A stretch of DNA of 64,000 bases. Origin: Bacillota bacterium. GTDB taxonomy: Bacteria > Bacillota > Clostridia > Christensenellales > UBA1242. Shown one piece after another: positions 1 to 64,000 of this stretch. Below the pieces are notes generated by a model that did not search any database, was not told the DNA's origin, and saw nothing but the letters and a program-made list of their open reading frames with translations. The stretch is taken from NCBI GenBank assembly GCA_009780065.1, contig WRAS01000005.1, positions 7,013 through 71,012 on the forward strand, given 5' to 3'. Within the stretch, counting starts at the first letter, position 1. The number at the start of each line of letters is the position of its first letter. The position numbers and the translations under genes were made by a program.

Positions 1-628
1 CAATCAATAGAACATCTATGTTTCGGTATGCCGTGCGAAAACTGGCGACCGTTTTATTTTTTAATGCCTCGACATAGTCATTTGTAAATTTTTCACATGT
101 TGCAAGCGCGATTTTCAATTTCGGATTGTTTTCCCCAATGTGATTGGCAATTGCGTTTAATAAATGCGTTTTTCCAAGACCGCTTCCACCATATATAAAC
201 AGGGGATTAATACGTTTGGCGGGATTGTTTGCAACCGATTCGGCGGCGGCCGCCACAACCTCGTTACTTTTACCCACGATGAAACTCTCGAATGTTTGTA
301 GAGGATTTATTATACTGAATTTACCTACCGTGGTTTGGGGCTTTTTGACTTCCTTTTCTGTTGTATATCTTTCTTCTTTTTCCACGCCGTCTATGATAAT
401 TACTTTTTCCACGATAGGTGCGGCTTCTTTTATTTCATATTCGATATGTGGGAAATGCCTGTCGTTCATGGCCTGCTGCTTGCCCATGGATGTTTGTGCC
501 GACAAAACAAATTCCCCATTGGAAAATTCCTCGGCTTCTAGGGGCTTAATCCATAAATCGAAACTGATGGAACTGACTTTGTCCATTACCTTTTTCTTTG
601 CGCTTTTCCAAATTTGCTTTATATCCAT
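1..628 (-). CDS. dnaA: Chromosomal replication initiator DnaA, 5' part (about 209 codons; gene runs off the left edge of the window)
   Basis: Not in the ORF track because it is open at the window edge. Manual minus-strand translation from the ATG at 628-626 gives MDIKQIWKSAKKKVMDKVSSISFDLWIKPLEAEEFSNGEFVLSAQTSMGK... It continues to ...INPLFIYGGSGLGKTHLLNAIANHIGENNPKLKIALATCEKFTNDYVEAL, which is the DnaA AAA+ Walker A block. Confidence 0.9.
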   Translation of the reverse strand, partial: MDIKQIWKSAKKKVMDKVSSISFDLWIKPLEAEEFSNGEFVLSAQTSMGKQQAMNDRHFPHIEYEIKEAAPIVEKVIIIDGVEKEERYTTEKEVKKPQTTVGKFSIINPLQTFESFIVGKSNEVVAAAAESVANNPAKRINPLFIYGGSGLGKTHLLNAIANHIGENNPKLKIALATCEKFTNDYVEALKNKTVASFRTAYRNIDVLLI

Positions 629-635
629 TGCGCAA

Positions 636-664
636 AGTTTAACACATATCCACATAATTAACAA
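636..664 (-). promoter_or_regulatory. Putative dnaA promoter TTGTTA-17-TAAACT, ending 7 nt before the dnaA ATG, with a DnaA-box-like site in the spacer
   Basis: Read on the minus strand: TTGTTA (664-659), a 17-nt spacer, TAAACT (641-636), then TTGCGCA and the ATG. ATATCCACA at 646-654 matches 8 of 9 positions of TTATCCACA. No Shine-Dalgarno precedes the ATG. Confidence 0.45.
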
Positions 665-715
665 GATGTAATAACGGTCAGAACCATAGTCGTCATTGCA
701 CATTACTGCATTAGT

Positions 716-864
716 GTCACCCCGAGCGAAGCCGAGGGGCCAGCACGCGAAGCGTGCGTAATTATTCTCAATTTAATGTTTCATGTTATGATAATTATCA
801 CGCTCCCTTTGGTCGCTGGGTCCCTCCGCTTCGTCTCGTTTCACTCGACTTCGGTCGGGATGAC
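716..864. repeat. GC-rich imperfect palindrome (two ~50-70 nt arms around an AT-rich centre) in the dnaA-dnaN intergenic region
   Basis: The left arm GTCACCCCGAGCGAAGCCGAG (716-736) compared with the reverse complement of 844-864 (GTCATCCCGACCGAAGTCGAG) matches at 18 of 21 positions. Both arms contain small hairpins with GAA/UUCG-type loops (CACGC-GAA-GCGTG; CGAC-TTCG-GTCG). The composition contrasts sharply with the AT-rich flanks. Confidence 0.6.
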
Positions 865-977
865 AATAATGTTATGTATGCTTCACAAATACAGCAATAT
901 TTTACTGTTATTTCCCTTGTCACAAATCGTGGATTTTGGTAAAATTGTTGTATATGTAACTAAGAGAGGTATACACA

Positions 978-2075
978 ATGAAATTAATTTTAGATGGTCT
1001 TGATTTAGCCGATGCGGTCGCAACCGTTTCTCGTGCGACATCAGCAAGAACTATTAACCCAATTTTAGAGGGAATTAAATTAACAGCCAAGGGTGGCGAA
1101 TTAACATTGTCTGCAACTGATTTAGAGGTCTATACAAAGAAAACAATCCGCGCAGACATAAAACAAGATGGTGAGGTTATTGTGCCGGGTCGTCTGTTCG
1201 CAGATTATGTAAAAAAATTGGAAAAAAGTCAAATCACAATTACCAGTGACGGTGCAACCGTGGTAATTAACCACGGCGATAACGTCTGTAACTTTCAATG
1301 TTTAATGATCGAGGAATATCCAGACATCGTGACATTAAAAGCCAAACCACATTTTTCTATAAAAAGCGAGGCATTAAAAGACCTTATTGCCAAAACAACG
1401 TTCAGTGCGTCTGCAGATGACGCGCGTCCAGTTTTAAAAGGTGTGTTATGTGAAATTGAGGGTGAGAAGATAACCGCAGTTGCGTTGGATGGATTCCGTC
1501 TGTCGCGAGTAACAAAAACCATCGCAAATCACAAAGAAGATTTAAAAGTAATTATCCCAGCCCGTAGTTTGGACGAGGTTCGAAAATTACTGGCTGATGA
1601 CAATGGTGAAATTAACATCGTAATTGAAAACAAATTCTTTCAAATTAACATCGGAAATACAACATTTGCAAGTCGCTTGATTGACGGTGAATATATCAAT
1701 TACAAACAAATTATCCCCGCATCTTTCATGGCGGATGTGGTAACCGAATGCGCCGGGTTCGAAGAAGCTGTTTCGCGTGCGGGATTATTAGTTCGAAGTG
1801 ACCGCATTAATCTGGTGACATTAAAGGTCGCGGACAAAACAATCTTGATCACGTCCACAAACGAAATAGGAAAAATTAATGAACGCGTACCTGCTAGCCT
1901 TACCGGTAAAGATATGACAATATCATTTAATGCAAAGTATTTGTTCGATGTCCTGCGAAACACTAGCACAGATTTTATTAAATTATCTTTTAGTGGTGAA
2001 TTATCCCCATGTGTAATTACCAGTGCGAAAGAGGGTGATTTTTTGTTCCTTGTATTGCCAATCAGAATGAATTAA
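978..2075 (+). CDS. dnaN: DNA polymerase III beta sliding clamp
   Basis: 365-aa ORF. N-terminus MKLILDG..LADAVATVSRATSARTINPILEGIKLTAKGGELTLSATDLEV and overall length are typical of DnaN. SD-like AGAGAGG lies upstream. Confidence 0.95.
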   Translation: MKLILDGLDLADAVATVSRATSARTINPILEGIKLTAKGGELTLSATDLEVYTKKTIRADIKQDGEVIVPGRLFADYVKKLEKSQITITSDGATVVINHGDNVCNFQCLMIEEYPDIVTLKAKPHFSIKSEALKDLIAKTTFSASADDARPVLKGVLCEIEGEKITAVALDGFRLSRVTKTIANHKEDLKVIIPARSLDEVRKLLADDNGEINIVIENKFFQINIGNTTFASRLIDGEYINYKQIIPASFMADVVTECAGFEEAVSRAGLLVRSDRINLVTLKVADKTILITSTNEIGKINERVPASLTGKDMTISFNAKYLFDVLRNTSTDFIKLSFSGELSPCVITSAKEGDFLFLVLPIRMN

Positions 2076-2080
2076 AACTA

Positions 2081-2110
2081 TTGACCTTATGACTGTTTTT
2101 ATTATATAAT
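2081..2110 (+). promoter_or_regulatory. Sigma-70-type promoter TTGACC-18-TATAAT upstream of rpmH
   Basis: TTGACC at 2081-2086 and TATAAT at 2105-2110. Confidence 0.55.
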
Positions 2111-2141
2111 GGTGCTTGTAACACTTTAAAAGGAATAAATC

Positions 2142-2276
2142 ATGAAAAGAACCTACCAACCTAAAAAAAGACAACGTTCAAAAGTACACGGATTCCGTGC
2201 ACGTATGAAAACGGCAACAGGACGTCGTGTGTTAAAGCGCAGACGTGCACGCGGAAGAAAAACCCTTACGGCGTAA
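2142..2276 (+). CDS. rpmH: 50S ribosomal protein L34
   Basis: Below the ORF-track size cutoff. Manual translation gives [44 protein letters not shown] (44 aa), preceded by AAGGAA. Confidence 0.95.
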
Positions 2277-2298
2277 TCGTATCTTTTAACATTTTTAA

Positions 2299-2324
2299 AA
2301 ACATCCTACGTGGATGTTTTTTGT
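2299..2324 (+). terminator. Intrinsic terminator after rpmH
   Basis: AACATCC-TACG-TGGATGTT hairpin followed by a T-run. Confidence 0.7.
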
Positions 2325-2422
2325 TGTACCAAAGTTCTGCAATGTGGTGTATTTGATATTTGGCAAGGTATATTTTTATTTTTGACCTTTGCACAATCTG
2401 TTCATTTATGATAAACTAGCAA

Positions 2423-2761
2423 ATGCTGTCCAAACAATATCGTCTAAAAAAGCGCAAATCTTTTAACTATATATATAAGAAGGGAAAGCACGTCGGCAAC
2501 GAAACCCTTGCCCTTGTATTTGTTGCTGCCAAGATGAAGCACATAAAGATAGGGTTCTCGGTTTCTAAGAAAGTTGGTAACAGCGTCACCCGACACAAAG
2601 CCACGCGGAAAATGCGTGCGGCGTGCAGACCACTTGTACCAATGATAAAAGAAAACCATTCAATTATATTTGTGGCAAAAGAAGGTGTTGAAAAAAAGCA
2701 TGTAACCGAAATTACCCAAGCCATGGCAAATACACTTAGAAGGGCAGGATTAATGTCATGA
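2423..2761 (+). CDS. rnpA: Ribonuclease P protein component
   Basis: 112 aa, basic, with KKVGNSVTRHKATRKMR (RNase P protein RNR-type motif). It sits in the canonical position after rpmH. TG-A-TAAACT (-10, 2412-2417) lies 5 nt upstream of the ATG and there is no SD. Confidence 0.9.
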   Translation: MLSKQYRLKKRKSFNYIYKKGKHVGNETLALVFVAAKMKHIKIGFSVSKKVGNSVTRHKATRKMRAACRPLVPMIKENHSIIFVAKEGVEKKHVTEITQAMANTLRRAGLMS

Positions 2762-3051
2762 AAAAAATCATTGAGTTTTTTGCACTTTTTCCTATATACT
2801 TCTACAGGTTTGTTATTAAGCCATGGTTGCCAAAAAGTTGTGCCTTTACACCCACATGTTCCGAGTACACGATATTGGCGATAAAGCAGCACGGTATATT
2901 CATTGGATGGATGCTTGGGGTATGGAGAATATTGCGGTGTAACCCATTTAACAAGAACGCCTATGGCTATGACCCCGTACCCAAAACCTTAAGAAGAAAA
3001 AAGTCCATTCAACAGGACATCGAAAGCCCAAAAGGAGACCTAAATGTTTAA
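2758..3051 (+). CDS. yidD: Membrane protein insertion efficiency factor YidD
   Basis: FYRFVIKPWLPKSCAFTPTCSEYTILAIKQHG...ILRCNPF matches the YidD signature. Its start overlaps the rnpA stop (ATGA). Confidence 0.9.
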   Translation: MKKIIEFFALFPIYFYRFVIKPWLPKSCAFTPTCSEYTILAIKQHGIFIGWMLGVWRILRCNPFNKNAYGYDPVPKTLRRKKSIQQDIESPKGDLNV

Positions 3052-4207
3052 CTTAATCTCAGCCCTTGTATTTCCAGCAGGCAGTGGAATTCGCGGCATA
3101 GTATTTTCCAGTATTTCATGGATTTATTCATGGACAGGCAGTTACGGTCTGGCAATCATTATGTTTACATTGTTTTTGCGTGTTGCGTTTATCCCGCTTG
3201 ATTTTGCAACAAAGTACTTTACCAAACGAAACAGTATTCGTATGGCAGAATTAAAGCCAGAGGAAGAACGTTTAAAAAACACCTATGCCGATGACCCGAT
3301 GGGTCTGCAACGTGCACGCCAAGAGATGTATAAAAAACACGGTGCAGGTATGGGCGGATTTTGCCTGTTTACCATTTTGAACCTTGTCGTTATGATGGTT
3401 ATATTCATTAACGTGTTCCAAGGTTTAAACCAAATCAGTCACTTTAACGTGAATAATCAATATACTCATCTGCAAGGTGTTTACCAAGAGTGGAGACAAC
3501 AAGGTTATACACGAGAACAATTGGCGGAAAACGAATACTTCCATGCCGAAATAAACCAGGTATTTAACGATACCACACCAAGTTTCCTGTGGGTTTCCAA
3601 TATGTGGCGTCCAGATGCACCATGGACACGCCAAGCACTTAACTGGAGCCAATTCCAAAGTGCAATAAATAATGTCCACAGTGATTATCGCGTAACCGCA
3701 TTATCTACAAGTCAGAATCTGGAAAGCGAGTATAATTTTATATTTTCCAACATTGATGCATCCGCTCGTCGTTGGAATGGTTTCTTGTTATTTGTTTTAT
3801 TGGCGGGTGCTACAACGTATTTCTCGGTCGTACTTAACGCAAAAATGATGAAGGCACGAGACAAAGAGAAGAAGGAAAACGAGGAAAAAGAAGCTGGTTA
3901 CAGCATTCGCGATGCATTGGTCGAAACACCAGCCGGAACAAAAGCACCAATCTCGCCAATGGACCCCGCAATGATGGGGAAAATGATGAAATTCATGATG
4001 CCCGTTATTATGATAATTTTTACACTTACCAACACCGCTGCACTTGCGATTTATATTACGATGAGCAGTTTATTCGCAACCCTAATCGGTCTTGGTCTGA
4101 ATAAATTGGTGGAATTAATAATTAAAAAGCAAGAATCAAAGAAAAAAGAAAAACAGCCGGACATGACAATAATAAATCCACATGCAAAATACTTTAAAAA
4201 TAAGTAA
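3044..4207 (+). CDS. yidC: YidC/Oxa1-family membrane protein insertase
   Basis: 387 aa, multi-pass, in conserved rnpA-yidD-yidC context, with a basic C-terminal tail. SD AAAGGAG upstream. Confidence 0.85.
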   Translation: MFNLISALVFPAGSGIRGIVFSSISWIYSWTGSYGLAIIMFTLFLRVAFIPLDFATKYFTKRNSIRMAELKPEEERLKNTYADDPMGLQRARQEMYKKHGAGMGGFCLFTILNLVVMMVIFINVFQGLNQISHFNVNNQYTHLQGVYQEWRQQGYTREQLAENEYFHAEINQVFNDTTPSFLWVSNMWRPDAPWTRQALNWSQFQSAINNVHSDYRVTALSTSQNLESEYNFIFSNIDASARRWNGFLLFVLLAGATTYFSVVLNAKMMKARDKEKKENEEKEAGYSIRDALVETPAGTKAPISPMDPAMMGKMMKFMMPVIMIIFTLTNTAALAIYITMSSLFATLIGLGLNKLVELIIKKQESKKKEKQPDMTIINPHAKYFKNK

Positions 4208-4266
4208 TGTACAAAATTATATGCATTGTGATAAACTTGCACATAATTTCTAAAGAAGGAGTTGAC

Positions 4267-5079
4267 ATGGCTAAATCAATCGAAACCAGCGCAAAAACAA
4301 TAGACGAAGCGGTAAATGACGGACTGGAACAACTTGGTGCTTCGTACGAAGATGTGGACGTGGAAATCATTTCCGGTGGCGGGATGTTCAAAAAAGCAAA
4401 GGTTAAATTAACACTGAAAGAAGGTGTTAAAATTGAACCCGAGGTTAAAACAGAAGTTAAACAAGAAACACCAACCCCTGCGCCTGTTAAAATCGAAGAA
4501 ACAAAAATTGAAACAAAATCTGAGGTGGCTAGAACAGAGCAAACACAAAAGCCAATTCCGCAAAAACCTGTGCCGCAAAAAACGCCTGCAACGCCTATAT
4601 CTGCGGGTTCATCCGCCAAGTTGGATGCGTGTGTGGATTTTGTTACGAAAATTCTTGCTGGGTTGGAAAATGATGCAACGATATCCTGCGAAACCAATGA
4701 CCGAGGATACATTATCAACATCAGCGGTGAGGATGTTGGCAGACTTATTGGGAAGGGTGGTGAAGCACTTAATGCCTTGCAAACACTTGTCAGTTCAATT
4801 GCAATCAATAATGCAAAAGGCGATAATAAACGTGTTTACGTAAATATCGAAAACTATCACGAGAAAAGAACAGACACATTAAAAGCACTTGCACAAAAGA
4901 AAGCGGAATACGTACTTAGAACCGGTAAGCGCATAACATTGGAACCTATGACAGCGCGCGAACGTGCAATAATACACACCGCTGTCCAAGAAATTACCGG
5001 CGTAAAAAGTTACAGTTTTGGCGAGGGTGTTAACCGACGTTTATGTATCGCAGTGGATAACGGGGAATCCAAAAAATAA
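4267..5079 (+). CDS. jag: Jag/KhpB RNA-binding protein (Jag_N, KH and R3H domains)
   Basis: The start is chosen at the ATG after GAAGGAG. MAKSIETSAKTIDEAVNDGLEQLG is Jag_N-like, GRLIGKGGEALNALQTLV is a KH motif, and the C-terminal R3H-like region is ERAIIHTAVQE. It follows yidC as in many Bacillota. Confidence 0.85.
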   Translation: MAKSIETSAKTIDEAVNDGLEQLGASYEDVDVEIISGGGMFKKAKVKLTLKEGVKIEPEVKTEVKQETPTPAPVKIEETKIETKSEVARTEQTQKPIPQKPVPQKTPATPISAGSSAKLDACVDFVTKILAGLENDATISCETNDRGYIINISGEDVGRLIGKGGEALNALQTLVSSIAINNAKGDNKRVYVNIENYHEKRTDTLKALAQKKAEYVLRTGKRITLEPMTARERAIIHTAVQEITGVKSYSFGEGVNRRLCIAVDNGESKK

Positions 5080-5556
5080 ATGTTTAACGTAATATTAGTT
5101 TTTATGATTCTGCTGACCGTATGGTATACCAGTGCCATCGCAACCACCATAGTTTCGCGGGTAGACCCATATTACAAAGGCAAACTAGTCCGTGGAAAAG
5201 AGGGTTGTTTTTGCGATCATTGCGGCGATGTGATTCAAACCGTGCATACATTTCCTGTAACCGGATATTTAATGCTTCGGGGGAAAACAAAATGTTGTGA
5301 AAAACCTATCCCGCGAATTTATCTTTGGGTTGAGATTTCCATGTTTTTGTACCAGTTAGTTGTGCTGTATTTTCTGGCTCATCGTCCATTGATTTGTGCA
5401 GCGGTCATGTTTGGTGGGATTGTTGTTGGACTTTTTATTTTTTGTGTTCACAAATATGGGATTCGTTTTAATTACAAACATTTTATAATCAGTCAATTTT
5501 TCATGATTGTCGCATTTTTATGTATTAGTATGTTTTTATTAGCATTTCAAATTTAA
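5080..5556 (+). CDS. Membrane protein with a prepilin-peptidase N-terminal (DiS_P_DiS-like, CxxC...CC) domain; no obvious A24 catalytic domain
   Basis: CDHCGDVIQTVHTFPVTGYLMLRGKTKCCEKPIPRIYLWVEI resembles the N-terminal zinc-binding domain of PilD/ComC-type peptidases. It is followed only by hydrophobic helices. Confidence 0.5.
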   Translation: MFNVILVFMILLTVWYTSAIATTIVSRVDPYYKGKLVRGKEGCFCDHCGDVIQTVHTFPVTGYLMLRGKTKCCEKPIPRIYLWVEISMFLYQLVVLYFLAHRPLICAAVMFGGIVVGLFIFCVHKYGIRFNYKHFIISQFFMIVAFLCISMFLLAFQI

Positions 5557-5614
5557 AAGTCTTATTAAAATTTACATTTGTCAATAATTGAACATTACTG
5601 TATACTTCCCCAGT

Positions 5615-6646
5615 ATGATAAATATGAGAACAAAACAAACACAAATCATCTGCACCATAGGTCCGGCAAGTAATAAGGAAGACACAATAGCACAAATGGC
5701 ACGCGTAGGCATGAACATTGCCCGTGTAAATTGCAGCCACGGCGGAGCAGAAGGTAATCGACATGTTTTTGAAGTATTGAAAAAGACTCGTGAAAAACAT
5801 GGACTTGATTTTAAAATTATGCTGGATACAAAGGGTCCAGACGTACGTATCGGAACATTCAAAGAGGGTGGTGTTGATTTAAAGTCCGGTGATATCTTTA
5901 CGCTTACAACCGACGAATGTGAAGGCACCAAAAACCGTGTGTGGATTAATTGTCCGCCGCTCCCAAAAAAGGTAGCAGTTGGCCAGCCAATTTTACTAAG
6001 CGACGGTATGATTCATGTTGTAGTCACAGAAGTAAAGGGCAACGACGTAATAACCAAAATCGAAATAGGTGGACGATTAACCGACCGCAAAACCGCGTTC
6101 GCACCAAACTGTGACCTTGGTTTGCCATTCATGGCAGATTATGATAAACATGATTTGATTCTTGGAAAAAAATATGGTGCGGAACTGGTGGCAGCAAGTT
6201 TCGTAGGCAATGGTGCAGATTTGGACGAAATGAATGAATTCATGCGAAAGAATAAATGCGAAATGCCAATTATATCTAAAATCGAATCCAGTGACGGAAT
6301 TAAAAACCTGGATGAAATTTTGCAGCGTACATGGGGAATTATGGTTGCGCGCGGGGATCTTGGCGTGGAATATCCTATTGAACAGATTCCGACATTGCAG
6401 AAACTGATTGTGACTAAAACACGTGAGGTAGGAAAATTCTGTGTAGTTGCAACAGAAATGATGGAGAGTATGGTTTCCAGACCCCGCCCAACACGTGCCG
6501 AAGTTACCGATGTAGCCAACGCAGTCTGGCAGGACGCATCCGCAGTCATGTTGTCCGCAGAATCCGCAACCGGAAATTTCCCCGTGGAGACGGTAACCTA
6601 TATGTCCAAAATCGTAATGGAAGCAGAGAAAAGCAAAACAAATTAA
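5615..6646 (+). CDS. pyk: Pyruvate kinase, short form (A and B domains only)
   Basis: MRTKQTQIICTIGPAS...MNIARVNCSHGG...MVARGDLGVE are pyruvate kinase motifs. The ORF ends where the C-terminal domain normally begins. The start is ambiguous between 5615 (MINMRTK) and 5624. Promoter TTGTCA-17-TATACT lies at 5578-5606. Confidence 0.85.
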   Translation: MINMRTKQTQIICTIGPASNKEDTIAQMARVGMNIARVNCSHGGAEGNRHVFEVLKKTREKHGLDFKIMLDTKGPDVRIGTFKEGGVDLKSGDIFTLTTDECEGTKNRVWINCPPLPKKVAVGQPILLSDGMIHVVVTEVKGNDVITKIEIGGRLTDRKTAFAPNCDLGLPFMADYDKHDLILGKKYGAELVAASFVGNGADLDEMNEFMRKNKCEMPIISKIESSDGIKNLDEILQRTWGIMVARGDLGVEYPIEQIPTLQKLIVTKTREVGKFCVVATEMMESMVSRPRPTRAEVTDVANAVWQDASAVMLSAESATGNFPVETVTYMSKIVMEAEKSKTN

Positions 6647-6667
6647 AAAGGCGATTGCCTTTTTTGT
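6645..6667 (+). terminator. Intrinsic terminator after pyk
   Basis: AAGGC-GATT-GCCTT hairpin plus T-run. Confidence 0.55.
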
Positions 6668-6730
6668 TTTGTAATGATGAAAGAGTAGACAGTCTGAACA
6701 ATTATTTATAAAATAATGCAAAGGAGACAA

Positions 6731-7216
6731 ATGAAGAAAAAATTAATCATTATAATCCCAATAATTGTGGTCATCGTCGGAATATCAATATTATCATCCA
6801 TCATGTTTTTGGGCTGGGGTCGAAGTAATGCCACCGAGGATGATTTTTCCCTAACGATATCAGTAAGAGAAACAACCGTGCAGGCGGGGGATCGAATTTA
6901 TATTGACATATCATTGAAAAATCACACATGGCGAGCGCAGAGGATTTCGCATTGGAGAATTTTTTGTCCATATATAGCAGATGTGTATGACCATAGTGAT
7001 CACACTCCATTTGGTCTTCCTTTCTCTAGTCGTATAAGAAAAAAGGGAGTGCTCGACACTGGTTTTTGGAATTTATATACACTGCGTATACCAAACGACA
7101 CAAAAATTGGAGAGCATGATTTGTTAGTAAGAACTCTATTTTGGTTTAGTACTGGTAGGTCCAGCTATCGAACAATAGAATTGTCTTCTAACGTAGTTAA
7201 AATTAAGATAATTTAA
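6731..7216 (+). CDS. Hypothetical membrane-anchored or exported protein
   Basis: The start is taken at the ATG 6 nt after AAGGAG. N-terminal MKKKLIIIIPIIVVIVGISILSSIMFLGW looks like a signal anchor. No family was recognised. Confidence 0.6.
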   Translation: MKKKLIIIIPIIVVIVGISILSSIMFLGWGRSNATEDDFSLTISVRETTVQAGDRIYIDISLKNHTWRAQRISHWRIFCPYIADVYDHSDHTPFGLPFSSRIRKKGVLDTGFWNLYTLRIPNDTKIGEHDLLVRTLFWFSTGRSSYRTIELSSNVVKIKII

Positions 7217-7225
7217 GGAAAAAAT

Positions 7226-9142
7226 ATGAAAAAACACATAAGAAAAATATCAATACTCACATTACTATTTATCTTTGCACTTACTCCATTCATAATATTA
7301 ATGAATAAATATGAAATGCGAAACGTTCTTGCAAGCACAAGAAATGCAAATTGTAATTGCATATATTGTGATTGTGTTGAATGTTTTTGTGAAAATTGTT
7401 GCAACGACAATATTACCCGCGGTGGTCATCGTATCAACAATATACAACAAATGGTTGAAGAGCACTCTGGCGAATTCGTGCGGATACACACACCATATGA
7501 TAGTGTAATCACAGAAAAAATCCAAAGAGAAACAGACAAAATGCGTAGTCAACCATTAACAGGATTTAACCCATCTCTTCATTACAGCCGAACAATAATC
7601 CGTCAAAGCAGCAATCAAAATAATCGTATTGTGGTAGTTCTTATGGGAGATGGATTCACGGCATCCCAACAAGGAAATTGGCCAAACCCAGCCTCAGGCA
7701 CATTTTTGTATCATGCACGCAGTGCAACAAATTTCATGATGCAGACATATCCATTCAGTCTGTTCGAAGATTTGTTTACGGTTTACGCAATTCAAACCAT
7801 ATCCGCACAATCTGGCATATCCAGACCCAGACCATGGCCGCTTTCAGATATTAACGTGCGCAATCGTTTCGGGAGTTTTGAACCAAGAAATAATGAAATT
7901 GATATGCCCATAGAGGGACAAAGTGATGTAAGATTTATCGCAGAACACTTTGCAGGCGGTCGTGTAAATTTAAATATGATTCAGGTAATTGCAAATTCAG
8001 ATAGATTTGGTGGTCGTGCTTTTGGTGCGACCCCAGTTACTAGTCCAATTGTTGGAATAGCGCTGACGTCAGTCCACACAAATCATGGTGGTTGGCGACG
8101 AACATTTATTCATGAATTCGGACATTCATTTGGTGGCTTGGCAGATGAAATAGATGGATCACATGCATGGAATAATATAGCAAACATGGCTACAGACAGA
8201 AATAACGTTCCATGGAGCCATTGGATAGGTATTGTAGATATCGGGCAACCACGTGCAATAACTGCTAGAACAATTGGTGGTCAAAATGTGCGAAGATACG
8301 TCCCCCGCGGATATGATACTGATTGGTTAGGAATTACTGGCGGTTGTTTAATGTCACGCAGTAGTGGGCGTATAACTTCTTTTTGTTTGGTATGTTCTGC
8401 CGAACTAACGCGACGTTTGGCGCAACATCATTCTGGTGAAACCTTTGTGCCCCGTTGTAACTATTCACATGAGACACATATTACGGTACAACAGAATCCA
8501 AGGAACAGAGTTTTAAATTATGCCTTCAACGGAAATACAACGGTACAACATGTAACAATACCATCTTGCATAAGGACAATTGGGGCATATGCATTTTTGG
8601 GTGCAACGCGTTTATGGACGATTACAAATTTAAGTCCAATACCGCAACCAATTAATATTGCAACCTTCGCCAGATTAGATAGGTCTCAAATCACAGTAAT
8701 AGTTCCGCAAGGAACCACGCAAGCCTACCGCAACGCAGGCTGGACAGGTTTTAACATCGTCGAACCAAATTTCTTCGCAGGCGGCAGCGGCACCTCGATT
8801 GACCCATTTTTAATCAGTAATTCAACACATTTGAATAATGTGAGGTACGCCCCATCAGCGCAATTCTCACTTGCGGACAACATCACTTTAACCAGTAACT
8901 GGACACCAATCCCTAATTTCCACGGAACATTCAACGGCAATAATCGCGAGATTCGTGGAATAAACATATCCAACCCAAGCGTACCAACCAGTGGCACAAC
9001 CAATACAGGGTTTGTTGCACGAAACTACGGTATAATCGCAAACACAATCTTCTCGGATGTGCGGATAGACTTTCGTTCAGACCATGGGGCAGCAATAACC
9101 AACGTAGGTGCCGATTGCAGGAATGAATCTTGGCATGATTAA
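7226..9142 (+). CDS. Exported M64-family (IgA-peptidase-like) zinc metalloprotease with BspA-type LRR and GLUG repeats; upstream part of a frame-disrupted gene
   Basis: N-terminal signal anchor, then a Cys cluster CNCIYCDCVECFCENCC. VLMGDGFT, ANSDRFGGRAFG and HEFGHSFGGLADE are M64-like motifs. YAFNGNTTVQHVTIPSCIRTIGAYAFLG is an LRR_5 type repeat. A GLUG-type region starts at GSGTSIDPFLISN. The ORF ends shortly after the frame diverges from the 9108 ORF. Confidence 0.8.
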   Translation: MKKHIRKISILTLLFIFALTPFIILMNKYEMRNVLASTRNANCNCIYCDCVECFCENCCNDNITRGGHRINNIQQMVEEHSGEFVRIHTPYDSVITEKIQRETDKMRSQPLTGFNPSLHYSRTIIRQSSNQNNRIVVVLMGDGFTASQQGNWPNPASGTFLYHARSATNFMMQTYPFSLFEDLFTVYAIQTISAQSGISRPRPWPLSDINVRNRFGSFEPRNNEIDMPIEGQSDVRFIAEHFAGGRVNLNMIQVIANSDRFGGRAFGATPVTSPIVGIALTSVHTNHGGWRRTFIHEFGHSFGGLADEIDGSHAWNNIANMATDRNNVPWSHWIGIVDIGQPRAITARTIGGQNVRRYVPRGYDTDWLGITGGCLMSRSSGRITSFCLVCSAELTRRLAQHHSGETFVPRCNYSHETHITVQQNPRNRVLNYAFNGNTTVQHVTIPSCIRTIGAYAFLGATRLWTITNLSPIPQPINIATFARLDRSQITVIVPQGTTQAYRNAGWTGFNIVEPNFFAGGSGTSIDPFLISNSTHLNNVRYAPSAQFSLADNITLTSNWTPIPNFHGTFNGNNREIRGINISNPSVPTSGTTNTGFVARNYGIIANTIFSDVRIDFRSDHGAAITNVGADCRNESWHD

Positions 9143-9734
9143 CCGAGTAGAGGTACGTGCAGAAATTCGGGTTAGACGGATAAACTCGCGCGTGGGTGGC
9201 ATAGCAGGAGTTAACGTCGGAACAATTCAATATTCTAATATCACAAACAACAACACAAACCGCGCATATACCATTATATATGGAAACGGAGATCTTGGTG
9301 GAGTGGCTGGACATAACACCACTGGCTACGGTCGGCGTGGGCATATAAGAAATATACACGTGCATCATACGACGATACAACATTTCTTAGTCAACCACAG
9401 CAGGTCCGTAGGCGGGGTAGTGGGCTTTAACACCAGTGCAACTTTGGAATGGGCGATTATTCACGATGTAATAGTACGCAATGGCGGACAATCCAATGCA
9501 TCTCATATAGCCCCAGCAATGGGATTAATTGTAGGGCAATTCCAAAACTCCACAGTACATCATTTTGGTCGTCACAGATCATCTATGAACTACGGCAACT
9601 TATCTGTCTCCCAACCTACTCATTTCGGTTCACTTGGTTGGGGTGGTGCAGGACGAGGCTGGGGCGGTCAAATGTCTGGTAATAATGATATTCTTGTTCC
9701 CACGAGTGGGGAAATTGTGTTGTGCAATTTTTAA
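9108..9734 (+). CDS. GLUG-repeat C-terminal part, most likely the continuation of 7226..9142 after a 1-nt frame shift
   Basis: IAGMNLGMINRVEV...VGGIAGVNVGTIQYSNI...LGGVAGHNT...VGGVVGFNT are GLUG-type repeats. The junction ...ITNVG/(A)IAGMNLG parallels ...WINAGLIAGNVGTNG in the paralogous tail of 58466..60661. Confidence 0.7.
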   Translation: MPIAGMNLGMINRVEVRAEIRVRRINSRVGGIAGVNVGTIQYSNITNNNTNRAYTIIYGNGDLGGVAGHNTTGYGRRGHIRNIHVHHTTIQHFLVNHSRSVGGVVGFNTSATLEWAIIHDVIVRNGGQSNASHIAPAMGLIVGQFQNSTVHHFGRHRSSMNYGNLSVSQPTHFGSLGWGGAGRGWGGQMSGNNDILVPTSGEIVLCNF

Positions 9735-9769
9735 TCCTAATTTCTTAAATTATACGATATAATAGTATT

Positions 9770-10549
9770 ATGAAAAAGTTTCTTATAATACCTTTGCTTG
9801 TATTTGTGGCGGTTACCTTTGTGGGGTGTTCGTCTGTTACTGCTGCGGTTTCACGTCTCCCAGATGGACGTGTTTTGCAAATTGTAGAGTTCCGTTTTGA
9901 CGAAACAACAACACAGAACTTGTTCGACACAAACGAGATATATAACTTTCTAGGTGACCCAAAGTTTGGTCTCACAACCACCCGAAGCGAAACCACCGTT
10001 ATCCACAATGGCGAGTCTTTAACGTTCACGTTTGGCATGTATTACACCTTGGAACGTGCAGATTATGCAATTCGATTAACATTGGAATTTGATAACTTTG
10101 ATTCTTATGCCTATTTTAACGGAATTCCGCATGATTATGATACACAAACAATTGATATCCAGCGCAATGTATTTTTCGTGGAACGCACAATAACAATGCC
10201 TAATCCTTTTGCAACATTTTTTGAAAGCAACTCTAACCGTACGTTGGATATAATTAATCATTTCACAGCACAGTTTGGTGCGAATAAAGATGACCTTACT
10301 TTGGTTTATGTACTTGCGTCTCCAATTCGCCGTACCAGTACCAATGCAACCAGCAACCAACGCACCATAGACACCCACTTTTATTTCTTTGAATCAACAT
10401 ACGCCAATATGATTGACGAAATTGTGGTTTTCGATCGCTTTGCAAACACACCAATTTGGTATGGAATAGGAGTTGGGGCAACAGTTATATTCATGCTGGT
10501 CTTGTATTCAATCCTGAAAAGAAAGTCAGATAACCAAATCACAGTTTAA
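9770..10549 (+). CDS. Putative lipoprotein with a C-terminal transmembrane anchor
   Basis: MKKFLIIPLLVFVAVTFVGCSS has a lipobox-like VGC, and there is a hydrophobic C-terminal helix. TATAAT (9758-9763) lies 6 nt before the ATG, with no SD. Confidence 0.65.
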   Translation: MKKFLIIPLLVFVAVTFVGCSSVTAAVSRLPDGRVLQIVEFRFDETTTQNLFDTNEIYNFLGDPKFGLTTTRSETTVIHNGESLTFTFGMYYTLERADYAIRLTLEFDNFDSYAYFNGIPHDYDTQTIDIQRNVFFVERTITMPNPFATFFESNSNRTLDIINHFTAQFGANKDDLTLVYVLASPIRRTSTNATSNQRTIDTHFYFFESTYANMIDEIVVFDRFANTPIWYGIGVGATVIFMLVLYSILKRKSDNQITV

Positions 10550-10705
10550 TTTTGTATCAATTTTTATTTAGTGTGATACAATAAAAAATGCGAGCAAACT
10601 CGCGTTGGAATGATATCTTAGTAGCATTTTTTGAACATTAAGGTATTTGTCAATTGCTGAATTATCTGCGATAATTCCTAGGTCATAAAAACAAAGGGAA
10701 TGCAA

Positions 10706-12193
10706 ATGAAAAAATTTTTACTGCTCCTAACATTGGTATGTTTTGTTGGAGTTGCAATACATATTGTGCCAGTTGCTTCGCAGGTAGTTGTATCGGCACA
10801 ATCAATGTTGTCTGTTACAAATAATGTTGTATGGGAGGAAAACGGACTTCATTTTATAGAATTCGGTTCATATCCGAGGACTTTTGTTGGCAAAGAACAA
10901 AATGCCAGATTCGAAGAAAACTTTAACGAGGGCACGCAAGAACTGTTCGGACGTGGTGCGGTATCTTATTTTGCAACAAATGGCGGAACCACAGGTGCAG
11001 AAGGGTATATAGAAAAACTTAACCCTTGTTTTGAATACAGGGGCGAAAGATTCGTGCGCGTTGAATCCATGCGAAATGCACCAGTTGCGGGTGGGGTATC
11101 CGTTTTCACCGATGGCACAGAAATGGATGATTCCGGCACAGTATATTGGTTCAGAGTGGAGCCTATAAGATGGATTATTTTAAATTGGGACAATCTTCCA
11201 ACTACGGTTAATTCGGACGGCGATAACACTGCGACATATATCAAACTATGTACCGCCGAATCTATTGCCGCTAATATACCCTTTAGTAATATCGCAAATA
11301 TATCAATTTGGGAAGACTCGACCGCCCGTGGTTGGCTTAACGGAACCGATGTCGGTTTAAATTTTTCTGATAAAAATTCTTTTATTAGCGATGCATTTTC
11401 CAGTGCCGAGAGGGCATTAATCGAGTACTCGGTTCTCACCACAAATGGTCCAAGTGATTTGACATTAACAGGCTTGGGTGCACCCGAGAGCATAACAACA
11501 GATAGAATATTTATTCTAAGTTTTTCCGAGGTAGTTGAACATTCACATGTTTTCAGCAATATGCCAATGGACGAAAACAGTGGGGAACGTCTTTTAAGGG
11601 CAACTGATTACGCCCTTGCAAATAATGCCCGTGTGAGTTATCAAATTGCGGGGTGGGAAGAATTTGATGGGAATGTTTGGTGGTGGTTGCGCACCGCCCA
11701 AGGTGCAGGAGGGGCATCATCATTCATAAGTTTCCGTGGTCATCAAAACGGGCAGCAGGCCAGCAACATCAACAACGCATTACGGCCAGCTATGAGATTA
11801 TCTCTTGATTTATTTGATGAAATTGTAAACGTAACAATAAACTTGGACATTGATAGTGGTATTAAAACCGAGTCTGGGTTGGTTTTACGTGGAAATGGCG
11901 TGACGGTTCAATTTCCGCCAACCATTGATGAAATTGAAAGAATCACAATTAACGGAATCGCAATTGATACACAAACATTGAACAATGCCAACACTAATGG
12001 ATATTTTATTATTCCAGGAATTACAGGCGATACCATAATAAATGTAACTTTTGTTTCTCAAAAATATCCTTGTAATAATAATGGACTTTCTTTACCTGCC
12101 ATTTTGGGAATTATCGCAGGTTGCTTAGTTGCCTTGGGACTCGTTGTCTGTCTAATTTTATTTTTGCACAAAAAGAAAAAGCGTAATGTTTAA
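10706..12193 (+). CDS. Exported hypothetical protein with a C-terminal membrane anchor (resembles DUF6273-type domains, tentative)
   Basis: Signal peptide MKKFLLLLTLVCFVGVAIH. IRWIILNWD and WWWLRTA motifs. C-terminal LPAILGIIAGCLVALGLVVCLILFL followed by KKKKR. Confidence 0.6.
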   Translation: MKKFLLLLTLVCFVGVAIHIVPVASQVVVSAQSMLSVTNNVVWEENGLHFIEFGSYPRTFVGKEQNARFEENFNEGTQELFGRGAVSYFATNGGTTGAEGYIEKLNPCFEYRGERFVRVESMRNAPVAGGVSVFTDGTEMDDSGTVYWFRVEPIRWIILNWDNLPTTVNSDGDNTATYIKLCTAESIAANIPFSNIANISIWEDSTARGWLNGTDVGLNFSDKNSFISDAFSSAERALIEYSVLTTNGPSDLTLTGLGAPESITTDRIFILSFSEVVEHSHVFSNMPMDENSGERLLRATDYALANNARVSYQIAGWEEFDGNVWWWLRTAQGAGGASSFISFRGHQNGQQASNINNALRPAMRLSLDLFDEIVNVTINLDIDSGIKTESGLVLRGNGVTVQFPPTIDEIERITINGIAIDTQTLNNANTNGYFIIPGITGDTIINVTFVSQKYPCNNNGLSLPAILGIIAGCLVALGLVVCLILFLHKKKKRNV

Positions 12194-12350
12194 TTATGAC
12201 TAGATCATTTTGTTCTTTGAAAATGAAGTTATACGATCTTATGTCATTTAAAATTAAAACATTTGCAAAAGTCCCTAATTCATGATACTTTATGTGTGTT
12301 TGATGCATACATAATATATGTATGTTGTAAATTAATCAAGGAGGGATTTT

Positions 12351-14693
12351 ATGAATGTAAGTTCGGTAACACTTTCATTACTTGGATTGTTGTTATTCGG
12401 CCTTGCTCTCGGGATGCTGGTTGGACTTTGTCGTGGTTTTAGAAAAAGCTGGTTCCGTTTGGCTACTTTGGTACCTGCATTGCTGATTGCATTTTTTATG
12501 ACCCCGCTATTCACCCGAAGTATGGCAAATACAGCAGACAGATTGTTCTATGAAGAAGTACTTTACGGTAACAACGATTTGTACGCACTTCACTATAATT
12601 TTGATGGATTAGCAGAATTTTTTTCCAGAATGCCGCTTGCTATCTTGAACCTGGTTGTCTTTATTGGGTTGTTGTTTGTTTTAAGGTTTATATCTTTGAT
12701 TATTTTTTGGATTTTTGCCGGCAAGGTTGCACCAAGACAAAGACAAGTTACCAATGGTAAAACCGCCAATGGTATGGATCGCGTCGAAACAAAAGACATG
12801 CCAAGAAGACGTTTGTTTGGAATGTTGGTAGGTGCTGCGCAAGGTCTTGTTTTATTTTTCTTCCTTATGATTCCTGTGAATGGAATTCTCGGGACAATTA
12901 ACACAATGGATAATTACGAGCCCGAGTTCACAACATGGAACATGGAATACCTGCACAACGACGATATGCGAAACTTTCTGACAGATATGTCTGAATTTAA
13001 CGATGAAATAAACAGTTCCGCATACGGTGTTATTACACGAATTACCGGAATGCGTGCCTTGTCTGGACCTATGCTTGGGTATCTTCTTACCGTCCGAATG
13101 CCAGGCCAAGAAAACATTCGCCTTCGCCAAGATATCTTAACCGGTAACGAAATTATGCGTGACTTTGTTGCAATTCAAAACGCGTTGATGTTTGACGAAA
13201 ATGGTGAAGAACGTTCTATGACCGAGGGATTCAGATATCTGGATGATGCGTACTGGGACGCTATGCACGAACTTATTAACAAGTTATTTGAAATTCGCAC
13301 ATTCCGCCTGCTTGCAAACAGTGCAGAGGGTCTAGAAGGTTTTGCAGCCGACACCGATCTTTTCCTAGACGAAGATGGTACACCAATACTTACAATTCTT
13401 CCACGAGACAGTGATATAGACGACGAAGACGACCAAACTGCACAATGGCACGCGGTTAACATTGAATTCAATAATGCACTTGTATCTGCAATTTCACGAA
13501 TGAACTATGACTTTATCCGCGGCGACATGCGCGCAGCAATAAACATCATCCGTTCATTGTTCGGTGACACATTTAATGTTAACGGAGAATACTACACATT
13601 GTTTGATGGTCTAGATGGTGTTATCAGTAACTTTGGCGAAGACAGTGGCGACCTAAGCGATGCAATGAACACATTGTCCACAATTATTGGAGCAAATCCA
13701 AGTGACAGTGTGCTTAATGATTTTTTTACATCTGTGTTCCAACTTGGATTCTTTCAACACATTCTTGTTGCAGGACCTGCACCTGCATTTGAAACACCTG
13801 CATTGGTAAGACTTCCATTGATGCAAATGTTCAACTTTACCGCAGGAGAAGCGCAACTGGGGACCCTTAACTGGGATGCTACTGCGTATGACCTTACACG
13901 TATCTTTATCACCGCTACCGAAGCGATCGTAGGTATCAATGAAATGTTGGATGACGATGCAGATGTTCTTGATATAATTGGTGATATGGATCCAAACGTT
14001 CGTGATGCAGTTGCGGACATATTGCAAATATTTACAATGGAAATCGGTATCAGCCACAATATCAGATTGGTTGCAACACGTTTCATTAATGATAATATCG
14101 ACCTTACCGCCCAAGACCCAACAGTACAAACAATTCTTAACGATATCCTTGACCGTTTGGCTCAACCGGATCCAGACCTTAACTGGCGCCAGCATCTACA
14201 AACACTTCAAGGTGCAATTCAAATGCTGAACGTTATTGCAGGCGGAAACATCAGTGACATCATTGATTCAGTTTTTAACAGCGACTTTATGTACAACCTT
14301 AAAAACGATAATGTTATTGGTCCAATCGTAGCCGGTATTATCGAAGACCTTGTTGAAGACCATCTAAGTATCGCGGATGGCACAATGTCCGTAACATTTA
14401 CCGGAACATGGTACGAAACACTAGAGGCTATGTACCTTCTTGGAAATGGTATGAATAATGTTCTTACCGCCCTTGATGATGGACAGAATCTTACAGGTGA
14501 GCAAATCATCGACCTTATCGACGAAACCGGTCAGGTGTTTGTTGACTTGGTAGAACTTGGTAACATCCAAATTGCTATTGAAGACGACCTTTGGGATGAT
14601 TTCGAAGCACATATGAACGACCTTGATCTTCCACAAGCCCAAATTGACGACATTCTTTCCACTCTCTTTGTACGTCGTCCTCCAGTGGTATAA
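12351..14693 (+). CDS. Large membrane protein with a CvpA-like N-terminal TM region and a long acidic C-terminal region
   Basis: 780 aa. SD AAGGAGGG. The N-terminal GLLLFGLALGMLVGLCRGFRKSWFRL resembles the CvpA family. The remainder is D/E-rich and has no recognised domain. Confidence 0.6.
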   Translation: MNVSSVTLSLLGLLLFGLALGMLVGLCRGFRKSWFRLATLVPALLIAFFMTPLFTRSMANTADRLFYEEVLYGNNDLYALHYNFDGLAEFFSRMPLAILNLVVFIGLLFVLRFISLIIFWIFAGKVAPRQRQVTNGKTANGMDRVETKDMPRRRLFGMLVGAAQGLVLFFFLMIPVNGILGTINTMDNYEPEFTTWNMEYLHNDDMRNFLTDMSEFNDEINSSAYGVITRITGMRALSGPMLGYLLTVRMPGQENIRLRQDILTGNEIMRDFVAIQNALMFDENGEERSMTEGFRYLDDAYWDAMHELINKLFEIRTFRLLANSAEGLEGFAADTDLFLDEDGTPILTILPRDSDIDDEDDQTAQWHAVNIEFNNALVSAISRMNYDFIRGDMRAAINIIRSLFGDTFNVNGEYYTLFDGLDGVISNFGEDSGDLSDAMNTLSTIIGANPSDSVLNDFFTSVFQLGFFQHILVAGPAPAFETPALVRLPLMQMFNFTAGEAQLGTLNWDATAYDLTRIFITATEAIVGINEMLDDDADVLDIIGDMDPNVRDAVADILQIFTMEIGISHNIRLVATRFINDNIDLTAQDPTVQTILNDILDRLAQPDPDLNWRQHLQTLQGAIQMLNVIAGGNISDIIDSVFNSDFMYNLKNDNVIGPIVAGIIEDLVEDHLSIADGTMSVTFTGTWYETLEAMYLLGNGMNNVLTALDDGQNLTGEQIIDLIDETGQVFVDLVELGNIQIAIEDDLWDDFEAHMNDLDLPQAQIDDILSTLFVRRPPVV

Positions 14694-14804
14694 TTTTTAA
14701 GGAAAGTATAGATTTTTGACAGGTAAATATGGTATAATAGGATTGTATAGTTAACGCTGTGCAATCCTTTTTACATATATAATTTACAAAAGAGGGGAGA
14801 CAAC

Positions 14805-16130
14805 ATGTACAACTTTCTTTCAAATGGAATATCCGCGTTTGCGGGAATACTGACCGCTGCTGTACTTGCTATTATTGCGGTTGCTTTGGTCGGGTTGGTA
14901 TTATTGCTTTGGATTTTATTTGTGGCGACCCACAAAAAACGCCGCGACAAAATCGGCTGTCCACGCGAACAAAAACGTTTATCCAATACACGTAATGGAT
15001 TTTTTGTGTTGGGTTTTGTTTTTGTTGTGCTGGCACTTGTTAGTTTTATTTTTGCCGCGACCGCCGCAACGGTGCTTTGGATTCCATTAGTTGCAATTGG
15101 TCTTATTTGCATATTTAATTATGTTGCTTCACTTCTTTGTCCATGTATCTGTGAAAAGGGTAGTTGTTTTTGTAACTGTGATAATGCGCCCGCCACAGAA
15201 GAACCAAAGCAAAAAAAGGAAACACCTATTGCTGCACCAATAAAGGAATCATATGAACCAAAATCAAAGCCAGAGTCAAAAAAAGATATAGCCCCAACAA
15301 AGACAAAAGAAACCGAACCTACAGGACCTACACCTATGAAAGAGGAAAAGGTTGAAAAAGAAGAAAGACAGCCTGGAGAGGTACTTTCTCAACCAACTGA
15401 AGCCGTTAAAGAATCATCAAGCAAGACCCCTGCAAAGGAAGCGAAACCAGCAACAAAAAAATCTGAGAGTGTACCATCTGCGACACAAAAGGCAAAACCA
15501 GTGCAAAAAAAGGTTGCACCCGCCAAAGTGGTGAAATCCGCAAAACAGGTGGAACCAAAGAAGGAAACGGTTAAAACCGAGCCAAAACCAACGCCAGCCT
15601 CGCAAAGTACCAATACCCCTGTAAAACAAGAAGCCACACCAAACACAATTGTCACAACAAATTCATCCGGACAAACCGTAGAGCGTACAGAAACAGTAAC
15701 CAGTTCAGTATATGCACGCGACGAAGTTCGCTATACAGACGGTTCAATTTCTGGATATGAAATGACAGGACACAAACAAACACACCGTATTAACGACAAC
15801 GCTGCGGAAATATTAAATGAAAGTTTGCATGTTAAAAACCTGAGCGATGGCGAAGAGCAACAAATTGTTTCGTCTCAAAAAGCCATTGACTTTAGACAAA
15901 GTGCAGAGAACTCTACCAATACGAAAGAGATTCAATCCATCAAAGAAGTCAAAGAGGAATCTCCAAAACCAGTACCAACGTATAACTTTCAAAAGACAAA
16001 GAGTTCTTCGTCCACTGTAACCGCAACCCAAACATACGACCAAAGCGAAGTTCTTCGTGCGTTGTCCGGTCTTAGAAAAGCCATGGACGAAAACGAAAGT
16101 GTTAAAAATGAACTCAAGGAAGACAAATGA
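14805..16130 (+). CDS. Membrane protein with a juxtamembrane Cys cluster and a K/E/P/T-rich low-complexity region
   Basis: 441 aa. SD GAGGGGAG. About three TM segments are followed by LLCPCICEKGSCFCNCDN, then a long lysine/proline/glutamate-rich spacer. Confidence 0.6.
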   Translation: MYNFLSNGISAFAGILTAAVLAIIAVALVGLVLLLWILFVATHKKRRDKIGCPREQKRLSNTRNGFFVLGFVFVVLALVSFIFAATAATVLWIPLVAIGLICIFNYVASLLCPCICEKGSCFCNCDNAPATEEPKQKKETPIAAPIKESYEPKSKPESKKDIAPTKTKETEPTGPTPMKEEKVEKEERQPGEVLSQPTEAVKESSSKTPAKEAKPATKKSESVPSATQKAKPVQKKVAPAKVVKSAKQVEPKKETVKTEPKPTPASQSTNTPVKQEATPNTIVTTNSSGQTVERTETVTSSVYARDEVRYTDGSISGYEMTGHKQTHRINDNAAEILNESLHVKNLSDGEEQQIVSSQKAIDFRQSAENSTNTKEIQSIKEVKEESPKPVPTYNFQKTKSSSSTVTATQTYDQSEVLRALSGLRKAMDENESVKNELKEDK

Positions 16131-16351
16131 ATAAAAACCAAATTGAACAATATCTTGAAGATAATAATCTTGAATTTGACCGAATCAATGTCACCAGCAC
16201 AAATGTAACAATACACTTTTCCAAAGGGCAATTCATTGTGTCCATGTCGTATCTCGCATTTTTGGAAAGATTGGGAATAATTGATGATTCTGTCATGCGA
16301 TCTCTTGTTATTATGCCAACTGATGAATACCCTGTAAAACAATCCAATTGA
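16127..16351 (+). CDS. Small hypothetical protein
   Basis: 74-aa ORF whose ATG overlaps the upstream stop (ATGA coupling). Confidence 0.45.
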   Translation: MNKNQIEQYLEDNNLEFDRINVTSTNVTIHFSKGQFIVSMSYLAFLERLGIIDDSVMRSLVIMPTDEYPVKQSN

Positions 16352-16392
16352 TTTGCTTGGCACCTTTGCAAATATAAGGTATAAATTTATAT

Positions 16393-17787
16393 ATGAAATT
16401 ATTTAATACTCTTACACGAAAGAAAGAGGTTTTTACACCACTGGATGGTAGCACAGCCCGCATTTATACGTGCGGCCCTACCGTTTATGGTACACCCTCC
16501 ATTGGCAATATGCGTGCCTATATATTCACAGATATTTTAAAAAAGAGTCTGGAATATATCGGTTTTGATATAAATGACATTATCAATACAACCGACGTTG
16601 GACATCTGCAAAGTGATGCAGACGAGGGCGAGGATAAAATAGAAGTTGCCGCACGCAAAGCCAATTTAGACCCGATGCAAATTGCCAAACAATACACGGA
16701 CGAATTTCTTCGTGATTGTGCAAAGTTGAATATCCGCCATCCAAAGATTTTAGCACCTGCATCAAAATATGTACCACAAATGATTGAGCATGTATCCGGG
16801 TTAGAAAAAAAAGGCTTTACATACCAAATCAGTGACGGTGTTTATTTTGATGCTTCGCTGTTTCCAAAGTACTATGAACTAAGCGGTAAAAAGGAACAAA
16901 AAGGGGACAAAGCCGGTGCCCGTATAAAAATGGGTGAAAAGAAAAATCAAAATGACTTTGCATTGTGGAAAATCACAAAACCAACCGCATTACAGAAATG
17001 GGATTCACCATGGGGTGTTGGTTGCCCAGGTTGGCACATCGAATGTTCCGCAATCGCACGCCATCACTTTGGAGATACCTTTGATATTCACACAGGTGGG
17101 ATAGACCACATCCCAATCCACCACACAAACGAAATTGCGCAAACCCAGGCACTGACAAATAAACCGGTTGCACAATTTTGGATACATAACGAATTTGTCA
17201 AGGTTGATGGCAAAAAAATGTCCAAAAGTCTTGGCAACGTTTATACAATTCCCCAATTGGAAGAAATGGGTTTCAATCCTTTGGCATATCGATATTTTGC
17301 ATTGGGTACTCATTACCGTACAATTATTAACTTCACCTTCGAAGCATTAAAAGGTGCACAGACTGGCTATGATAATCTTGTACGCGAACTTGTGCGTCAC
17401 AAAACTTCGCTTATCAACGCGTTAATTGCAATTGATTTTGATGAATATCGTAAACGTTTTCATGATGCAATTTCGGACGATTTGAATACGCCACGTGCCC
17501 TTGCACTGGTGTGGGAGTTGGTGAAAAACGGACCAAACAAAGAAATCTATGATTTAATTATTGAATTTGATAGTGTACTGTCATTATCATTAGAAGAAGC
17601 GATTAACAAAGAAATCGCCAAATCAAATGTTAAAATCCCGTCACTGGTAACCAAAATTGCAAATGCACGCATGGATGCAAAAAAAGCAAAAGATTTCAAA
17701 ACAGCGGACAAGTTACGAGAGGAAATCAAAACACTTGGGTACGAGATTATAGATACCAAAGACGGATACGAAATCACAAAGATTTGA
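16393..17787 (+). CDS. cysS: Cysteine--tRNA ligase
   Basis: 464 aa. YTCGPTVYGTPSIGNMR is the class I HIGH region and KMSKSLGN is the KMSKS motif. The CPGWHIEC zinc motif is present. Confidence 0.95.
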   Translation: MKLFNTLTRKKEVFTPLDGSTARIYTCGPTVYGTPSIGNMRAYIFTDILKKSLEYIGFDINDIINTTDVGHLQSDADEGEDKIEVAARKANLDPMQIAKQYTDEFLRDCAKLNIRHPKILAPASKYVPQMIEHVSGLEKKGFTYQISDGVYFDASLFPKYYELSGKKEQKGDKAGARIKMGEKKNQNDFALWKITKPTALQKWDSPWGVGCPGWHIECSAIARHHFGDTFDIHTGGIDHIPIHHTNEIAQTQALTNKPVAQFWIHNEFVKVDGKKMSKSLGNVYTIPQLEEMGFNPLAYRYFALGTHYRTIINFTFEALKGAQTGYDNLVRELVRHKTSLINALIAIDFDEYRKRFHDAISDDLNTPRALALVWELVKNGPNKEIYDLIIEFDSVLSLSLEEAINKEIAKSNVKIPSLVTKIANARMDAKKAKDFKTADKLREEIKTLGYEIIDTKDGYEITKI

Positions 17788-17822
17788 TTGGACAAAATAC
17801 AAAAAAATCTGTACAATTAAAA

Positions 17823-19280
17823 ATGAACGCATTTGATCAACAGAAATACATAAAGTTACAGTCGGAAAAGATTTTAGAACGTGTTTCCAAGTTTAAAAAA
17901 CTATATCTTGAATTTGGTGGAAAGTTATTTGATGACCACCATATTTCTCGTTGTTTGCCTGGCTTTGATCCGGACACAAAGATTAAAATGCTTCTTAATA
18001 TAAAGGAAAAGGTTGAGGTAATTATTACCATCGCCGCCGAAGATATCGAGTCTGGTAAACGCAGACACGATGTAGGGATTAGTTACGAGGATTATACAAT
18101 ACAACTTATTGAAAGTTTCAAGGATGTTGGATTGCTTGTAAATTCTGTGGTAATTAATAAATTTGATTCCCAACCATCCGTGATCACATATAAACGCAAA
18201 TTAGAACAACGCAGCATAAAAGTTCATCTTTTTAATAAAATTATGGGTTATCCAACAAATGTAGATTTGGTTCTTAGCGATCGTGGTTTTGGTGTAAACC
18301 CCTTCATCCAAACAACCAAGCCCATTGTTCTAATAACCAGTCCCGGTGCAAAAAGTGGTAAGATGGGTGTAGGGTTAAGTCAACTTTATCATGAGGCCAA
18401 GAACGGCAATAAAAAGGCCGGCTTTGCAAAATTTGAAACTGTACCCGTATGGAATTTGCCATTAAGGCATCCGTTGAATATCGCCTACGAAGCCTCTACC
18501 GTAAACATTAATGATGTGAATGTAATAGACCACTATCACTTTGAAAAATATGGTGTTGTTGCGGTTAACTATAACCGTGATATCGAGGCATTTCCATTAC
18601 TGCAAAATATCTTTCGTCATATCTACGGAAAAGATATTTATCACAGTCCAACAGACATGGGCGTTAATATGGTAGGATTTTGTATTAATGATAATGCAGC
18701 AGTTGAAGCCGCATGCAAACAAGAGATTATCCGCAGGTACTTTGAAACCCTGTGCTATTTCAAACAAGGCAAGGTGGGTGAAGACACGGTGTCCCGTATG
18801 GTCTTGTTAATGAAACAACTTTCACTGAACCCAACTGACCGTGGGGTAGTGGTACACACAGCAAAGTTACAAGAAAAGGAAAGTAAACATTCCGCGTCTA
18901 TACAACTTTCAACCGGCGAAATTTTATCTGCAACTGCAAACGGATTTACCAGTGCATCCAGCGAATTGCTTTTAAAAGCGGTTGGAAAATTATTGTCTCT
19001 TAATTCCAAGATTCGAATTATCCCCGATAACATAATGCAAAAAACCACTGAATTAAAAACCCAAATTCTGGGAGAGAAAAGATTCCACCTGCGTTTGGGC
19101 GAGATTCTGGTTATTCTGGCGTCCAGTGCGGTTACAAACGAATTGTCTGCACATGCTTTGGATGCAATTAAACAATTGAAGGGTGCCGAGGTTCACACAT
19201 CATACATGATTTCTGACGAAGAATCCATGGTTTGGAAAAGACTTGGGGTCAATTTAACCCAAGAGCCTGTATTGGGATAA
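17823..19280 (+). CDS. DUF1846 (UPF0371) family protein
   Basis: MNAFDQQKYIKLQSEKILERV...LYLEFGGKLFDDHH...PGFDPD is typical of UPF0371. The start is chosen at the ATG 5 nt after TACAAT (17812-17817). Confidence 0.75.
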   Translation: MNAFDQQKYIKLQSEKILERVSKFKKLYLEFGGKLFDDHHISRCLPGFDPDTKIKMLLNIKEKVEVIITIAAEDIESGKRRHDVGISYEDYTIQLIESFKDVGLLVNSVVINKFDSQPSVITYKRKLEQRSIKVHLFNKIMGYPTNVDLVLSDRGFGVNPFIQTTKPIVLITSPGAKSGKMGVGLSQLYHEAKNGNKKAGFAKFETVPVWNLPLRHPLNIAYEASTVNINDVNVIDHYHFEKYGVVAVNYNRDIEAFPLLQNIFRHIYGKDIYHSPTDMGVNMVGFCINDNAAVEAACKQEIIRRYFETLCYFKQGKVGEDTVSRMVLLMKQLSLNPTDRGVVVHTAKLQEKESKHSASIQLSTGEILSATANGFTSASSELLLKAVGKLLSLNSKIRIIPDNIMQKTTELKTQILGEKRFHLRLGEILVILASSAVTNELSAHALDAIKQLKGAEVHTSYMISDEESMVWKRLGVNLTQEPVLG

Positions 19281-19397
19281 TAGCATTTAAATCTTTACAA
19301 ATTAAATTTAATAGGATATAATAACACCTGTGGGAGAATCCACGTAAATTTTTATGCGTAGATTTGTTTGCACCACAAAAAAGGAGAAACATAAATT

Positions 19398-19823
19398 ATG
19401 TCCAAACCAATTAAGGCCCAGGTTAAACTCCAAATCGCGGCGGGAAAAGCCACCCCGGCTCCACCGGTTGGATCTACGCTGGGACCACACGGAATTAACA
19501 TTCCACAATTTGTAAAAGGTTTTAATGACGCAACTGCAAAGGACGCCGGTCTGGTTATACCAGTTGTTGTTACCATTTACACTGACAGAACATTTGACTG
19601 GGAATTAAAGACACCGCCTGTGGCTGTTCTTATTAAAAAAGAACTTGGTCTGCCTGCGGGTTCAAAAAAGCCTAATACAGACAAAGTGGGTAAAATCACA
19701 CGTGCCCAGGTCGAAAAAATTGCGCAACAGAAAATGGTGGATCTAAACACAACAGACATTGCAAGTGCAATCAGCATGGTCGAAGGTACAGCCCGTTCAA
19801 TGGGTGTTGTGGTAGTTGACTAA
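19398..19823 (+). CDS. rplK: 50S ribosomal protein L11
   Basis: 141 aa, [34 protein letters not shown]. Promoter TTTACA-17-TATAAT lies upstream (~19296-19324). Confidence 0.95.
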
Positions 19824-19842
19824 TATTATATAAGGAGCAAAC

Positions 19843-20532
19843 ATGAAACAATCTAAAAAATACCTCGAAAAATTATCAAAAGTGGATACAACAAAACAGT
19901 ATCCCGCAGAGGAAGCATTGAAACTTGTAGTAGAAAATGCGACAGCCAAGTTTGATGAAAGTGTAGAATTACACGTTCGGCTTGGTGTAGATGGCAGACA
20001 AGCCGACCAACAAGTACGTGGTACGGTGGTATTGCCAAACGGAACAGGTAAAACATTACGTGTTCTTGTAATTGCAAAGGGTGACAAAGCGGAAGAAGCA
20101 AAAAAAGCCGGTGCCGACCACGTTGGCGAAATGGACATCATCACAAAGATTACCAGTAATAACTGGCTGGACTTTGATGTATGTATTACAACCCCAGACA
20201 TGATGGGTGTTGTGGGTCGTGTTGCAAAGATTCTTGGACCAAAAGGTTTGATGCCAAACCCAAAATCCGGTACAGTAACAAACGACATAACCAAAGCAGT
20301 TAACGATGCAAAAGGCGGCAAGGTAGAATATCGTTTAGACAAGGGGAATAACATTCACTGTTTGATTGGAAAGGTTTCGTTTGGCGCGGAGAAACTTGCA
20401 CAGAACTATACTGTTTTGATTAACGCAATTAACAAGGCAAAACCAAACTCTGCAAAAGGTGTTTACATGAAAAACGTTGTGGTTACATCCACAATGGGTG
20501 TTGGGGTAAAGGTTATACCACCACTTGCATAA
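19843..20532 (+). CDS. rplA: 50S ribosomal protein L1
   Basis: 229 aa, [34 protein letters not shown]. Confidence 0.95.
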
Positions 20533-20546
20533 TTCAAATTACAATT

Positions 20547-20575
20547 AAAAAAGAGGCGTAGTGCCTCTTTTTTTG
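20547..20575. terminator. Bidirectional intrinsic terminator between rplA and the convergent 20597..20992 gene
   Basis: An A-run, AAGAGGC-GTAGT-GCCTCTT, then a T-run. Confidence 0.8.
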
Positions 20576-20596
20576 TGTGACTAAAACTTCTTGTTT

Positions 20597-20992
20597 TTAC
20601 TTTGTAATTACATCTCCGCGTGATATTTGGTTTCTGTTAAGGTTTATCAACAACCCCACCTTTTCACCGGCTTGTGCTTCTGTCAAAGTTCTTCTGAATG
20701 CTTCTACACCAGTTATTTTGCCTCTTAGATTATTGTTTATTAAAACTGTGTCTCCTACACGAATTTGTCCAGATTCTATTTGCCCAGTCAGAACCGTCCC
20801 ACGCCCTGTGATTGAAAAAATGTCTTCGACAATCATTCTGAAAGATCCCGAACTTGACGGTCTGTTATCCCAACTAGCAGTAGACTGAGTTGTTTGCCAG
20901 TTGGCAGTGGGTTGTGATTGACGTGCCTCGGACTCTCTGCGCATTTGTTCCAGTTCCTCTTGCAGGGGATCTTTTTTCTTTCTAAAGAACAT
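20597..20992 (-). CDS. Small protein consisting of a disordered N-terminus plus an EF-Tu domain-2-like beta-barrel
   Basis: FRMIVEDIFSITGRGTVLTGQIESGQIRVGDTVLINNN..GKITGVEAFRRTLTEAQAGEKVGLLINL..ISRGDVITK matches the translation-factor domain II pattern. No GTPase domain is present. Confidence 0.7.
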   Translation of the reverse strand: MFFRKKKDPLQEELEQMRRESEARQSQPTANWQTTQSTASWDNRPSSSGSFRMIVEDIFSITGRGTVLTGQIESGQIRVGDTVLINNNLRGKITGVEAFRRTLTEAQAGEKVGLLINLNRNQISRGDVITK

Positions 20993-21007
20993 ATATATTA
21001 CCTCATT

Positions 21008-21487
21008 TTACTTTTTCGGCAGGACAAATGCTTGAGCAATACCGATTGCACCAACAACTGCCAAGATTATTGCACCAATTCCAACACGTGTTGCTGCACC
21101 CGCAATTCCGAACAGAGAAATGTTGTCTGTGGATATTACAAATATAATCGCAAACACCGCAGTAACAAGACCAACCGCACATCCGACTAGTGTTATTAGA
21201 CTGTATCGTTTCCCAAGTTTGCTCTTTTTATTTGCCAAGAACAACATTACACCAAACACAATCAACAAAGCCGCAACAACCATTGTTACAATGGAAAAGA
21301 TTCCTGTCAGCAACAACCACGTATTCTCGATGTCACCAAGATTCCCAATCAGGTCAAATGCGTTTTGACCATTGTCGTTTGTTCTGTTAAGTATTGTTGT
21401 TCTGAACACGACCAATGGCAGCACCAATGGCACAAATAACAACACCCCCAGTATAATTGAAACGATACCGTTTCTTTGATTTTTCAT
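21008..21487 (-). CDS. Hypothetical four-helix membrane protein (operon partner of 20597..20992)
   Basis: 159 aa, hydrophobic. Strong SD AGGAGG. Its stop lies 15 nt upstream of the next start. Confidence 0.65.
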   Translation of the reverse strand: MKNQRNGIVSIILGVLLFVPLVLPLVVFRTTILNRTNDNGQNAFDLIGNLGDIENTWLLLTGIFSIVTMVVAALLIVFGVMLFLANKKSKLGKRYSLITLVGCAVGLVTAVFAIIFVISTDNISLFGIAGAATRVGIGAIILAVVGAIGIAQAFVLPKK

Positions 21488-21573
21488 ATTTTTCCTCCTT
21501 AAAATATTATATCAATAAGGCTAGCACAATATTTTGAAAATACAAAACAAAAGAGGCTCTTTGCCTCTTGTAA

Positions 21574-21837
21574 TTAATCTTTGATGGTTGCGGTAAGTAA
21601 ACTGATTTTGAATCCTTCCCATTTACTTGAAATTTCTTCCAGTGTGGATGGGGCGGGAAAGTCCAAGTCATGTTTTAATGCGAGACCAAAATATTGGTGG
21701 ATAAGGTCCTCGGCACTTGCGTATACGTCTTCCATCTTTTCGCCCTCTGCGAATATGGATAAATCCGGGATGAACCCGTTGTATTTTTCTTCTTCCTGGT
21801 TATATATGAAAACGATTGGATATGTAAACTTTGGCAT
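21574..21837 (-). CDS. HicB-like (UPF0150) antitoxin-fold protein, with no HicA partner seen
   Basis: MPKFTYPIVFIYNQEEEKYNGFIPDLSIFAEGEKMEDVYASAEDLIHQYF..DFPAPS fits the HicB N-terminal fold pattern. SD GAGGGGA. Confidence 0.6.
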   Translation of the reverse strand: MPKFTYPIVFIYNQEEEKYNGFIPDLSIFAEGEKMEDVYASAEDLIHQYFGLALKHDLDFPAPSTLEEISSKWEGFKISLLTATIKD

Positions 21838-21986
21838 GTTTTCCCCTCTTTAATATATTTCATTTTATCCTAAAGAATAACATATTGTCTAATGTTTTTA
21901 TTTCAATAACTGACATAGTAAAATTATTTATGGACAAAGTTCAAAATTTGACCTATAATTGGTTATAGCAGTTCGGAGGTAGACAC

Positions 21987-22235
21987 ATGGAAACAATAAG
22001 AGATAACGATTTCCCAGACATGACCATTATGGATGGGAAAATTGTTCCGACAGGTTTTGCGGCAGGGATGAACAAATTAAGTGGATCACTTCAAAACCAG
22101 ACAAATCTTCCAGAACAAACAAAATCTGGGATGACAGCAGAATTCTCACAAGGTATTCCACAGGATATTCTCGCATATTTAAGAGGCGCAACACAACAAG
22201 CAACAATCGCAGAAGATATCGAGCGAGGAAGTTAA
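21987..22235 (+). CDS. Small hypothetical protein
   Basis: 82-aa ORF with SD GGAGG, followed by a terminator. Confidence 0.5.
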   Translation: METIRDNDFPDMTIMDGKIVPTGFAAGMNKLSGSLQNQTNLPEQTKSGMTAEFSQGIPQDILAYLRGATQQATIAEDIERGS

Positions 22236-22249
22236 TCAAATTTATTTTG

Positions 22250-22275
22250 AACTCAGGTACTCCCTGAGTTTTTTA
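22250..22275 (+). terminator. Intrinsic terminator
   Basis: ACTCAGG-TACTC-CCTGAGT plus T-run. Confidence 0.75.
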
Positions 22276-22419
22276 ATTCAAACCCCTTGACGCATATCCC
22301 ACGCCATGATATTATATTGAAGCCTTTTCGGCTTTCTTTTTTTCTGTGACACAGTTTAAAAGACAAAAATTATCGAGCCATGTATCCATATAATGCACAT
22401 GGTTCACAAGGAGACAAAA

Positions 22420-22803
22420 ATGCCTACAGTCAATCAATTGGTCAGAACAGGACGAAAACAAGTCACATCCAAGTCAAAATCACCAATCTTGGAATCATGC
22501 CCACAAAAACGTGCGGTATGTTTACAGGTGAAAACAACCACGCCTAAGAAACCAAACTCGGCTTTACGTAAGGTTGCGCGTGTACGTTTCAGTAACAAGC
22601 AAGAAGGTACCGCATACATCCCTGGGATCGGACACAACCTTCAAGAACACAGTGTGGTTCTTGTGCGTGGCGGACGTGTAAAGGATCTTCCAGGTGTTCG
22701 TTACCATATCGTACGCGGAACATTGGATACCGCAGGGGTCGCCAACCGTAAACAAGCCCGTTCAAAATACGGTGCAAAGAAGCCAAAGACAACATCAAAA
22801 TAA
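22420..22803 (+). CDS. rpsL: 30S ribosomal protein S12
   Basis: [15 protein letters not shown]...[16 protein letters not shown]. The start is taken after AAGGAG. Confidence 0.95.
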
Positions 22804-22906
22804 ATCTAACTGAAAAGCAGATGTCAGAGAAACGAGTTAGACGAGGAAAGCAAGATGTCACGAGGGGAACTTACTTAATGTAAGTGACCCGATGGGATAG
22901 CGATGC

Positions 22907-22935
22907 TTGACAAAGTATAACGAAGTTTATATAAC
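22907..22935 (+). promoter_or_regulatory. Internal promoter TTGACA-17-TATAAC within the long rpsL-rpsG spacer
   Basis: TTGACA at 22907-22912 and TATAAC at 22930-22935. Confidence 0.45.
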
Positions 22936-23074
22936 ATCTGAAAGTAACGCGAGGCACGCGTGAAAATAAAAACCTTGAAAGAAAATCAGAGTAATTCTTT
23001 CATAAAAGGTAAGTGACAAAGCACCGCGAAGCGTATCGGATGCAACGTCACGTTGCAAAAGGAGAATATAAATC

Positions 23075-23545
23075 ATGCCAAGAAGAAGTGGAATTCCACC
23101 AAAACAAGTATTACCAGACCCAATCTACAAGAGCGAAGTTGTAACCAAACTTATCAACCAAATTATGTTAGATGGTAAAAAAGGTGTTGCTCAATCCATC
23201 GTATATGGTGCATTTGAACAGATGGGCAAAAAGTTAAACGTTGCACCAATTACCGCATTTCAGCAGGTGTTGGATAACCTGATGCCTTTGCTTGAAACAA
23301 AAGCAAGACGCGTTGGTGGTTCTAACTACCAAGTACCTATGGAAGTACGTCCCGCACGTCGCCAGACCCTTGCAATTCGTTGGCTTGTGAACTTTTCCCG
23401 AAAGCGTAACGAAAAAACAATGGAAGACCGTCTTGCCGCCGAAATGATTGATGCATACAATCAAACCGGGGCTGCATTCAAGAAAAAAGAAGAAGTCCAC
23501 AAGATGGCAGAAGCCAACAAAGCATTTGCACATTACAAATGGTAA
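23075..23545 (+). CDS. rpsG: 30S ribosomal protein S7
   Basis: 156 aa, [40 protein letters not shown]. Confidence 0.95.
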
Positions 23546-23565
23546 TTCGTATTTATACTTAATTT

Positions 23566-23589
23566 AAAAGGGCTACAAAGCCCTTTTTT
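23566..23589 (+). terminator. Intrinsic terminator after rpsG
   Basis: AAAAGGGC-TACAAA-GCCCTTTT hairpin with T-run. Confidence 0.75.
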
Positions 23590-23681
23590 CTTGTATAGTT
23601 ACTACAAATGTTTGACACCCGCAAAACATAAATATAGAATGTAATATGCCCCTTAAAGGCATAACTAAAAGGAGAATTTAA

Positions 23682-24524
23682 ATGTCAAAAATTACAGTCA
23701 GTGTAGACAGTCCAGCAGATTTTAACCAAGAACTGCTTAATAGATATAATATCGAAAAGGCATACACCGGTATAGTCATAGGAGATGATTTCTTTTTGGA
23801 TAAAGATCTTACCCCCAACGATATTTACAAGGCGGTCGAGGTAGACAACAAAACACCAAAAACTAATGCACCAACCGAAGAACAATATCGCGAAATTTTT
23901 GAAAAATACACAAAAGACGGCGGGCAGCATATTCATGTGTCCATCAGTTCCGCCGTATCCGCCAGCCACGAAAATGCAAAACGTGTTGCAAAGGATTTTA
24001 AAAATGTCCGCGTAGTTGATTCAAAATCTCTTTGTATGGGATTGTCCTTTATTGCAATGAAGGCACAAGACCTGGCAAATCAGGGCAAATCTTTGGAAGA
24101 GATCTTGGCAGAGTTGGAAAACATTATTGCAAAAACCAACATTAGTTTTATTATAAAGGATCTGAAGTTCCTTCACAAGGGCGGTCGTGCAAGCGGATTG
24201 CAACTTTTGGGTGCGAATCTGTTGAAAATCCGTCCTTCGTTGATAATGAATGAAGAAGGCAAATTGGTACCAGGTAAAAAGTTCAAAGGTGAATTTGCAA
24301 AAGCCGTAAAAGAATACACCGCATTTAAGGTTGAGCAATTTGCAAACGCGGACAAGACAATAGCAATGATTGCGTTCTCGGACATAGATAAAGCGATTGT
24401 AGAAGACGTAACCAAAGAAGTCAAAGCAGCCGGATTCCAAGAAGTTCACCAAATCCAAGCCGGTCCAACAATTACAATTCACTGTGGCCGCAATACGATT
24501 GGTGTGCTTTTCTTGGAGAAGTAA
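23682..24524 (+). CDS. DegV-family fatty-acid-binding protein
   Basis: 280 aa. The VDSPADF...HIHVSISSAVSASHENAK...LHKGGRAS pattern is typical of DegV. Promoter TTGACA-17-TAGAAT upstream. Confidence 0.85.
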   Translation: MSKITVSVDSPADFNQELLNRYNIEKAYTGIVIGDDFFLDKDLTPNDIYKAVEVDNKTPKTNAPTEEQYREIFEKYTKDGGQHIHVSISSAVSASHENAKRVAKDFKNVRVVDSKSLCMGLSFIAMKAQDLANQGKSLEEILAELENIIAKTNISFIIKDLKFLHKGGRASGLQLLGANLLKIRPSLIMNEEGKLVPGKKFKGEFAKAVKEYTAFKVEQFANADKTIAMIAFSDIDKAIVEDVTKEVKAAGFQEVHQIQAGPTITIHCGRNTIGVLFLEK

Positions 24525-24562
24525 TCCATAATATATAACCCTTACATCTAATACATATAGAT

Positions 24563-25954
24563 GTGGAAGATTCTACTTCATCAAAACCTGTTTCACATCG
24601 AACCAAACTCCTATATGGTGTAGGGGCTTTTGGATATGGTTCGACGGTGCAAACCATGAATTCGTTTCTTATGTTTTTTGGAACCGGTATTTTAGGTATT
24701 CCAGGCGCTTTGATGGGAGTTGCAATTGCAATTTCCACAGTTTGGGATGCGACGACGGACCCATTTGTGGGGCATTTCTCGGATAAAACTAGAAGCCGTT
24801 TCTTCGGTAAGCGACATGGATATTTGTTGGTTGGTGCAATTATGGTTGCAGTTTTCAATATCTTGGTTTGGTCAATAAATCCTGGGTTACCTATTTGGGC
24901 AAAATTTGTGCTTTTGTTGACATTGTTGCTGGGGATTGAAACATTTAATACGTTTTATTCCACACCGTATCAGGCACTGGGATTAGATTTATCCAAGAGT
25001 TATCAAGACAGAACCCTTGTGCAAAATTATAAAACAGTTTTTAGTTTTCTAAGTTTACTGGTCCCTTCACTGTTGATGATCGTTTTTTTGTCTCCGACAC
25101 GATATGCAACCATGGGCGCATCCAGCCAAGGCTATCGTGACATAGCGATAGTTACATCCATCCTGTGTATTATATGTGGGTTGATTGTATTTTTTGGAAC
25201 CTATAAACATCGGCCAATATACAAGCCAATACCAAACGAAAATCAAGAAAAAAGCAAAGGTATCATCACGGATTTTTTCTCGGTTGTAAAACAAAAGAAC
25301 GTTGGGCGATTAATTTTGGGGTATGCAATATCGCTTAGCGCTGCGGCATTCATTACATCGCTTGGGTTACATGTGTTTACGTTTACATTTCAATTTTCTA
25401 CAAATGAGATTCCCGTCGTAATGGTTTCGTTGATAATCGGTATTATTGTGGGACAACCGATTTGGTATCATTTTTCCAAACGAACGGACAAAGTTACCGC
25501 ACTTATCGTGGCAATCATTGTTGTCATACTTGGTATCTTGGCTTTTGGAATGGCTCTTGCGTTCCGTAACCAGATTAACCCATATGCGGTATTGCCATTG
25601 GTTGCATTGACCATTTTTATATGTGGGGTGGGTAGTGGATGTTTGTACTCGCTGCCGATAAGTATGTTTGCGGATTGCATAGACCGCGCCAACCGACAAA
25701 ACAATACCGACAAAACCGCGGTTAGTGCGGGATTTTTAACATTTTGCACAAAGGTTAGTAATGCCTTTATAATGTTCATTATTGGTGTCAGTTTAGATTT
25801 AATAGGCTTTCGCGGGAACCAAGCCACACAAAGCCTGTTCGTTCAAAATATGCTTGGATTTGTTCTTGTAAGCGGGGTGGTGGTTGCGTGTACCCTTGCA
25901 TTGTTTGTGTATTCGGGTTATTCATTTTCAAAAAAAGATTTTGAAAACAATTGA
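24563..25954 (+). CDS. MFS/GPH-family (glycoside-pentoside-hexuronide:cation symporter-like) transporter
   Basis: 463 aa, about 12 TM segments. KLLYGVGAFGYG...DATTDPFVGHFSDKTRSRFGKR is a MelB/GPH-type motif. GTG start as in the ORF track. Confidence 0.75.
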   Translation: MEDSTSSKPVSHRTKLLYGVGAFGYGSTVQTMNSFLMFFGTGILGIPGALMGVAIAISTVWDATTDPFVGHFSDKTRSRFFGKRHGYLLVGAIMVAVFNILVWSINPGLPIWAKFVLLLTLLLGIETFNTFYSTPYQALGLDLSKSYQDRTLVQNYKTVFSFLSLLVPSLLMIVFLSPTRYATMGASSQGYRDIAIVTSILCIICGLIVFFGTYKHRPIYKPIPNENQEKSKGIITDFFSVVKQKNVGRLILGYAISLSAAAFITSLGLHVFTFTFQFSTNEIPVVMVSLIIGIIVGQPIWYHFSKRTDKVTALIVAIIVVILGILAFGMALAFRNQINPYAVLPLVALTIFICGVGSGCLYSLPISMFADCIDRANRQNNTDKTAVSAGFLTFCTKVSNAFIMFIIGVSLDLIGFRGNQATQSLFVQNMLGFVLVSGVVVACTLALFVYSGYSFSKKDFENN

Positions 25955-26004
25955 TTTTTAATACGTATATTGACTTTGATATCAAAAATAAGATATAATC
26001 TGTA

Positions 26005-26448
26005 ATGAAGAAAAAAAGCGAACTTATGCTTAAATTTGACGCTCTTGAAGAAAAAAGAGATAGTCAGATTTCAAGTTATAGACCTGACAGGTTTATGTTG
26101 GAGAAAAGAAAAGCAATTCAAAAGGAAATCAACGACCTTGTTAATCAAATGGCACCAGTTGACGAGTCTTTTGCCGAGTACATTGATGACAGAAGAATTC
26201 CGCGTGGAGCACTTTATCCAAGCGGAATTAAATGCGTTGATCCGTCGCAAAATCGAGGTTCAACGTATTACGTGTCAGAAATAACTGGTTGCAGCAGAGA
26301 GGTTCAATATGAATCTGATCTTGGTGGGGTGGGATACGGACCTGAATTGGAATATGATAAACAAATTAAATTTGGTCAATGTAGCAAGTTTATGGGTTGG
26401 GAAGGTTTTTCTATCCCAGAAGCCACAAGTGTTAAAGAAAGAGATTAA
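26005..26448 (+). CDS. Hypothetical protein
   Basis: 147-aa ORF. Promoter TTGACT-18-TATAAT (25970-25999) ends 5 nt before the ATG, with no SD. Confidence 0.55.
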   Translation: MKKKSELMLKFDALEEKRDSQISSYRPDRFMLEKRKAIQKEINDLVNQMAPVDESFAEYIDDRRIPRGALYPSGIKCVDPSQNRGSTYYVSEITGCSREVQYESDLGGVGYGPELEYDKQIKFGQCSKFMGWEGFSIPEATSVKERD

Positions 26449-26461
26449 AATTATAATTTAA

Positions 26462-26490
26462 TTGACTAATTCCAACAAATAACATATAAT
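26462..26490 (+). promoter_or_regulatory. Consensus promoter TTGACT-17-TATAAT of the glyQS leader
   Basis: TTGACT at 26462-26467 and TATAAT at 26485-26490. Confidence 0.7.
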
Positions 26491-26521
26491 ATCTCATAAC
26501 ATCTAAGGAGTTTGTGTTTGC

Positions 26522-26569
26522 ATGAAAATAAATTTCAAGAAGGTTAACGGGGGAGGCGGGATAAGGTAG
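26522..26569 (+). CDS. Candidate leader peptide MKINFKKVNGGGGIR (four consecutive Gly codons) upstream of glyQS
   Basis: AAGGAG at 26505-26510, 11 nt before the ATG. Codons 10-13 are GGG GGA GGC GGG. TAG stop. It lies between the promoter and the terminator at 26639-26678. Confidence 0.45.
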   Translation: MKINFKKVNGGGGIR

Positions 26570-26638
26570 TCCGCACATTTAGAAGTTGCGCGGGCAAGAA
26601 TTATCTTTGAATCGCCGCAACAAGATATTCGAAAACGA

Positions 26639-26678
26639 AACATCTGGCGGAATCACAAAACCCGATAGATGTTTTTTT
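26639..26678 (+). terminator. Intrinsic terminator (attenuator) about 20 nt upstream of the glyQS start
   Basis: AACATCTGGCGG (26639-26650) pairs with CCGATAGATGTT (26662-26673) with one mismatch and one G-U. The hairpin is followed by seven T. Confidence 0.7.
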
Positions 26679-26698
26679 AAAAAATAAGGAGAAATTAA

Positions 26699-28105
26699 AT
26701 GAGCGAAAAAATAAAAAATGACCAATCCAAGTTAGACAAAATCGTGGCACTGTCAAAAAACCGTGGATTCATATTTCCGGGTTCCGAAATCTACGGCGGT
26801 CTTGCCAATACGTGGGATTACGGTCCGCTTGGTGTTGAATTAAAGAATTCAATCAAACGCGAATGGTGGAAATTTTTTGTGCAAGAGGACAAAAATGCCG
26901 TAGGTATAGATGGTGGTATTTTGATGAATCCAAACGTATGGGTGGCAAGTGGCCACGTTGGCGGTTTTTCGGATCCATTAAAGGATTGTAAATCATGTAA
27001 AACACGTCACCGTGCAGATAATCTGATTGCGAACAGTCCAATAGGCAAAAAGCAAAGTATAGATACAGATGCAATGTCAACGACACAGATGGATGAATAC
27101 GTTGAAGCAAATAAAATTAATTGCCCACATTGTGGTAAAAGTGACTGGACACAGATCCGTCAATTTAACCTAATGTTCAAGACCAATCGCGGTGTAACAG
27201 ATGACAGTTCCAGTGTGGTTTATCTGCGCCCAGAAACCGCGCAAGCCCAATTTGTTAACTTTCAAAACCTTCAACGCGTTTCACGCTTAAAGTTACCTTT
27301 TGGTGTAGGACAAATAGGAAAAGCATTCAGAAACGAGATTACCCCAGGTAACTTTACATTCAGAACAGTAGAGTTCGAACAGATGGAGTATCAGTACTTT
27401 ACACACGCGAGCACAAGCATGGATGATTACGAAATGTTTAAATCCCGTGCGATGGAATTTTATATCAAGCGCCTTGGCATTGAAAAAAAGCAATTAAAGT
27501 TCAAAGATCATGGTACCGCATTATCTCACTATGCAAAGGCTGCGGTAGACGCACAATATAACTTTCCATTTGGTTTTGGTGAAATAGGCGGAACACATCA
27601 CCGCGGTACATTTGACCTTGGAAACCACCAAACGCATAGTGGTAAAAACATGGAATACGTAGATCCAGTGACAAACGAAAAATACATCCCTACCGTAATT
27701 GAATCCAGTCACGGATGTGACCGCCTTGTTCTGGCTGTGCTTTGTAATGCGTATCATGAAGAAACTTTAGAAGGGGATGACGTACGTGTTGTGCTGAAAT
27801 TAAAACCTTGTTTAGCACCTTATAAGGTTGCGGTCTTGCCGCTGCAAAAAAAGGATTTGGGCGAAAAATCTGACGAAATCTTTGCATTATTGGCAAAAAA
27901 CTTTATGACAACATACGACGAAACAGCAAGTATCGGAAAGCGTTACCGCCGCCAAGATGAAATTGGCACACCGTTTTGTGTAACCGTGGACTTTGAAACT
28001 TTGGAAGATGATTGCGTAACAATTCGGTACCGAGACACCATGAAGCAAGAGCGTGTGCCAATAAAGAAATTAGTAAATCACATAACAAAAAAGTTAAGTA
28101 AATAA
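26699..28105 (+). CDS. glyQS: Glycine--tRNA ligase (homodimeric alpha2 type)
   Basis: 468 aa, RGFIFPGSEIYGGLANTWDYGPLGVELKNSIKREWW...FRNEITP... SD AAGGAG. Confidence 0.95.
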   Translation: MSEKIKNDQSKLDKIVALSKNRGFIFPGSEIYGGLANTWDYGPLGVELKNSIKREWWKFFVQEDKNAVGIDGGILMNPNVWVASGHVGGFSDPLKDCKSCKTRHRADNLIANSPIGKKQSIDTDAMSTTQMDEYVEANKINCPHCGKSDWTQIRQFNLMFKTNRGVTDDSSSVVYLRPETAQAQFVNFQNLQRVSRLKLPFGVGQIGKAFRNEITPGNFTFRTVEFEQMEYQYFTHASTSMDDYEMFKSRAMEFYIKRLGIEKKQLKFKDHGTALSHYAKAAVDAQYNFPFGFGEIGGTHHRGTFDLGNHQTHSGKNMEYVDPVTNEKYIPTVIESSHGCDRLVLAVLCNAYHEETLEGDDVRVVLKLKPCLAPYKVAVLPLQKKDLGEKSDEIFALLAKNFMTTYDETASIGKRYRRQDEIGTPFCVTVDFETLEDDCVTIRYRDTMKQERVPIKKLVNHITKKLSK

Positions 28106-28125
28106 AAGGGCGCGTGCCCTTTTTA
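28104..28125. terminator. Bidirectional terminator between glyQS and the convergent 28142..29017 gene
   Basis: AAAAGGGC-GCGT-GCCCTTTTT. Confidence 0.8.
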
Positions 28126-28141
28126 TTTTGATATTTTTATA

Positions 28142-29017
28142 TTATGCAACTGTTCTAAAGGTTATTGCTTCTCGGAATTCAAAACCTTGGTATCTAAGAA
28201 CTATTTCAAATCTGGCTTCTATGTCTGGACTTCTAGACCAATCTGGGATAAATATTATCCCGCCCTCGCGAATTTCTATTTCGGTGTCACTCCATTCTGC
28301 TTCTTCTATTGATATTCCGAACAAGTTCTGCGGACTCATTATTGGCAATCCCACCGTAGGGTTCCAAGACAACCCTACGTTCGTAAATACATTTGTTATG
28401 CCAAAAACATCTAATTCAATTCTTAAACGATATCTTTCTACCGAAGGCCAAGAATATAAGCCTTCTATATAATTGGATATGCTGATTTCATTGCTTGGGT
28501 GCGGTTGAAAACTGCCCCATTCATTTAATCTGTCCATACCAACACGGAGATTAACTGCGGTTTGCGGTAAATCAATTCTTACGTTAATAACACGTACGTG
28601 TGGTCCACAGTGGACATATATTCTTATGTTACCCGCTTGGGCCGGATTTGTAAAAAAGGGAACACCATATGGATTATTGTTAAGATGAACCATAGCGGTT
28701 TCACCACTTTTCATTTGCATTGGCTCTATTCTTATACTTGCAGATCCCGCACCTTGGATATCAAACCAAACCGGTGTATTTGTCAAGTTCCCAGGCGTTG
28801 TATTAACCTGTAGCGGGGCATTGCGCGAATTCATAACCAAATCATATTCGCCATCACCACGTTGGTTAAGTCCTGTGATAACTATGCTTGTTGGCATGGT
28901 ATCGCCGCCCGTCATTGCAAAAATCCCACCAAGCAGCAAGAAAAGACATGCAAGTCCCAAACACGCTATAAAAATAATCTTGTACGGCCTGGTCTGCGCA
29001 AATTGTATTATCCCCAT
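28142..29017 (-). CDS. Hypothetical membrane-anchored exported protein
   Basis: 291 aa with N-terminal anchor KIIFIACLGLACLFLLLGGIFAM. No family recognised. Confidence 0.6.
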   Translation of the reverse strand: MGIIQFAQTRPYKIIFIACLGLACLFLLLGGIFAMTGGDTMPTSIVITGLNQRGDGEYDLVMNSRNAPLQVNTTPGNLTNTPVWFDIQGAGSASIRIEPMQMKSGETAMVHLNNNPYGVPFFTNPAQAGNIRIYVHCGPHVRVINVRIDLPQTAVNLRVGMDRLNEWGSFQPHPSNEISISNYIEGLYSWPSVERYRLRIELDVFGITNVFTNVGLSWNPTVGLPIMSPQNLFGISIEEAEWSDTEIEIREGGIIFIPDWSRSPDIEARFEIVLRYQGFEFREAITFRTVA

Positions 29018-29026
29018 CGTATAGTA

Positions 29027-29611
29027 CTAGTTTAAACATTTTTGCGTATTTTTACAAATGATATTTTCAATTTCTTCCACACATTCCTGCAGATCTAGTT
29101 TGTCTACAATATGGTCGTAATATGGTTTGTTCAATTTGACATATGATTCGTATTCATCCAATCTGCTTTGTATATCTTGCGGGCATCCTCCTCGTCCACA
29201 AAGTCTTTTTGCAATCTCTTCTTTTGGAATATCCATGAATATTGTTAATACTGATTTTTTGCCATATTTTTCCTTTAACGCGGTCACACCAATATTGTCA
29301 CAATCTTTTAACGGAATTTTACCTTGTTTCAACATGTCGTCAATTATATCGCTGCTCATCCCTCTATACTCGCCGTCGCGACCCAATTGTGTATATTCAA
29401 ACACAGCACCTGTTTTTATCTTTTCCTCGAATTCTTCCTTTGAACAAAAAAAGTACGGGTTTCCTTGGCTCTCACCTTCACGCATCTTTCGTGTCGCCAC
29501 GGATGGCATTTTTGCAAATTTTGGATTTCGTTTAATTAATTCCTTTATTGTTGTGTCTTTACCTGCACCACTTGCACCTTCGATTACTATAATTGTTCTT
29601 TTGTCTTCCAT
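29027..29611 (-). CDS. Guanylate-kinase-like nucleoside monophosphate kinase
   Basis: IIVIEGASGAGKDT is a P-loop. SVATRKMREGESQGNPYFFCSKEEFEEKI..GAVFEYTQ resembles the Gmk S-x-T-T-R...G-x-x-Y-x-F pattern. Confidence 0.7.
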   Translation of the reverse strand: MEDKRTIIVIEGASGAGKDTTIKELIKRNPKFAKMPSVATRKMREGESQGNPYFFCSKEEFEEKIKTGAVFEYTQLGRDGEYRGMSSDIIDDMLKQGKIPLKDCDNIGVTALKEKYGKKSVLTIFMDIPKEEIAKRLCGRGGCPQDIQSRLDEYESYVKLNKPYYDHIVDKLDLQECVEEIENIICKNTQKCLN

Positions 29612-29677
29612 ATCAAATGATATACAAAAAAAGTTTTTTTATCAAACAAATTTATTGTATTTTATTCGCTACGCTTT

Positions 29678-29730
29678 GTGAACACTAGTGTAAGATTTAC
29701 TTGTGCGACTTCATCGCACGGGTTATACTA
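29678..29730 (+). repeat. Copy E1 of a conserved ~53-nt promoter/operator-like element (ACACTAGTGT dyad; TTGTGC-17-TATACT; internal GTGCGA-N5-TCGCAC dyad)
   Basis: GTGAACACTAGTGTAAGATTTACTTGTGCGACTTCATCGCACGGGTTATACTA. By manual alignment, 46 of 53 aligned positions are identical to the reverse complement of 32145-32197. The -10-like TATACT ends 6 nt before the ATG at 29736. Confidence 0.75.
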
Positions 29731-29735
29731 AATCC

Positions 29736-30848
29736 ATGAACAATCAACAACAAACAAACCAAGACCAAGAAACAGTAATCAGCGAAGCAGAAGCCGCAAA
29801 TATCCAACAAAATAAGTGTGGTGGATGCGGTGCAAACATGAATTTTGATGTGGCTTCTGGCGGACTTAAATGCGGCCATTGTGGCAATACAACAGAATTT
29901 AATGACGATGAAAAAGTTCAGCGCAGGCAAATAACCGCAGATATTTTAAAATCTCACGAGCAATGGACAGACGGTCGTGTTGCGCAATGTACTAACTGTG
30001 GTGCCAAAGAGGTTCTTTCTAAGACAGATATCGCAACACAATGCGTATTCTGTGGCAGCGCAAAGATTCAAGATATCAACGAAATGCCAGGTATCAAACC
30101 GGATTCGGTAATACCATTTCAAATAACCGAACAATCGTCTATAGACCGATTTCGAAAATGGGCTAAGTCCAAATTCTTTGCACCCAAAGGATTTAAAAGA
30201 AGTGATGTGCGAAAGAATATAAATAAACTGTATACACCTTGCTGGTCTTTTTCCACAAAAACAGAAAACATTTACAATGGAACACTGGGGCGTACCGTGA
30301 CACGAACCGTAGGTCACGGACAGAATGCAAGGACGGTAACTACCACACATTGGTTCCGTGTAAGTGGTATGATTTTTCAAGATTACATGGATGTATTTTA
30401 TCAAAGTGGAAATCGTATAACATCCAAAAACTTTAATCGTTTAAAACCATTTGATTTACGCCAAGTAAAGGTATACCGCCAAGAATATCTAAGCGGTATA
30501 GTTGCCGAGCATTATTCTAGAACCCTTGAGGAGTGTTTTAACGAATTTTCACGCTTTATAAAGCAAGATATTCGTACACGCGTTATTCGCAAGCACCGTG
30601 CAGACAGCGTCTCTTTTTTGGACATTCAAACACGTTACAATGACAAGAGATTTAACTATGTTCTTCTTCCTCTTTACATAACAAACTACCAGTACAAAGA
30701 CAAAAACTTTAACGTTTATATTAACGGGGCAACAGGAAAGGTGACCGGTAGATATCCCGTAAGTGGAAGACGTGTATTCGGTCTTGTATTTGGTATTATC
30801 CTTACAATAGGTGCCGCCGCGGCTCTTGCATACTTTTTAACAAGATAA
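29736..30848 (+). CDS. Zinc-ribbon membrane protein (two CxxC...CxxC pairs, C-terminal TM helix), conserved hypothetical
   Basis: KCGGCGANM...KCGHCGN and QCTNCGAK...CVFCGS. YVLLPLYITNYQYKDKNFNVYINGATGKVTG is followed by the hydrophobic tail VFGLVFGIILTIGAAAALAYFL. The start is taken at the ATG (MNNQQQ), not the GTG of the track. Confidence 0.65.
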   Translation: MNNQQQTNQDQETVISEAEAANIQQNKCGGCGANMNFDVASGGLKCGHCGNTTEFNDDEKVQRRQITADILKSHEQWTDGRVAQCTNCGAKEVLSKTDIATQCVFCGSAKIQDINEMPGIKPDSVIPFQITEQSSIDRFRKWAKSKFFAPKGFKRSDVRKNINKLYTPCWSFSTKTENIYNGTLGRTVTRTVGHGQNARTVTTTHWFRVSGMIFQDYMDVFYQSGNRITSKNFNRLKPFDLRQVKVYRQEYLSGIVAEHYSRTLEECFNEFSRFIKQDIRTRVIRKHRADSVSFLDIQTRYNDKRFNYVLLPLYITNYQYKDKNFNVYINGATGKVTGRYPVSGRRVFGLVFGIILTIGAAAALAYFLTR

Positions 30849-30860
30849 TATCTGTAAAAC

Positions 30861-30883
30861 AAAAAAGGCGTAACGCCTTTTTT
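30861..30883. terminator. Bidirectional terminator between convergent genes
   Basis: AAAAAAGGCG-TAA-CGCCTTTTTT. Confidence 0.8.
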
Positions 30884-31100
30884 AATTGTTATCGTTAATT
30901 TCCAAAAGAAAATCCGCACTAACTTTTAGTTTTTCACAAATCATCTTAATGGAATAGTATCCAGGTAAACTTTTTCCATTTATCCAGTTACTTACCTGGC
31001 TTTGTCTTACCCCAAGCATTTCTGAGACTTCCATTTGATTCAGATTGGATGCAGTCATGATGTCTTGCATAATTTTTCCAAAGTTGATGTTCATTTTCAT
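30882..31100 (-). CDS. XRE-family helix-turn-helix transcriptional regulator
   Basis: NLNQMEVSEMLGVRQSQVSNWINGKSLPGYYSIKMICEKLKVSADFLL is a classic Cro/C1-type HTH. The start is ambiguous: the track gives TTG at 31145, and ATG at 31100 is preferred here. Confidence 0.8.
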   Translation of the reverse strand: MKMNINFGKIMQDIMTASNLNQMEVSEMLGVRQSQVSNWINGKSLPGYYSIKMICEKLKVSADFLLEINDNN

Positions 31101-31346
31101 ATCTTGTGCATTCTCCGTGGATATTATTATAAATTCTGTTAACAACTTATCTACACAACTTTTTTGTGTGTGAAACTAAAATACACAATATTTAGTGTTT
31201 TTACAAGACAGTATCTTCAAATAAATACTAAGGATTATGGTTATCCACATTTCCACATGTATTAATATAAATATTATTATTTAATAATATCTTTATACTA
31301 TCATTGAGCCGCAAACAATTTAATAATTCTATTCATAGATATATAC

Positions 31347-31610
31347 ATGGAACAAACAACAAAATCAGAATTAACATTAATAAATAGGAATGGTCTTAGT
31401 TTATCTGGGGTTAAAAAAGTAATTTCAAGTGAACCTACTATGGTTGTTATTAAATTGGAGAATTGTAATACAGTTATTAGTGGGAGCAACCTTGCGGTTC
31501 AAAACTTGTCTATTAAAGAGGGGATACTGGAACTAGGCGGAGTTGTGAATCAGATAAAGTACACATCCGTAACAAGCAAACGGTTTTCGGTCAAAAACAT
31601 GTTCCGATAG
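31347..31610 (+). CDS. yabP: YabP-family (sporulation protein YabP-like) protein
   Basis: SELTLINRNGLSLSGVKKVISSEPTMVVIKLENCNTVISGSNLAVQNLSIKEGILELGGVVNQIKY follows the YabP repeat pattern. Confidence 0.7.
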   Translation: MEQTTKSELTLINRNGLSLSGVKKVISSEPTMVVIKLENCNTVISGSNLAVQNLSIKEGILELGGVVNQIKYTSVTSKRFSVKNMFR

Positions 31611-31631
31611 CAATTTGAATATATTTGGTGT

Positions 31632-31817
31632 ATGCAATTCACAGTATACACACACCTTCTGTCTGCGCTGAATTTTATAGTTTTTTTATTTGTCTGCATA
31701 TGCTTGTTTTTAACGTATCTAAGATTACCAATTAAAAAGCACAAATTTGTATTTGATATACTATTGTGCTTTACTTTTTTTTGTGTTTTGTTGTTTTACA
31801 AAGTTAACTTTGATTAA
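31632..31817 (+). CDS. Small two-helix membrane protein, possibly YabQ-like
   Basis: 61 aa, hydrophobic, immediately downstream of yabP as yabQ is in sporeformers. The assignment rests on position only. Confidence 0.3.
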   Translation: MQFTVYTHLLSALNFIVFLFVCICLFLTYLRLPIKKHKFVFDILLCFTFFCVLLFYKVNFD

Positions 31818-31821
31818 AAGT

Positions 31822-32121
31822 CTAGAGTGGGAGTGTTTCTTCTCTTAATTTTGTAACTTGGTTAAGTGCCTCGTTTATTGCGGCGATTACCAAGTCCTCC
31901 ATCATTTCTACATCATCTGGGTCTACGGCTTCTGGTTTGATTTTAATGTTTAACAGTTCATACGCACCGCTCATCTCTACCATTACCATCCCGCCACCGC
32001 TGGATGATTCTATTAGGGTTTCCGCCAATTCTTCTTTGGCGCGTTCCAGTTGTTTTTTCATCTCCTCGGCCTGTTTCATCATGGCTTGCATGTTTGGTTG
32101 TCCAAAACCTCTATTTTTCAT
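31822..32121 (-). CDS. ybaB: YbaB/EbfC nucleoid-associated protein
   Basis: NMQAMMKQAEEMKKQLERAKEELAE...SSSGGGMVMVEMSG...VDPDDVEMMEDLVIAAINEA. SD AGGAG. Confidence 0.9.
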   Translation of the reverse strand: MKNRGFGQPNMQAMMKQAEEMKKQLERAKEELAETLIESSSGGGMVMVEMSGAYELLNIKIKPEAVDPDDVEMMEDLVIAAINEALNQVTKLREETLPL

Positions 32122-32144
32122 TTTAGTCTCCTATATTATTTTTT

Positions 32145-32197
32145 AATATACCCCGTGTGACGAAGTCGCACAAGTAAAATCTTTCATTAGTGTTCAC
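32145..32197 (-). repeat. Copy E2 of the ~53-nt element, inverted relative to E1, immediately upstream of ybaB
   Basis: The minus strand reads GTGAACACTAATGAAAGATTTTACTTGTGCGACTTCGTCACACGGGGTATATT (TTGTGC-17-TATATT). It overlaps the TGA stop of the 32194..32493 ORF. Confidence 0.75.
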
Positions 32198-32493
32198 GAG
32201 GAACCACCAAGTATAACCAGATTGTCTCCAAAAAGTTTTTTTAACTTTGCCACCTTTTCATTAGTTATGATAGATTCCTTTTTATTGATAATCATCAATA
32301 TACTTTCGCCAATAATAGAATCAATCAAAGTGCGTTTATCATGTAATATTTTTGCAAAGGCATTATTATCAATATACGCAATTATTGAATCATACAAAAA
32401 TTCCACATCCGCATGATTGGCACAAATTGAATATAACATTTCCTCTTTACGTTCGCGTAGTTTTTTCAGTAGATTGCCCCAAACCACACTCAT
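32194..32493 (-). CDS. Stand-alone protein resembling the C-terminal domain of Bacillota DnaX (tau)
   Basis: MSVVWGNLLKKLRERKEEMLYS...ending ...VAKLKKLFGDNLVILGGSS. The W-G-x-L-L start and the A-K-x-L-F-G-x-x-L-V end recall the DnaX C-terminus as I remember it from B. subtilis. It sits directly upstream of ybaB, the canonical dnaX-ybaB order. The start is uncertain (the track ORF extends to 32637). TGATATAAT lies at 32518-32510. Confidence 0.4.
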   Translation of the reverse strand: MSVVWGNLLKKLRERKEEMLYSICANHADVEFLYDSIIAYIDNNAFAKILHDKRTLIDSIIGESILMIINKKESIITNEKVAKLKKLFGDNLVILGGSS

Positions 32494-32574
32494 ATCTGGG
32501 GTTAGGGTAATTATATCAAATTCATCCACAATTTTAATATAACATATTTGTAATAACTTTGATATAATCAAAAT

Positions 32575-33084
32575 ATGATTGAATCCAGAATTCTTACAGT
32601 AGATGAAATATCTAATATTATGAGTTTTCAAATCCATGTTATAAGTAACATGGAGCGAAAAGAATTTTTCATGATGACTGGCGATGATAAAGAAATAAAA
32701 TCACTGATAAACAAGGGAATTGTGTTGGCGGCTTTTGATAACAATGAAATGATTGGATATGCATCATTGTGTTGGTGTGACATTTGGTTGTCAGGGTTTT
32801 TAAAAAAATATGAAACAAAATTAAATTTAAATAGCAGTGACATAATCGGTGAATTTGGTTACATGACAAAACAAGAATACCAAGGACGGGGAATAACAAG
32901 TAATCTTGTAAAACAAATCATAGAAATAAATAAAAAAGAAAATTATGTAAACATATTGATGGCATATGTCCACCCAGAAAACTTTGCAAGCATAAATATA
33001 TTAAGCAAAAACGGATTGCAAAAGGTCGACAGTATTGTTATGAATTCAGGACACGAAAGAGATGTCTTAATAAAAAAAATATGA
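32575..33084 (+). CDS. GNAT-family N-acetyltransferase
   Basis: EFGYMTKQEYQGRGITSNLVKQII...VHPENFASINILSKNGL is the acetyl-CoA binding Q/RxxGxG/A motif region. TGATATAAT (-10 at 32563-32568) lies 6 nt before the ATG. Confidence 0.8.
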   Translation: MIESRILTVDEISNIMSFQIHVISNMERKEFFMMTGDDKEIKSLINKGIVLAAFDNNEMIGYASLCWCDIWLSGFLKKYETKLNLNSSDIIGEFGYMTKQEYQGRGITSNLVKQIIEINKKENYVNILMAYVHPENFASINILSKNGLQKVDSIVMNSGHERDVLIKKI

Positions 33085-33096
33085 TACAATTAAAGA

Positions 33097-34038
33097 ATGA
33101 ACAAAAGTATTAACTCGCTTTATAGAAAATATCGTCCCACAAAATTTTCTGATGTTGTGGAACAATCGCATGTTGTTAAAACAATTGAAAACCAAATAAA
33201 GAACAATAAACTGAATCATGCATATCTTTTCTGTGGAACGCGTGGCACGGGTAAAACCACGGTTGCAAAAATCTTTGCGAATGCGGTTGCCAAACTATTA
33301 GACATTTTTGAAATAGACGCTGCCAGCAACAACAGTGTGGATAATGTCCGCGATTTAATTGAAAAGGTTAAATTTCCACCAATAGAATCCAGTTACAAGG
33401 TCTACATAATTGATGAGGTTCACATGTTCTCTGGCAGTGCATTTAATGCATTCCTGAAGACCTTGGAAGAACCCCCTAGTCACGTTATCTTTATTCTTTG
33501 CACGACCGAGCCTCACAAGTTGCCGCAAACGATTCAAAGCCGTGTGCTGCGTTTTGATTTCAGACCAGTATCTTTGACTTCCATCGAAAAGCATATTGAA
33601 AAAATCCTTAAAAAGGAAAACGTGGAAGCCACCAAAGAATCAATCAAACAAATAGCAAAAGCAGGACGGGGGAGTGTACGTGACTGCCTGAGTATCTTGG
33701 AAGCCACCCTTGCATACAAATCAGACAAATTCGACGAACAAGACGTAGTGCAAATCCTGGGAACTGTGTCACATGAGAAGTTAAATGAACTTGGGAAGGC
33801 TGTTATTGAAAAAAATATAAACCAGACAAAAAAGCATTTGGAATCAATATTTACAAAAGGTGTGAATGTTAATGCATTAGTTCGTGATTTTTTATATGTT
33901 TTAAAAGAAATGTACATTGAATCAAACAACCGCGACAGAATACGTGAGGTATATAAATCCGTAGCAGAAATTGAATTGTTAATCAAATATTCACAAGACC
34001 CAGTAAGTATGTTTGAAAGTGTTTGTTTACTGGCATAA
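33097..34038 (+). CDS. dnaX: DNA polymerase III gamma/tau subunit, ATPase-lid-collar core only (313 aa)
   Basis: LYRKYRPTKFSDVVEQSHVV...HAYLFCGTRGTGKTT...IFEIDAASN...YIIDEVHMFS..AFNAFLKTLEEPP..ILCTTEP.KLP.TIQSRV. The Cys4 zinc module normally between the Walker A helix and EIDAAS is absent, and the ORF stops after domain III. Confidence 0.9.
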   Translation: MNKSINSLYRKYRPTKFSDVVEQSHVVKTIENQIKNNKLNHAYLFCGTRGTGKTTVAKIFANAVAKLLDIFEIDAASNNSVDNVRDLIEKVKFPPIESSYKVYIIDEVHMFSGSAFNAFLKTLEEPPSHVIFILCTTEPHKLPQTIQSRVLRFDFRPVSLTSIEKHIEKILKKENVEATKESIKQIAKAGRGSVRDCLSILEATLAYKSDKFDEQDVVQILGTVSHEKLNELGKAVIEKNINQTKKHLESIFTKGVNVNALVRDFLYVLKEMYIESNNRDRIREVYKSVAEIELLIKYSQDPVSMFESVCLLA

Positions 34039-34060
34039 ACAATTGTGGTATCATTAATAC

Positions 34061-35641
34061 ATGAACCAAAAGATTGCAGACCTTATTTTTCCAAGTGCTA
34101 AGCCAACGGATTATTGGACCCAGAAATATCCCGTGAGAAAAACAAATGCGTTTAGATATGCACCCAGTCCAACTGGTTATTTGCATGTAGGCGGGCTTGG
34201 AATGGCCTTGGCGTGTCGTTTTCTTGCCACCAATAACAAAGGAATATTATTTCTGCGTGTCGAGGACACCGACCAAAAAAGAGAAATAGAAGGGGCAACA
34301 GAACTCCTTGTAGCAGCCTTAGATGAATTTGGAATTACATTTGACGAAGGATTTGATGGCAAAAAGAACAAAGGAAAATATGCACCATACAGACAAAGCG
34401 ACCGAACAGAAATTTATCAAGCATTTGCAAAAAAACTTTTGATAGATGGAAATGCATACCCATGCTTTTGCAGTGCGGAGGACATCACAAAAATCCGTGA
34501 AGAACAAGCAGGGAAAAAGCAAGAAATTGGCTATCATGGTAAATATGCAAGATGTGCAGGGCTGTCAGTTGAAGAGATTGAAAAACTTGTCAAGGATAAA
34601 AAAGAATTTGTTATAAGATTTAACCCAGACAAAACGCGAGAAGTAGAACGTATAGAATGGAACGATGACATACGCGGAAAGATGTCATTACCCGCAATTA
34701 ATAACCATCCTGTGATAATTAAGTCTAATGGACTGCCGCCATATAATTTTGCCCATGTTGTGGATGACTTTTTAATGGGAACGTCACATGTCTTGCGGGG
34801 CGAAGAATGGCTGCCATCTACCGCGGAACATATTCAAATAGCAGAAGCCACATTGGGTGCAATAACATGGTCTTATGGACACATGCCGGTAATTACGATT
34901 ATGGATGATGGTGGCAAACGAAAATTGTCCAAACGAAAAGATAAATGTGCACTTGCAGATAATTTGTTGCAAGAAGGGTATCCAAAACAAGCGGTCATTG
35001 AATATCTTTTAACGCTGTATAATGGTGACTTTGAGAAATGGCGGTTGCAAAACCCGGATGCGGGGTATACACAATTTAACTTTAGATTTGAAAAGATTGG
35101 TACCAATAACCCATTATTTGATATTAAAAAGTTGGAACATATATCGCGCGAAATAATTTCCAAAAAAACCAAGAAGCAAATCAACGATGCGGTAACAGAA
35201 TATCTGGCAAAATACAACCCCCAGTCCAGAGGTGTTATGGAAAAGATATTTGGGATCCTTGCCATTGACCGTGAATCACCAAAACCGCGAAAAGATATCG
35301 CCAAATACAGTGAAATATTAACCGAGTATGATTATATGATAACCCGTCCGAATATATCTGTAGACAGAGGACAACAGACAATAGCATTAGAATTTTTGCA
35401 GACATTCAACATAAAAGATGATAGGGAAACATGGTTTGAAAAAATTAAAGTAGTTGCAAAGAAATTGGGGTATGCCGATAATATGAAAGACTATAAAAAC
35501 AATCCCGCCGCATACAAAGGCAGCATCGGCGACGTCACACAATCAATCAGACTAATGGTAACTGGAAAACCTAACACACCAGACCTGTATGAAATCATGA
35601 AGGTATTGGGCAACGACGAGGTTCGAACTAGGCTGAAATAA
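34061..35641 (+). CDS. gltX: Glutamate--tRNA ligase
   Basis: FRYAPSPTGYLHVGG is the HIGH-type region and KLSKRK is the KMSKS-type motif. 526 aa. TGG-TATCAT (-10 at 34049-34054) lies 6 nt before the ATG. Confidence 0.9.
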   Translation: MNQKIADLIFPSAKPTDYWTQKYPVRKTNAFRYAPSPTGYLHVGGLGMALACRFLATNNKGILFLRVEDTDQKREIEGATELLVAALDEFGITFDEGFDGKKNKGKYAPYRQSDRTEIYQAFAKKLLIDGNAYPCFCSAEDITKIREEQAGKKQEIGYHGKYARCAGLSVEEIEKLVKDKKEFVIRFNPDKTREVERIEWNDDIRGKMSLPAINNHPVIIKSNGLPPYNFAHVVDDFLMGTSHVLRGEEWLPSTAEHIQIAEATLGAITWSYGHMPVITIMDDGGKRKLSKRKDKCALADNLLQEGYPKQAVIEYLLTLYNGDFEKWRLQNPDAGYTQFNFRFEKIGTNNPLFDIKKLEHISREIISKKTKKQINDAVTEYLAKYNPQSRGVMEKIFGILAIDRESPKPRKDIAKYSEILTEYDYMITRPNISVDRGQQTIALEFLQTFNIKDDRETWFEKIKVVAKKLGYADNMKDYKNNPAAYKGSIGDVTQSIRLMVTGKPNTPDLYEIMKVLGNDEVRTRLK

Positions 35642-35708
35642 ATTTTCTGCTTGTGTTTGAATGAAAAAGTTATTATAATATATAATATAAAAAACCTAGG
35701 AGATAAAA

Positions 35709-36170
35709 ATGGAATTTATTAAAAAGAATGGTGCGAAAATTGTAATTGCTGCAATTGCACTTACGGGACTTGTTTTGATGTTGATATATTTATTTAGTAT
35801 CAACCAATTACCAGAAGCCTTTCAACCGGACTTCATGGGATTAACAATGGTGATTGGATACGCCATATTCTTTGCTGGTGTGGTTGCGGTATGTGTATGT
35901 AGCATTCTGAACGTATGCAAATGTATTCGTGGATGGATTTTGTTGGTGGTGGGTGTTCTTGTTACCACATTTATGTCACTTGCGTTGGCGGATACAATTC
36001 AAAACTGGGAACATGTTTACCGTCCATTTGGAACACCACAACATCTTCCGGCGGAAGACACCTGGGCAAAGTTTGTAATATTCCCGGTCGTGGTTCAATT
36101 GTTCGTGTTTGGTCTATTCCCACTGGTAAAGGGTGCAAAGAAACTGCTTTGTTCTAAAAAAGAAGATTAA
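35709..36170 (+). CDS. Hypothetical four-helix membrane protein
   Basis: 153 aa, hydrophobic. SD AGGAG. Confidence 0.6.
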   Translation: MEFIKKNGAKIVIAAIALTGLVLMLIYLFSINQLPEAFQPDFMGLTMVIGYAIFFAGVVAVCVCSILNVCKCIRGWILLVVGVLVTTFMSLALADTIQNWEHVYRPFGTPQHLPAEDTWAKFVIFPVVVQLFVFGLFPLVKGAKKLLCSKKED

Positions 36171-36189
36171 TATTAACAAACTAAAAAGG

Positions 36190-36226
36190 AACCCATCTTG
36201 ACAAAAGGTGGGTTTTTTGGTATATT
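36190..36226 (+). promoter_or_regulatory. Terminator hairpin of 35709..36170 overlapping a promoter TTGACA-17-TATATT
   Basis: AACCCA (36190-36195) pairs with TGGGTT (36209-36214), followed by a T-run. TTGACA at 36198-36203 and TGG-TATATT at 36218-36226. Confidence 0.5.
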
Positions 36227-36441
36227 GTGTAATGAATATATGCAAAAAACTAAATTTTCAAAGTATCTAGAAGCACATAACTATCAGGAGGATCCAGACA
36301 TTCTTCGTAATTAGAAAGATTCAAAGAATTCTGTCGAGATTTTCGCGACAACCAATTTTAACCGTTGAACATATAATGTAATGACAGTCTCTGTTTACAT
36401 ATCATTCCAAACAGGGAAGATATGTTAAGAGGAGGATATTT

Positions 36442-36576
36442 ATGTCATTACTTGCTGGGCTTGCCATTGGTGGTCTTTGGGGATGTTGTGCGTGTGGACA
36501 TCGTCACGACCGTTGTGAACGCCGTCGACACCATGATTGTTGCCACAGACATTGCTGCCACTGTTGTTGCTGGTAA
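36442..36576 (+). CDS. Unannotated 44-codon Cys/His-rich peptide MSLLAGLAIGGLWGCCACGHRHDRCERRRHHDCCHRHCCHCCCW
   Basis: Below the ORF-track cutoff and in a different frame from the listed 36422..36682 ORF. Perfect SD AGGAGG (36430-36435) lies 6 nt before the ATG. TAA stop, followed 7 nt later by a strong terminator. Contains 11 Cys and 7 His. Confidence 0.6.
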   Translation: MSLLAGLAIGGLWGCCACGHRHDRCERRRHHDCCHRHCCHCCCW

Positions 36577-36582
36577 AGTTTT

Positions 36583-36612
36583 AAAAAAAGCCGAGGTTAT
36601 TCTCGGCTTTTT
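36583..36612. terminator. Bidirectional intrinsic terminator
   Basis: An A-run, GCCGAG-GTTATT-CTCGGC, then a T-run. It serves the peptide gene and the convergent 36633..37298 gene. Confidence 0.8.
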
Positions 36613-36632
36613 AAATAGCAACTTTGGTATGA

Positions 36633-37298
36633 TTATGCCTCTACAAGTTGTTTTGCCTCATTCTCGATTTCTACGGATATAACATCTTCGGTAACTGGGC
36701 TGGTGTCTTGTTTTGGTTTTTCTGGCTTTGTCTTTGTTGTTGGCTTCTCTTGTATTGGTTCTGGGCGAGTTTGTTTATTTTCTTTGAATGAAACTAGTTT
36801 CAGTTCCAATGTCTTGAATTCAAAGCCAAGCGCTTGTTTGTATTCGTCCGTCAGGGCTTTGTTGACCTTGTCCATAACTATGCCTGCTTTAATCTCTTGT
36901 TCGTCGTCTGCTTTTATTTTAATTGCGGCTTTCATAATAACTTCGTTATTGCTGTCCACGAACAAATGTATGTGTTTTATCTTCGCGTGCTCGATCCCGG
37001 CAACCGCTTTCTTTGCCAGTTTACGAATAACCCCCACAGATGCGTTTAAGATGCTATCTTTGGTTTTGAACAGTAGGATTTGCTTAATCTTTTCGCGCTC
37101 GGAAAATGCGGACCAAACATTTACCGTAACCAATGCAATAAATATCAATGCAAATATACCAAACAATGAATGTACCACGCCGTTATTGGCCTCCACCGCA
37201 ACATCTGTATTCAAAATCAGCACAAGCGTAAACACAACAAAAATCAACGCCATGACCGCCATCGATATAGCAACCATTTTTTCGAAACCTTTTTTCAT
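36633..37298 (-). CDS. Asp23/AmaP-like (alkaline-shock family) membrane-anchored protein, tentative
   Basis: Two N-terminal TM helices are followed by an Asp23-like pattern: IEHAKIKHIHLFVDSNNEVIMKAAIKIKADDEQEIKAGIVMDKVNKALTDEYKQALGFEFKTLELKLVSF. The start is taken at the ATG after GGAGG. Confidence 0.45.
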   Translation of the reverse strand: MKKGFEKMVAISMAVMALIFVVFTLVLILNTDVAVEANNGVVHSLFGIFALIFIALVTVNVWSAFSEREKIKQILLFKTKDSILNASVGVIRKLAKKAVAGIEHAKIKHIHLFVDSNNEVIMKAAIKIKADDEQEIKAGIVMDKVNKALTDEYKQALGFEFKTLELKLVSFKENKQTRPEPIQEKPTTKTKPEKPKQDTSPVTEDVISVEIENEAKQLVEA

Positions 37299-37479
37299 AT
37301 AAACCTCCAATCAAATTATAACATACATGATACACCCAACGCAAAATAAAATGACCACCTAGACCCTAGTGGGTCCAGGGGTCACCCCTGGTGGCGGAGA
37401 GCAGGTGTTCTAAATTGAACCAAGATTATGATCTTGTAATCATTGTTAATGGTGTTGCTGGGATAATTGTGTATATAAA

Positions 37480-38097
37480 TTAGTTGTAGTCATATTCTTG
37501 GTCTGCACCATATAACATTTTGGCTTCCGAAATAGCACTTGATTTTATAGCATGATCAGGCATGTTTAGATATTGCTGGAAATATTTCTTGAGAAAGAGC
37601 ATGGAATATTCGATTGCATCGGACTCTCGCAGTTGGGTCACTCTAGGCCAATATTGTTGATTTTGGTAGATATGTCGCAATTCATGTGGCACCCATTTCT
37701 TCATGTAACTTGCAGGGGTAAAGCCATCGTCCCAAATCCTGAAAAGTACATCATTACTACCTTCAAGCACAACTCCACCCCATCCTCTCATCCAATTAGG
37801 AGGTGGATTCTGCATTGTTGCTAACAATACTGTCGGCTTGGGATCTAAGGACAAATCTCTACAAGAACCTTCACTTAAAGCACGAATTGTATTTAATTTT
37901 CTGCCATAACTGAAATCCTTGTCAAATTCTTTTTCGGCTTTAAAGATTGCCACTGAATCCTCAAAGCAAAATTCTTGCGACTCTTCTGTATCAAAAATTG
38001 AAAATACTTCATTGCATGCTGCAATCTCTGCTTTAGGCATAGACCCTTTGTAAATATCAAAGTAATTATCCAGCTTTACAAGACCTTTATATTCCAT
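37480..38097 (-). CDS. Hypothetical protein with an HExxH motif (possible zinc metallopeptidase)
   Basis: 205 aa, KKWVPHELRHIYQNQ. TGATATAAT (-10 at 38108-38103) lies 5 nt before the ATG, with no SD. Confidence 0.5.
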   Translation of the reverse strand: MEYKGLVKLDNYFDIYKGSMPKAEIAACNEVFSIFDTEESQEFCFEDSVAIFKAEKEFDKDFSYGRKLNTIRALSEGSCRDLSLDPKPTVLLATMQNPPPNWMRGWGGVVLEGSNDVLFRIWDDGFTPASYMKKWVPHELRHIYQNQQYWPRVTQLRESDAIEYSMLFLKKYFQQYLNMPDHAIKSSAISEAKMLYGADQEYDYN

Positions 38098-38201
38098 CGT
38101 AAATTATATCATTTATGTTTTTCATTTTCAAGACTCGAGTGAAAATGATGCAAAAACAAAAGCGATCCAACCCGAACCAAGAGTTCAAATTAGACCGCAG
38201 T

Positions 38202-38293
38202 TGGCGGAGAGTACTGGATTCGAACCAGTGACCAGCTTTTGACCGGTGCCTTCTTAGCAGGAAGGTGGTTTAGACCAACTCACCCAACTCTCC
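38202..38293 (-). tRNA. tRNA-Ser (anticodon GCU), CCA encoded
   Basis: The minus strand reads GGAGAGTTGGGTGAGTTGGTCTAAACCACCTTCCTGCTAAGAAGGCACCGGTCAAAAGCTGGTCACTGGTTCGAATCCAGTACTCTCCGCCA. The acceptor stem is GGAGAGT/ACTCTCC, the anticodon stem-loop is CCTTC-CTGCTAA-GAAGG, and there is a long variable arm and a GGTTCGAATCC T-arm. Confidence 0.9.
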
Positions 38294-38351
38294 AAACAAT
38301 ATATTATACATATTTATTAACAATTTGGCAAGTTTTAATTTTGGTGCAAAA

Positions 38352-38380
38352 AGAAAAAAAGCCGCTCAGACGGCTTTTAT
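38352..38380 (-). terminator. Intrinsic terminator after 38385..39398
   Basis: GCCG-TCTGAG-CGGC hairpin followed by a T-run on the minus strand. Confidence 0.7.
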
Positions 38381-38384
38381 TTTT

Positions 38385-39398
38385 TTAATCTTGGTCTCTT
38401 GTTCTTCGTGATTCTGATGTATTTCCCACCGCTTCTTGTTCTTTGTCCTCTAAGATAGATAATACACTGCGCCCTATTTCTTCCAAATTTCGGATAGTTG
38501 TTCTTGGTGTCTCTGTTCGTTCAGATTTTTCGGCGTGTTTGTTTTGTATATTTCTCTCGGCTATGTGTGCTGCAGACAAATGACTAGAAGGTGCTTGGAT
38601 ATTTCGCTCTGCTATATGTGCTGCGGATAAATTTCCAGACGGGGCGGTATCCTCTGATTCAATTCGATTCGCTTCTCTGAAGGCCACGGCTGGATTTCTG
38701 GAGGGTTCAGATGCTCGCAAAGCCGATCTTTCTTCTGCTCGCATTGTTTCGTATGTTTCAAAAAGACGGTAGACCCAATTTGTTGTTCTGTCGTAAACGT
38801 TTACCCAGTCGCTGATATGCCCGCCTTGGCGTTGCAAATCCCATAAACAATTTCCATTTTCATCAAACAACCATACATGTCCATCTCTCATTTCCACATA
38901 CGCGGTACGATTACCAATACATGCAAGAGGAGACGAACCTACACGAATTGAACCCGGGATAAATGTGTCGCCCTGTGTTTGAGTCGTATCGGTTAGAACT
39001 GTATCGTTAGTTTGAACTGCGTCGTTTTGTGCTTCCAGAATTCTTTGGATGGCTTCTTCTTTTGTTTCTAGAATACTTTGTACAGTCTGTGACATCCCAG
39101 TTGATCCAACATCGGGTTTATCAAGATTTTCTAACTTGTCCACTGCAGGTATTTCTAAACCGCCTGGTCTTGCAACCTGAAAGCCCTCTTTGGTGGCAAG
39201 GAGAGTGTCTTGTGTCTCTTCTGCATGCTTTATTTTGTGTTCATATTGTGAACCTGTTGCAGCAGCATCACTGTCTCCGGAAAGCAAAACTGCACCTGTA
39301 CCACCGCCAATGGCAAGGAGAGTCAACGCCGCCGCAGCCTTCTTTTGCTTGCTAGTTAATATAGGATCTTTTGCATAGTATGATTTTTTCTTTGCCAT
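38385..39398 (-). CDS. Hypothetical membrane-anchored protein with a short tandem repeat
   Basis: 337 aa. SD GGAGG. N-terminal anchor AAALTLLAIGGGTGAVLL. LSAAHIAERNIQ occurs twice in tandem near the C-terminus. Confidence 0.6.
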   Translation of the reverse strand: MAKKKSYYAKDPILTSKQKKAAAALTLLAIGGGTGAVLLSGDSDAAATGSQYEHKIKHAEETQDTLLATKEGFQVARPGGLEIPAVDKLENLDKPDVGSTGMSQTVQSILETKEEAIQRILEAQNDAVQTNDTVLTDTTQTQGDTFIPGSIRVGSSPLACIGNRTAYVEMRDGHVWLFDENGNCLWDLQRQGGHISDWVNVYDRTTNWVYRLFETYETMRAEERSALRASEPSRNPAVAFREANRIESEDTAPSGNLSAAHIAERNIQAPSSHLSAAHIAERNIQNKHAEKSERTETPRTTIRNLEEIGRSVLSILEDKEQEAVGNTSESRRTRDQD

Positions 39399-39436
39399 AA
39401 AACCTCCAATAGATAAAAAGTTTGTGTAAATAAGTT

Positions 39437-39928
39437 TTAATCACGCTCAACTTCCGCGCCGATGGTGGGATCATTAGCCGGATTTTTATAAAAGGGTTCA
39501 ATGTTCTTTGTATCTCTTGTGGTTTCTGTTTCTGATTTGTAACCCACTTTGAAATCTCCTAAACGGGCGTGTTGCTTTTGAATTTCGCACACATCTTCTT
39601 TTTCACAGGCTTTTTGGCCATGCTCGACTGCTTCGTTTGCTATTTCTGATTGTGCATATTCTGCTTCTGCGATGAAATGATCATTAAACATCTTTTGTAC
39701 ATTTTTTGGAAGTAATTCAAATTTGGAAGCAATTGCTACTGCTGTTGCCTGTTGTGGTGCAACACGTTTTAAATTCAAGTCAGAATTGCCTGGTGACATT
39801 TTATAGTCAGGGCTCTTAAATGGTATCCGAGATTTTGTACGCAGCAAATCTAATATATCGTTTGCGATTTCTTTGTCTTTGGGATCTTTTATTAAGGTAA
39901 CCTTTTTTTCAAGTTCTTTTAGTTTCAT
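39437..39928 (-). CDS. Hypothetical protein
   Basis: 163-aa ORF with SD AGGAG. Confidence 0.55.
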   Translation of the reverse strand: MKLKELEKKVTLIKDPKDKEIANDILDLLRTKSRIPFKSPDYKMSPGNSDLNLKRVAPQQATAVAIASKFELLPKNVQKMFNDHFIAEAEYAQSEIANEAVEHGQKACEKEDVCEIQKQHARLGDFKVGYKSETETTRDTKNIEPFYKNPANDPTIGAEVERD

Positions 39929-40062
39929 TGAAGTTCTCCTTTGTATTATTCTAAATTTATACTAATTATATATTAAATTGTGCATTCCCGTCAATGAATA
40001 TATATACCGCAACAGTATCATAAATATTTTGTTAACTTTGTTACAACGTGATAAACTATGAC

Positions 40063-40968
40063 ATGAAAATCTACGGAGACTACCACACGCATTCTGAATT
40101 TTCGCGCGATGGAACTGCAACTATTGATGCCATGGTTAAAACCGCGAAAGAAATTGGATTGCACGAAATTGCAATAACAGATCACGGGTCACGTGCGTTT
40201 ATTAACGGGTGCAAGACCAAGAATTATAAACATATACGCGCCCTAATAGATAAAGCCAAACAAGAATATGGAATTCCCGTATATTTCGGGGTGGAGGCCA
40301 ATTTGACAGGGCGAAACGGGCAAATTGATGTTGCCGAGGATTTTCGTCGTGACATAGACATTTTATTGTGCGGAATTCATCCAGGGGTTTGGCCGGCAAA
40401 ATTCTGGGATATTTTTACATTTTTGATTCCCAATTACTTTTGTTTTATTTTCAGATGGTTTCCAAAAAGCCGAGTTCGCCGAAATACCCACGCTATGATT
40501 AATGCAATTGAAAAGAATGATATAGACATTTGGACACACCCAAACAGATACTTTAAACTGAATGTATTGGAGGTTGCAAAAACATGTGTCGAGCGGGGTA
40601 CGTTGATAGAATTGAACGGAAAACAGGGGATTAACTTTCGTCCCATAGATTTCGAAAGAATGTTAGAAGTCGGTGCAAAATTCGTAATAAACAGTGACGC
40701 ACACAGAACCAAAGACGTCGGTCAAATAGACAGGGTGACCGAGTTTTTGAAAAACTGTGACTGGCAGGAGAGTGATATTGTAAACCTGCATGGTCCATTA
40801 AAACGTGAATCACATGTTTTGGAAAAAATAATTGAAGAACACCAAATTGATGGCGAAACGAATATTATCCAAGACGAAATTTTTACAATTGATAAGAAAG
40901 AACAAAAGCGTCTTGCAAAGGAACAGAAAAAACGCGAAAAAGAAATCAGGAAAAAAGCAATTAATTAA
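40063..40968 (+). CDS. PHP-domain (histidinol-phosphatase-like) metal-dependent phosphoesterase
   Basis: MKIYGDYHTHSEFSRDGTATIDAMVKTAKEIGLHEIAITDHG is the PHP motif. The start is chosen at the ATG 5 nt after TG-A-TAAACT (40052-40057). Confidence 0.8.
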   Translation: MKIYGDYHTHSEFSRDGTATIDAMVKTAKEIGLHEIAITDHGSRAFINGCKTKNYKHIRALIDKAKQEYGIPVYFGVEANLTGRNGQIDVAEDFRRDIDILLCGIHPGVWPAKFWDIFTFLIPNYFCFIFRWFPKSRVRRNTHAMINAIEKNDIDIWTHPNRYFKLNVLEVAKTCVERGTLIELNGKQGINFRPIDFERMLEVGAKFVINSDAHRTKDVGQIDRVTEFLKNCDWQESDIVNLHGPLKRESHVLEKIIEEHQIDGETNIIQDEIFTIDKKEQKRLAKEQKKREKEIRKKAIN

Positions 40969-41549
40969 TGAGCATAATCAACAAAGCAAAACACGAAATC
41001 CAAAAGAAATCCTACAGCGACCAGGACGCGGCTTCGGTTGCAAATACGTTTTATTATAATGCAAGTGGTTCTGTGACCAAAGGTTACCATGTGGAATTTT
41101 CTTTTGATAATTATGATACGGCAAAGGATTTTAGCGAAACATTGGCGGCTTATGATATGTTTCCCAAGTTGATGGAAAGGAATGAAAAAGTATTTGTATA
41201 TTTAAAGAGTGGCGAGTGTTTGTGTAATCTGCTGGCACTTATTGGTGCGGGCAATGCGTTGATGGATTTGCATAATGAGATTGCCTTGCGAACCGTACGA
41301 AATAATGCAAACCGTGCCGCCAATTGTGATACAGCCAATATTCAAAAGCAAATTGATGCCGCCAAACACCAAATAGAATTCATAACTAATCTTGCACAAA
41401 GCGGTGCGTTGGGCCGGTTGTCACCAAAGTTACAAGAAACCGCACTAGCGCGTTTGGATAACCCAGATGCCAGTTACGATGAGTTGGCAAAGATTCTTTG
41501 TATAACCAAAAGCGGTATAGTTAACCGTTTAAAAAAAATTATGGAGTAG
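40968..41549 (+). CDS. whiA: WhiA-like DNA-binding protein, short form (second LAGLIDADG-like domain plus HTH; N-terminal ~110 aa of canonical WhiA absent)
   Basis: LLALIGAGNALMDLHNEIALRTVRNNANRAANCDTANIQKQIDAAKHQIEFI...YDELAKILCITKSGIVNRLKKI matches the conserved WhiA core and C-terminal HTH. Confidence 0.75.
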   Translation: MSIINKAKHEIQKKSYSDQDAASVANTFYYNASGSVTKGYHVEFSFDNYDTAKDFSETLAAYDMFPKLMERNEKVFVYLKSGECLCNLLALIGAGNALMDLHNEIALRTVRNNANRAANCDTANIQKQIDAAKHQIEFITNLAQSGALGRLSPKLQETALARLDNPDASYDELAKILCITKSGIVNRLKKIME

Positions 41550-41552
41550 TAA

Positions 41553-42785
41553 ATGGGCGCATTTCATATCATAGGAATCTTATTAATTGGTGTAACAGCA
41601 TTATTCGTATTGCCACTGTTGGTATATCGTGTTATCTACATGGGGACCAAACGTGAAAACGACCCAAGGGATTTTGTAATGCGTACGGGAAAAGGGATAC
41701 AATTATTTTTTCTGGGTGTCGCGGTAATTTTGGCGGTTATTGTGGGGTTAACGTTATTTACCGACCTTGGTGCAAATAACGCAGATGATCAGATCTTTGC
41801 ATTGATTGTGGCAATGACACTTGCGTTTGTGCTGTTTATGATATTGCTGGTGCGAAGATTAAATATCATCGTCAAAGGTGATAACGTAACGGTTTCCACA
41901 ATATTTGGCAGAGCACGCGAATTTGATTTCCGCAATATAGCAGGTGCGCATGAAATAACAATAGACGGCAGTATGGGAACGTTAAGTATCAAAGTTATCG
42001 ACCCAACTGGCGCGGAAGACAAGTTCTCTGTGCGTCCATATATGACGGGATTGGAAACATTTCTTTTACGAATGATTGAACAACGAACACCAATACAAGT
42101 TGTCAGCAAACGCATGACAAAGTTGCTGCTACCATTGCTTCCAGATGATTGGGACAGAATGGATATTCCCAATTATAGCGATGATGAACAAATACAATTC
42201 AACTTCGAAGAAAATCTGACGAGGCTGGTATTCGTAGATGGGACCAGTGACAAGTTTTGGCATATCAATTACTTTTATGACTCCACGTTTGTACATTATG
42301 GACGAAATGGAACAATGGGCCAGGTGGATGTAAAAATTCATACAGATGAAGACGTTTCGCCAATCGTTGCGAAGCAAATTTCGGAAAAATTGCGAAAAGG
42401 ATACAAACATTATAATAAAACATCACATCACGATGATGCTTTGAAGTTATTAAAGGACATATACGAAATCGCAAATACTATGGTCAATATGGCAATTGAT
42501 GCGGATGATGGGTTTATGGGCGACGAATCTATCGCACACTTTGGTGCGGTAAAACAACTGGGTGAACAGTTCTTGTCACTGGTAATACAAAACAAAGGTG
42601 ACGAAGCCAAGATAAGATCACTTGTTAAAACATTTGTGGAAAAATTAAATCACATCCAAGACGAAACCGATGCAATAGAAACGGTGGAGAGGGAAATGCT
42701 TTATGACTTTATTGTGGGAGTAATGAAACTTGGTGGGGTGAATGTTGGGGACGAAGACCCAACCGAAGAATACAGAGAGTGGTAA
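41553..42785 (+). CDS. Membrane protein with a WGR domain
   Basis: N-terminal TM helices. RLVFVDGTSDKFWHINYFYDSTFVHYGRNGTMGQVDVKIH fits the WGR pattern. Confidence 0.65.
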   Translation: MGAFHIIGILLIGVTALFVLPLLVYRVIYMGTKRENDPRDFVMRTGKGIQLFFLGVAVILAVIVGLTLFTDLGANNADDQIFALIVAMTLAFVLFMILLVRRLNIIVKGDNVTVSTIFGRAREFDFRNIAGAHEITIDGSMGTLSIKVIDPTGAEDKFSVRPYMTGLETFLLRMIEQRTPIQVVSKRMTKLLLPLLPDDWDRMDIPNYSDDEQIQFNFEENLTRLVFVDGTSDKFWHINYFYDSTFVHYGRNGTMGQVDVKIHTDEDVSPIVAKQISEKLRKGYKHYNKTSHHDDALKLLKDIYEIANTMVNMAIDADDGFMGDESIAHFGAVKQLGEQFLSLVIQNKGDEAKIRSLVKTFVEKLNHIQDETDAIETVEREMLYDFIVGVMKLGGVNVGDEDPTEEYREW

Positions 42786-45700
42786 TTAACGTACCACAAC
42801 ATTGTCTATCGTTAAAATTGATTCCAATTCGCTTATTAGCCCTTGGACATTGCGAACCTTTAGTGTGGGGCTGACTGCTTTTCCGGTTGCTGTGTTTCGG
42901 ATAACAATTTTCATGGTACCTTTGGCTTTGAACGATTCCAAGGTTCGCATGACATCGTCGTGCAACGATGTGTCTGACATATTGTATTTGAGGTAAAGAC
43001 AGGATTCTTCGCAAACAGGGGGTTCTTCCTTCTTTTTTGTGTCGTCCAGTTTTCCGTTAAGCGATTCAATAGAATCCGCAAGGATTATATTGGCCTCGCC
43101 ATCTCGGACAGATAATCGCCCATTAATTTTTATAACCGCATCTTTTTCCAGTAGGTTTTTGCATCTGTCATAGACCGCTGGGAAAATCATAATTTCGCAT
43201 ATACCATACAAATCTTCCACGGTTATTACTGCCATATCTTTGCGGGTTGCTTTGGTTTGCAGCCTTTTAACATCACTAATAATCCCACCCATTGTTATAA
43301 CCGCATTATGTTCGAATTCAGTGGGTTGTTCTGCGGGATTTTCTTCGTCTGTTTCTTTGGATATATGACGTGTATCAAAGTTTAAGTTTTCGAATACCTT
43401 GGAATAATCACTTAGGGGATGACCGCTTAGATAAATTCCTACGACCTCTTTTTCAAATTTTAACTTTGTACTTTCATCAAACTCGGGTACACGGGGCAGG
43501 GGAATTGCTGTGCTTTCATCCAATTTACCAATTCCAAACATACAAACTTGACCTGCGTCTGTGGCTTTTTTCTCGCTAGACACCAGTTTTACTATGGCGG
43601 GATATACCGCCATCAATTGACTGCGTTTACCCATTGAATCAAAAGCCCCACTGAAAATTAGACTTTCTAAACATCGTTTGTTCAGAGCCCCACCTTCTAC
43701 ACGATTGCAAAAGTCTTGAAAACTGCGAAATGGACCGCATTTAGTGCGCTCTTCTAAAATTGAATTTACAAGGGCTGTTCCTACGTTTTTTAGGGCACTT
43801 AGTCCAAAACGGATTGGTCGTTCGCCATTTTCGCCCTCTTCCACCGTAAAATATGTTTGGGATTTATTAATGTCTGGGGGCAGAACATTTGTTCCATTAT
43901 TTCGTACCGACACAATATAATACGTCATATCGTCCCACTTGTTTACGCGATTATTCAATACAGATGCCATGTAATATGGATAATAATGAAATTTCAAATA
44001 AGCCGTTTGATATGCGATATATGCGTAACATGCGGCATGAGATTTGTTAAATGCATAACCCGCAAATTTTGCCATTTTGTTAAATATTTTTGTTGCGATT
44101 TCTTTTGTAACGCCTTTTGAAATTGCGCCTTTTATCTTGGTTTTTTCGTCACCATAAATAAAAATTTCTTTTTGACGCGCCATTTCTTTTAAATCTTTTT
44201 TACCCATTGCACGACGCACCATGTCGGCTTGCCCCAGATTATATCCGCCCATAACACGAAAGATATCCATAACCTGTTCTTGGTAGACGATTTGGCCATA
44301 GGTATTACGCAAGATATCTGCAAGCAATGGGTGATCATATTTTGTAAGGGCAGGATTGTGCTTGTTCTTGCAATAGTCTGGGATCATATCCATGGGTCCT
44401 GGGCGGTACAGAGAAACCGCGGCAATAATATCCTCGATACAGTCCGGTTTTAAATCGCGCAAGAATCGTTTGAATCCCCCCGTTTCCATTTGGAATACCG
44501 CGTCTGTGTCACCTTCGCCCATCATTTTATATGCGTCTTGGTCATTATATTGAATTTTATAAAAGTCAAAGTCTGCACGTGCCAACGGGCATTTTTCAAA
44601 CGCGGACGGATTTTTTTTCTTGGCGGCACGCAATTGTTCGATGGTCATTTGAATATCGGTCAGGGTAATCAGTCCAAGAAAATCCATCTTCAGCATCCCA
44701 AGTTCCTCGCATTCCTTCATATCAAACTGGGTTGTTATATCCTCGCCGTTTCTTTGCAGGGGGGTTATGTTACCCACAATTTCCTTACATATAATAACTC
44801 CCGCCGCATGGGTAGAGCAGTTCCGTGGAAAACCTTCGACTTTGACTGCCATATCCACAATTTTCCGGACATGTTCATCATTTTGGTAGATTTCGATTAA
44901 CTCGCGGTTTCTTAGTTCATTTAACTTGTTCGTATCCTTAGTAAAGTCGTCAATAAGGCGTTCTTGTGTCCGTTCGTCCAAGTCCTTGAATCCGGGGTCC
45001 TTTTTTGGGTCCTGGATGTCTTTTAGATCAAATACATACGGTAACATAGGAGGGCGCATGGTTTGGGCAAATTGCATGGGTTTTGTTATTTTGTCGACGT
45101 CTTGGTATGGCATGTTGAATACACGGGCGATATCCTTGATCGCCGCTTTGGCGGCTAGCGTTCCAAAAGTTACGATTTGTGCAACATGGGCATCCCCATA
45201 TTTATTACGAACATATTCGATGACCTCTTCACGGCGGTTACAACAAAAATCCAAATCAAAGTCTGGCATATTGATACGCTCGCTGTGTAAAAATCTTTCA
45301 AACAGCAGGTTATATCTAAATGGATCCAGTTTTGTAATATTCAATGCGTACGCAATAATTGACCCCGCACCCGAACCACGGCCGGGGCCGACCGCAATAT
45401 CGTTGTCGTTTGCAAATTTCATAAAATCAGCCACAATTAAAAAGTAATCGATGAATCCATTGTCTGCGATAACACTGAACTCGTGTTCGTATCGTTTTTT
45501 AATATCGGGGGTGATTTTACCGTATCGTTCTTTTAAACCGTCTTCTATTTGGTTTCTGAAATATTGGACGTTGGTGCTGCCATCCGGTGTTTGGAACACA
45601 GGAATCAGTTGTTGTTCAAAAAACGGATTGGCATCACACTTCTCTGCGATTTTAATGGTATTAGAAAGAGCAGAGGGCGCAGTCTTGCCAAATAGTTTAT

Positions 45701-46442
45701 ACATCTCGTCATATGTTTTTACATAAAATTCTTCTGCAGGGAACTTTAGGCGATTAGGGTCATCGTAACTTTTCTTCATTTCTACGCACATTAATACGTC
45801 TTGTAGAAATGCATCTTCTTTGTTTATATAATGGACATCATTGGTTGCAACCAATTCGACACCAATATCACCCGCCAGTTTTATCAACAATGGATTAGAC
45901 AATGCATTGTCCGGATGCCCAAAGTCTTGGAGTTCAATATAAAAATCTTTCCCAAACATGGATTTTAAATCAAGGGCATACTTTTTGGCTTCGTCGTACA
46001 TACCCTTTAATAAATAATTTGGGATATGTCCGGCCAGACATCCGGATAGACAAATAAGGCCCTCGCTGTGTTTTTTTAAGAATTTGTAATCAATACGTGG
46101 CTTTGAATAAAAACCATCCCGCCAAGCGGCGGTATTAATTTTGCAAAGGTTCAAATAACCCACATTATTTTTTGCCAGCAACACCAAATGTCCACGATGT
46201 TCTTTGTGGTTGCGATTATTCATATCGTCCACGATATAAATTTCACAGCCAATAATCCCCTTTATCCCTTGTTTCTTGCATTCTTTGAAAAATTTGTAAA
46301 CACCATACATTGCGCCATGGTCGGATATGGCAACTGCGGGTGCACCATGTGCTTTGGCGGTTTTGACCAGTTTTGAAATACGTGCCGCCCCATCCAGCAA
46401 CGAATACTCGGTATGAACATGCAGATGCACAAATTGACTCAT
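42786..46442 (-). CDS. dnaE: DNA polymerase III alpha subunit (DnaE type)
   Basis: 1218 aa. MSQFVHLHVHTEYSLLDGAARISKLVKTAKAHGAPAVAISDHGAMYG is the PHP domain, followed by polymerase core motifs. Promoter GTGACA-17-TGT-TAAAAT ends 6 nt before the ATG. Confidence 0.95.
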   Translation of the reverse strand: MSQFVHLHVHTEYSLLDGAARISKLVKTAKAHGAPAVAISDHGAMYGVYKFFKECKKQGIKGIIGCEIYIVDDMNNRNHKEHRGHLVLLAKNNVGYLNLCKINTAAWRDGFYSKPRIDYKFLKKHSEGLICLSGCLAGHIPNYLLKGMYDEAKKYALDLKSMFGKDFYIELQDFGHPDNALSNPLLIKLAGDIGVELVATNDVHYINKEDAFLQDVLMCVEMKKSYDDPNRLKFPAEEFYVKTYDEMYKLFGKTAPSALSNTIKIAEKCDANPFFEQQLIPVFQTPDGSTNVQYFRNQIEDGLKERYGKITPDIKKRYEHEFSVIADNGFIDYFLIVADFMKFANDNDIAVGPGRGSGAGSIIAYALNITKLDPFRYNLLFERFLHSERINMPDFDLDFCCNRREEVIEYVRNKYGDAHVAQIVTFGTLAAKAAIKDIARVFNMPYQDVDKITKPMQFAQTMRPPMLPYVFDLKDIQDPKKDPGFKDLDERTQERLIDDFTKDTNKLNELRNRELIEIYQNDEHVRKIVDMAVKVEGFPRNCSTHAAGVIICKEIVGNITPLQRNGEDITTQFDMKECEELGMLKMDFLGLITLTDIQMTIEQLRAAKKKNPSAFEKCPLARADFDFYKIQYNDQDAYKMMGEGDTDAVFQMETGGFKRFLRDLKPDCIEDIIAAVSLYRPGPMDMIPDYCKNKHNPALTKYDHPLLADILRNTYGQIVYQEQVMDIFRVMGGYNLGQADMVRRAMGKKDLKEMARQKEIFIYGDEKTKIKGAISKGVTKEIATKIFNKMAKFAGYAFNKSHAACYAYIAYQTAYLKFHYYPYYMASVLNNRVNKWDDMTYYIVSVRNNGTNVLPPDINKSQTYFTVEEGENGERPIRFGLSALKNVGTALVNSILEERTKCGPFRSFQDFCNRVEGGALNKRCLESLIFSGAFDSMGKRSQLMAVYPAIVKLVSSEKKATDAGQVCMFGIGKLDESTAIPLPRVPEFDESTKLKFEKEVVGIYLSGHPLSDYSKVFENLNFDTRHISKETDEENPAEQPTEFEHNAVITMGGIISDVKRLQTKATRKDMAVITVEDLYGICEIMIFPAVYDRCKNLLEKDAVIKINGRLSVRDGEANIILADSIESLNGKLDDTKKKEEPPVCEESCLYLKYNMSDTSLHDDVMRTLESFKAKGTMKIVIRNTATGKAVSPTLKVRNVQGLISELESILTIDNVVVR

Positions 46443-46667
46443 TCAAATATTTTAACATGTTTGGATGTAATTGTCACGATAGTATGCCTATTGATTATGT
46501 TTTTCAAATTTGCTAGACTTGTTAATCATGGAAAAACAAACAGCGGCATCTTTCAAGAATAAAAAGTTCATTGTTGGAAGTGGAAATATCATCCATAAAT
46601 GAACTATGTGGGCTTTTGTATTTAAATTTACTTCTTGCACTCTTTAGTTTTATGATATAATATCCGC

Positions 46668-47558
46668 ATGGCTATACTTAAGGTAAAAAACTTATTCAAA
46701 CATTACAAAAATTCAAAATATATATCTACCCGAAACATAACATTCCAAGTTAATGAAGGTGAGATTTTTGGGTTTTTAGGAATCAATGGTGCGGGAAAGT
46801 CCACGACAATAAAGTGTATCACCGGAATCATTCCATTCTCGTCAGGCACCATAGAAATTTGCGGACACGATATAAACAGCGACGCATACAATGCAAAGCG
46901 TAATTTCGGTTTTGTTCCGGACAACCATGCGGTGTACGACAAATTAACGGGTAGTGAATATATCAACTACATGGCGGATATCTATAAGGTATCCAAAGAA
47001 GATCGTGCTGAAAGATTTTTGCACCTTGCAAAAATTTTTAACATGGAACATGCGATAAGTAACCAGATTATGAGTTATTCGCATGGGATGAAACAAAAGA
47101 TTTCCATTATTGGTGCATTGATTCATGCACCAAAACTTTGGATATTGGACGAGCCTATGGTGGGTCTTGATCCGCAGTCCATTTTTCAGGTAAAAAACTA
47201 CATGCGTGAATATGCAAAAGCAGGGAACAGTGTATTTTTTTCCAGCCATAACTTGGACACGGTGGAACGTCTTTGTGACCGTGCTATTATTGTCCATGGC
47301 GGCAGAGTTATTCGCGAAGTTGATTTAAACGAATACAGAAAAAGCGGCAGAAATTTGGAAGAAGAATTTATTGAACTAACCAAAAATGCGACAATAGAAC
47401 AAAACAAGCAGCGTGCTGAACTGAAGGTTAAAGAAGAAAAACTTGCAGAACAACATGGCAAGGTAAAGGCAAGCAAGATGATAATAAAGGAAATAATGGA
47501 CGAGGTTTCGGCCGAAATTCAAAATGTTTCTGAATATAAAAATCCAGAGGAAAATTAA
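46668..47558 (+). CDS. ABC transporter ATP-binding protein
   Basis: Walker A is GINGAGKST, the signature is YSHGMKQK and Walker B is LWILDEP. TGATATAAT (-10 at 46656-46661) lies 6 nt before the ATG. Confidence 0.9.
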   Translation: MAILKVKNLFKHYKNSKYISTRNITFQVNEGEIFGFLGINGAGKSTTIKCITGIIPFSSGTIEICGHDINSDAYNAKRNFGFVPDNHAVYDKLTGSEYINYMADIYKVSKEDRAERFLHLAKIFNMEHAISNQIMSYSHGMKQKISIIGALIHAPKLWILDEPMVGLDPQSIFQVKNYMREYAKAGNSVFFSSHNLDTVERLCDRAIIVHGGRVIREVDLNEYRKSGRNLEEEFIELTKNATIEQNKQRAELKVKEEKLAEQHGKVKASKMIIKEIMDEVSAEIQNVSEYKNPEEN

Positions 47559-49279
47559 TGAAAACTATTTGGACTTTGATAAAGTTACAATTCAAGGCGC
47601 GAGTTGCTCTTAAAAAACAACCAAGTTTACAAAAGAAAATCAAATTTGGAATAATCGTTGCTTCTTTGTTTGCGTTGTTTGGTTTGTTTGTATTTGTGTA
47701 CTGGTTGCTGGCAAACCAGTTTGTAAGTGATAATCCGCTTCTTGACCTGAGGCGTGAATTTTTAATATTTACGATATTGGGATTCCAGGTTCTGCAAACC
47801 GTATTTTTGATTCCCAATATGGTAAAAAGTTTAGATATCAATAACGAAAGGGAATTGTTACTTAAATTACCAATTACTCACAAGCAGATTTTTGCGTCTA
47901 AAATGATTACTGGTTATCTTGGTGAAATATTATTCGCGACAATAATTATGTTACCGATTCTTATTGCATATGGGCTGGCCAGTTCTATGAGTTGGGGATT
48001 TTATTTATTTGTTCCGATCATCTTGATTTTCTTGCCTGCGATACCATTTTTTATCTCCAGTTTGGTTTTGTATCCAGTTACAAAAGCGGTGCAATTTATG
48101 AAGAGTCGTGCCTTGTTAACTTCTGTCAGTTATTTGGTGGGTCTTGTTGTTGCAATATATCTGTATATGCAGGCAATCCATACCGTGATGGCAGGAATTA
48201 TGGACAGCGGGAACTTTAGATTGCAACTGGAAGATAATATATATCGGATACGAGAGGTCGGGCGAATGTTCTTCCCACAAGGTCTTTTTGCCAACATGGG
48301 CTCAGGTGAACCTCTGACCATATTATGGAGTTTCTTTGTATTGATTGGGATTTGCGGTGCATTATTGGCAATTTCTTATTTTATTGCGGGTGCGAACTAT
48401 AAAAAAACATATATGAACGAAACGTCGGGTGGATATCGTTCAATTTCACGTTCACATGTGTCTAATCCGCGTTCGCCGCTTTATGCCACATTTAAAAAAG
48501 ATACATTGAACATATTAAGAAGTTCTAACTATACATTTCAATTGTTGTTAATGGTTGTTATTACTCCGATGTTAGTTTTCTTTGTAAACCGAATCGCATT
48601 CTTTTCCAGTTACCAAGAATTCAGAAACATGGGCGAATTGGATCAGGCCGGAGGCATAGCCTTTGGGGTAAGTTTATTTGTATTGTTGATTTTGTTGCCA
48701 CTTGTTTCCAGTTTCGCGGCCAGCAACATTACGCGCGAAGGTCCAAATATTTATCACACAAAAATAATCCCGCAAAGTTATATTCGCCAATTGTTCGTCA
48801 AAATTGTTATTGTAATGATTCCAATTATATTGGCGGTTGTTGCCAGTGTATTGATGCTGAGAATACCTTTTCAGCCGGATATTCTTGCACCGCCCCAGTA
48901 TTTACATGGTTGGGATGTTTGGTATTTGTTATTGGTGGGCTTGTTTATGGCGGTTGGTTATGTTTGCATTGGAACCTATTTTGATTTACGTAATCCACTG
49001 TGTAACCAATTGGGGGACGGTGAACTGGTAAAACCTACAAAGCATGTAAACAATATTATGGGAATCGGAATTGTTATTGGTGCGGTTGTGGGAATATTGG
49101 CGATGATTGGTGGATTTGCAGATTTATTAACGTTTGCACCACAATGGATACGAACCATAGCAATTATGGGTGAACATATTAAAACTGTTTTCTTTGTATT
49201 TGCGGGGATATTTGCCGTGGTTTCAGTTTTATTGTTGGCGATAGATGGTGTAAGGCAATACAAAAAGTTGGAACAGTAG
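47558..49279 (+). CDS. Multi-pass ABC-exporter-type permease
   Basis: 573 aa, many TM helices. Its start is coupled to the ATPase gene (TAATG overlap). Confidence 0.7.
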   Translation: MKTIWTLIKLQFKARVALKKQPSLQKKIKFGIIVASLFALFGLFVFVYWLLANQFVSDNPLLDLRREFLIFTILGFQVLQTVFLIPNMVKSLDINNERELLLKLPITHKQIFASKMITGYLGEILFATIIMLPILIAYGLASSMSWGFYLFVPIILIFLPAIPFFISSLVLYPVTKAVQFMKSRALLTSVSYLVGLVVAIYLYMQAIHTVMAGIMDSGNFRLQLEDNIYRIREVGRMFFPQGLFANMGSGEPLTILWSFFVLIGICGALLAISYFIAGANYKKTYMNETSGGYRSISRSHVSNPRSPLYATFKKDTLNILRSSNYTFQLLLMVVITPMLVFFVNRIAFFSSYQEFRNMGELDQAGGIAFGVSLFVLLILLPLVSSFAASNITREGPNIYHTKIIPQSYIRQLFVKIVIVMIPIILAVVASVLMLRIPFQPDILAPPQYLHGWDVWYLLLVGLFMAVGYVCIGTYFDLRNPLCNQLGDGELVKPTKHVNNIMGIGIVIGAVVGILAMIGGFADLLTFAPQWIRTIAIMGEHIKTVFFVFAGIFAVVSVLLLAIDGVRQYKKLEQ

Positions 49280-49291
49280 GAAAGAGGTAGA

Positions 49292-49708
49292 ATGAAAAAA
49301 ATTATCCTGATATTAATATTAGTACTTCCGGTTATTATAACTTTGCTTGCATATATGATTGCGGGATTTGTTGGGCGTGAAATTATGTATGTCGGTGTTA
49401 CGGGTGTGCGGGTGAATCATAGTAGTGCAGAATATCAACGCATTTTCCAATTGGGAGAAATATATGATATCCATATGAGTGTTGGGGAAGAGTTGAATTT
49501 TGCAAACCTATTAATAGTAGAACCAGGCAGAGCCAGATTTTCACAACTTCATTTCGAAAAAGAGTTCCATGGCGGGGTAAATCAAAACGCAATAACAATT
49601 ACAAATGGGGTAATGAGTGCAGCAGAATTGACACCAGTTGGCCACATAATTGTGCGGGTAATGTATCAAACTACGACTCATTTCTCGTTATGGGTAGAAA
49701 TCCACTAG
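49292..49708 (+). CDS. Hypothetical membrane-anchored protein
   Basis: 138 aa. N-terminal KKIILILILVLPVIITLLAYMIAGF. SD AGAGG. Confidence 0.55.
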   Translation: MKKIILILILVLPVIITLLAYMIAGFVGREIMYVGVTGVRVNHSSAEYQRIFQLGEIYDIHMSVGEELNFANLLIVEPGRARFSQLHFEKEFHGGVNQNAITITNGVMSAAELTPVGHIIVRVMYQTTTHFSLWVEIH

Positions 49709-49883
49709 GTTTTAGTGGATTTAACGGGTAAATTTGGGACGAAATTCTTCCAAAGTGTTGACATAACACCTTTTGACCAAGTATTATAATAATGTAAAAG
49801 GGAAGCCCCTTTTTGATAATATAGACATATAAAATAAACTGGTTAATAACCATTTAGTAGAAATCTCAAGAGGTAAAAATAAA

Positions 49884-52235
49884 ATGAATAAAACAATGAA
49901 AAAAGTTACCATATGTTTGGTGGCGCTGGTTCTGATAATTACACCAATCATAATAATAATCGTAACTATGGGAGACTCTGGCGCCCAGCCGCAAGGCATC
50001 CATCTAGAAGGCCAGTCAACAAGGAACATCGCCTTTACAAACATGACAAACAGATACGCATTGCCACGCGTAATTAATTTACCAGAGGGCGCAACTGTGT
50101 CATGGGAAATTGTGACTATGGTTGATGAACAGGAAAACACAGGAATATTTGCACGGATCGTCGATGACACATACTTTAACCTTTTTCCAATCCCAGAATA
50201 TGAACGTGCAACAGTTGTATTCCGTGCGACAATAACTGGTTACCAATTAAATGAAATTTTGTATTTTACAGTCAACTTGCGTGATACAAAGGAAAATACC
50301 TTCTTAACACTGTTTTCTCCTAATCACCTTGGACCTCAATACCTTGTACAAGGTATTGCGAACGAGCGTATGTTTGGTCTTTGGGATCTTAACCCAGATT
50401 ACCAAATAACCGGACAAACATATAATCTGCCAACCCAAGCCGGCGAACGTGGAACATGGAACCCTGGTGTAGATAGATACGTAACATCCAGCAGTACAAT
50501 AAGACTGGCTTGGAGATATCGTGGTACACCACAGTTGGAATTTAGAATTTTGGACGAAGATAATAACTTGGTTCCTGGACAAGAGGACGGGGTTATCCGA
50601 ATAACACCACAAACCACAACGATTGGAAACATAACAAGGGAAGACACTGTATACGTTGAATTTCTTGGTGCGGGAACACGTACAGTGGAAATTCGTGGAC
50701 GCAGTGCAGGTACAACACCATGGACAGCATCATACAGATACACATTCAATATCGTGGATGGTGTTAACGCTTATGTTTTCGAAGACATCAAGATGATTGA
50801 AAAATTCTCACGTTTGGAATACATTATTTACGGTGTTCCTGGGCAAACGACCCCACTTGCAGATCCGCTTAATCCAACCACAGGGATTGCAAGATACTTT
50901 ACAAATACAGCGCTTAATGCAACAAACCCGCTTTTATCGCAACATTTTGTAAGACAAACAACATTCCAAGACAACCTAAGCGGACCTGGAACCCAATTTT
51001 TCCGCGAATTCTCTAGATGGGCACCAAGTTTTAGATACCAAGACATCGTTATCCGCGATAATATGCAAACATGGGAAGAGGGTACATGGTTCTTTGGAAG
51101 CGTATACGGGAACGGATTTCAATTAGACGCAACACCATATGGTAATAATGCAGCCAACCGCTGGAGAAACGTTTTCGGTACAACATGGCGTCATACAGGT
51201 ATGGAAAACGAATCTATGAGTAACCGACGTGGAAGTGGTTGGGGACACAAATTTGCGTTCTATCAACTTGCTAATGATTCTACAATCTGTAACATACAAC
51301 TGACTGGTCACGAAATTCCAGAAGGCAGAGGAACCCTTCTTAACGAATACCGCAACGTGAGTGTTCTTGGAACGGCTAATCTTGGTGGTGGACATTATGA
51401 TTTCCAAGTGGGAAATCGCCACACCAATGGTGTATTTGCGCCGGGAAGTTATTCAGCCAATTTGACAGTTCAGAACAGTATCATTGAAAAAGGTCTGATA
51501 TTAATCGGTGTATTTTCCCTGATAAATGCAGACAGTCCATTTCGAGTGGATACAACCGTGCTTCGTTATGCTGGATTCACCGCAATTGATGCTCGTGGTC
51601 CGACAGGTTCAGAAGGTGGTGTATATGTAAGAGCCAACAACGACAGAGGTCAAGTTCAAGGAATAAACCACAGATTCGGTAACTTTATCGTTGCAAGAAA
51701 TATCGTTGTGTACGAAATATCTACTGTTCCAGTAATTTTGGATGATACGGATGCGGCGACTCACTTTGTTTTGGAAGGTCAGCACAATTATTTCCTTACA
51801 TGGATACGTCTTGCGGATCTTGTATTCCCTGTGTTTAAATTACCTAACACACCAATGCATTATGTATTGCCTGTACCAAATGTTTCCCAAATTGCACAAA
51901 ACCTTATACGTGATGTTATTGGGCACCCAAATACCAATCCAACCTCATATTCGCACGTTGCATATTGGGAAGGGGCGCACATGTGGTTGAATATACCAAT
52001 TATGAACATTAATAATGGGGATTACGCGTTTATTTGTTTTGAAAATTCTAATCTTTACAGATCAAACTTTTACCAACTTGACGTTGGGCTTCCGCCTCCT
52101 ATTGATGCCCTTAATTTGGATGCACGACTTTACCATGCAGTCACGGGCAGTATAACCGTTCACAGACAGCGCGAAATATTCCAAGGTCCAGGCTTGAACC
52201 AAATTATTCGTGCTATGGATATTTCTAGACTTTAA
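49884..52235 (+). CDS. Large (783 aa) exported hypothetical protein
   Basis: N-terminal anchor KKVTICLVALVLIITPIIIIIV. No recognised motifs. Confidence 0.65.
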   Translation: MNKTMKKVTICLVALVLIITPIIIIIVTMGDSGAQPQGIHLEGQSTRNIAFTNMTNRYALPRVINLPEGATVSWEIVTMVDEQENTGIFARIVDDTYFNLFPIPEYERATVVFRATITGYQLNEILYFTVNLRDTKENTFLTLFSPNHLGPQYLVQGIANERMFGLWDLNPDYQITGQTYNLPTQAGERGTWNPGVDRYVTSSSTIRLAWRYRGTPQLEFRILDEDNNLVPGQEDGVIRITPQTTTIGNITREDTVYVEFLGAGTRTVEIRGRSAGTTPWTASYRYTFNIVDGVNAYVFEDIKMIEKFSRLEYIIYGVPGQTTPLADPLNPTTGIARYFTNTALNATNPLLSQHFVRQTTFQDNLSGPGTQFFREFSRWAPSFRYQDIVIRDNMQTWEEGTWFFGSVYGNGFQLDATPYGNNAANRWRNVFGTTWRHTGMENESMSNRRGSGWGHKFAFYQLANDSTICNIQLTGHEIPEGRGTLLNEYRNVSVLGTANLGGGHYDFQVGNRHTNGVFAPGSYSANLTVQNSIIEKGLILIGVFSLINADSPFRVDTTVLRYAGFTAIDARGPTGSEGGVYVRANNDRGQVQGINHRFGNFIVARNIVVYEISTVPVILDDTDAATHFVLEGQHNYFLTWIRLADLVFPVFKLPNTPMHYVLPVPNVSQIAQNLIRDVIGHPNTNPTSYSHVAYWEGAHMWLNIPIMNINNGDYAFICFENSNLYRSNFYQLDVGLPPPIDALNLDARLYHAVTGSITVHRQREIFQGPGLNQIIRAMDISRL

Positions 52236-52247
52236 TATTTTTGAAAT

Positions 52248-52272
52248 AAAACCTCGGTCTTCCGAGGTTTTT
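52248..52272 (+). terminator. Intrinsic terminator
   Basis: AACCTCGG-TCTT-CCGAGGTT plus T-run. Confidence 0.8.
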
Positions 52273-52309
52273 GCTTGCCATATTTTCAAAACATGGTATA
52301 TTACATGCT

Positions 52310-52813
52310 ATGGAATTAAGATTGGCAAGACAGGGCGAGTTGGAAACGTTGAAAAAACTGTACAAGGGTATTGTGGATCACCTACATGAAATTAAAGAAG
52401 TCAGGATCTGGTACGATGGCTATCCAATGAACATCTTGGGCGAAGATATGGACAAGAGACAACTGTACGTCGTCGAAGAGGACGGAAACCTTATCGGTGC
52501 GGTTGCACTTACAGATGATTTTACACACGAAATGCATTTCAATTGGAAAGTCAAAGGCAAGTCGATTTATATCAATCGTTTTGGTGTTTTTATGGATTAC
52601 AAAGGTAAAGGCTATGCAAGACCATTTATGAACAAAATAAAAGAATTTGCCGCCGAGAACAATTGTAAATCCGTGCGATTAATGGTCAATCACCATAATG
52701 CCCCTGCGATAGCAACATATGAAAAATCCGGTTTTATCTGGACAGGGGATCGATACGCACCACCGCTTTATCCAAATGAACTACTGCTTGGATACGAGGT
52801 TCCTTTGGAATAA
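52310..52813 (+). CDS. GNAT-family N-acetyltransferase
   Basis: INRFGVFMDYKGKGYARPFMNKIKEFA...YEKSGF. TGG-TATATT (-10 at 52297-52302) lies 7 nt before the ATG. Confidence 0.8.
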   Translation: MELRLARQGELETLKKLYKGIVDHLHEIKEVRIWYDGYPMNILGEDMDKRQLYVVEEDGNLIGAVALTDDFTHEMHFNWKVKGKSIYINRFGVFMDYKGKGYARPFMNKIKEFAAENNCKSVRLMVNHHNAPAIATYEKSGFIWTGDRYAPPLYPNELLLGYEVPLE

Positions 52814-52819
52814 TAAATG

Positions 52820-52846
52820 AAAAAACGCCAGTTCGGCGTTTTTATT
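52820..52846. terminator. Bidirectional terminator
   Basis: AAAAACGCC-AGTTC-GGCGTTTTT. Confidence 0.8.
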
Positions 52847-52849
52847 TTG

Positions 52850-53521
52850 TTAATTTATTGGATTTCCAGAATTTTCTAGTTGTTGTTCTAGTTGTTGAAT
52901 GCGCTTGTCGTTTTTGCTGAAAAATATGATCATAATTGGAATTATTAAAAATCCAATACCGCCTGCAAAATATAACAAGAAAAGCATAATCTTGTTTTTA
53001 TAACTTAATAACGTTGCCATAAAACCACCGACCAATGCAAATGACCAAAGGATTATCTGTGCCGCATATACAGATGTGGATATGTATGCGTCTCTGTTGT
53101 TTGCCTGAAAAGCCCTGTCCTCGGCAATAATGAACGGTGCCATAAATGCAAGTGCACACAGAAACAATAACTGGATCAAGATATTGTAAACAACCAACAT
53201 CCATGTCTTTTTGTACATTGAATAAATCGCAATAAAAACCAAAATGCAAAGAGCCAATCCAATAGCAATCAATGAAATCACCGCCATCCAAAAAATCTCA
53301 GGCATAGTTTGGGCAAGATTATCAAATTGAAACAACATCGTAATCGATGTAAAACCATTAAACGTCGTTGTGGTTCGGGTCTCACCAAAAGCAATCGAAG
53401 TAACCACAGTAGTGGTCGTGAAATTAAACATCAACAAAACAATAACCGAAACGCAAAGACCTAACCCAATCAATAAATTAATTCGTCTATCTTTGAACAT
53501 AATATTATTATACATGATCAA
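52850..53521 (-). CDS. Hypothetical multi-pass membrane protein
   Basis: 223 aa, about six hydrophobic helices. Confidence 0.6.
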   Translation of the reverse strand: MIMYNNIMFKDRRINLLIGLGLCVSVIVLLMFNFTTTTVVTSIAFGETRTTTTFNGFTSITMLFQFDNLAQTMPEIFWMAVISLIAIGLALCILVFIAIYSMYKKTWMLVVYNILIQLLFLCALAFMAPFIIAEDRAFQANNRDAYISTSVYAAQIILWSFALVGGFMATLLSYKNKIMLFLLYFAGGIGFLIIPIMIIFFSKNDKRIQQLEQQLENSGNPIN

Positions 53522-53560
53522 AGTATTTTAAACCAAATCATTAATGTGATATCATGAAAT

Positions 53561-54102
53561 ATGATAGAAATTTGTGTTGAAGTTCTGTCCTCTTTTGAAG
53601 AGGTAATAAAATCCATTAACTCAAAGGGTTTTTTACAAACATCCGAATCCAAAATTAATGATACATATTGGACGCATAGAAAATTAAGGGGGGGGAAGCG
53701 TTTTGTGATTTAATAAACGATTCCATAATAATACGTGGATGGACTGATGACTATGGTTATCGCATTGAAAATAAACAAAAAACATTCGATAAAGATGGAA
53801 ATCTAATTAACGAAGAAAAGTTAAGTACAAAAATTGAGTGTATTCAAACAGTAAATCAAATTATGCAGGCGGCTGGTTTAAACAAATGGTGCAGTGTTGA
53901 AGGAACCCTGTTTGTGTTTGAAAATAAAAGTGGACAAGAAATATTTTTCCAAGAAATAAACGGTCTTGGTCTCTTTATGGAGATTGAACAAGAGCAAGGT
54001 CAAACAATAGATGATTTAATTAATTTAGCAAAAGGATTATCAATTAAATTAGGAAGTGATTTCCAAGTTAAAAAAGTGGAAAAATTAATGAGCCGTAAAT
54101 AG
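53561..54102 (+). pseudogene. CYTH-domain (class IV adenylyl cyclase / triphosphatase-like) gene interrupted by a frame shift at a G8 tract
   Basis: Frame 1 reads MIEICVEVLSSFEEVIKSINSKGFLQTSESKINDTYWTHRKLRGG and stops at 53711-53713. Adding one G at 53688-53695 joins it in frame to ...IIIRGWTDDYGYRIENK...MQAAGLNKWCSVEGTLFVFENKSGQEIFFQEINGLGLFMEIEQ (track ORF 53863..54102). TG-A-TATCAT lies 5 nt before the ATG. Confidence 0.65.
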
Positions 54103-54125
54103 TGAACATAGAGTTCAATTTGCAA

Positions 54126-55055
54126 TTATCTATTAATGATAAATTCTAACGTATTGTCGCTGGGTTCGACTTTCATCGGAAAATTATAGCCCACATTGCC
54201 ATCGATGTCTGTTCTTATGAAATTTGGATTTGGGTCTCCGATTATCTCTATTTGAACCGTTTTACCACGCGCGACAAAAACGTTCTTGTTTTTATACAGC
54301 CTTCTGAATAGAATACTGAAAGACAGACCAATCTTTGAAAAAAATCCGCATTTGCGAATTGCCACAATATCCAAAAGACCATCCCATGGCAACGCGTCCC
54401 TTGTAATACTTTTGATAGAGCCAGCATTTGTTGTATTTAATATTAGAAACAGATATATATTTTCTTTGTATTCCATATCGTCTATGGTTATTTTTGTTTG
54501 TTGTCCCTGCATGGTAATCGCAGATTGGGCAGATTTCAGCATATAGTATAACTTTCCAAGTAGTTTCTTTCCATTTCTATTGTATTTGGTGACACCATTT
54601 GTAAATGCACCCCCACATGCAACATTTATCGCATAATACGGTTCTTGTTCATTATTTTCATGTATCACACGCAATGTGTCTATTAGGCATTTCTTTGGAT
54701 TATTCATAATGATTTTGCACGCACGACGCACACTTTTGTTGGTTTTCATATATGATGGGAAATCGTTTGCAGTCCCCCCGCCAAAGGCATAAATAGGAAT
54801 GATAAAATTATTTTTCACCATGGCATCAACACAAATTGACAGGGTACCATCCCCGCCAATAATTATTGCCAGGGTGTAACCATGTGGATTATTTTTATTA
54901 GAGGCACTGTATTCATAGAAATCGGCGATATTTTTGCTGGCATGAAGGCAGCATTCGTATGTACGTAACTTGTTCAATCGTTTCTCAAGACGTGTTGCAA
55001 TTTTTGCGCCTTTGCCTCGTCCGGAATTGGGATTGTAGATAATTAAAATTTTCAC
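54126..55055 (-). CDS. Diacylglycerol/lipid kinase (YegS/DagK family)
   Basis: KILIIYNPNSGRGKG...AIIIGGDGTLS. GTG start with SD GAGGGGA. Confidence 0.85.
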   Translation of the reverse strand: MKILIIYNPNSGRGKGAKIATRLEKRLNKLRTYECCLHASKNIADFYEYSASNKNNPHGYTLAIIIGGDGTLSICVDAMVKNNFIIPIYAFGGGTANDFPSYMKTNKSVRRACKIIMNNPKKCLIDTLRVIHENNEQEPYYAINVACGGAFTNGVTKYNRNGKKLLGKLYYMLKSAQSAITMQGQQTKITIDDMEYKENIYLFLILNTTNAGSIKSITRDALPWDGLLDIVAIRKCGFFSKIGLSFSILFRRLYKNKNVFVARGKTVQIEIIGDPNPNFIRTDIDGNVGYNFPMKVEPSDNTLEFIINR

Positions 55056-55127
55056 GCAGTTTCCCCTCGATTATTAAAAACTGGTTGATTATATCACGTT
55101 TGGTGAAACATTAATACTTATTGCTTG

Positions 55128-55547
55128 TCAATTTACACCATCTCGAAGTCTGTAATCGCATTCTTTCTCGGTCTCTGTTCTAAGGTGCAACGCATCCACC
55201 ATTATTCTGTATGCGTCCGAAAACCATTTTCTTGTATTCTCGTAATTGTGTTTGTAGCCAATGATCTCGCAACAATGAATCACATGTATATAATAGTGCA
55301 CGGGATATTTGTCACAGTCTTTCGCGAAATCTCTAACCTCGTCCAATGTCATTAAATCTTGCATGAATTCGGTGCTGGATGTTGCGGCATTCTTTAAAAC
55401 TGTACATCGTATCTTTCGTGCCAGTTTTTTGGATAAATCATGCCTGGATTGTCCATCACAGCCCCTTAGTGCACTTAGTACAACTGTTTGTTGTTTTAAA
55501 GATATATTGTCCGCATATAACCAATCTTCTACTACACAATTTTTCAT
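55128..55547 (-). CDS. Hypothetical protein
   Basis: The start is uncertain (track ORF to 55592; internal ATG at 55547 gives MKNCVVEDWLYADNISLKQQTVVLSALRGCDG...). No family named with confidence. Confidence 0.5.
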   Translation of the reverse strand: MKNCVVEDWLYADNISLKQQTVVLSALRGCDGQSRHDLSKKLARKIRCTVLKNAATSSTEFMQDLMTLDEVRDFAKDCDKYPVHYYIHVIHCCEIIGYKHNYENTRKWFSDAYRIMVDALHLRTETEKECDYRLRDGVN

Positions 55548-55628
55548 TGGGAAAGGGTAACACACAAAATGGTAACTAGTCAATAGCACCATATAAAGCC
55601 TAATAAAAAAATGACCCGTAGGTCATTT

Positions 55629-55704
55629 TGGTGGGAACAACAGGGCTCGAACCTGTGACCGCTCGCTTGTAAGGCGAGAGCTCTCCCAACTGAGCTATGT
55701 TCCC
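55629..55704 (-). tRNA. tRNA-Val (anticodon UAC), CCA encoded
   Basis: The minus strand reads GGGAACATAGCTCAGTTGGGAGAGCTCTCGCCTTACAAGCGAGCGGTCACAGGTTCGAGCCCTGTTGTTCCCACCA. All four stems pair, and the anticodon loop is CTTACAA. Confidence 0.9.
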
Positions 55705-55752
55705 TAGTGTGTTTTGGGCATGTGGTGTGTACTGGACTCGGTGTATTCTCGC

Positions 55753-55808
55753 CTTGGACATTAATGTTAGACATCTGCTTGTGCTCCTTGCGTCGCACGG
55801 GTCATAAG
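55753..55808 (+). repeat. Copy E3 (diverged) of the ~53-nt element
   Basis: TTGGACATTAATGTTAGACATCTGCTTGTGCTCCTTGCGTCGCACGGGTCATAAGG. It shares the dyad (ACATTAATGT), TTGTGC and TCGCACGGGT-ATA blocks with E1 and E2. By hand alignment, roughly two-thirds of positions are identical to E1. Confidence 0.55.
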
Positions 55809-55840
55809 GCGTTCGCTCTCCCAACTGAACTATGTTCCCC
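55797..55840 (-). pseudogene. Truncated tRNA-like fragment (5' half, very similar to the adjacent tRNA-Val up to the anticodon loop)
   Basis: The minus strand reads GGGGAACATAGTTCAGTTGGGAGAGCGAACGCCTTATGA..., compared with GGGAACATAGCTCAGTTGGGAGAGCTCTCGCCTTACAA in tRNA-Val. No matching anticodon-stem 3' strand, T-arm or acceptor 3' strand follows, and the sequence runs into element E3 instead. Confidence 0.6.
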
Positions 55841-55945
55841 TAGTAATTTGGGTTTGCGTGGGACTAATCCCAACGAACATATTGTATCACAGAGTATTTG
55901 CCAATTCAAGTAATTTTTTGATATATTATTGTTGGAGGATTTTAT

Positions 55946-56284
55946 ATGACAGACGAAAAGCCAATACCACAAAAGGATGCACCAAGGCACAAGTTGATGA
56001 ATATTTGCGTGCTTGCGTTCACCGACATTTTAACAGTAACCGCGTTAGTAACATTTTTCATTACAATATTTGATGGTTACAGTAATTCACGAGCACACAG
56101 CATTGCGGGCACGTACTTGTTTTGTATGTTTCTTGCGGTTCCCGCATTAAAGGTATCTATCGATAAAATTAAAAGCCCATTTTTGAAAAAGGTTAATATT
56201 TTTGCGGTTATTATGATATTCGTAACAATTATGGTCACATCTGTTGTGATTTTCCTGGATCTTGCATTTCCGAATTTGTTTTAA
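55946..56284 (+). CDS. Small hypothetical membrane protein
   Basis: 112 aa, three hydrophobic helices. SD GGAGG. Confidence 0.6.
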   Translation: MTDEKPIPQKDAPRHKLMNICVLAFTDILTVTALVTFFITIFDGYSNSRAHSIAGTYLFCMFLAVPALKVSIDKIKSPFLKKVNIFAVIMIFVTIMVTSVVIFLDLAFPNLF

Positions 56285-56290
56285 TTGGTA

Positions 56291-56473
56291 TCAAGGCAGG
56301 GTATCCGCCAGGGATGGTCCAATTGAACTAAGCAATACCGATGCACCAAACCCAATACAAATCAGCAGCGCAGTAATTAAAAAAAGCGCAAACGGACGAC
56401 TTTTCCGTTGGCGCTTTTGTTTCCATCGTGGTGATATATCGGGCTCAGGCTTGTAATTTATACCATCGTCCAT
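56291..56473 (-). CDS. Small hypothetical single-pass membrane protein
   Basis: 60 aa. SD AGGGAGA lies 9 nt upstream. RPFALFLITALLICIGFGASVLL helix. Confidence 0.45.
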   Translation of the reverse strand: MDDGINYKPEPDISPRWKQKRQRKSRPFALFLITALLICIGFGASVLLSSIGPSLADTLP

Positions 56474-56577
56474 TTAAAAATATCTCCCTTGCTATACTAG
56501 TTTTAGTATATTGTAAAATCCAAAATTTGGCAAGGAAATTGACTTGACATTTTTGAATTATGGTATATAATATAGTT

Positions 56578-56750
56578 ATAAAGTCTCCGCCTAAGACCGC
56601 AAGCAGATGGTAACATCACAAGTCTTGCCGAGGATGGAATCAATAACATATTTTTTATGTAACAATGATTTCGCACCTCTGCTCTTAGGGTAAAACCAAA
56701 AGACGCGGAGGTTTTTATATAGAGTTTGTTTTTATTCAAAACAAACTCTT
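56578..56750 (+). promoter_or_regulatory. Structured 5' leader of rplJ-rplL (candidate ribosomal protein L10 leader/attenuator)
   Basis: Promoter TTGACA (56544-56549)-16-TATAAT (56566-56571). Long-range helices are CTCCGC (56585-56590)/GCGGAG (56705-56710) and CCTAAGA (56590-56596)/TCTTAGG (56683-56689), followed by a T-run. A perfect 12-bp hairpin lies at 56722-56750. Position and architecture fit the L10 leader known in Bacillota. Not verified by a covariance model. Confidence 0.5.
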
Positions 56751-56789
56751 GAAACTCTGGTGGTATGCCAGTTAAAAGGAGAAAGATAC

Positions 56790-57326
56790 TTGGCAAATAA
56801 AAAACGCGAAAAAAAGCAAAGTCCGGCGTTTGTTGAAAAACAAAAACTGGTTACTGAAATCGAGACCAGACTGAAAGAAGCCAAATCCGTAATATTTCTG
56901 GACTATAAAGGGATTACGGTTGCCGAGGTAACAAAGTTGAGAAACAAGTTTCGTGAAGGTGGGGTAAAATACGGCGTTTACAAAAATACTTTGGTAAAGC
57001 GTGCGTTAAACAATCTTGGGATCACAGGTCTTGATGCAAAACTTACCGGCACATTATCGGTTGCGTTTAGTAACAAAGACGAAATCAGTGCCGCCAAAAT
57101 TGTTCAAGCAGAAAAGTTTAAAGACAAAATGAATATGAAATTTGGTCTTATTGGAACAGAAATTCTGGACGAAGCGGGTGTGAAGAGTCTTGCAACCATG
57201 CCTTCAAAAGAGCAACTTGTTGCGCAACTTCTTGGTTTGTTGCAAAGTGGTGCGCGCGGTATCGCAAGCGTGGTTAACGCAGTCCCACGCAACCTTGCGA
57301 TGGTAATAAATACACGTGCAAGTTAA
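56790..57326 (+). CDS. rplJ: 50S ribosomal protein L10
   Basis: TTG start 8 nt after AAGGAG. ...KQKLVTEIETRLKEAKSVIFLDYKGITVAEVTKLRNKFREGGVKYGVYKNTLVKRAL. Confidence 0.9.
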   Translation: MANKKREKKQSPAFVEKQKLVTEIETRLKEAKSVIFLDYKGITVAEVTKLRNKFREGGVKYGVYKNTLVKRALNNLGITGLDAKLTGTLSVAFSNKDEISAAKIVQAEKFKDKMNMKFGLIGTEILDEAGVKSLATMPSKEQLVAQLLGLLQSGARGIASVVNAVPRNLAMVINTRAS

Positions 57327-57385
57327 AACAAACGGGGTAATCCCCAAAAAATAAAATTATAAAAAAAAATAGGAGAAACCATAAA

Positions 57386-57772
57386 ATGGCAAACATTAAA
57401 AATCTTGTTGAAGAAATCAAAAAATTAACACTTGTTGAGGCAGCAGAACTTGTAAAAGCCCTTGAAGAAGAATTTGGCGTAAGCGCAGCCGCAATGGCAG
57501 TCGCAGCAGCCCCAGCAGCAGGCGGAGCAGCAGCCCCAGCGGCCGAAGCCCCAGCAGCAAAAACAGAATTCGAAATTTTCCTTAAAGACGCAGGAACAAA
57601 CAAAATCGCAGTTATCAAAGTTGTAAAAGAAATCACAGGTCTTGGACTTGGCGATGCAAAAGCACTTGTTGACGGCGCACCAAAAACAATCAAAGAAAAA
57701 GTTCCAGCGGCCGAAGCAAAAACATTCGAGGCACAACTTAAAGAAGCCGGCGCAACAGTCGAACTTAAATAA
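57386..57772 (+). CDS. rplL: 50S ribosomal protein L7/L12
   Basis: 128 aa with an Ala-rich hinge. [32 protein letters not shown]. Confidence 0.95.
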
Positions 57773-57790
57773 TTATTTTGTTCAAAAACC

Positions 57791-57816
57791 AAAAACCCAC
57801 CATGCGTGGGTTTTTT
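57791..57816 (+). terminator. Intrinsic terminator after rplL
   Basis: AACCCAC-CATGC-GTGGGTT plus T-run. Confidence 0.8.
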
Positions 57817-57949
57817 AGTCTTCTAATCCAACAAGATAATCAATATCATAATTCAAACCCTTTCTGTAATAGTTACTTTTTCACTATACGTAACTTATAT
57901 TAATTTGTGCATATTTAATTGTTATGGTATAAAAGATTAAGGAGGCAGA

Positions 57950-58348
57950 ATGAAAATTCTAAAATCAATAGGTTTATTGTCGGTGCTTTTGGTGGTTTCG
58001 CTCGTGCTTATTGCGTGTGGTGGTAATGGTAATAATGGCAAAATACCAGACCCCGGCGGTAAATTTTGCTACGAAACTATTATTGTGAGTTTGACCGTAT
58101 CGGCATCTGCTCTCGACAGGACTTGGGTGCCTGCTGATTTTCTTCCAGAGGTGGTGTTAGGTGAAGTCAGTGTGCTTATGACACCTGCCCCACCCATAAA
58201 TCGTTTAACACTACTTTTAACATTGGGAAATTCGGGGAGAGATAATGTGTTGAAGGCAGTGTATGCGCTTAATCAAAGAAGTGATGTGTATCGTGCGAAT
58301 TTGAACATTTACGATACCATCCAATATACAAAAAAAGGAGAACTATGA
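57950..58348 (+). CDS. Putative lipoprotein
   Basis: MKILKSIGLLSVLLVVSLVLIACGG contains a lipobox (LIAC). SD AAGGAGG. Confidence 0.65.
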   Translation: MKILKSIGLLSVLLVVSLVLIACGGNGNNGKIPDPGGKFCYETIIVSLTVSASALDRTWVPADFLPEVVLGEVSVLMTPAPPINRLTLLLTLGNSGRDNVLKAVYALNQRSDVYRANLNIYDTIQYTKKGEL

Positions 58349-58458
58349 AAAAGATAATTTGTTTTGGATTAGTAGTTTGTATTATGGTGGTATGCCTTGT
58401 TGTTCCAACCAACATAAACATCCAACCAAGGGTTTCGGCGGTTGCTTCATTGAGTTGA
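58345..58458 (+). CDS. 37-codon ORF encoding only a signal peptide; probable detached 5' end of the S8 protease gene
   Basis: MKKIICFGLVVCIMVVCLVVPTNINIQPRVSAVASLS then TGA. SD AAAGGAG. The frame is offset by one from 58466..60661. Confidence 0.5.
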   Translation: MKKIICFGLVVCIMVVCLVVPTNINIQPRVSAVASLS

Positions 58459-58465
58459 ATCCACT

Positions 58466-60661
58466 GTGAATTCAGATTTGGAGCGAGAAGTAATAGGGCG
58501 CGACCCAGGGAGAATCTACCCTGACACAAGAATTTATACCACTGCAACATTAGAAGACAACTTTTGTGCCAGTTCTATCATGGTTGTAAAGAAAACAGGT
58601 CATAGCCAGATAACAACAGAGTCAACTTTTCAAGATAATGTTCTCAGAAACAATTCTGTTTTTAATGGAATTGGAGTTAGATCAATCACAGATTTGACAG
58701 CATTGCCAAGTGGTAATATGATGAGTGCTAATGCTCATGGACTCACTACTAGTAATGTTCAATCAGTAAGAGAATATTTGGAAACTATAACTTTCAGGCA
58801 AATTTTGCATGTTGAGTTAGATGTTGAGTGTAGGCAAAATGTCTTGGATGTTGTAAGGCAACTTCAGCGCGTTGAAGGGATAAGACACGTTGGTCCGAAT
58901 ATTTATGACGAGATTTTGGCATTAAATCCAAATAACCCTTATTTTCAAAATGGAGCGCAATGGGCGTTGAATGGAGCAAATGGAATAAATGCTCCTGGAG
59001 CGTGGGGAATAACCACTGGCACACGAGCAGTTAGAGTAGGCATAATAGACACAGGAATTGCGCGTCATCCTAACTTAAATGCAAATGTGGATTTTACAAG
59101 TGGTGGAGATTTCTATAGAATGGCGAATATTCCTAATAATATCCCTGGAACGCTGGTCTCAGACACAAATGGACATGGAACTATGTCAGCTGGTGTTGTT
59201 GGTGCTGAAGGTAATATTGGAATAGGTGTGACTGGTGTTGCTCAACATGTAACACTTGTGCCTATGCAATCAGGATATGGAGTGTCACACAGTACTGCAG
59301 CGAGAGTGAGGGCTATTATGTATGCAAGAAATTTATGGGGAACTTCTCGGCAAATTAGCATTTTGAATCACAGTATCGGTGGTTTCGGAACAAATATTGA
59401 ATTGTTAGAAGCCGTCCGACAATTCCCAGGACTTTTTGTTTGGTCTGTAGGTAACCATGGTGTGAATATAGATTCTTTGCCAAACATAGCCCAATTTAGA
59501 CTACCCAACTTAATTTCAGTAGGTGCAGTAAATGAGAGTGGTAATCGTGGTTGGTATAGAGCTAATGGTACGCATGATCCAAGTTCAAATTATGGTAGAA
59601 ATTCGGTAGATATATTCGCCCCAGCAGGAGTATGGACAACTACTATTGGAAGTACATTTAGTCACTATATGGGCACCTCAGCCGCCGCACCCCACGTCGC
59701 CGGCACCGCCGCCCTCATGCTATCAATCCACCCTGGGTTGACCCCAGCCCGAGCCGCCGAAATTATTAGATTTCAATCAGACCGACCCGCTGGTTGGGAT
59801 AATAACTTGGCGCGTGGTGGCAGATTAAACGCAGCCAGAGCGGTGCAGCGAGTAAGAGAACTTTACGTCATTGAATCTGCACAAGATCTACATAATATAC
59901 GAAATAGCCCGAATGCAAACTTTACATTGGGAAATAATATTAATTTATCATCATTCCCTCAATGGACTCCGATACACACATTCAGGGGTCATTTATACGG
60001 TAACGGTCATACAATAAGTAATCTTAACATCACAAGAACAATCAATAATACAAACGTAAATCATTATTTCGGGTTGTTTGAACGTGTTTATGGGTCAGTC
60101 AGAAACCTAACAATAACCAACAGCAATATTGCAATACGGGGTGATCAGGCAGGCTCTGGATGGATTAATGCGGGATTAATTGCTGGAAACGTTGGCACTA
60201 ACGGAAGAATAGAGCGTGTACGTGTTATTGGCACTAATCAAGTGGCAGTATATCGTCATCAATCACGTTCTGGTGGAATTTCGGCTGCTGCATGGGGAAC
60301 TTTGCGCATTAATAGCGTCACTGGTTTATTTTTACGTGGGAACGGAAATACTGGCGGAATTGTGGGCGAATCTTTCCATGCAACAATAGCTAATAACAAT
60401 GTAACAGGTATTCGTGTTTGGAACCAATATTATGGTGTTCAAAGACACATAGGCATAATTGTTGGCAGAAATTATCGATCTTCACTGTCTTTTAACAACG
60501 CAGCAGGTTCACATGTCTACAGACAAGGTAGAGAAAACAATACCCTAATTGGTGGCATTATGGGTGTCAATGTTTCTGGAACAAATACATTAAGTCAAAA
60601 CACAGGCAATACCCAACAAATGATTAATGGTCAGATTCTTGCGTTGCCTACTATTGGTTAA
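58466..60661 (+). CDS. Subtilisin-like (S8) serine protease with a GLUG-repeat C-terminal module
   Basis: The catalytic triad contexts are VGIIDTGI (Asp), HGTMSAGVVGA (His) and GTSAAAPHVAGTAALM (Ser). The C-terminal part ...GLIAGNVGTNGRIERVRV...GGIVGES... is paralogous to the tail of 7226..9734. As listed it starts at GTG and has no signal peptide. Confidence 0.85.
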   Translation: MNSDLEREVIGRDPGRIYPDTRIYTTATLEDNFCASSIMVVKKTGHSQITTESTFQDNVLRNNSVFNGIGVRSITDLTALPSGNMMSANAHGLTTSNVQSVREYLETITFRQILHVELDVECRQNVLDVVRQLQRVEGIRHVGPNIYDEILALNPNNPYFQNGAQWALNGANGINAPGAWGITTGTRAVRVGIIDTGIARHPNLNANVDFTSGGDFYRMANIPNNIPGTLVSDTNGHGTMSAGVVGAEGNIGIGVTGVAQHVTLVPMQSGYGVSHSTAARVRAIMYARNLWGTSRQISILNHSIGGFGTNIELLEAVRQFPGLFVWSVGNHGVNIDSLPNIAQFRLPNLISVGAVNESGNRGWYRANGTHDPSSNYGRNSVDIFAPAGVWTTTIGSTFSHYMGTSAAAPHVAGTAALMLSIHPGLTPARAAEIIRFQSDRPAGWDNNLARGGRLNAARAVQRVRELYVIESAQDLHNIRNSPNANFTLGNNINLSSFPQWTPIHTFRGHLYGNGHTISNLNITRTINNTNVNHYFGLFERVYGSVRNLTITNSNIAIRGDQAGSGWINAGLIAGNVGTNGRIERVRVIGTNQVAVYRHQSRSGGISAAAWGTLRINSVTGLFLRGNGNTGGIVGESFHATIANNNVTGIRVWNQYYGVQRHIGIIVGRNYRSSLSFNNAAGSHVYRQGRENNTLIGGIMGVNVSGTNTLSQNTGNTQQMINGQILALPTIG

Positions 60662-60687
60662 TAAAACATCACAAAAAAATTATCAAC

Positions 60688-60866
60688 TTGACATTTCTTG
60701 ATGCAATACAATATAATATTGCTATAAGCAGTCAGGAGTAAAAATCTATGAACGCAATTCTTTGTACATCCTCCAACTATGCGATTAACCAATCGTAGCG
60801 TTTTGGGATTTGTATTTTAAAGATATTTAAAAATACCCTTTGCAAAACGCAGGGGGTATTTTTTAT
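60688..60866 (+). ncRNA. Short promoter-to-terminator unit (candidate sRNA, small-peptide gene or cis-regulatory leader)
   Basis: TTGACA (60688-60693)-18-TATAAT (60712-60717). AGGAG plus a 16-codon ORF MNAILCTSSNYAINQS (60748-60798). Terminator ATACCCTTTGC-AAAA-GCAGGGGGTAT plus T-run (about 60833-60866). Confidence 0.35.
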
Positions 60867-61003
60867 TTCCAGTGACCTTTATCAATATCCCCAACATAAA
60901 ATAATAAAGGAGATATTAATGAATAAAACATATCGTTCCTAGGAACTGGCGAGAATTTAAATAAAACCTGCTGCAAAAATTAAAATTTAAAGGAGAACAA
61001 AAT

Positions 61004-61201
61004 ATGACATTCGGAGAAACAATCCAAGGTGAAGACCACCCAACATTCAAAGAGGTAATTCAAGATGAAGTAACAAAACTAACCCGCGTTATTCAACACT
61101 TGCTAGGGCTAAAAGAACAGGAGCAAACGGGGCAGGCACAGGGACAAGAAACTCCCCCTGTGGTTAAAGAGCCTGAATTCGACGGGCGCGGACTTGCGTA
61201 A
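61004..61201 (+). CDS. Small acidic hypothetical protein
   Basis: 65 aa. SD AAAGGAG. Followed by a terminator. Confidence 0.5.
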   Translation: MTFGETIQGEDHPTFKEVIQDEVTKLTRVIQHLLGLKEQEQTGQAQGQETPPVVKEPEFDGRGLA

Positions 61202-61206
61202 CAACT

Positions 61207-61230
61207 AAAACCGCATACTTGCGGTTTTTT
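61207..61230 (+). terminator. Intrinsic terminator
   Basis: AAAACCGC-ATACTT-GCGGTTTTTT. Confidence 0.8.
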
Positions 61231-61244
61231 CTTAGCTAACGTAA

Positions 61245-61273
61245 TTGACAATGTCTGCTCGACACTGTATAAT
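61245..61273 (+). promoter_or_regulatory. Consensus promoter TTGACA-17-TATAAT for tRNA-Arg
   Basis: TTGACA at 61245-61250 and TATAAT at 61268-61273. The tRNA starts 11 nt downstream. Confidence 0.7.
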
Positions 61274-61283
61274 TGCATATTAT

Positions 61284-61360
61284 GCACTCGTAGCTCAATT
61301 GGATAGAGCACTTGACTACGGATCAAGAGGTTTGGGGTTCGACTCCCTACGAGTGCGCCA
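61284..61360 (+). tRNA. tRNA-Arg (anticodon ACG), CCA encoded
   Basis: GCACTCGTAGCTCAATTGGATAGAGCACTTGACTACGGATCAAGAGGTTTGGGGTTCGACTCCCTACGAGTGCGCCA. The anticodon stem-loop is CTTGA-CTACGGA-TCAAG. Confidence 0.9.
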
Positions 61361-61367
61361 AAGCACG

Positions 61368-61399
61368 AAAAAGTGTCTTAGTTCGCTAAGACTTTTTTT
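61368..61399 (+). terminator. Intrinsic terminator after tRNA-Arg
   Basis: GTCTTAG-TTCG-CTAAGAC (UUCG loop) plus T-run. Confidence 0.8.
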
Positions 61400-61536
61400 G
61401 TCTGCAATTGCAAGAAATAAGTATGATAAAAACACGAAATTTATTTGGACTTTATTTTTGTTCAAGGCGTCAAATTTTCTTTAAGAAACTATGCGGTTTT
61501 GATAGCTTTTTGAGTTCATATATGATATCATTAAAT

Positions 61537-62784
61537 ATGAACTTAAGAAGTGAGCAGATACGAAGTGATTTAAGTTTAGATATTGCACTTGATCAACCAT
61601 TAACTCCAACAAAAATGATGGATGCTTTTATTGCTTGCCTAGGGAAAGAGCGTTGTAGTATTGAAATATTCGCGGGCAGGAAGACTTTAGTTTACACGCG
61701 CTATGACGGAATCAAAGACATATTACTGTTTGCCGCTATTACGTACTTAGGAGGAAATGGCCAGCATCCAATTTTCAAGAAGAGAATACAATTGCAGCAA
61801 GCATTTAAAAATGTTTATTTAGAAGTTGCAAATAACAGTCAATACAATGTCCGATTTATGGGCGTCTATCATTATGAAGGCAATATAGTCTTTGCAGATT
61901 TTGTTAAGGAAACTTATTTGCAAAAGAGGATGAATAATTCCGCAGCACACATTTACATCAACGATTTATTTCAAGCGATGAGAAATGGAGTTTTTGAAAA
62001 AATTGATAACTTTGGGAATAAAATCATATCAATCCGATTTAACAAACTCAAATCATATTTTAACAATGAATTTGAAACTAAGGCAGAGTTGTTTAAGATT
62101 TTTGAAGATTTTAATTCTACTCTTGGGTTTAATAATTGGATTACCGCGCAAAACGCAATAACCGAGATGTATGTCAACAAATGGTCGCAATGGAAACAGA
62201 CTGAATGGCCGGGGTGGTTTTTAGAATTCAAAATTGATCATTTCATTAAATCAAACAAATTGGAACATACAATACGTTATGTTGGTAGTTCACAGAAGAA
62301 AAATGATGATCTAGATTTTGATTTGTATTTTGCTGGCGATAAATTTTATGGCGACTTAAAAGCAAGCGATATGGGATATGATGTTTCTCCTGGTAATGAC
62401 CAAGAGGCATTTATCGAATGTATAAACAAGTACGATAGGTTTTGGTATGTCATCTACGAACACAATACAATTAAAGACAAAGACAGAAACTTTGAAGCAA
62501 CAAAATTTAGGTCGCACTTTTTAAGAGATAATGATGAGTGGAATAAGCGAAAAGAGTTTGACGAACTAAGTTATTCGTCAAGGATGAAAAATCAAGTACA
62601 GTTCGTTAATATGGTGATCATAGAATTGAATAGGATTAATTTTAGAAATGTGTTAAGTAATTTCAACCAGGGGCGTCAAACTGATGGTAATGCGAGAAGA
62701 GTTAAGTTTCTGATAAACAAAAGGAATCTAGATAACTTTGTTGTATATAGATGTAATCAGTTGTTTGAGGTGCAAAGTGAATAA
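61537..62784 (+). CDS. Putative type II restriction endonuclease (PD-(D/E)xK-like motif), family not recognised
   Basis: It lies immediately upstream of a C5-methyltransferase gene and overlaps its start. DLDFDLYFAGDKFYGDLKASD contains a D...D-x-K arrangement. The start is chosen at the ATG 5 nt after TG-A-TATCAT (61526-61531), whereas the track ORF begins at 61408. Confidence 0.5.
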   Translation: MNLRSEQIRSDLSLDIALDQPLTPTKMMDAFIACLGKERCSIEIFAGRKTLVYTRYDGIKDILLFAAITYLGGNGQHPIFKKRIQLQQAFKNVYLEVANNSQYNVRFMGVYHYEGNIVFADFVKETYLQKRMNNSAAHIYINDLFQAMRNGVFEKIDNFGNKIISIRFNKLKSYFNNEFETKAELFKIFEDFNSTLGFNNWITAQNAITEMYVNKWSQWKQTEWPGWFLEFKIDHFIKSNKLEHTIRYVGSSQKKNDDLDFDLYFAGDKFYGDLKASDMGYDVSPGNDQEAFIECINKYDRFWYVIYEHNTIKDKDRNFEATKFRSHFLRDNDEWNKRKEFDELSYSSRMKNQVQFVNMVIIELNRINFRNVLSNFNQGRQTDGNARRVKFLINKRNLDNFVVYRCNQLFEVQSE

Positions 62785-63931
62785 ATCTTTTAAGTTTGTT
62801 GATTTATTTTGTGGGATAGGTGGTTTTCACCAAGCACTAAAATCTTTTGGTGGTGAGTGTGTTTTTGCTGCTGACATTGATGACAACTGTGACAGTTTAT
62901 ACAAAATAAACTATGGACAGAATTGCAAGAACGATATTACGCAAGTTAACGAGAGGGATATTCCAGAGCATCAGGTGCTATGTGCGGGTTTTCCTTGTCA
63001 AGCATTCTCGAAGGCCGGAAAAAGGGCAGGTATCAATGACGCAAGGGGAACATTGTTTTTCGATATCTGTAGGATATTGCAGCACCACAAAACCAAATAT
63101 ATAATCCTAGAAAATGTGCGAAATCTTTTTTCTCACGATGACGGAAATACATGGAAAATAATTCAGACGCTACTTCAAGATCTTGGCTATCGGTTAACTG
63201 CGAAACCGTTAATTCTAAGCCCACATCAATTTGGTATACCTCAGTTTAGAGAGAGAGTCTATATTCTAGGTATCTACGACCCACAAAATGTGAATCTACC
63301 ACTAGATATAAATCTGCCTTTGTTGCTGTCAAAAGAGCGTAATGATATTTTTGACATAATCAAAGAACCGGTGGACAAAAAATATTATATTAACGAATAT
63401 GAAGAAAAAGTTCTCCATACTTGGGATGAGTTTTACCAAGGCATAAACTTAAAAGTTATTGGTTTTCCTGTTTGGTATGATTATTTCAAAGAGGAGGCTT
63501 GTGATTCTTTGCCTACATGGAAGAAAGAGTTCGTGATAAAAAACAACAGTCTTTATCAAGAAAACAAAGAATTCATCGACAAATGGGAGAAGAAACATAA
63601 CTATCTAAAAGATTTTAAACCAACGCACAGAAAGTTTGAGTGGCAAGCAGGCAAAAAGATCAAATCAATATGGGAAGGAGTAATTCAATTTAGACCATCT
63701 GGTATAAGGGTCAAGACGCCTGATTTGTTTCCAGCGCTTGTTGCTATTGTTCAAATTCCAATCATTGGCAAATACAAAAGGCGGCTAACACCAAGAGAGT
63801 GTGCTAGGCTGCAAAGTTTCCCAGAAGACTTTGTATGCGATATAAATGACTTGCAGGCATATAAACAATTTGGAAACAGCGTGAATGTCGATATAATTAA
63901 AACATTGTTCAACGAACTGAGAAAGTTTTAA
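62777..63931 (+). CDS. DNA (cytosine-5)-methyltransferase
   Basis: Motif I is FKFVDLFCGIGGF, motif IV is GFPCQAFSKAG, motif VI is ENVRNL, motif VIII is QFRERV and motif X is FGNSVNV. GTG start 6 nt after GAGG, overlapping the upstream stop by 8 nt (the track ORF begins at 62738). Confidence 0.9.
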   Translation: MNKSFKFVDLFCGIGGFHQALKSFGGECVFAADIDDNCDSLYKINYGQNCKNDITQVNERDIPEHQVLCAGFPCQAFSKAGKRAGINDARGTLFFDICRILQHHKTKYIILENVRNLFSHDDGNTWKIIQTLLQDLGYRLTAKPLILSPHQFGIPQFRERVYILGIYDPQNVNLPLDINLPLLLSKERNDIFDIIKEPVDKKYYINEYEEKVLHTWDEFYQGINLKVIGFPVWYDYFKEEACDSLPTWKKEFVIKNNSLYQENKEFIDKWEKKHNYLKDFKPTHRKFEWQAGKKIKSIWEGVIQFRPSGIRVKTPDLFPALVAIVQIPIIGKYKRRLTPRECARLQSFPEDFVCDINDLQAYKQFGNSVNVDIIKTLFNELRKF

Positions 63932-64000
63932 TTGCGAAATCAAAAAACTTTTCGTATTGAATACACAACACAATCACATGAAGGTATTTAACCTGTCATT

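Follow-up and report, generated by a model that had tools for sequence, protein, structure and literature searches.

How a cell of the Bacillota adjusts glycyl-tRNA synthetase to the supply of charged tRNA-Gly would ordinarily be answered by a T-box, as the aminoacyl-tRNA synthetase (aaRS) genes of this phylum are textbook T-box riboswitch territory. The glyQS gene analysed here raises the question of what could stand in that position instead: its leader carries a short open reading frame (sORF) with four consecutive glycine codons and, behind it, a predicted intrinsic terminator. The reading we favour, with modest confidence, is plausible on sequence and folding models: a ribosome-mediated, glycine-sensing leader-peptide transcription attenuator of glyQS, of unusual layout, in place of a T-box. 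All folding described below is single-sequence prediction.

In the window (the whole 64-kb stretch of DNA that was analysed), glyQS is preceded by a gap of 250 nt, which separates it from a 147-aa ORF ending at 26448. The gene (26699–28105, forward strand, as are all features below) encodes a dimeric-type glycine–tRNA ligase of 468 aa with the Pfam domains HGTP_anticodon and tRNA-synt_2b, and homologues of its product are named glycine–tRNA ligase by NCBI and JGI. At the upstream side of the gap lies a sigma-70-type promoter (26462–26490), composed of TTGACT (26462–26467), a 17-nt spacer and TATAAT (26485–26490), which matches 11/12 positions of the consensus, as a preliminary description made from the sequence alone had reported. 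Transcription probably starts at ~26497. The transcript would then begin with UAACAUCUAAGGAGUUUGUGUUUGC (26497–26521), a predicted antiterminator strand that also holds the Shine–Dalgarno (SD) sequence AAGGAG (26505–26510) of the sORF, and this strand can pair with sORF codons 1–9 in a predicted hairpin, H1 (26497–26546), the candidate anti-antiterminator. The sORF MKINFKKVNGGGGIR (26522–26569), a direct reading of the sequence, comprises 15 codons from ATG at 26522 and the stop codon TAG at 26567–26569. A central spacer domain (26550–26635), predicted to form a long irregular hairpin and a small UUCG-AAAA-CGAA hairpin, leads to the predicted terminator (26637–26678), with a stem of 26637–26650 and 26662–26675, an 11-nt loop AAUCACAAAAC and a T7 run (26672–26678). 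The glyQS SD sequence, AAGGAG (26686–26691), follows at 7 nt from the ATG, a spacing typical of the genome. Between the consensus promoter, the SD-led sORF, the terminator and the SD of glyQS there is no space for a further promoter, so that any expression of glyQS has to come from read-through. The leader stretch is 100% identical across three independent assemblies (ENA, JGI and Logan), in an identity that spans 3.7–9.4 kb, so that it is not an assembly artefact. The organism, an uncultured gut bacterium, occurs in the datasets JGI 3300010369, ENA ERZ27257297 and SRR10512952, which are probably metagenomes of termite guts. No second copy of the leader was found within the 64-kb window, for which reason a repeated or mobile element was rejected.

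A T-box is excluded. The Rfam T-box model (RF00230) at the gathering threshold gave no match in the whole window, and a permissive search (E ≤ 10) of positions 26440–26720 (281 nt) with the Rfam families, T-box included, returned no T-box, the best matches having E > 1 and belonging to unrelated families. The gathering threshold misses the visibly T-box-like short leaders of two more distant relatives (L007 and L009), and in the permissive mode these served as a positive control, their truncated T-boxes reaching 54.5 and 45.7 bits (E of 7e-10 and 1e-7). The negative result is meaningful because the same settings detect them. Neither a T-box core (GGUGG-ACCGCG-like) nor a UGGA bulge is visible on reading the leader sequence, and the covariance model finds no stem I, K-turn or specifier loop; the only GGC lies within the G-run and not in a specifier-type loop. 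The leader likewise gave no match to the glycine riboswitch (RF00504) or to other Rfam cis-regulators. The preliminary description had failed to see a T-box, and its observation stands, with Rfam negative even at E ≤ 10 against control scores of 45.7–54.5 bits. Its premise that a T-box is to be expected here is weak for this lineage, since neither the glyQS genes of the nearest relatives nor the window's cysS gene has one.

The sORF reads ATG AAA ATA AAT TTC AAG AAG GTT AAC GGG GGA GGC GGG ATA AGG TAG. The preliminary description had pointed to an AAGGAG motif with a 15-codon ORF, and to GGG GGA GGC GGG at codons 10–13; both are found as described, the glycine run occupying 26549–26560. This run is the sole (GGN)4 and the sole 12-mer with at least ten G on both strands of the 64-kb window. 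GGG, the rarest glycine codon here (14%), occurs twice in it, and GGT, the commonest (39%), is unused. For the sORF, what we regard as the fairest null model takes the G-run as given for RNA-structural reasons. An SD sequence and an ATG in frame with and open to such a run are then found in 0.65% of genomic contexts, the frame that reads GGN four times has a probability of ~9%, and a stop codon follows within four codons in 17%, which gives a combined chance of ~1e-4 (0.65% × 9% × 17%) conditional on the G-run. An accidental sORF is unlikely by this estimate. Two features count against translation of the sORF: the SD-to-ATG spacer of 11 nt, compared with a genome mode of 5–7 nt, and a TTG at 26518, placed at the ideal SD spacing of 7 nt, which opens another frame of nine codons that stops before the G-run.

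The terminator arms AACATCTGGCGG (26639–26650) and CCGATAGATGTT (26662–26673), which the preliminary description had put forward as the stem, are present and pair at 10 of 12 positions, with a single mismatch pair inside the stem and a loop of 11 nt. Its predicted free energy is −12.6 to −13.2 kcal/mol, and an inverted-repeat search recovered the hairpin as well (repeat I3); a simple terminator scanner did not call it because the loop exceeds 8 nt. With the transcript's 5′ strand made unavailable, the terminator forms with a predicted probability of 0.87–0.95. The seven U said to follow the stem exist as a seven-T run (26672–26678), but this run begins inside the stem, and five U follow the 12-bp stem. 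The distance of about 20 nt stated between the terminator and the glyQS ribosome-binding site needs correction: the T-run ends 8 nt before the SD sequence, and ~20 nt is its distance to the start codon. The loop itself is complementary at 9 of its 11 nucleotides to 26511–26519 (inverted repeat I7), and this complementarity to the 5′ strand explains its odd length.

The 5′ end of the transcript thus has two predicted partners. In the minimum free energy (MFE) fold of the full-length leader, which is better than shuffled sequences (z of −3.2), the terminator is absent, and 26497–26521 pairs with the upper part of the terminator 5′ arm, the loop and the 3′ arm (26647–26675). The duplex of 26497–26521 with 26647–26676 has a predicted energy of −19.6 kcal/mol, equalled by 0.06% of 12,795 genomic 25-mers (p ~6e-4) and by 0 of 3000 shuffles, and the inverted-repeat search independently finds its two parts, I1 (26498–26513 with 26658–26673) and I7 (26511–26519 with 26651–26659). 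When the SD region was masked as by an initiating ribosome, the terminator returned with a probability of 0.7–0.8. The other partner of the 5′ strand is the beginning of the sORF. H1 (−8.3 kcal/mol, z of −1.8) is only marginally better than shuffles, and in the folds computed without a ribosome it dominates all prefixes of the transcript up to ~26668.

The two resulting folds are predicted to be nearly isoenergetic. An OFF fold, made up of H1, the central domain and the terminator, has −45.4 kcal/mol, and an ON fold, in which the 5′ strand pairs with the terminator, has −48.2 kcal/mol; findpath puts the barrier between them at ~13 kcal/mol. With such a barrier between near-isoenergetic folds, the fold that is set as the terminator loop emerges should persist for seconds. 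Wherever the 5′ strand is free, the antiterminator prevails once folding has reached full equilibrium, and termination would therefore need a kinetic trap, which the models predict. The central domain (26550–26635) has a predicted energy of −23.9 kcal/mol (z of −2.4; 0 of 200 shuffles as stable) and is the same in both states. The layout predicted by these models is an inverted one, in which the 5′ end including the SD sequence acts as antiterminator, the first codons of the sORF as anti-antiterminator and the terminator loop as toehold. A further, translational layer through the inverted repeat I4, which would pair 26572–26581 with the glyQS start codon, was rejected; the pairing is absent from the ensemble and lies in the 1.5% tail of genomic 21-mers.

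The effect of ribosome position on this choice was computed from ensembles at RNA lengths 26664–26668, with the ribosome represented as a footprint mask. Without a ribosome, H1 had 12 bp and the antiterminator 4 bp. With the A site on any of the four glycine codons, H1 was reduced to 0–3 bp and the antiterminator had 7–15 bp, and with the A site on the stop codon the values were 15 bp and 1.5 bp, respectively. In silico, a ribosome on the glycine codons thus opens H1 and a ribosome at the stop codon does not. This pattern was robust to footprint edges from −12/−15 to +12/+15 and to transcription starts from 26495 to 26497; the effect was weaker with a start at 26499 or with the 5′ edge of the footprint at −18. 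A ribosome stalled at Gly1–2 would have its trailing edge ~13–16 nt past the ATG, which should block the loading of a second ribosome, one that in its turn would mask the antiterminator strand.

From these elements a working model can be assembled in which the attenuator would signal to the promoter-proximal terminator of glyQS how much charged tRNA-Gly is available. In the OFF state, the 5′ end (26497–26521) would be locked in H1 against the first sORF codons, the terminator (26637–26675) would form and transcription would stop at the T-run. In the ON state, the free 5′ strand would capture the large terminator loop as a toehold while the loop is emerging, and would zip from there into the terminator 3′ arm, so that the terminator is blocked and RNA polymerase enters glyQS. 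A freely translating ribosome would run from the ATG at 26522 to the TAG at 26567 and clear the 3′ arm of H1, which would re-form and lead to termination. With Gly-tRNA-Gly scarce, the ribosome would stall with its A site on one of the four glycine codons; its footprint (~26534–26571) would keep the H1 3′ arm covered, and its trailing edge would leave too little space for a second ribosome at the SD sequence. Because the stalled ribosome would both cover the H1 3′ arm and block reloading of the SD, the 5′ strand would be left naked and would antiterminate, and more GlyRS would be made, a response that makes physiological sense. The analysis shows the parts in the sequence, how rare they are, and the competing helices with the energies predicted for them; we infer here the transcription start, the translation of the sORF, the stalling, the order of the folding kinetics and the regulatory outcome.

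Relatives of the locus were sought in genome contigs, metagenome contigs and a database of 5.8 billion proteins. Among distinct GlyRS proteins the closest has 76% identity, and the nearest relatives are uncultured Bacillota metagenome-assembled genomes (MAGs), followed by Christensenellales-like Clostridia. In the nearest relatives (60–76% identity), glyQS either follows the preceding gene at a distance of a few to ~100 nt or comes immediately after a −10 box, with no T-box core or long leader upstream and mostly with no leader. With the leader as query, blastn and nhmmer gave no homologue in the 400-nt regions that precede glyQS at 160 loci (≤76% identity), the best match being 14 nt long, and a homology-free scan of 156 glyQS loci found no run of at least three glycine codons in a short upstream ORF; the relatives' upstream sequences were also inspected by eye. 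In the orthologues the leader is missing as a whole, and not the sORF alone, so that a ground for refutation named in the preliminary description, absence of the sORF from orthologous leaders, does not apply cleanly. The closest locus by bit score (P0002/L161) is nevertheless 67% identical at the DNA level, and the sole other copies of the leader are 100% identical, in three loci (L162–L164) that are identical to the window. By sequence, the element is a singleton, present in one species only. T-boxes appear to be absent from the lineage. The leader of glyQS is unusual even within its own genome: the window's cysS gene (16393–17787) has neither a T-box nor a leader and starts 7 nt after a TATAAA, its apparent 262-nt upstream gap being filled by a 74-aa ORF. 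This second aaRS gene had been considered as a source of corroboration and was rejected as such, as the leader is absent there and a −10-like box immediately precedes the gene start.

The same results bear on explanations other than a glycine-sensing attenuator of this inverted kind. The preliminary description had proposed the classical four-segment scheme, with GCGGG at 26556–26560 as segment 1, TCCGC at 26570–26574 as segment 2, GCGGA at 26647–26651 as segment 3 and the terminator 3′ arm as segment 4. These 5-mers exist and are complementary as it stated, and a 1:2 hairpin by itself has a predicted energy of −5.9 kcal/mol. The 1:2 / 2:3 / 3:4 logic built on them, however, does not survive folding. 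A forced 2:3 pairing is 5.9–7.9 kcal/mol worse than the terminator state, TCCGC prefers another GCGGG at 26589–26593, and complementarity over five bases is expected by chance. With the 5′ segment occluded, the terminator probability was 0.87–0.95 for every ribosome position, whether at Gly1–4, Ile, Arg or the stop codon. We regard this scheme as very unlikely. A longer relay of six segments (S1:S2 / S2:S3 / S3:S4 / S4:T5 / T5:T3) was rejected on the same ground, as masking of the 5′ strand lets the terminator form wherever the ribosome sits. What stands of the proposal is its general idea of a leader-peptide attenuator with glycine codons, which the sORF statistics and the layout support; the helices it named do not. 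A T-box that has degenerated strongly but continues to sense uncharged tRNA-Gly is more improbable still, to the point of being negligible. It would suit the position before glyQS in a Bacillota genome, the GGC triplet in the leader and the truncated T-boxes of the more distant relatives L007 and L009, but the search at E ≤ 10 was empty over 281 nt under settings that give truncated T-boxes 45–55 bits, the leader has neither a GGUGG-ACCGCG-like core nor a UGGA bulge, and the nearest relatives likewise have no T-box.

An RNA-only or factor-dependent switch, which we consider unlikely, would treat the long-range pairing of the 5′ end with the terminator as a P1-like closing helix, with the central domain binding a ligand, a tRNA or a protein such as GlyRS, and with the sORF incidental or modulating. 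The stability of the whole leader and of the central domain relative to shuffles (z of −3.2 and −2.4) would agree with this, as would the partial base pairing of the G-run within the central hairpin, and riboswitch expression platforms are typically bistable in the way predicted here, where the barrier is 13 kcal/mol. However, the leader has no Rfam family match even at E ≤ 10, no anticodon-like or UGGN motif was seen in the hairpin loops inspected, and homologues from which an aptamer could be defined were not found; moreover, such a switch leaves unexplained that the window's only (GGN)4 stands in frame behind a perfect SD and ATG, with a stop two codons on. The promoter-to-terminator unit of ~184 nt could also be an independent gene for a small peptide or small RNA (sRNA), with glyQS expressed by constitutive leaky read-through and without glycine sensing. 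An equilibrium fold that disfavours the terminator would imply substantial constitutive read-through, and a lineage-specific element resembles many sRNAs and small ORFs in this respect. Against it, an essential gene that lacks its own promoter and lies directly behind a terminator is an attenuation signature, for a codon run to match by coincidence the synthetase encoded behind it, the chance would be of the order of 1e-4, and the window holds no other copy of the element; we regard this explanation as decidedly improbable.

The favoured reading, a glycine-sensing attenuator, can be compared with known systems. By sequence and predicted folding, the element fits a leader-peptide attenuator in its short ORF with a ribosome-binding site (the 11-nt spacer being atypical), in a codon run cognate to the regulated gene (GGG GGA GGC GGG before glyQS), in an intrinsic terminator, predicted from sequence, between leader ORF and gene, and in a predicted helix of 26497–26521 that would act as an antiterminator exclusive of the terminator. 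It departs from that class in lacking the canonical 1-2-3-4 order, in which a post-stop segment 2 has the 5′ arm of the terminator as its partner, and in lacking conservation in related genomes (160 glyQS loci). The pheM, trpL and hisL leaders have the same ORF size and codon placement as this one, which has 15 codons, the run at codons 10–13, two more codons and a stop. With the pheM leader of Escherichia coli pheST and the trpL/hisL class it shares a short SD-led ORF (14–16 codons) with the cognate run near its end, a terminator just upstream of the gene and mutually exclusive terminator and antiterminator folds, and with pheST it further shares an aminoacyl-tRNA synthetase as the regulated gene. 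In contrast to these systems, the amino acid here is glycine, the host belongs to the Bacillota and sequence homology is absent; moreover, the strand predicted to antiterminate is found ahead of the ORF, whose SD sequence it contains, rather than after the stop codon, and the terminator loop would serve as toehold.

Classical attenuators have been listed before pheST in gamma-proteobacteria and, as candidates, before trpS and leuS in Streptomyces, in a study that stated that no such control of aaRS genes was then known in Firmicutes (Seliverstov et al. 2005, PMC1262725). The Streptomyces trpS and leuS candidates share with the present element a predicted leader peptide with cognate codons and a predicted antiterminator/terminator pair before an aaRS gene, outside the Proteobacteria; they differ in belonging to Actinobacteria and in being conserved between at least two species (PMC1262725). 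In Firmicutes, His-leader attenuators have been predicted in three lineages without T-box or HisR control (Ashniev et al. 2022, PMC9413887). These have in common with the glyQS leader that leader-peptide attenuation is predicted in Bacillota lineages which use no T-box for the function concerned, with a run of 3–5 cognate codons, but they control his biosynthesis operons and are conserved in species groups (PMC9413887), whereas here an aaRS gene is involved and the element is a singleton. The glyQS T-box (RF00230) acts on the same gene and has the same output, a terminator/antiterminator decision on tRNA-Gly charging. In contrast, the present leader has no specifier loop, no core and no model match, and sensing is proposed to occur via the ribosome rather than by direct tRNA binding. 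Neither a glycine-codon leader peptide nor a glyQS attenuator was found in full-text searches of the literature.

Tentatively, a lineage that has lost its T-boxes and has largely leaderless mRNAs may have invented a glycyl-tRNA-sensing attenuator de novo, with an inverted layout. If the proposed reading is true, glycine-specific attenuation would be seen here for the first time, as would attenuation of the classical type at an aaRS gene of the Bacillota; ribosome-mediated sensing could replace direct tRNA sensing after loss of the T-box, and attenuator devices could emerge rapidly within one lineage. The predicted layout falls outside the 1-2-3-4 scheme assumed by attenuator search tools, and similar elements may be missed systematically. 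The element is short (~200 nt) and self-contained.

In the glyQS leader of the window, a direct repeat, TAACATCTAAGGAG (26497–26510) and TAAAAAATAAGGAG (26678–26691), spans both Shine–Dalgarno (SD) regions, that of the 15-codon leader ORF and that of glyQS. The motif AACATCT is also present twice, at positions 26498 and 26639, and the predicted antiterminator 5' strand and the 5' arm of the terminator are therefore partial copies of one another, possibly as the result of a local duplication that gave rise to the proposed terminator–antiterminator switch. [quoted passage not shown]

In the nearest relatives, a TATAAT-like box lies 6–9 nt ahead of the glyQS start and an SD is absent (related glyQS loci L001 and L083, approximately 2950–2980; L002, approximately 2950–2977; L084, approximately 1400–1426; L089, approximately 320–349; L092, approximately 2470–2501; and L095, approximately 235–260). 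This spacing, together with the lack of an SD, suggests that leaderless glyQS mRNAs are frequent within this clade of uncultured gut Bacillota. In the window, the cysS gene (16393–17787) has practically no 5' UTR, with a TATAAA box 7 nt ahead of the ATG, and its mRNA thus looks leaderless. [quoted passage not shown]

Some classical Bacillota-type leaders are kept in this genome, as a ribosomal protein L10 leader (RF00557) was found at 56572–56726, with a score of 46.5 bits, narrowly over the gathering score of 44. Among more distant relatives, L007 (2823–2943, about 120 nt, 54.5 bits) and L009 (2746–2945, 45.7 bits) possess glyQS T-boxes in which stem I is severely truncated. Both scores are far under the Rfam gathering score of 93, and these T-boxes are therefore overlooked by standard annotation.

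Two inverted copies of a repeat roughly 56 nt long (29678–29732 and 32142–32197, 87.5% identity) flank a 2.4-kb segment of the window comprising a 381-aa ORF (29703–30848, no Pfam match), a small HTH_3 gene and yabP.

In locus L161 (GCA_029782595.1, JARCCX010002411.1), the gene call for GlyRS (4001–6109) is 702 aa long, and two separate parts of it, 4046–4668 and 5338–5394, both match window glyQS positions 27331–27387, a doubling that may represent an internal duplication or a mis-assembly.

Follow-up and report, generated by a model that had tools for sequence, protein, structure and literature searches.

Bacterial metallothioneins (SmtA/BmtA, Pfam Metallothio_Pro; MymT of Mycobacterium) are short Cys(+His)-rich peptides whose thiolate clusters buffer Zn, Cd or Cu. 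Vicinal Cys residues next to His serve as a metal-binding grammar in metallothioneins and in the SlyD tail, and vicinal Cys pairs are also used at a helix end by MerF and MerT. In MerF/MerT/MerE and CupA, such pairs stand at the cytoplasmic end of the helix and pass thiophilic metals to partners; CupA, a copper metallochaperone, is anchored by a single N-terminal membrane pass. Other short peptides of Bacillota include the type I toxins (Fst, TxpA, BsrG and the CD-toxins of C. difficile), SR1P, a Cys-rich 39-aa peptide encoded in the small RNA of the dual-function system SR1/SR1P, and the members of TIGR01732, which we take to be the YjcZ or 'tiny TM' sporulation peptide family of Bacillota. 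Hpn is dominated by poly-His, with 28 of its 60 residues being His and few being Cys. Hpn and Hpn-2, from gastric Helicobacter, bind Ni; both are small, biased in composition and furnished with -CC- motifs, and this motif is important in Hpn (PMC4671568). Both are routinely overlooked by annotators or supplanted by longer ORFs in other frames (PMC4671568).

A peptide of comparable bias is predicted in the 64,000-nt stretch of termite-gut metagenome DNA analysed here (the window), where an intergenic gap of 462 nt between two convergent genes contains a complete small expression unit. Its features and those of its flanks are as follows.

35709-36170 (+): upstream gene for a 153-aa membrane protein, from the ORF list
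36186-36218 (+): terminator-like hairpin closing the 153-aa gene, 14 pairs followed by TTTTTT, its loop containing the -35 hexamer (inverted repeat I1)
36198-36226 (+): putative sigma-A/sigma-70-type promoter, TTGACA-17-TATATT with a TG extended -10, 11/12 positions in the promoter scan
36233-36441 (+): inferred 5' untranslated leader of about 210 nt, with no recognisable regulatory RNA in Rfam, folding and pairing tests
36378-36451 (+): structures near the ribosome-binding site, a 9-nt perfect inverted repeat and an imperfect hairpin, within chance (I8, I4, I16)
36430-36435 (+): Shine-Dalgarno (SD) sequence AGGAGG, extended form AAGAGGAGG, with a 6-nt spacer to the ATG at 36442
36442-36576 (+): 44-codon ORF with its TAA, from translation, composition and codon statistics
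36422-36682 (+): overlapping 86-aa ORF, frame +1 relative to the 44-aa ORF, from ENA's gene caller
36585-36612 (both strands): bidirectional intrinsic terminator made of an A-tract, a GCCGAG stem and a T-tract (I5, fold, alignments to terminator stems)
36633-37310 (-): convergent gene for a 225-aa protein, whose ORF ends at 36633

Transcription and translation signals

A first-pass annotation of this DNA had proposed an unannotated, discrete unit made of promoter, SD sequence, ORF and terminator, and all four signals were recovered: the promoter with its 17-nt spacer and extended -10, the AGGAGG 6 nt 5' of the ATG, and the strong bidirectional terminator soon after the TAA. Taken together, these signals support the unit, whose size and bias are probably too extreme for gene callers. 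Promoter-like sites of at least 11/12 are enriched about 6-fold in the window (16 observed, against 2.8 +/- 1.8 in shuffles), and comparison of their positions with the ORF list and the tRNA/Rfam results places most of them closely 5' of a gene, a tRNA or the L10 leader, so that a site of this quality is usually a real promoter in this organism. The transcription start of the 44-codon unit would lie near 36233. At the level of translation, the SD/anti-SD duplex for the ATG at 36442 (-11.9 kcal/mol) is the strongest among the 1255 plus-strand ATGs in the window. AGGAGG is present in 12 copies in the window, 5 of which have an ATG 4-10 nt downstream; three of these five pairs begin long ORFs (780, 159 and 132 aa), one is antisense within a 1218-aa gene, and the remaining one belongs to the 44-codon ORF.

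The terminator starts 8 nt past the stop of the 44-codon ORF and is common to the convergent 225-aa gene. Its arms (36585-36595 and 36602-36612) are 11 nt long and perfectly complementary, and because the hairpin has an A-tract at one flank and a T-tract at the opposite one, it can serve both convergent transcripts. A simple terminator scan missed it, probably since the A and T tracts pair with each other and lengthen the stem. The weak Rfam matches in the region are all to terminator hairpins of sRNA models. As a separate observation, a 33-nt element combining terminator hairpin and promoter (36191-36223) recurs with one mismatch on another contig (6.3 kb, higher depth) from the same termite-gut metagenomes, where a TATTAT-like -10 and AAGGAG come after it; this may point to reuse of a terminator/promoter cassette or to a small repeat.

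The leader had been thought to fit a riboswitch or a metal-responsive element on account of two hairpins. Both hairpins exist (I4, I16), and an imperfect one at 36391-36431 abuts the SD, but neither exceeds what shuffled sequences yield. The cmscan that had been suggested as a check was run with Rfam 15 on 36227-36441 (E<=10, permissive filters) and gave no family, only noise at 17-18 bits against gathering scores of 55-95; a gathering-threshold Rfam scan of the whole window detected only three tRNAs and the L10 leader. The fold energy of the leader is ordinary (z = -1.15), with 27 of 200 shuffles folding equally well. Base pairing takes up most of the SD core and of the start-codon TG in the ensemble (the SD is unpaired with a probability of 0.31, the ATG with one of 0.35), and part of it is due to the 9-nt perfect repeat GTAATGACA (36378-86) / TGTCATTAC (36443-51), which covers the TG. 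However, these values rank 9th for the SD and 23rd for the ATG among 47 genes of the window, and 13% of shuffled leaders match both values. Because the same pairing is seen in other genes and in shuffled leaders, a riboswitch or metal-sensing leader is not supported, although one of an undescribed class is conceivable, and any regulation is more likely to act at the promoter than in the leader.

Other elements of the leader were also recorded. A second perfect AGGAGG (36286-36291) lacks a possible start codon (ATG, GTG or TTG) at 4-10 nt. Between two flanking segments, ACATAACTATC (36275-85) and GATATTTATGT (36435-45), complementarity is 91% (I6). The -10/start region ATATTGTGTAATGA (36222-35) recurs at 36371-84 as ATATAATGTAATGA, giving a perfect TATAAT without a -35.

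The predicted peptide and its reading frame

Translation of 36442-36576 gives MSLLAGLAIGGLWGCCACGHRHDRCERRRHHDCCHRHCCHCCCW, ending at the TAA and identical to the earlier translation, which had rightly been described as a Cys/His-rich 44-codon ORF with a hydrophobic N-terminus. Of the 44 residues, 11 are Cys, 7 His and 6 Arg. Cys and His together make up 15 positions of the densest 25-aa stretch, compared with 12 and 10 in the runner-up stop-free segments of the window and with a maximum of 10 in about 214 kb of related loci, a density that is thus unique in both sets. Residues 1-19 (MSLLAGLAIGGLWGCCACG) are hydrophobic and Gly-rich, with a borderline Kyte-Doolittle mean of 1.62 and two overlapping GxxxG motifs (G6-G10 and G10-G14); more than half of the peptide consists of polar Cys, His and Arg. 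Residues 20-44 (HRHDRCERRRHHDCCHRHCCHCCCW) make up a tail rich in Cys, His and Arg; among its 25 residues are 8 Cys and 7 His, with three vicinal motifs (CCH, CCH and CCC), and its net charge is +3, to which the 7 His are additional. Over the whole translation, Cys pairs occur in the contexts GCCAC, DCCHRH, HCCH and CCCW, and the longest His run is of 2 residues. The single-sequence AlphaFold2 model is unconfident (pLDDT 55). The peptide contains a lipobox-like string, L-W-G-C, which lacks any Lys or Arg ahead of it and is followed by six Arg shortly past its Cys; with the positive n-region absent and Trp at position -2 of the string, a bacterial lipoprotein signal peptide was rejected.

Gene callers have treated this stretch differently: the ENA annotation calls the off-frame 86-aa ORF and JGI calls nothing there. 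That the 86-aa ORF is the real gene and the Cys/His frame its off-frame shadow draws on a codon log-odds model, for which 48 long ORFs of the window served as training set and in which whole codons give the 86-aa frame +7.0, a value typical of real genes (7.3 +/- 4.1), and the 44-aa frame -11.1. Moreover, proteins rich in Val, Ala, Thr and Asp are far commoner than Cys/His-rich ones, and 'CCHCCCW'-like strings do occur as short stop-free, start-less fragments in viral contigs. The whole-codon preference for the +1 frame results, however, from TGY and CAY codons that, shifted by one base, are read as common Val, Ala and Thr codons. When only synonymous choice is scored, the 44-aa frame reaches +2.5 and the +1 frame -1.7, against 1.1 +/- 1.9 for real genes and -1.5 +/- 2.2 for off-frames, which suggests a modest preference for the peptide frame (likelihood ratio of about 14:1). 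Codon choice for Cys, His and Arg in the 44-aa frame tracks the preference of the genome, whereas the Ala codons of the 86-aa frame shun the genome-preferred GCA. The SD of the 86-aa ORF is weak and mis-spaced, GGGAAG lying only 2 nt before its ATG (-4.9 kcal/mol, equalled or bettered by 13% of all ATGs), and the ORF runs through the perfect intrinsic terminator, its last 50 nt lying within the convergent gene. It has no match in Pfam, PHROG or PADLOC. Altogether, synonymous codon usage, ribosome-binding-site strength and terminator position favour the 44-aa frame. Selection on the 36422-36682 frame, which the first-pass annotation had named among the findings that would speak against the small ORF, was not apparent, but codon statistics do not cleanly exclude that frame either; taking all of this together, we regard the 86-aa ORF as hardly credible as the real gene.

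Relatives and genomic neighbourhood

Homology searches of the kind proposed earlier (tblastn, HMM) gave no relative of the peptide among proteins, plasmids or phages. No homologue was returned by exact-sequence lookup, by word-index search of 5.8 billion proteins, by phmmer against 1.84 billion representative proteins, by PHROGs and PADLOC, or by tblastn against plasmids and phages, and no described family of this type was found in the literature. Pfam and NCBIfam scans (E<=1) gave 0 families and a PDB phmmer search (E<=10) gave 0 matches; Metallothio_Pro membership was rejected on these results, as was membership in the TIGR01732 family on the NCBIfam scan. A degenerate DNA pattern for CCHCCCW-stop matched viral contigs 17 times, but all matches were short stop-free fragments (10-33 aa, no start codon) without likeness to the rest of the peptide, several being the same conserved phage stretch, and they were set aside as off-frame strings, not homologues. 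The peptide falls outside every tested family (metallothionein, Hpn, Rfam leaders, RiPP precursor models and tiny-TM). Since the BLAST low-complexity filter and the HMMER bias filter may mask weak compositional relatives, missing homologues are only weakly informative for a biased query of 44 residues.

The position of the host was approached through GltX (526 aa, 34061-35641, +), whose gene adjoins the locus. Its nearest relative, at 59% identity, is found in a Bacillota MAG that comes from the same termite samples; identity to the GltX of a Christensenellaceae MAG is 50%. The closest relatives are all termite or insect-gut Bacillota MAGs, one of them mislabelled as the beetle Holotrichia oblita, and scans of GTDB representative genomes and of metagenome contigs gave only proteins 22-32% identical. 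The host lineage seems to branch deeply and to have no member among the GTDB representatives scanned. In six fetched relatives of the GltX locus, synteny ends straight after gltX, and none of these loci carries a Cys/His-rich sORF. The locus itself was found in only two termite-gut DNA runs, each copy being 100% identical; two further runs of the same study are without it, and no RNA run contains it. The upstream 153-aa gene has a single homologue (47% identity), in another termite-gut genome, where a V-ATPase gene comes 55 nt after and no Cys/His sORF lies beside it.

The Pfam content of the window between 22 and 55 kb consists of housekeeping and orphan genes only. As had been remarked before, modification enzymes are lacking nearby: in this interval, no RiPP maturase (radical SAM/SPASM, YcaO, lanthipeptide synthetase LanB/C/M, MNIO/DUF692) and no C39-peptidase ABC transporter was detected. 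There is likewise no metal-homeostasis gene, metal-sensing regulator or metal riboswitch near the 44-codon ORF. The ORF lies within a run of orphan genes at 35709-39928 (153 aa, the sORF, 225, 205, 337 and 163 aa) around a tRNA-Ser (38202-38293); the run has no Pfam, NCBIfam or PADLOC match and marginal PHROG matches only, and because its G+C is normal (about 0.39) it is not obviously foreign.

Several genes of the neighbourhood have features of their own. The 153-aa protein (p153) is a multi-pass (4-TM) protein with four Cys (C62, C64, C70, C72; 'CVCSILNVCKC'), at which positions its sole known homologue (L014 7943-8488) has Ile, Val, Ile and Ser; with two genomes compared, the Cys cluster of p153 and the Cys/His sORF may have arisen together. 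The 205-aa orphan protein (37480-38097, -) contains an HExxH string (VPHELRHIY) and may be an uncharacterised zinc metallopeptidase. Further along, 40048-41549 encodes a PHP-domain protein followed by a short (187-193 aa) WhiA-like protein with only the LAGLIDADG_WhiA and HTH_WhiA domains, a pair that is conserved in a related termite-gut genome (L014 3266-4691). Elsewhere in the window, four other intergenic ORFs of 37-82 codons have a strong SD (<= -8.5 kcal/mol), namely 21987-22235 (+), 56291-56473 (-), 58345-58458 (+) and 61004-61201 (+), and are possibly further unannotated small genes; among them, the 37-aa ORF encodes a hydrophobic, signal- or TM-like peptide.

Possible functions and comparison with known systems

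From its sequence, the 44-codon unit is a well-formed candidate for a stand-alone, lineage-restricted small gene, and we consider the gene probably real. Its function is more tentative; the reading that we favour, at somewhat less than even confidence, is that of a membrane-tethered micro-protein for metal buffering or hand-off, resembling Hpn and metallothioneins. Residues 1-19 would form one membrane helix of the GxxxG type in an N-out/C-in topology. By the positive-inside rule, the +3 charge of the tail would place it on the cytoplasmic side, where the reducing milieu would keep its thiols reduced. The Cys/His tail would then be a ligand for soft or borderline metals such as Ni, Zn, Co, Cu or Cd, which helix-associated copies may share in clusters, and the peptide would act as a tethered buffer or as a hand-off peptide, in the manner of Hpn, metallothioneins and the tails of HspA and SlyD. 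A metal micro-protein is favoured because Hpn and the HspA tail use the same metal-binding grammar of vicinal Cys beside His. Counting against this reading are the missing homologues, the lack of a nearby metal gene, the low pLDDT, the whole-codon score of -11.1, a hydrophobic stretch of borderline length for a membrane helix and the missing sORF next to the one homologue of the upstream gene. It could also be hypothesized, as a long shot, that the peptide founds a class not described so far, in which single GxxxG helices oligomerise so that their tails jointly build a multinuclear cluster of metal (or of an Fe-S-like kind) on the inner face of the membrane, maybe together with p153.

Other readings of the same unit were weighed. 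A small RNA of about 380 nt, whose ORF is incidental or not productively translated or makes up one half of an SR1/SR1P-type dual-function RNA, would agree with the discrete unit bounded by promoter and terminator, with the 210 nt that precede the ORF and have no coding role, and with a peptide conserved nowhere. The full transcript also folds better than shuffles (z = -3.3), but much of this value is due to the terminator, as the leader (z = -1.15) and the ORF region (z = +0.27) indicate, and there is no Rfam family match. Without translation, one would hardly expect an SD duplex of -11.9 kcal/mol with ideal spacing and a stop 8 nt ahead of the terminator, and synonymous codon usage suits a coding frame; we judge this reading unlikely. 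Quite improbable is a membrane-active peptide of the type I toxin kind, the translation of which would be checked by the long 5' UTR and/or by an antisense RNA. The short length, the hydrophobic N-terminus and the cationic C-terminus of the peptide would suit it, as would the long 5' UTR, the bidirectional terminator, the mostly paired SD core and start-codon TG and the setting of orphan genes beside a tRNA-Ser. Two weak minus-strand promoter-like sites (36428->36401 and 36382->36355) could yield a leader antisense RNA, but they reach only 9/12 and occur at chance rate (6 found, 4.9 expected). The pairing of the SD and ATG is, as seen above, no greater than in other genes or in shuffled leaders, the hydrophobic segment is short, and neither repeated copies nor a PADLOC or PHROG match was found. 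To our knowledge, a tail that is more than half Cys and His is not a feature of type I toxins.

A precursor of an exported or modified peptide has still slimmer chances, whether as a RiPP (ranthipeptide, sactipeptide or thiol-derived, chalkophore-like), as a double-glycine bacteriocin cut after LAIGG, or through a lipoprotein-type cut between LWG and C. Several RiPP classes typically have a Cys-rich core at the C-terminus, and both 'IGG' and an L-x-G-C string occur in the sequence. However, neither a maturase nor a C39-peptidase ABC transporter was found at 22-55 kb of the window, no NCBIfam precursor model matches (E<=1), the leader peptide would have merely 11-14 residues without a positive n-region, and the six Arg right behind the putative cleavage site disfavour Sec export.

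If the 44-codon gene is real, it originates from an uncultured, deep-branching termite-gut lineage of Bacillota and would be, like Hpn, another compositionally extreme micro-protein that gene callers miss or swap for an off-frame ORF. Its value is limited by its being a single-genome orphan with no link to any pathway. Among known systems, the type I toxins resemble it in layout, with a stand-alone sORF, a long 5' UTR, a bidirectional terminator, a hydrophobic N-terminus and a cationic C-terminus, but these toxins are not known to be Cys/His-rich, and neither an antisense RNA promoter nor an SD-sequestering structure beyond chance was found for the 44-codon unit. MerF/MerT/MerE and CupA are larger than the predicted peptide and show no homology to it; they are encoded in mer or cop operons with regulators and have one or two Cys pairs. 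Metallothioneins are largely unstructured without metal, with which the low-confidence AlphaFold2 model of the peptide is consistent. Unlike the predicted peptide, however, they are soluble and have no membrane segment, and its Cys spacing (CC, CxC, CCC) and Arg content differ from theirs.

The likeness to Hpn extends to both composition and annotation history. Hpn, Hpn-2 and the HspA tail share an extreme bias and vicinal -CC- next to His (PMC4671568), and the 44-aa peptide has such -CC- motifs as well. These proteins bind Ni, Zn, Co, Cu and Bi, form multimers and are restricted to one lineage (PMC4671568). Annotations of Hpn have been replaced by a longer off-frame ORF (PMC4671568), as in the 86-aa call made by ENA here. 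On the other hand, neither word search nor phmmer found sequence homology between the two; poly-His is absent from the peptide, whose His runs do not exceed 2 residues, and it has more Cys than His, many Arg and a predicted hydrophobic N-terminal anchor, with no Ni enzyme or regulator nearby. Hpn, in contrast to the predicted peptide, is soluble and NikR-regulated. Altogether, a real 44-codon gene would be closest in kind to the metal binders of the Hpn and metallothionein type, yet membrane-anchored and richer in Cys than in His, and it would give the small set of Cys/His-rich peptides that buffer metals in bacteria a membrane-anchored member.
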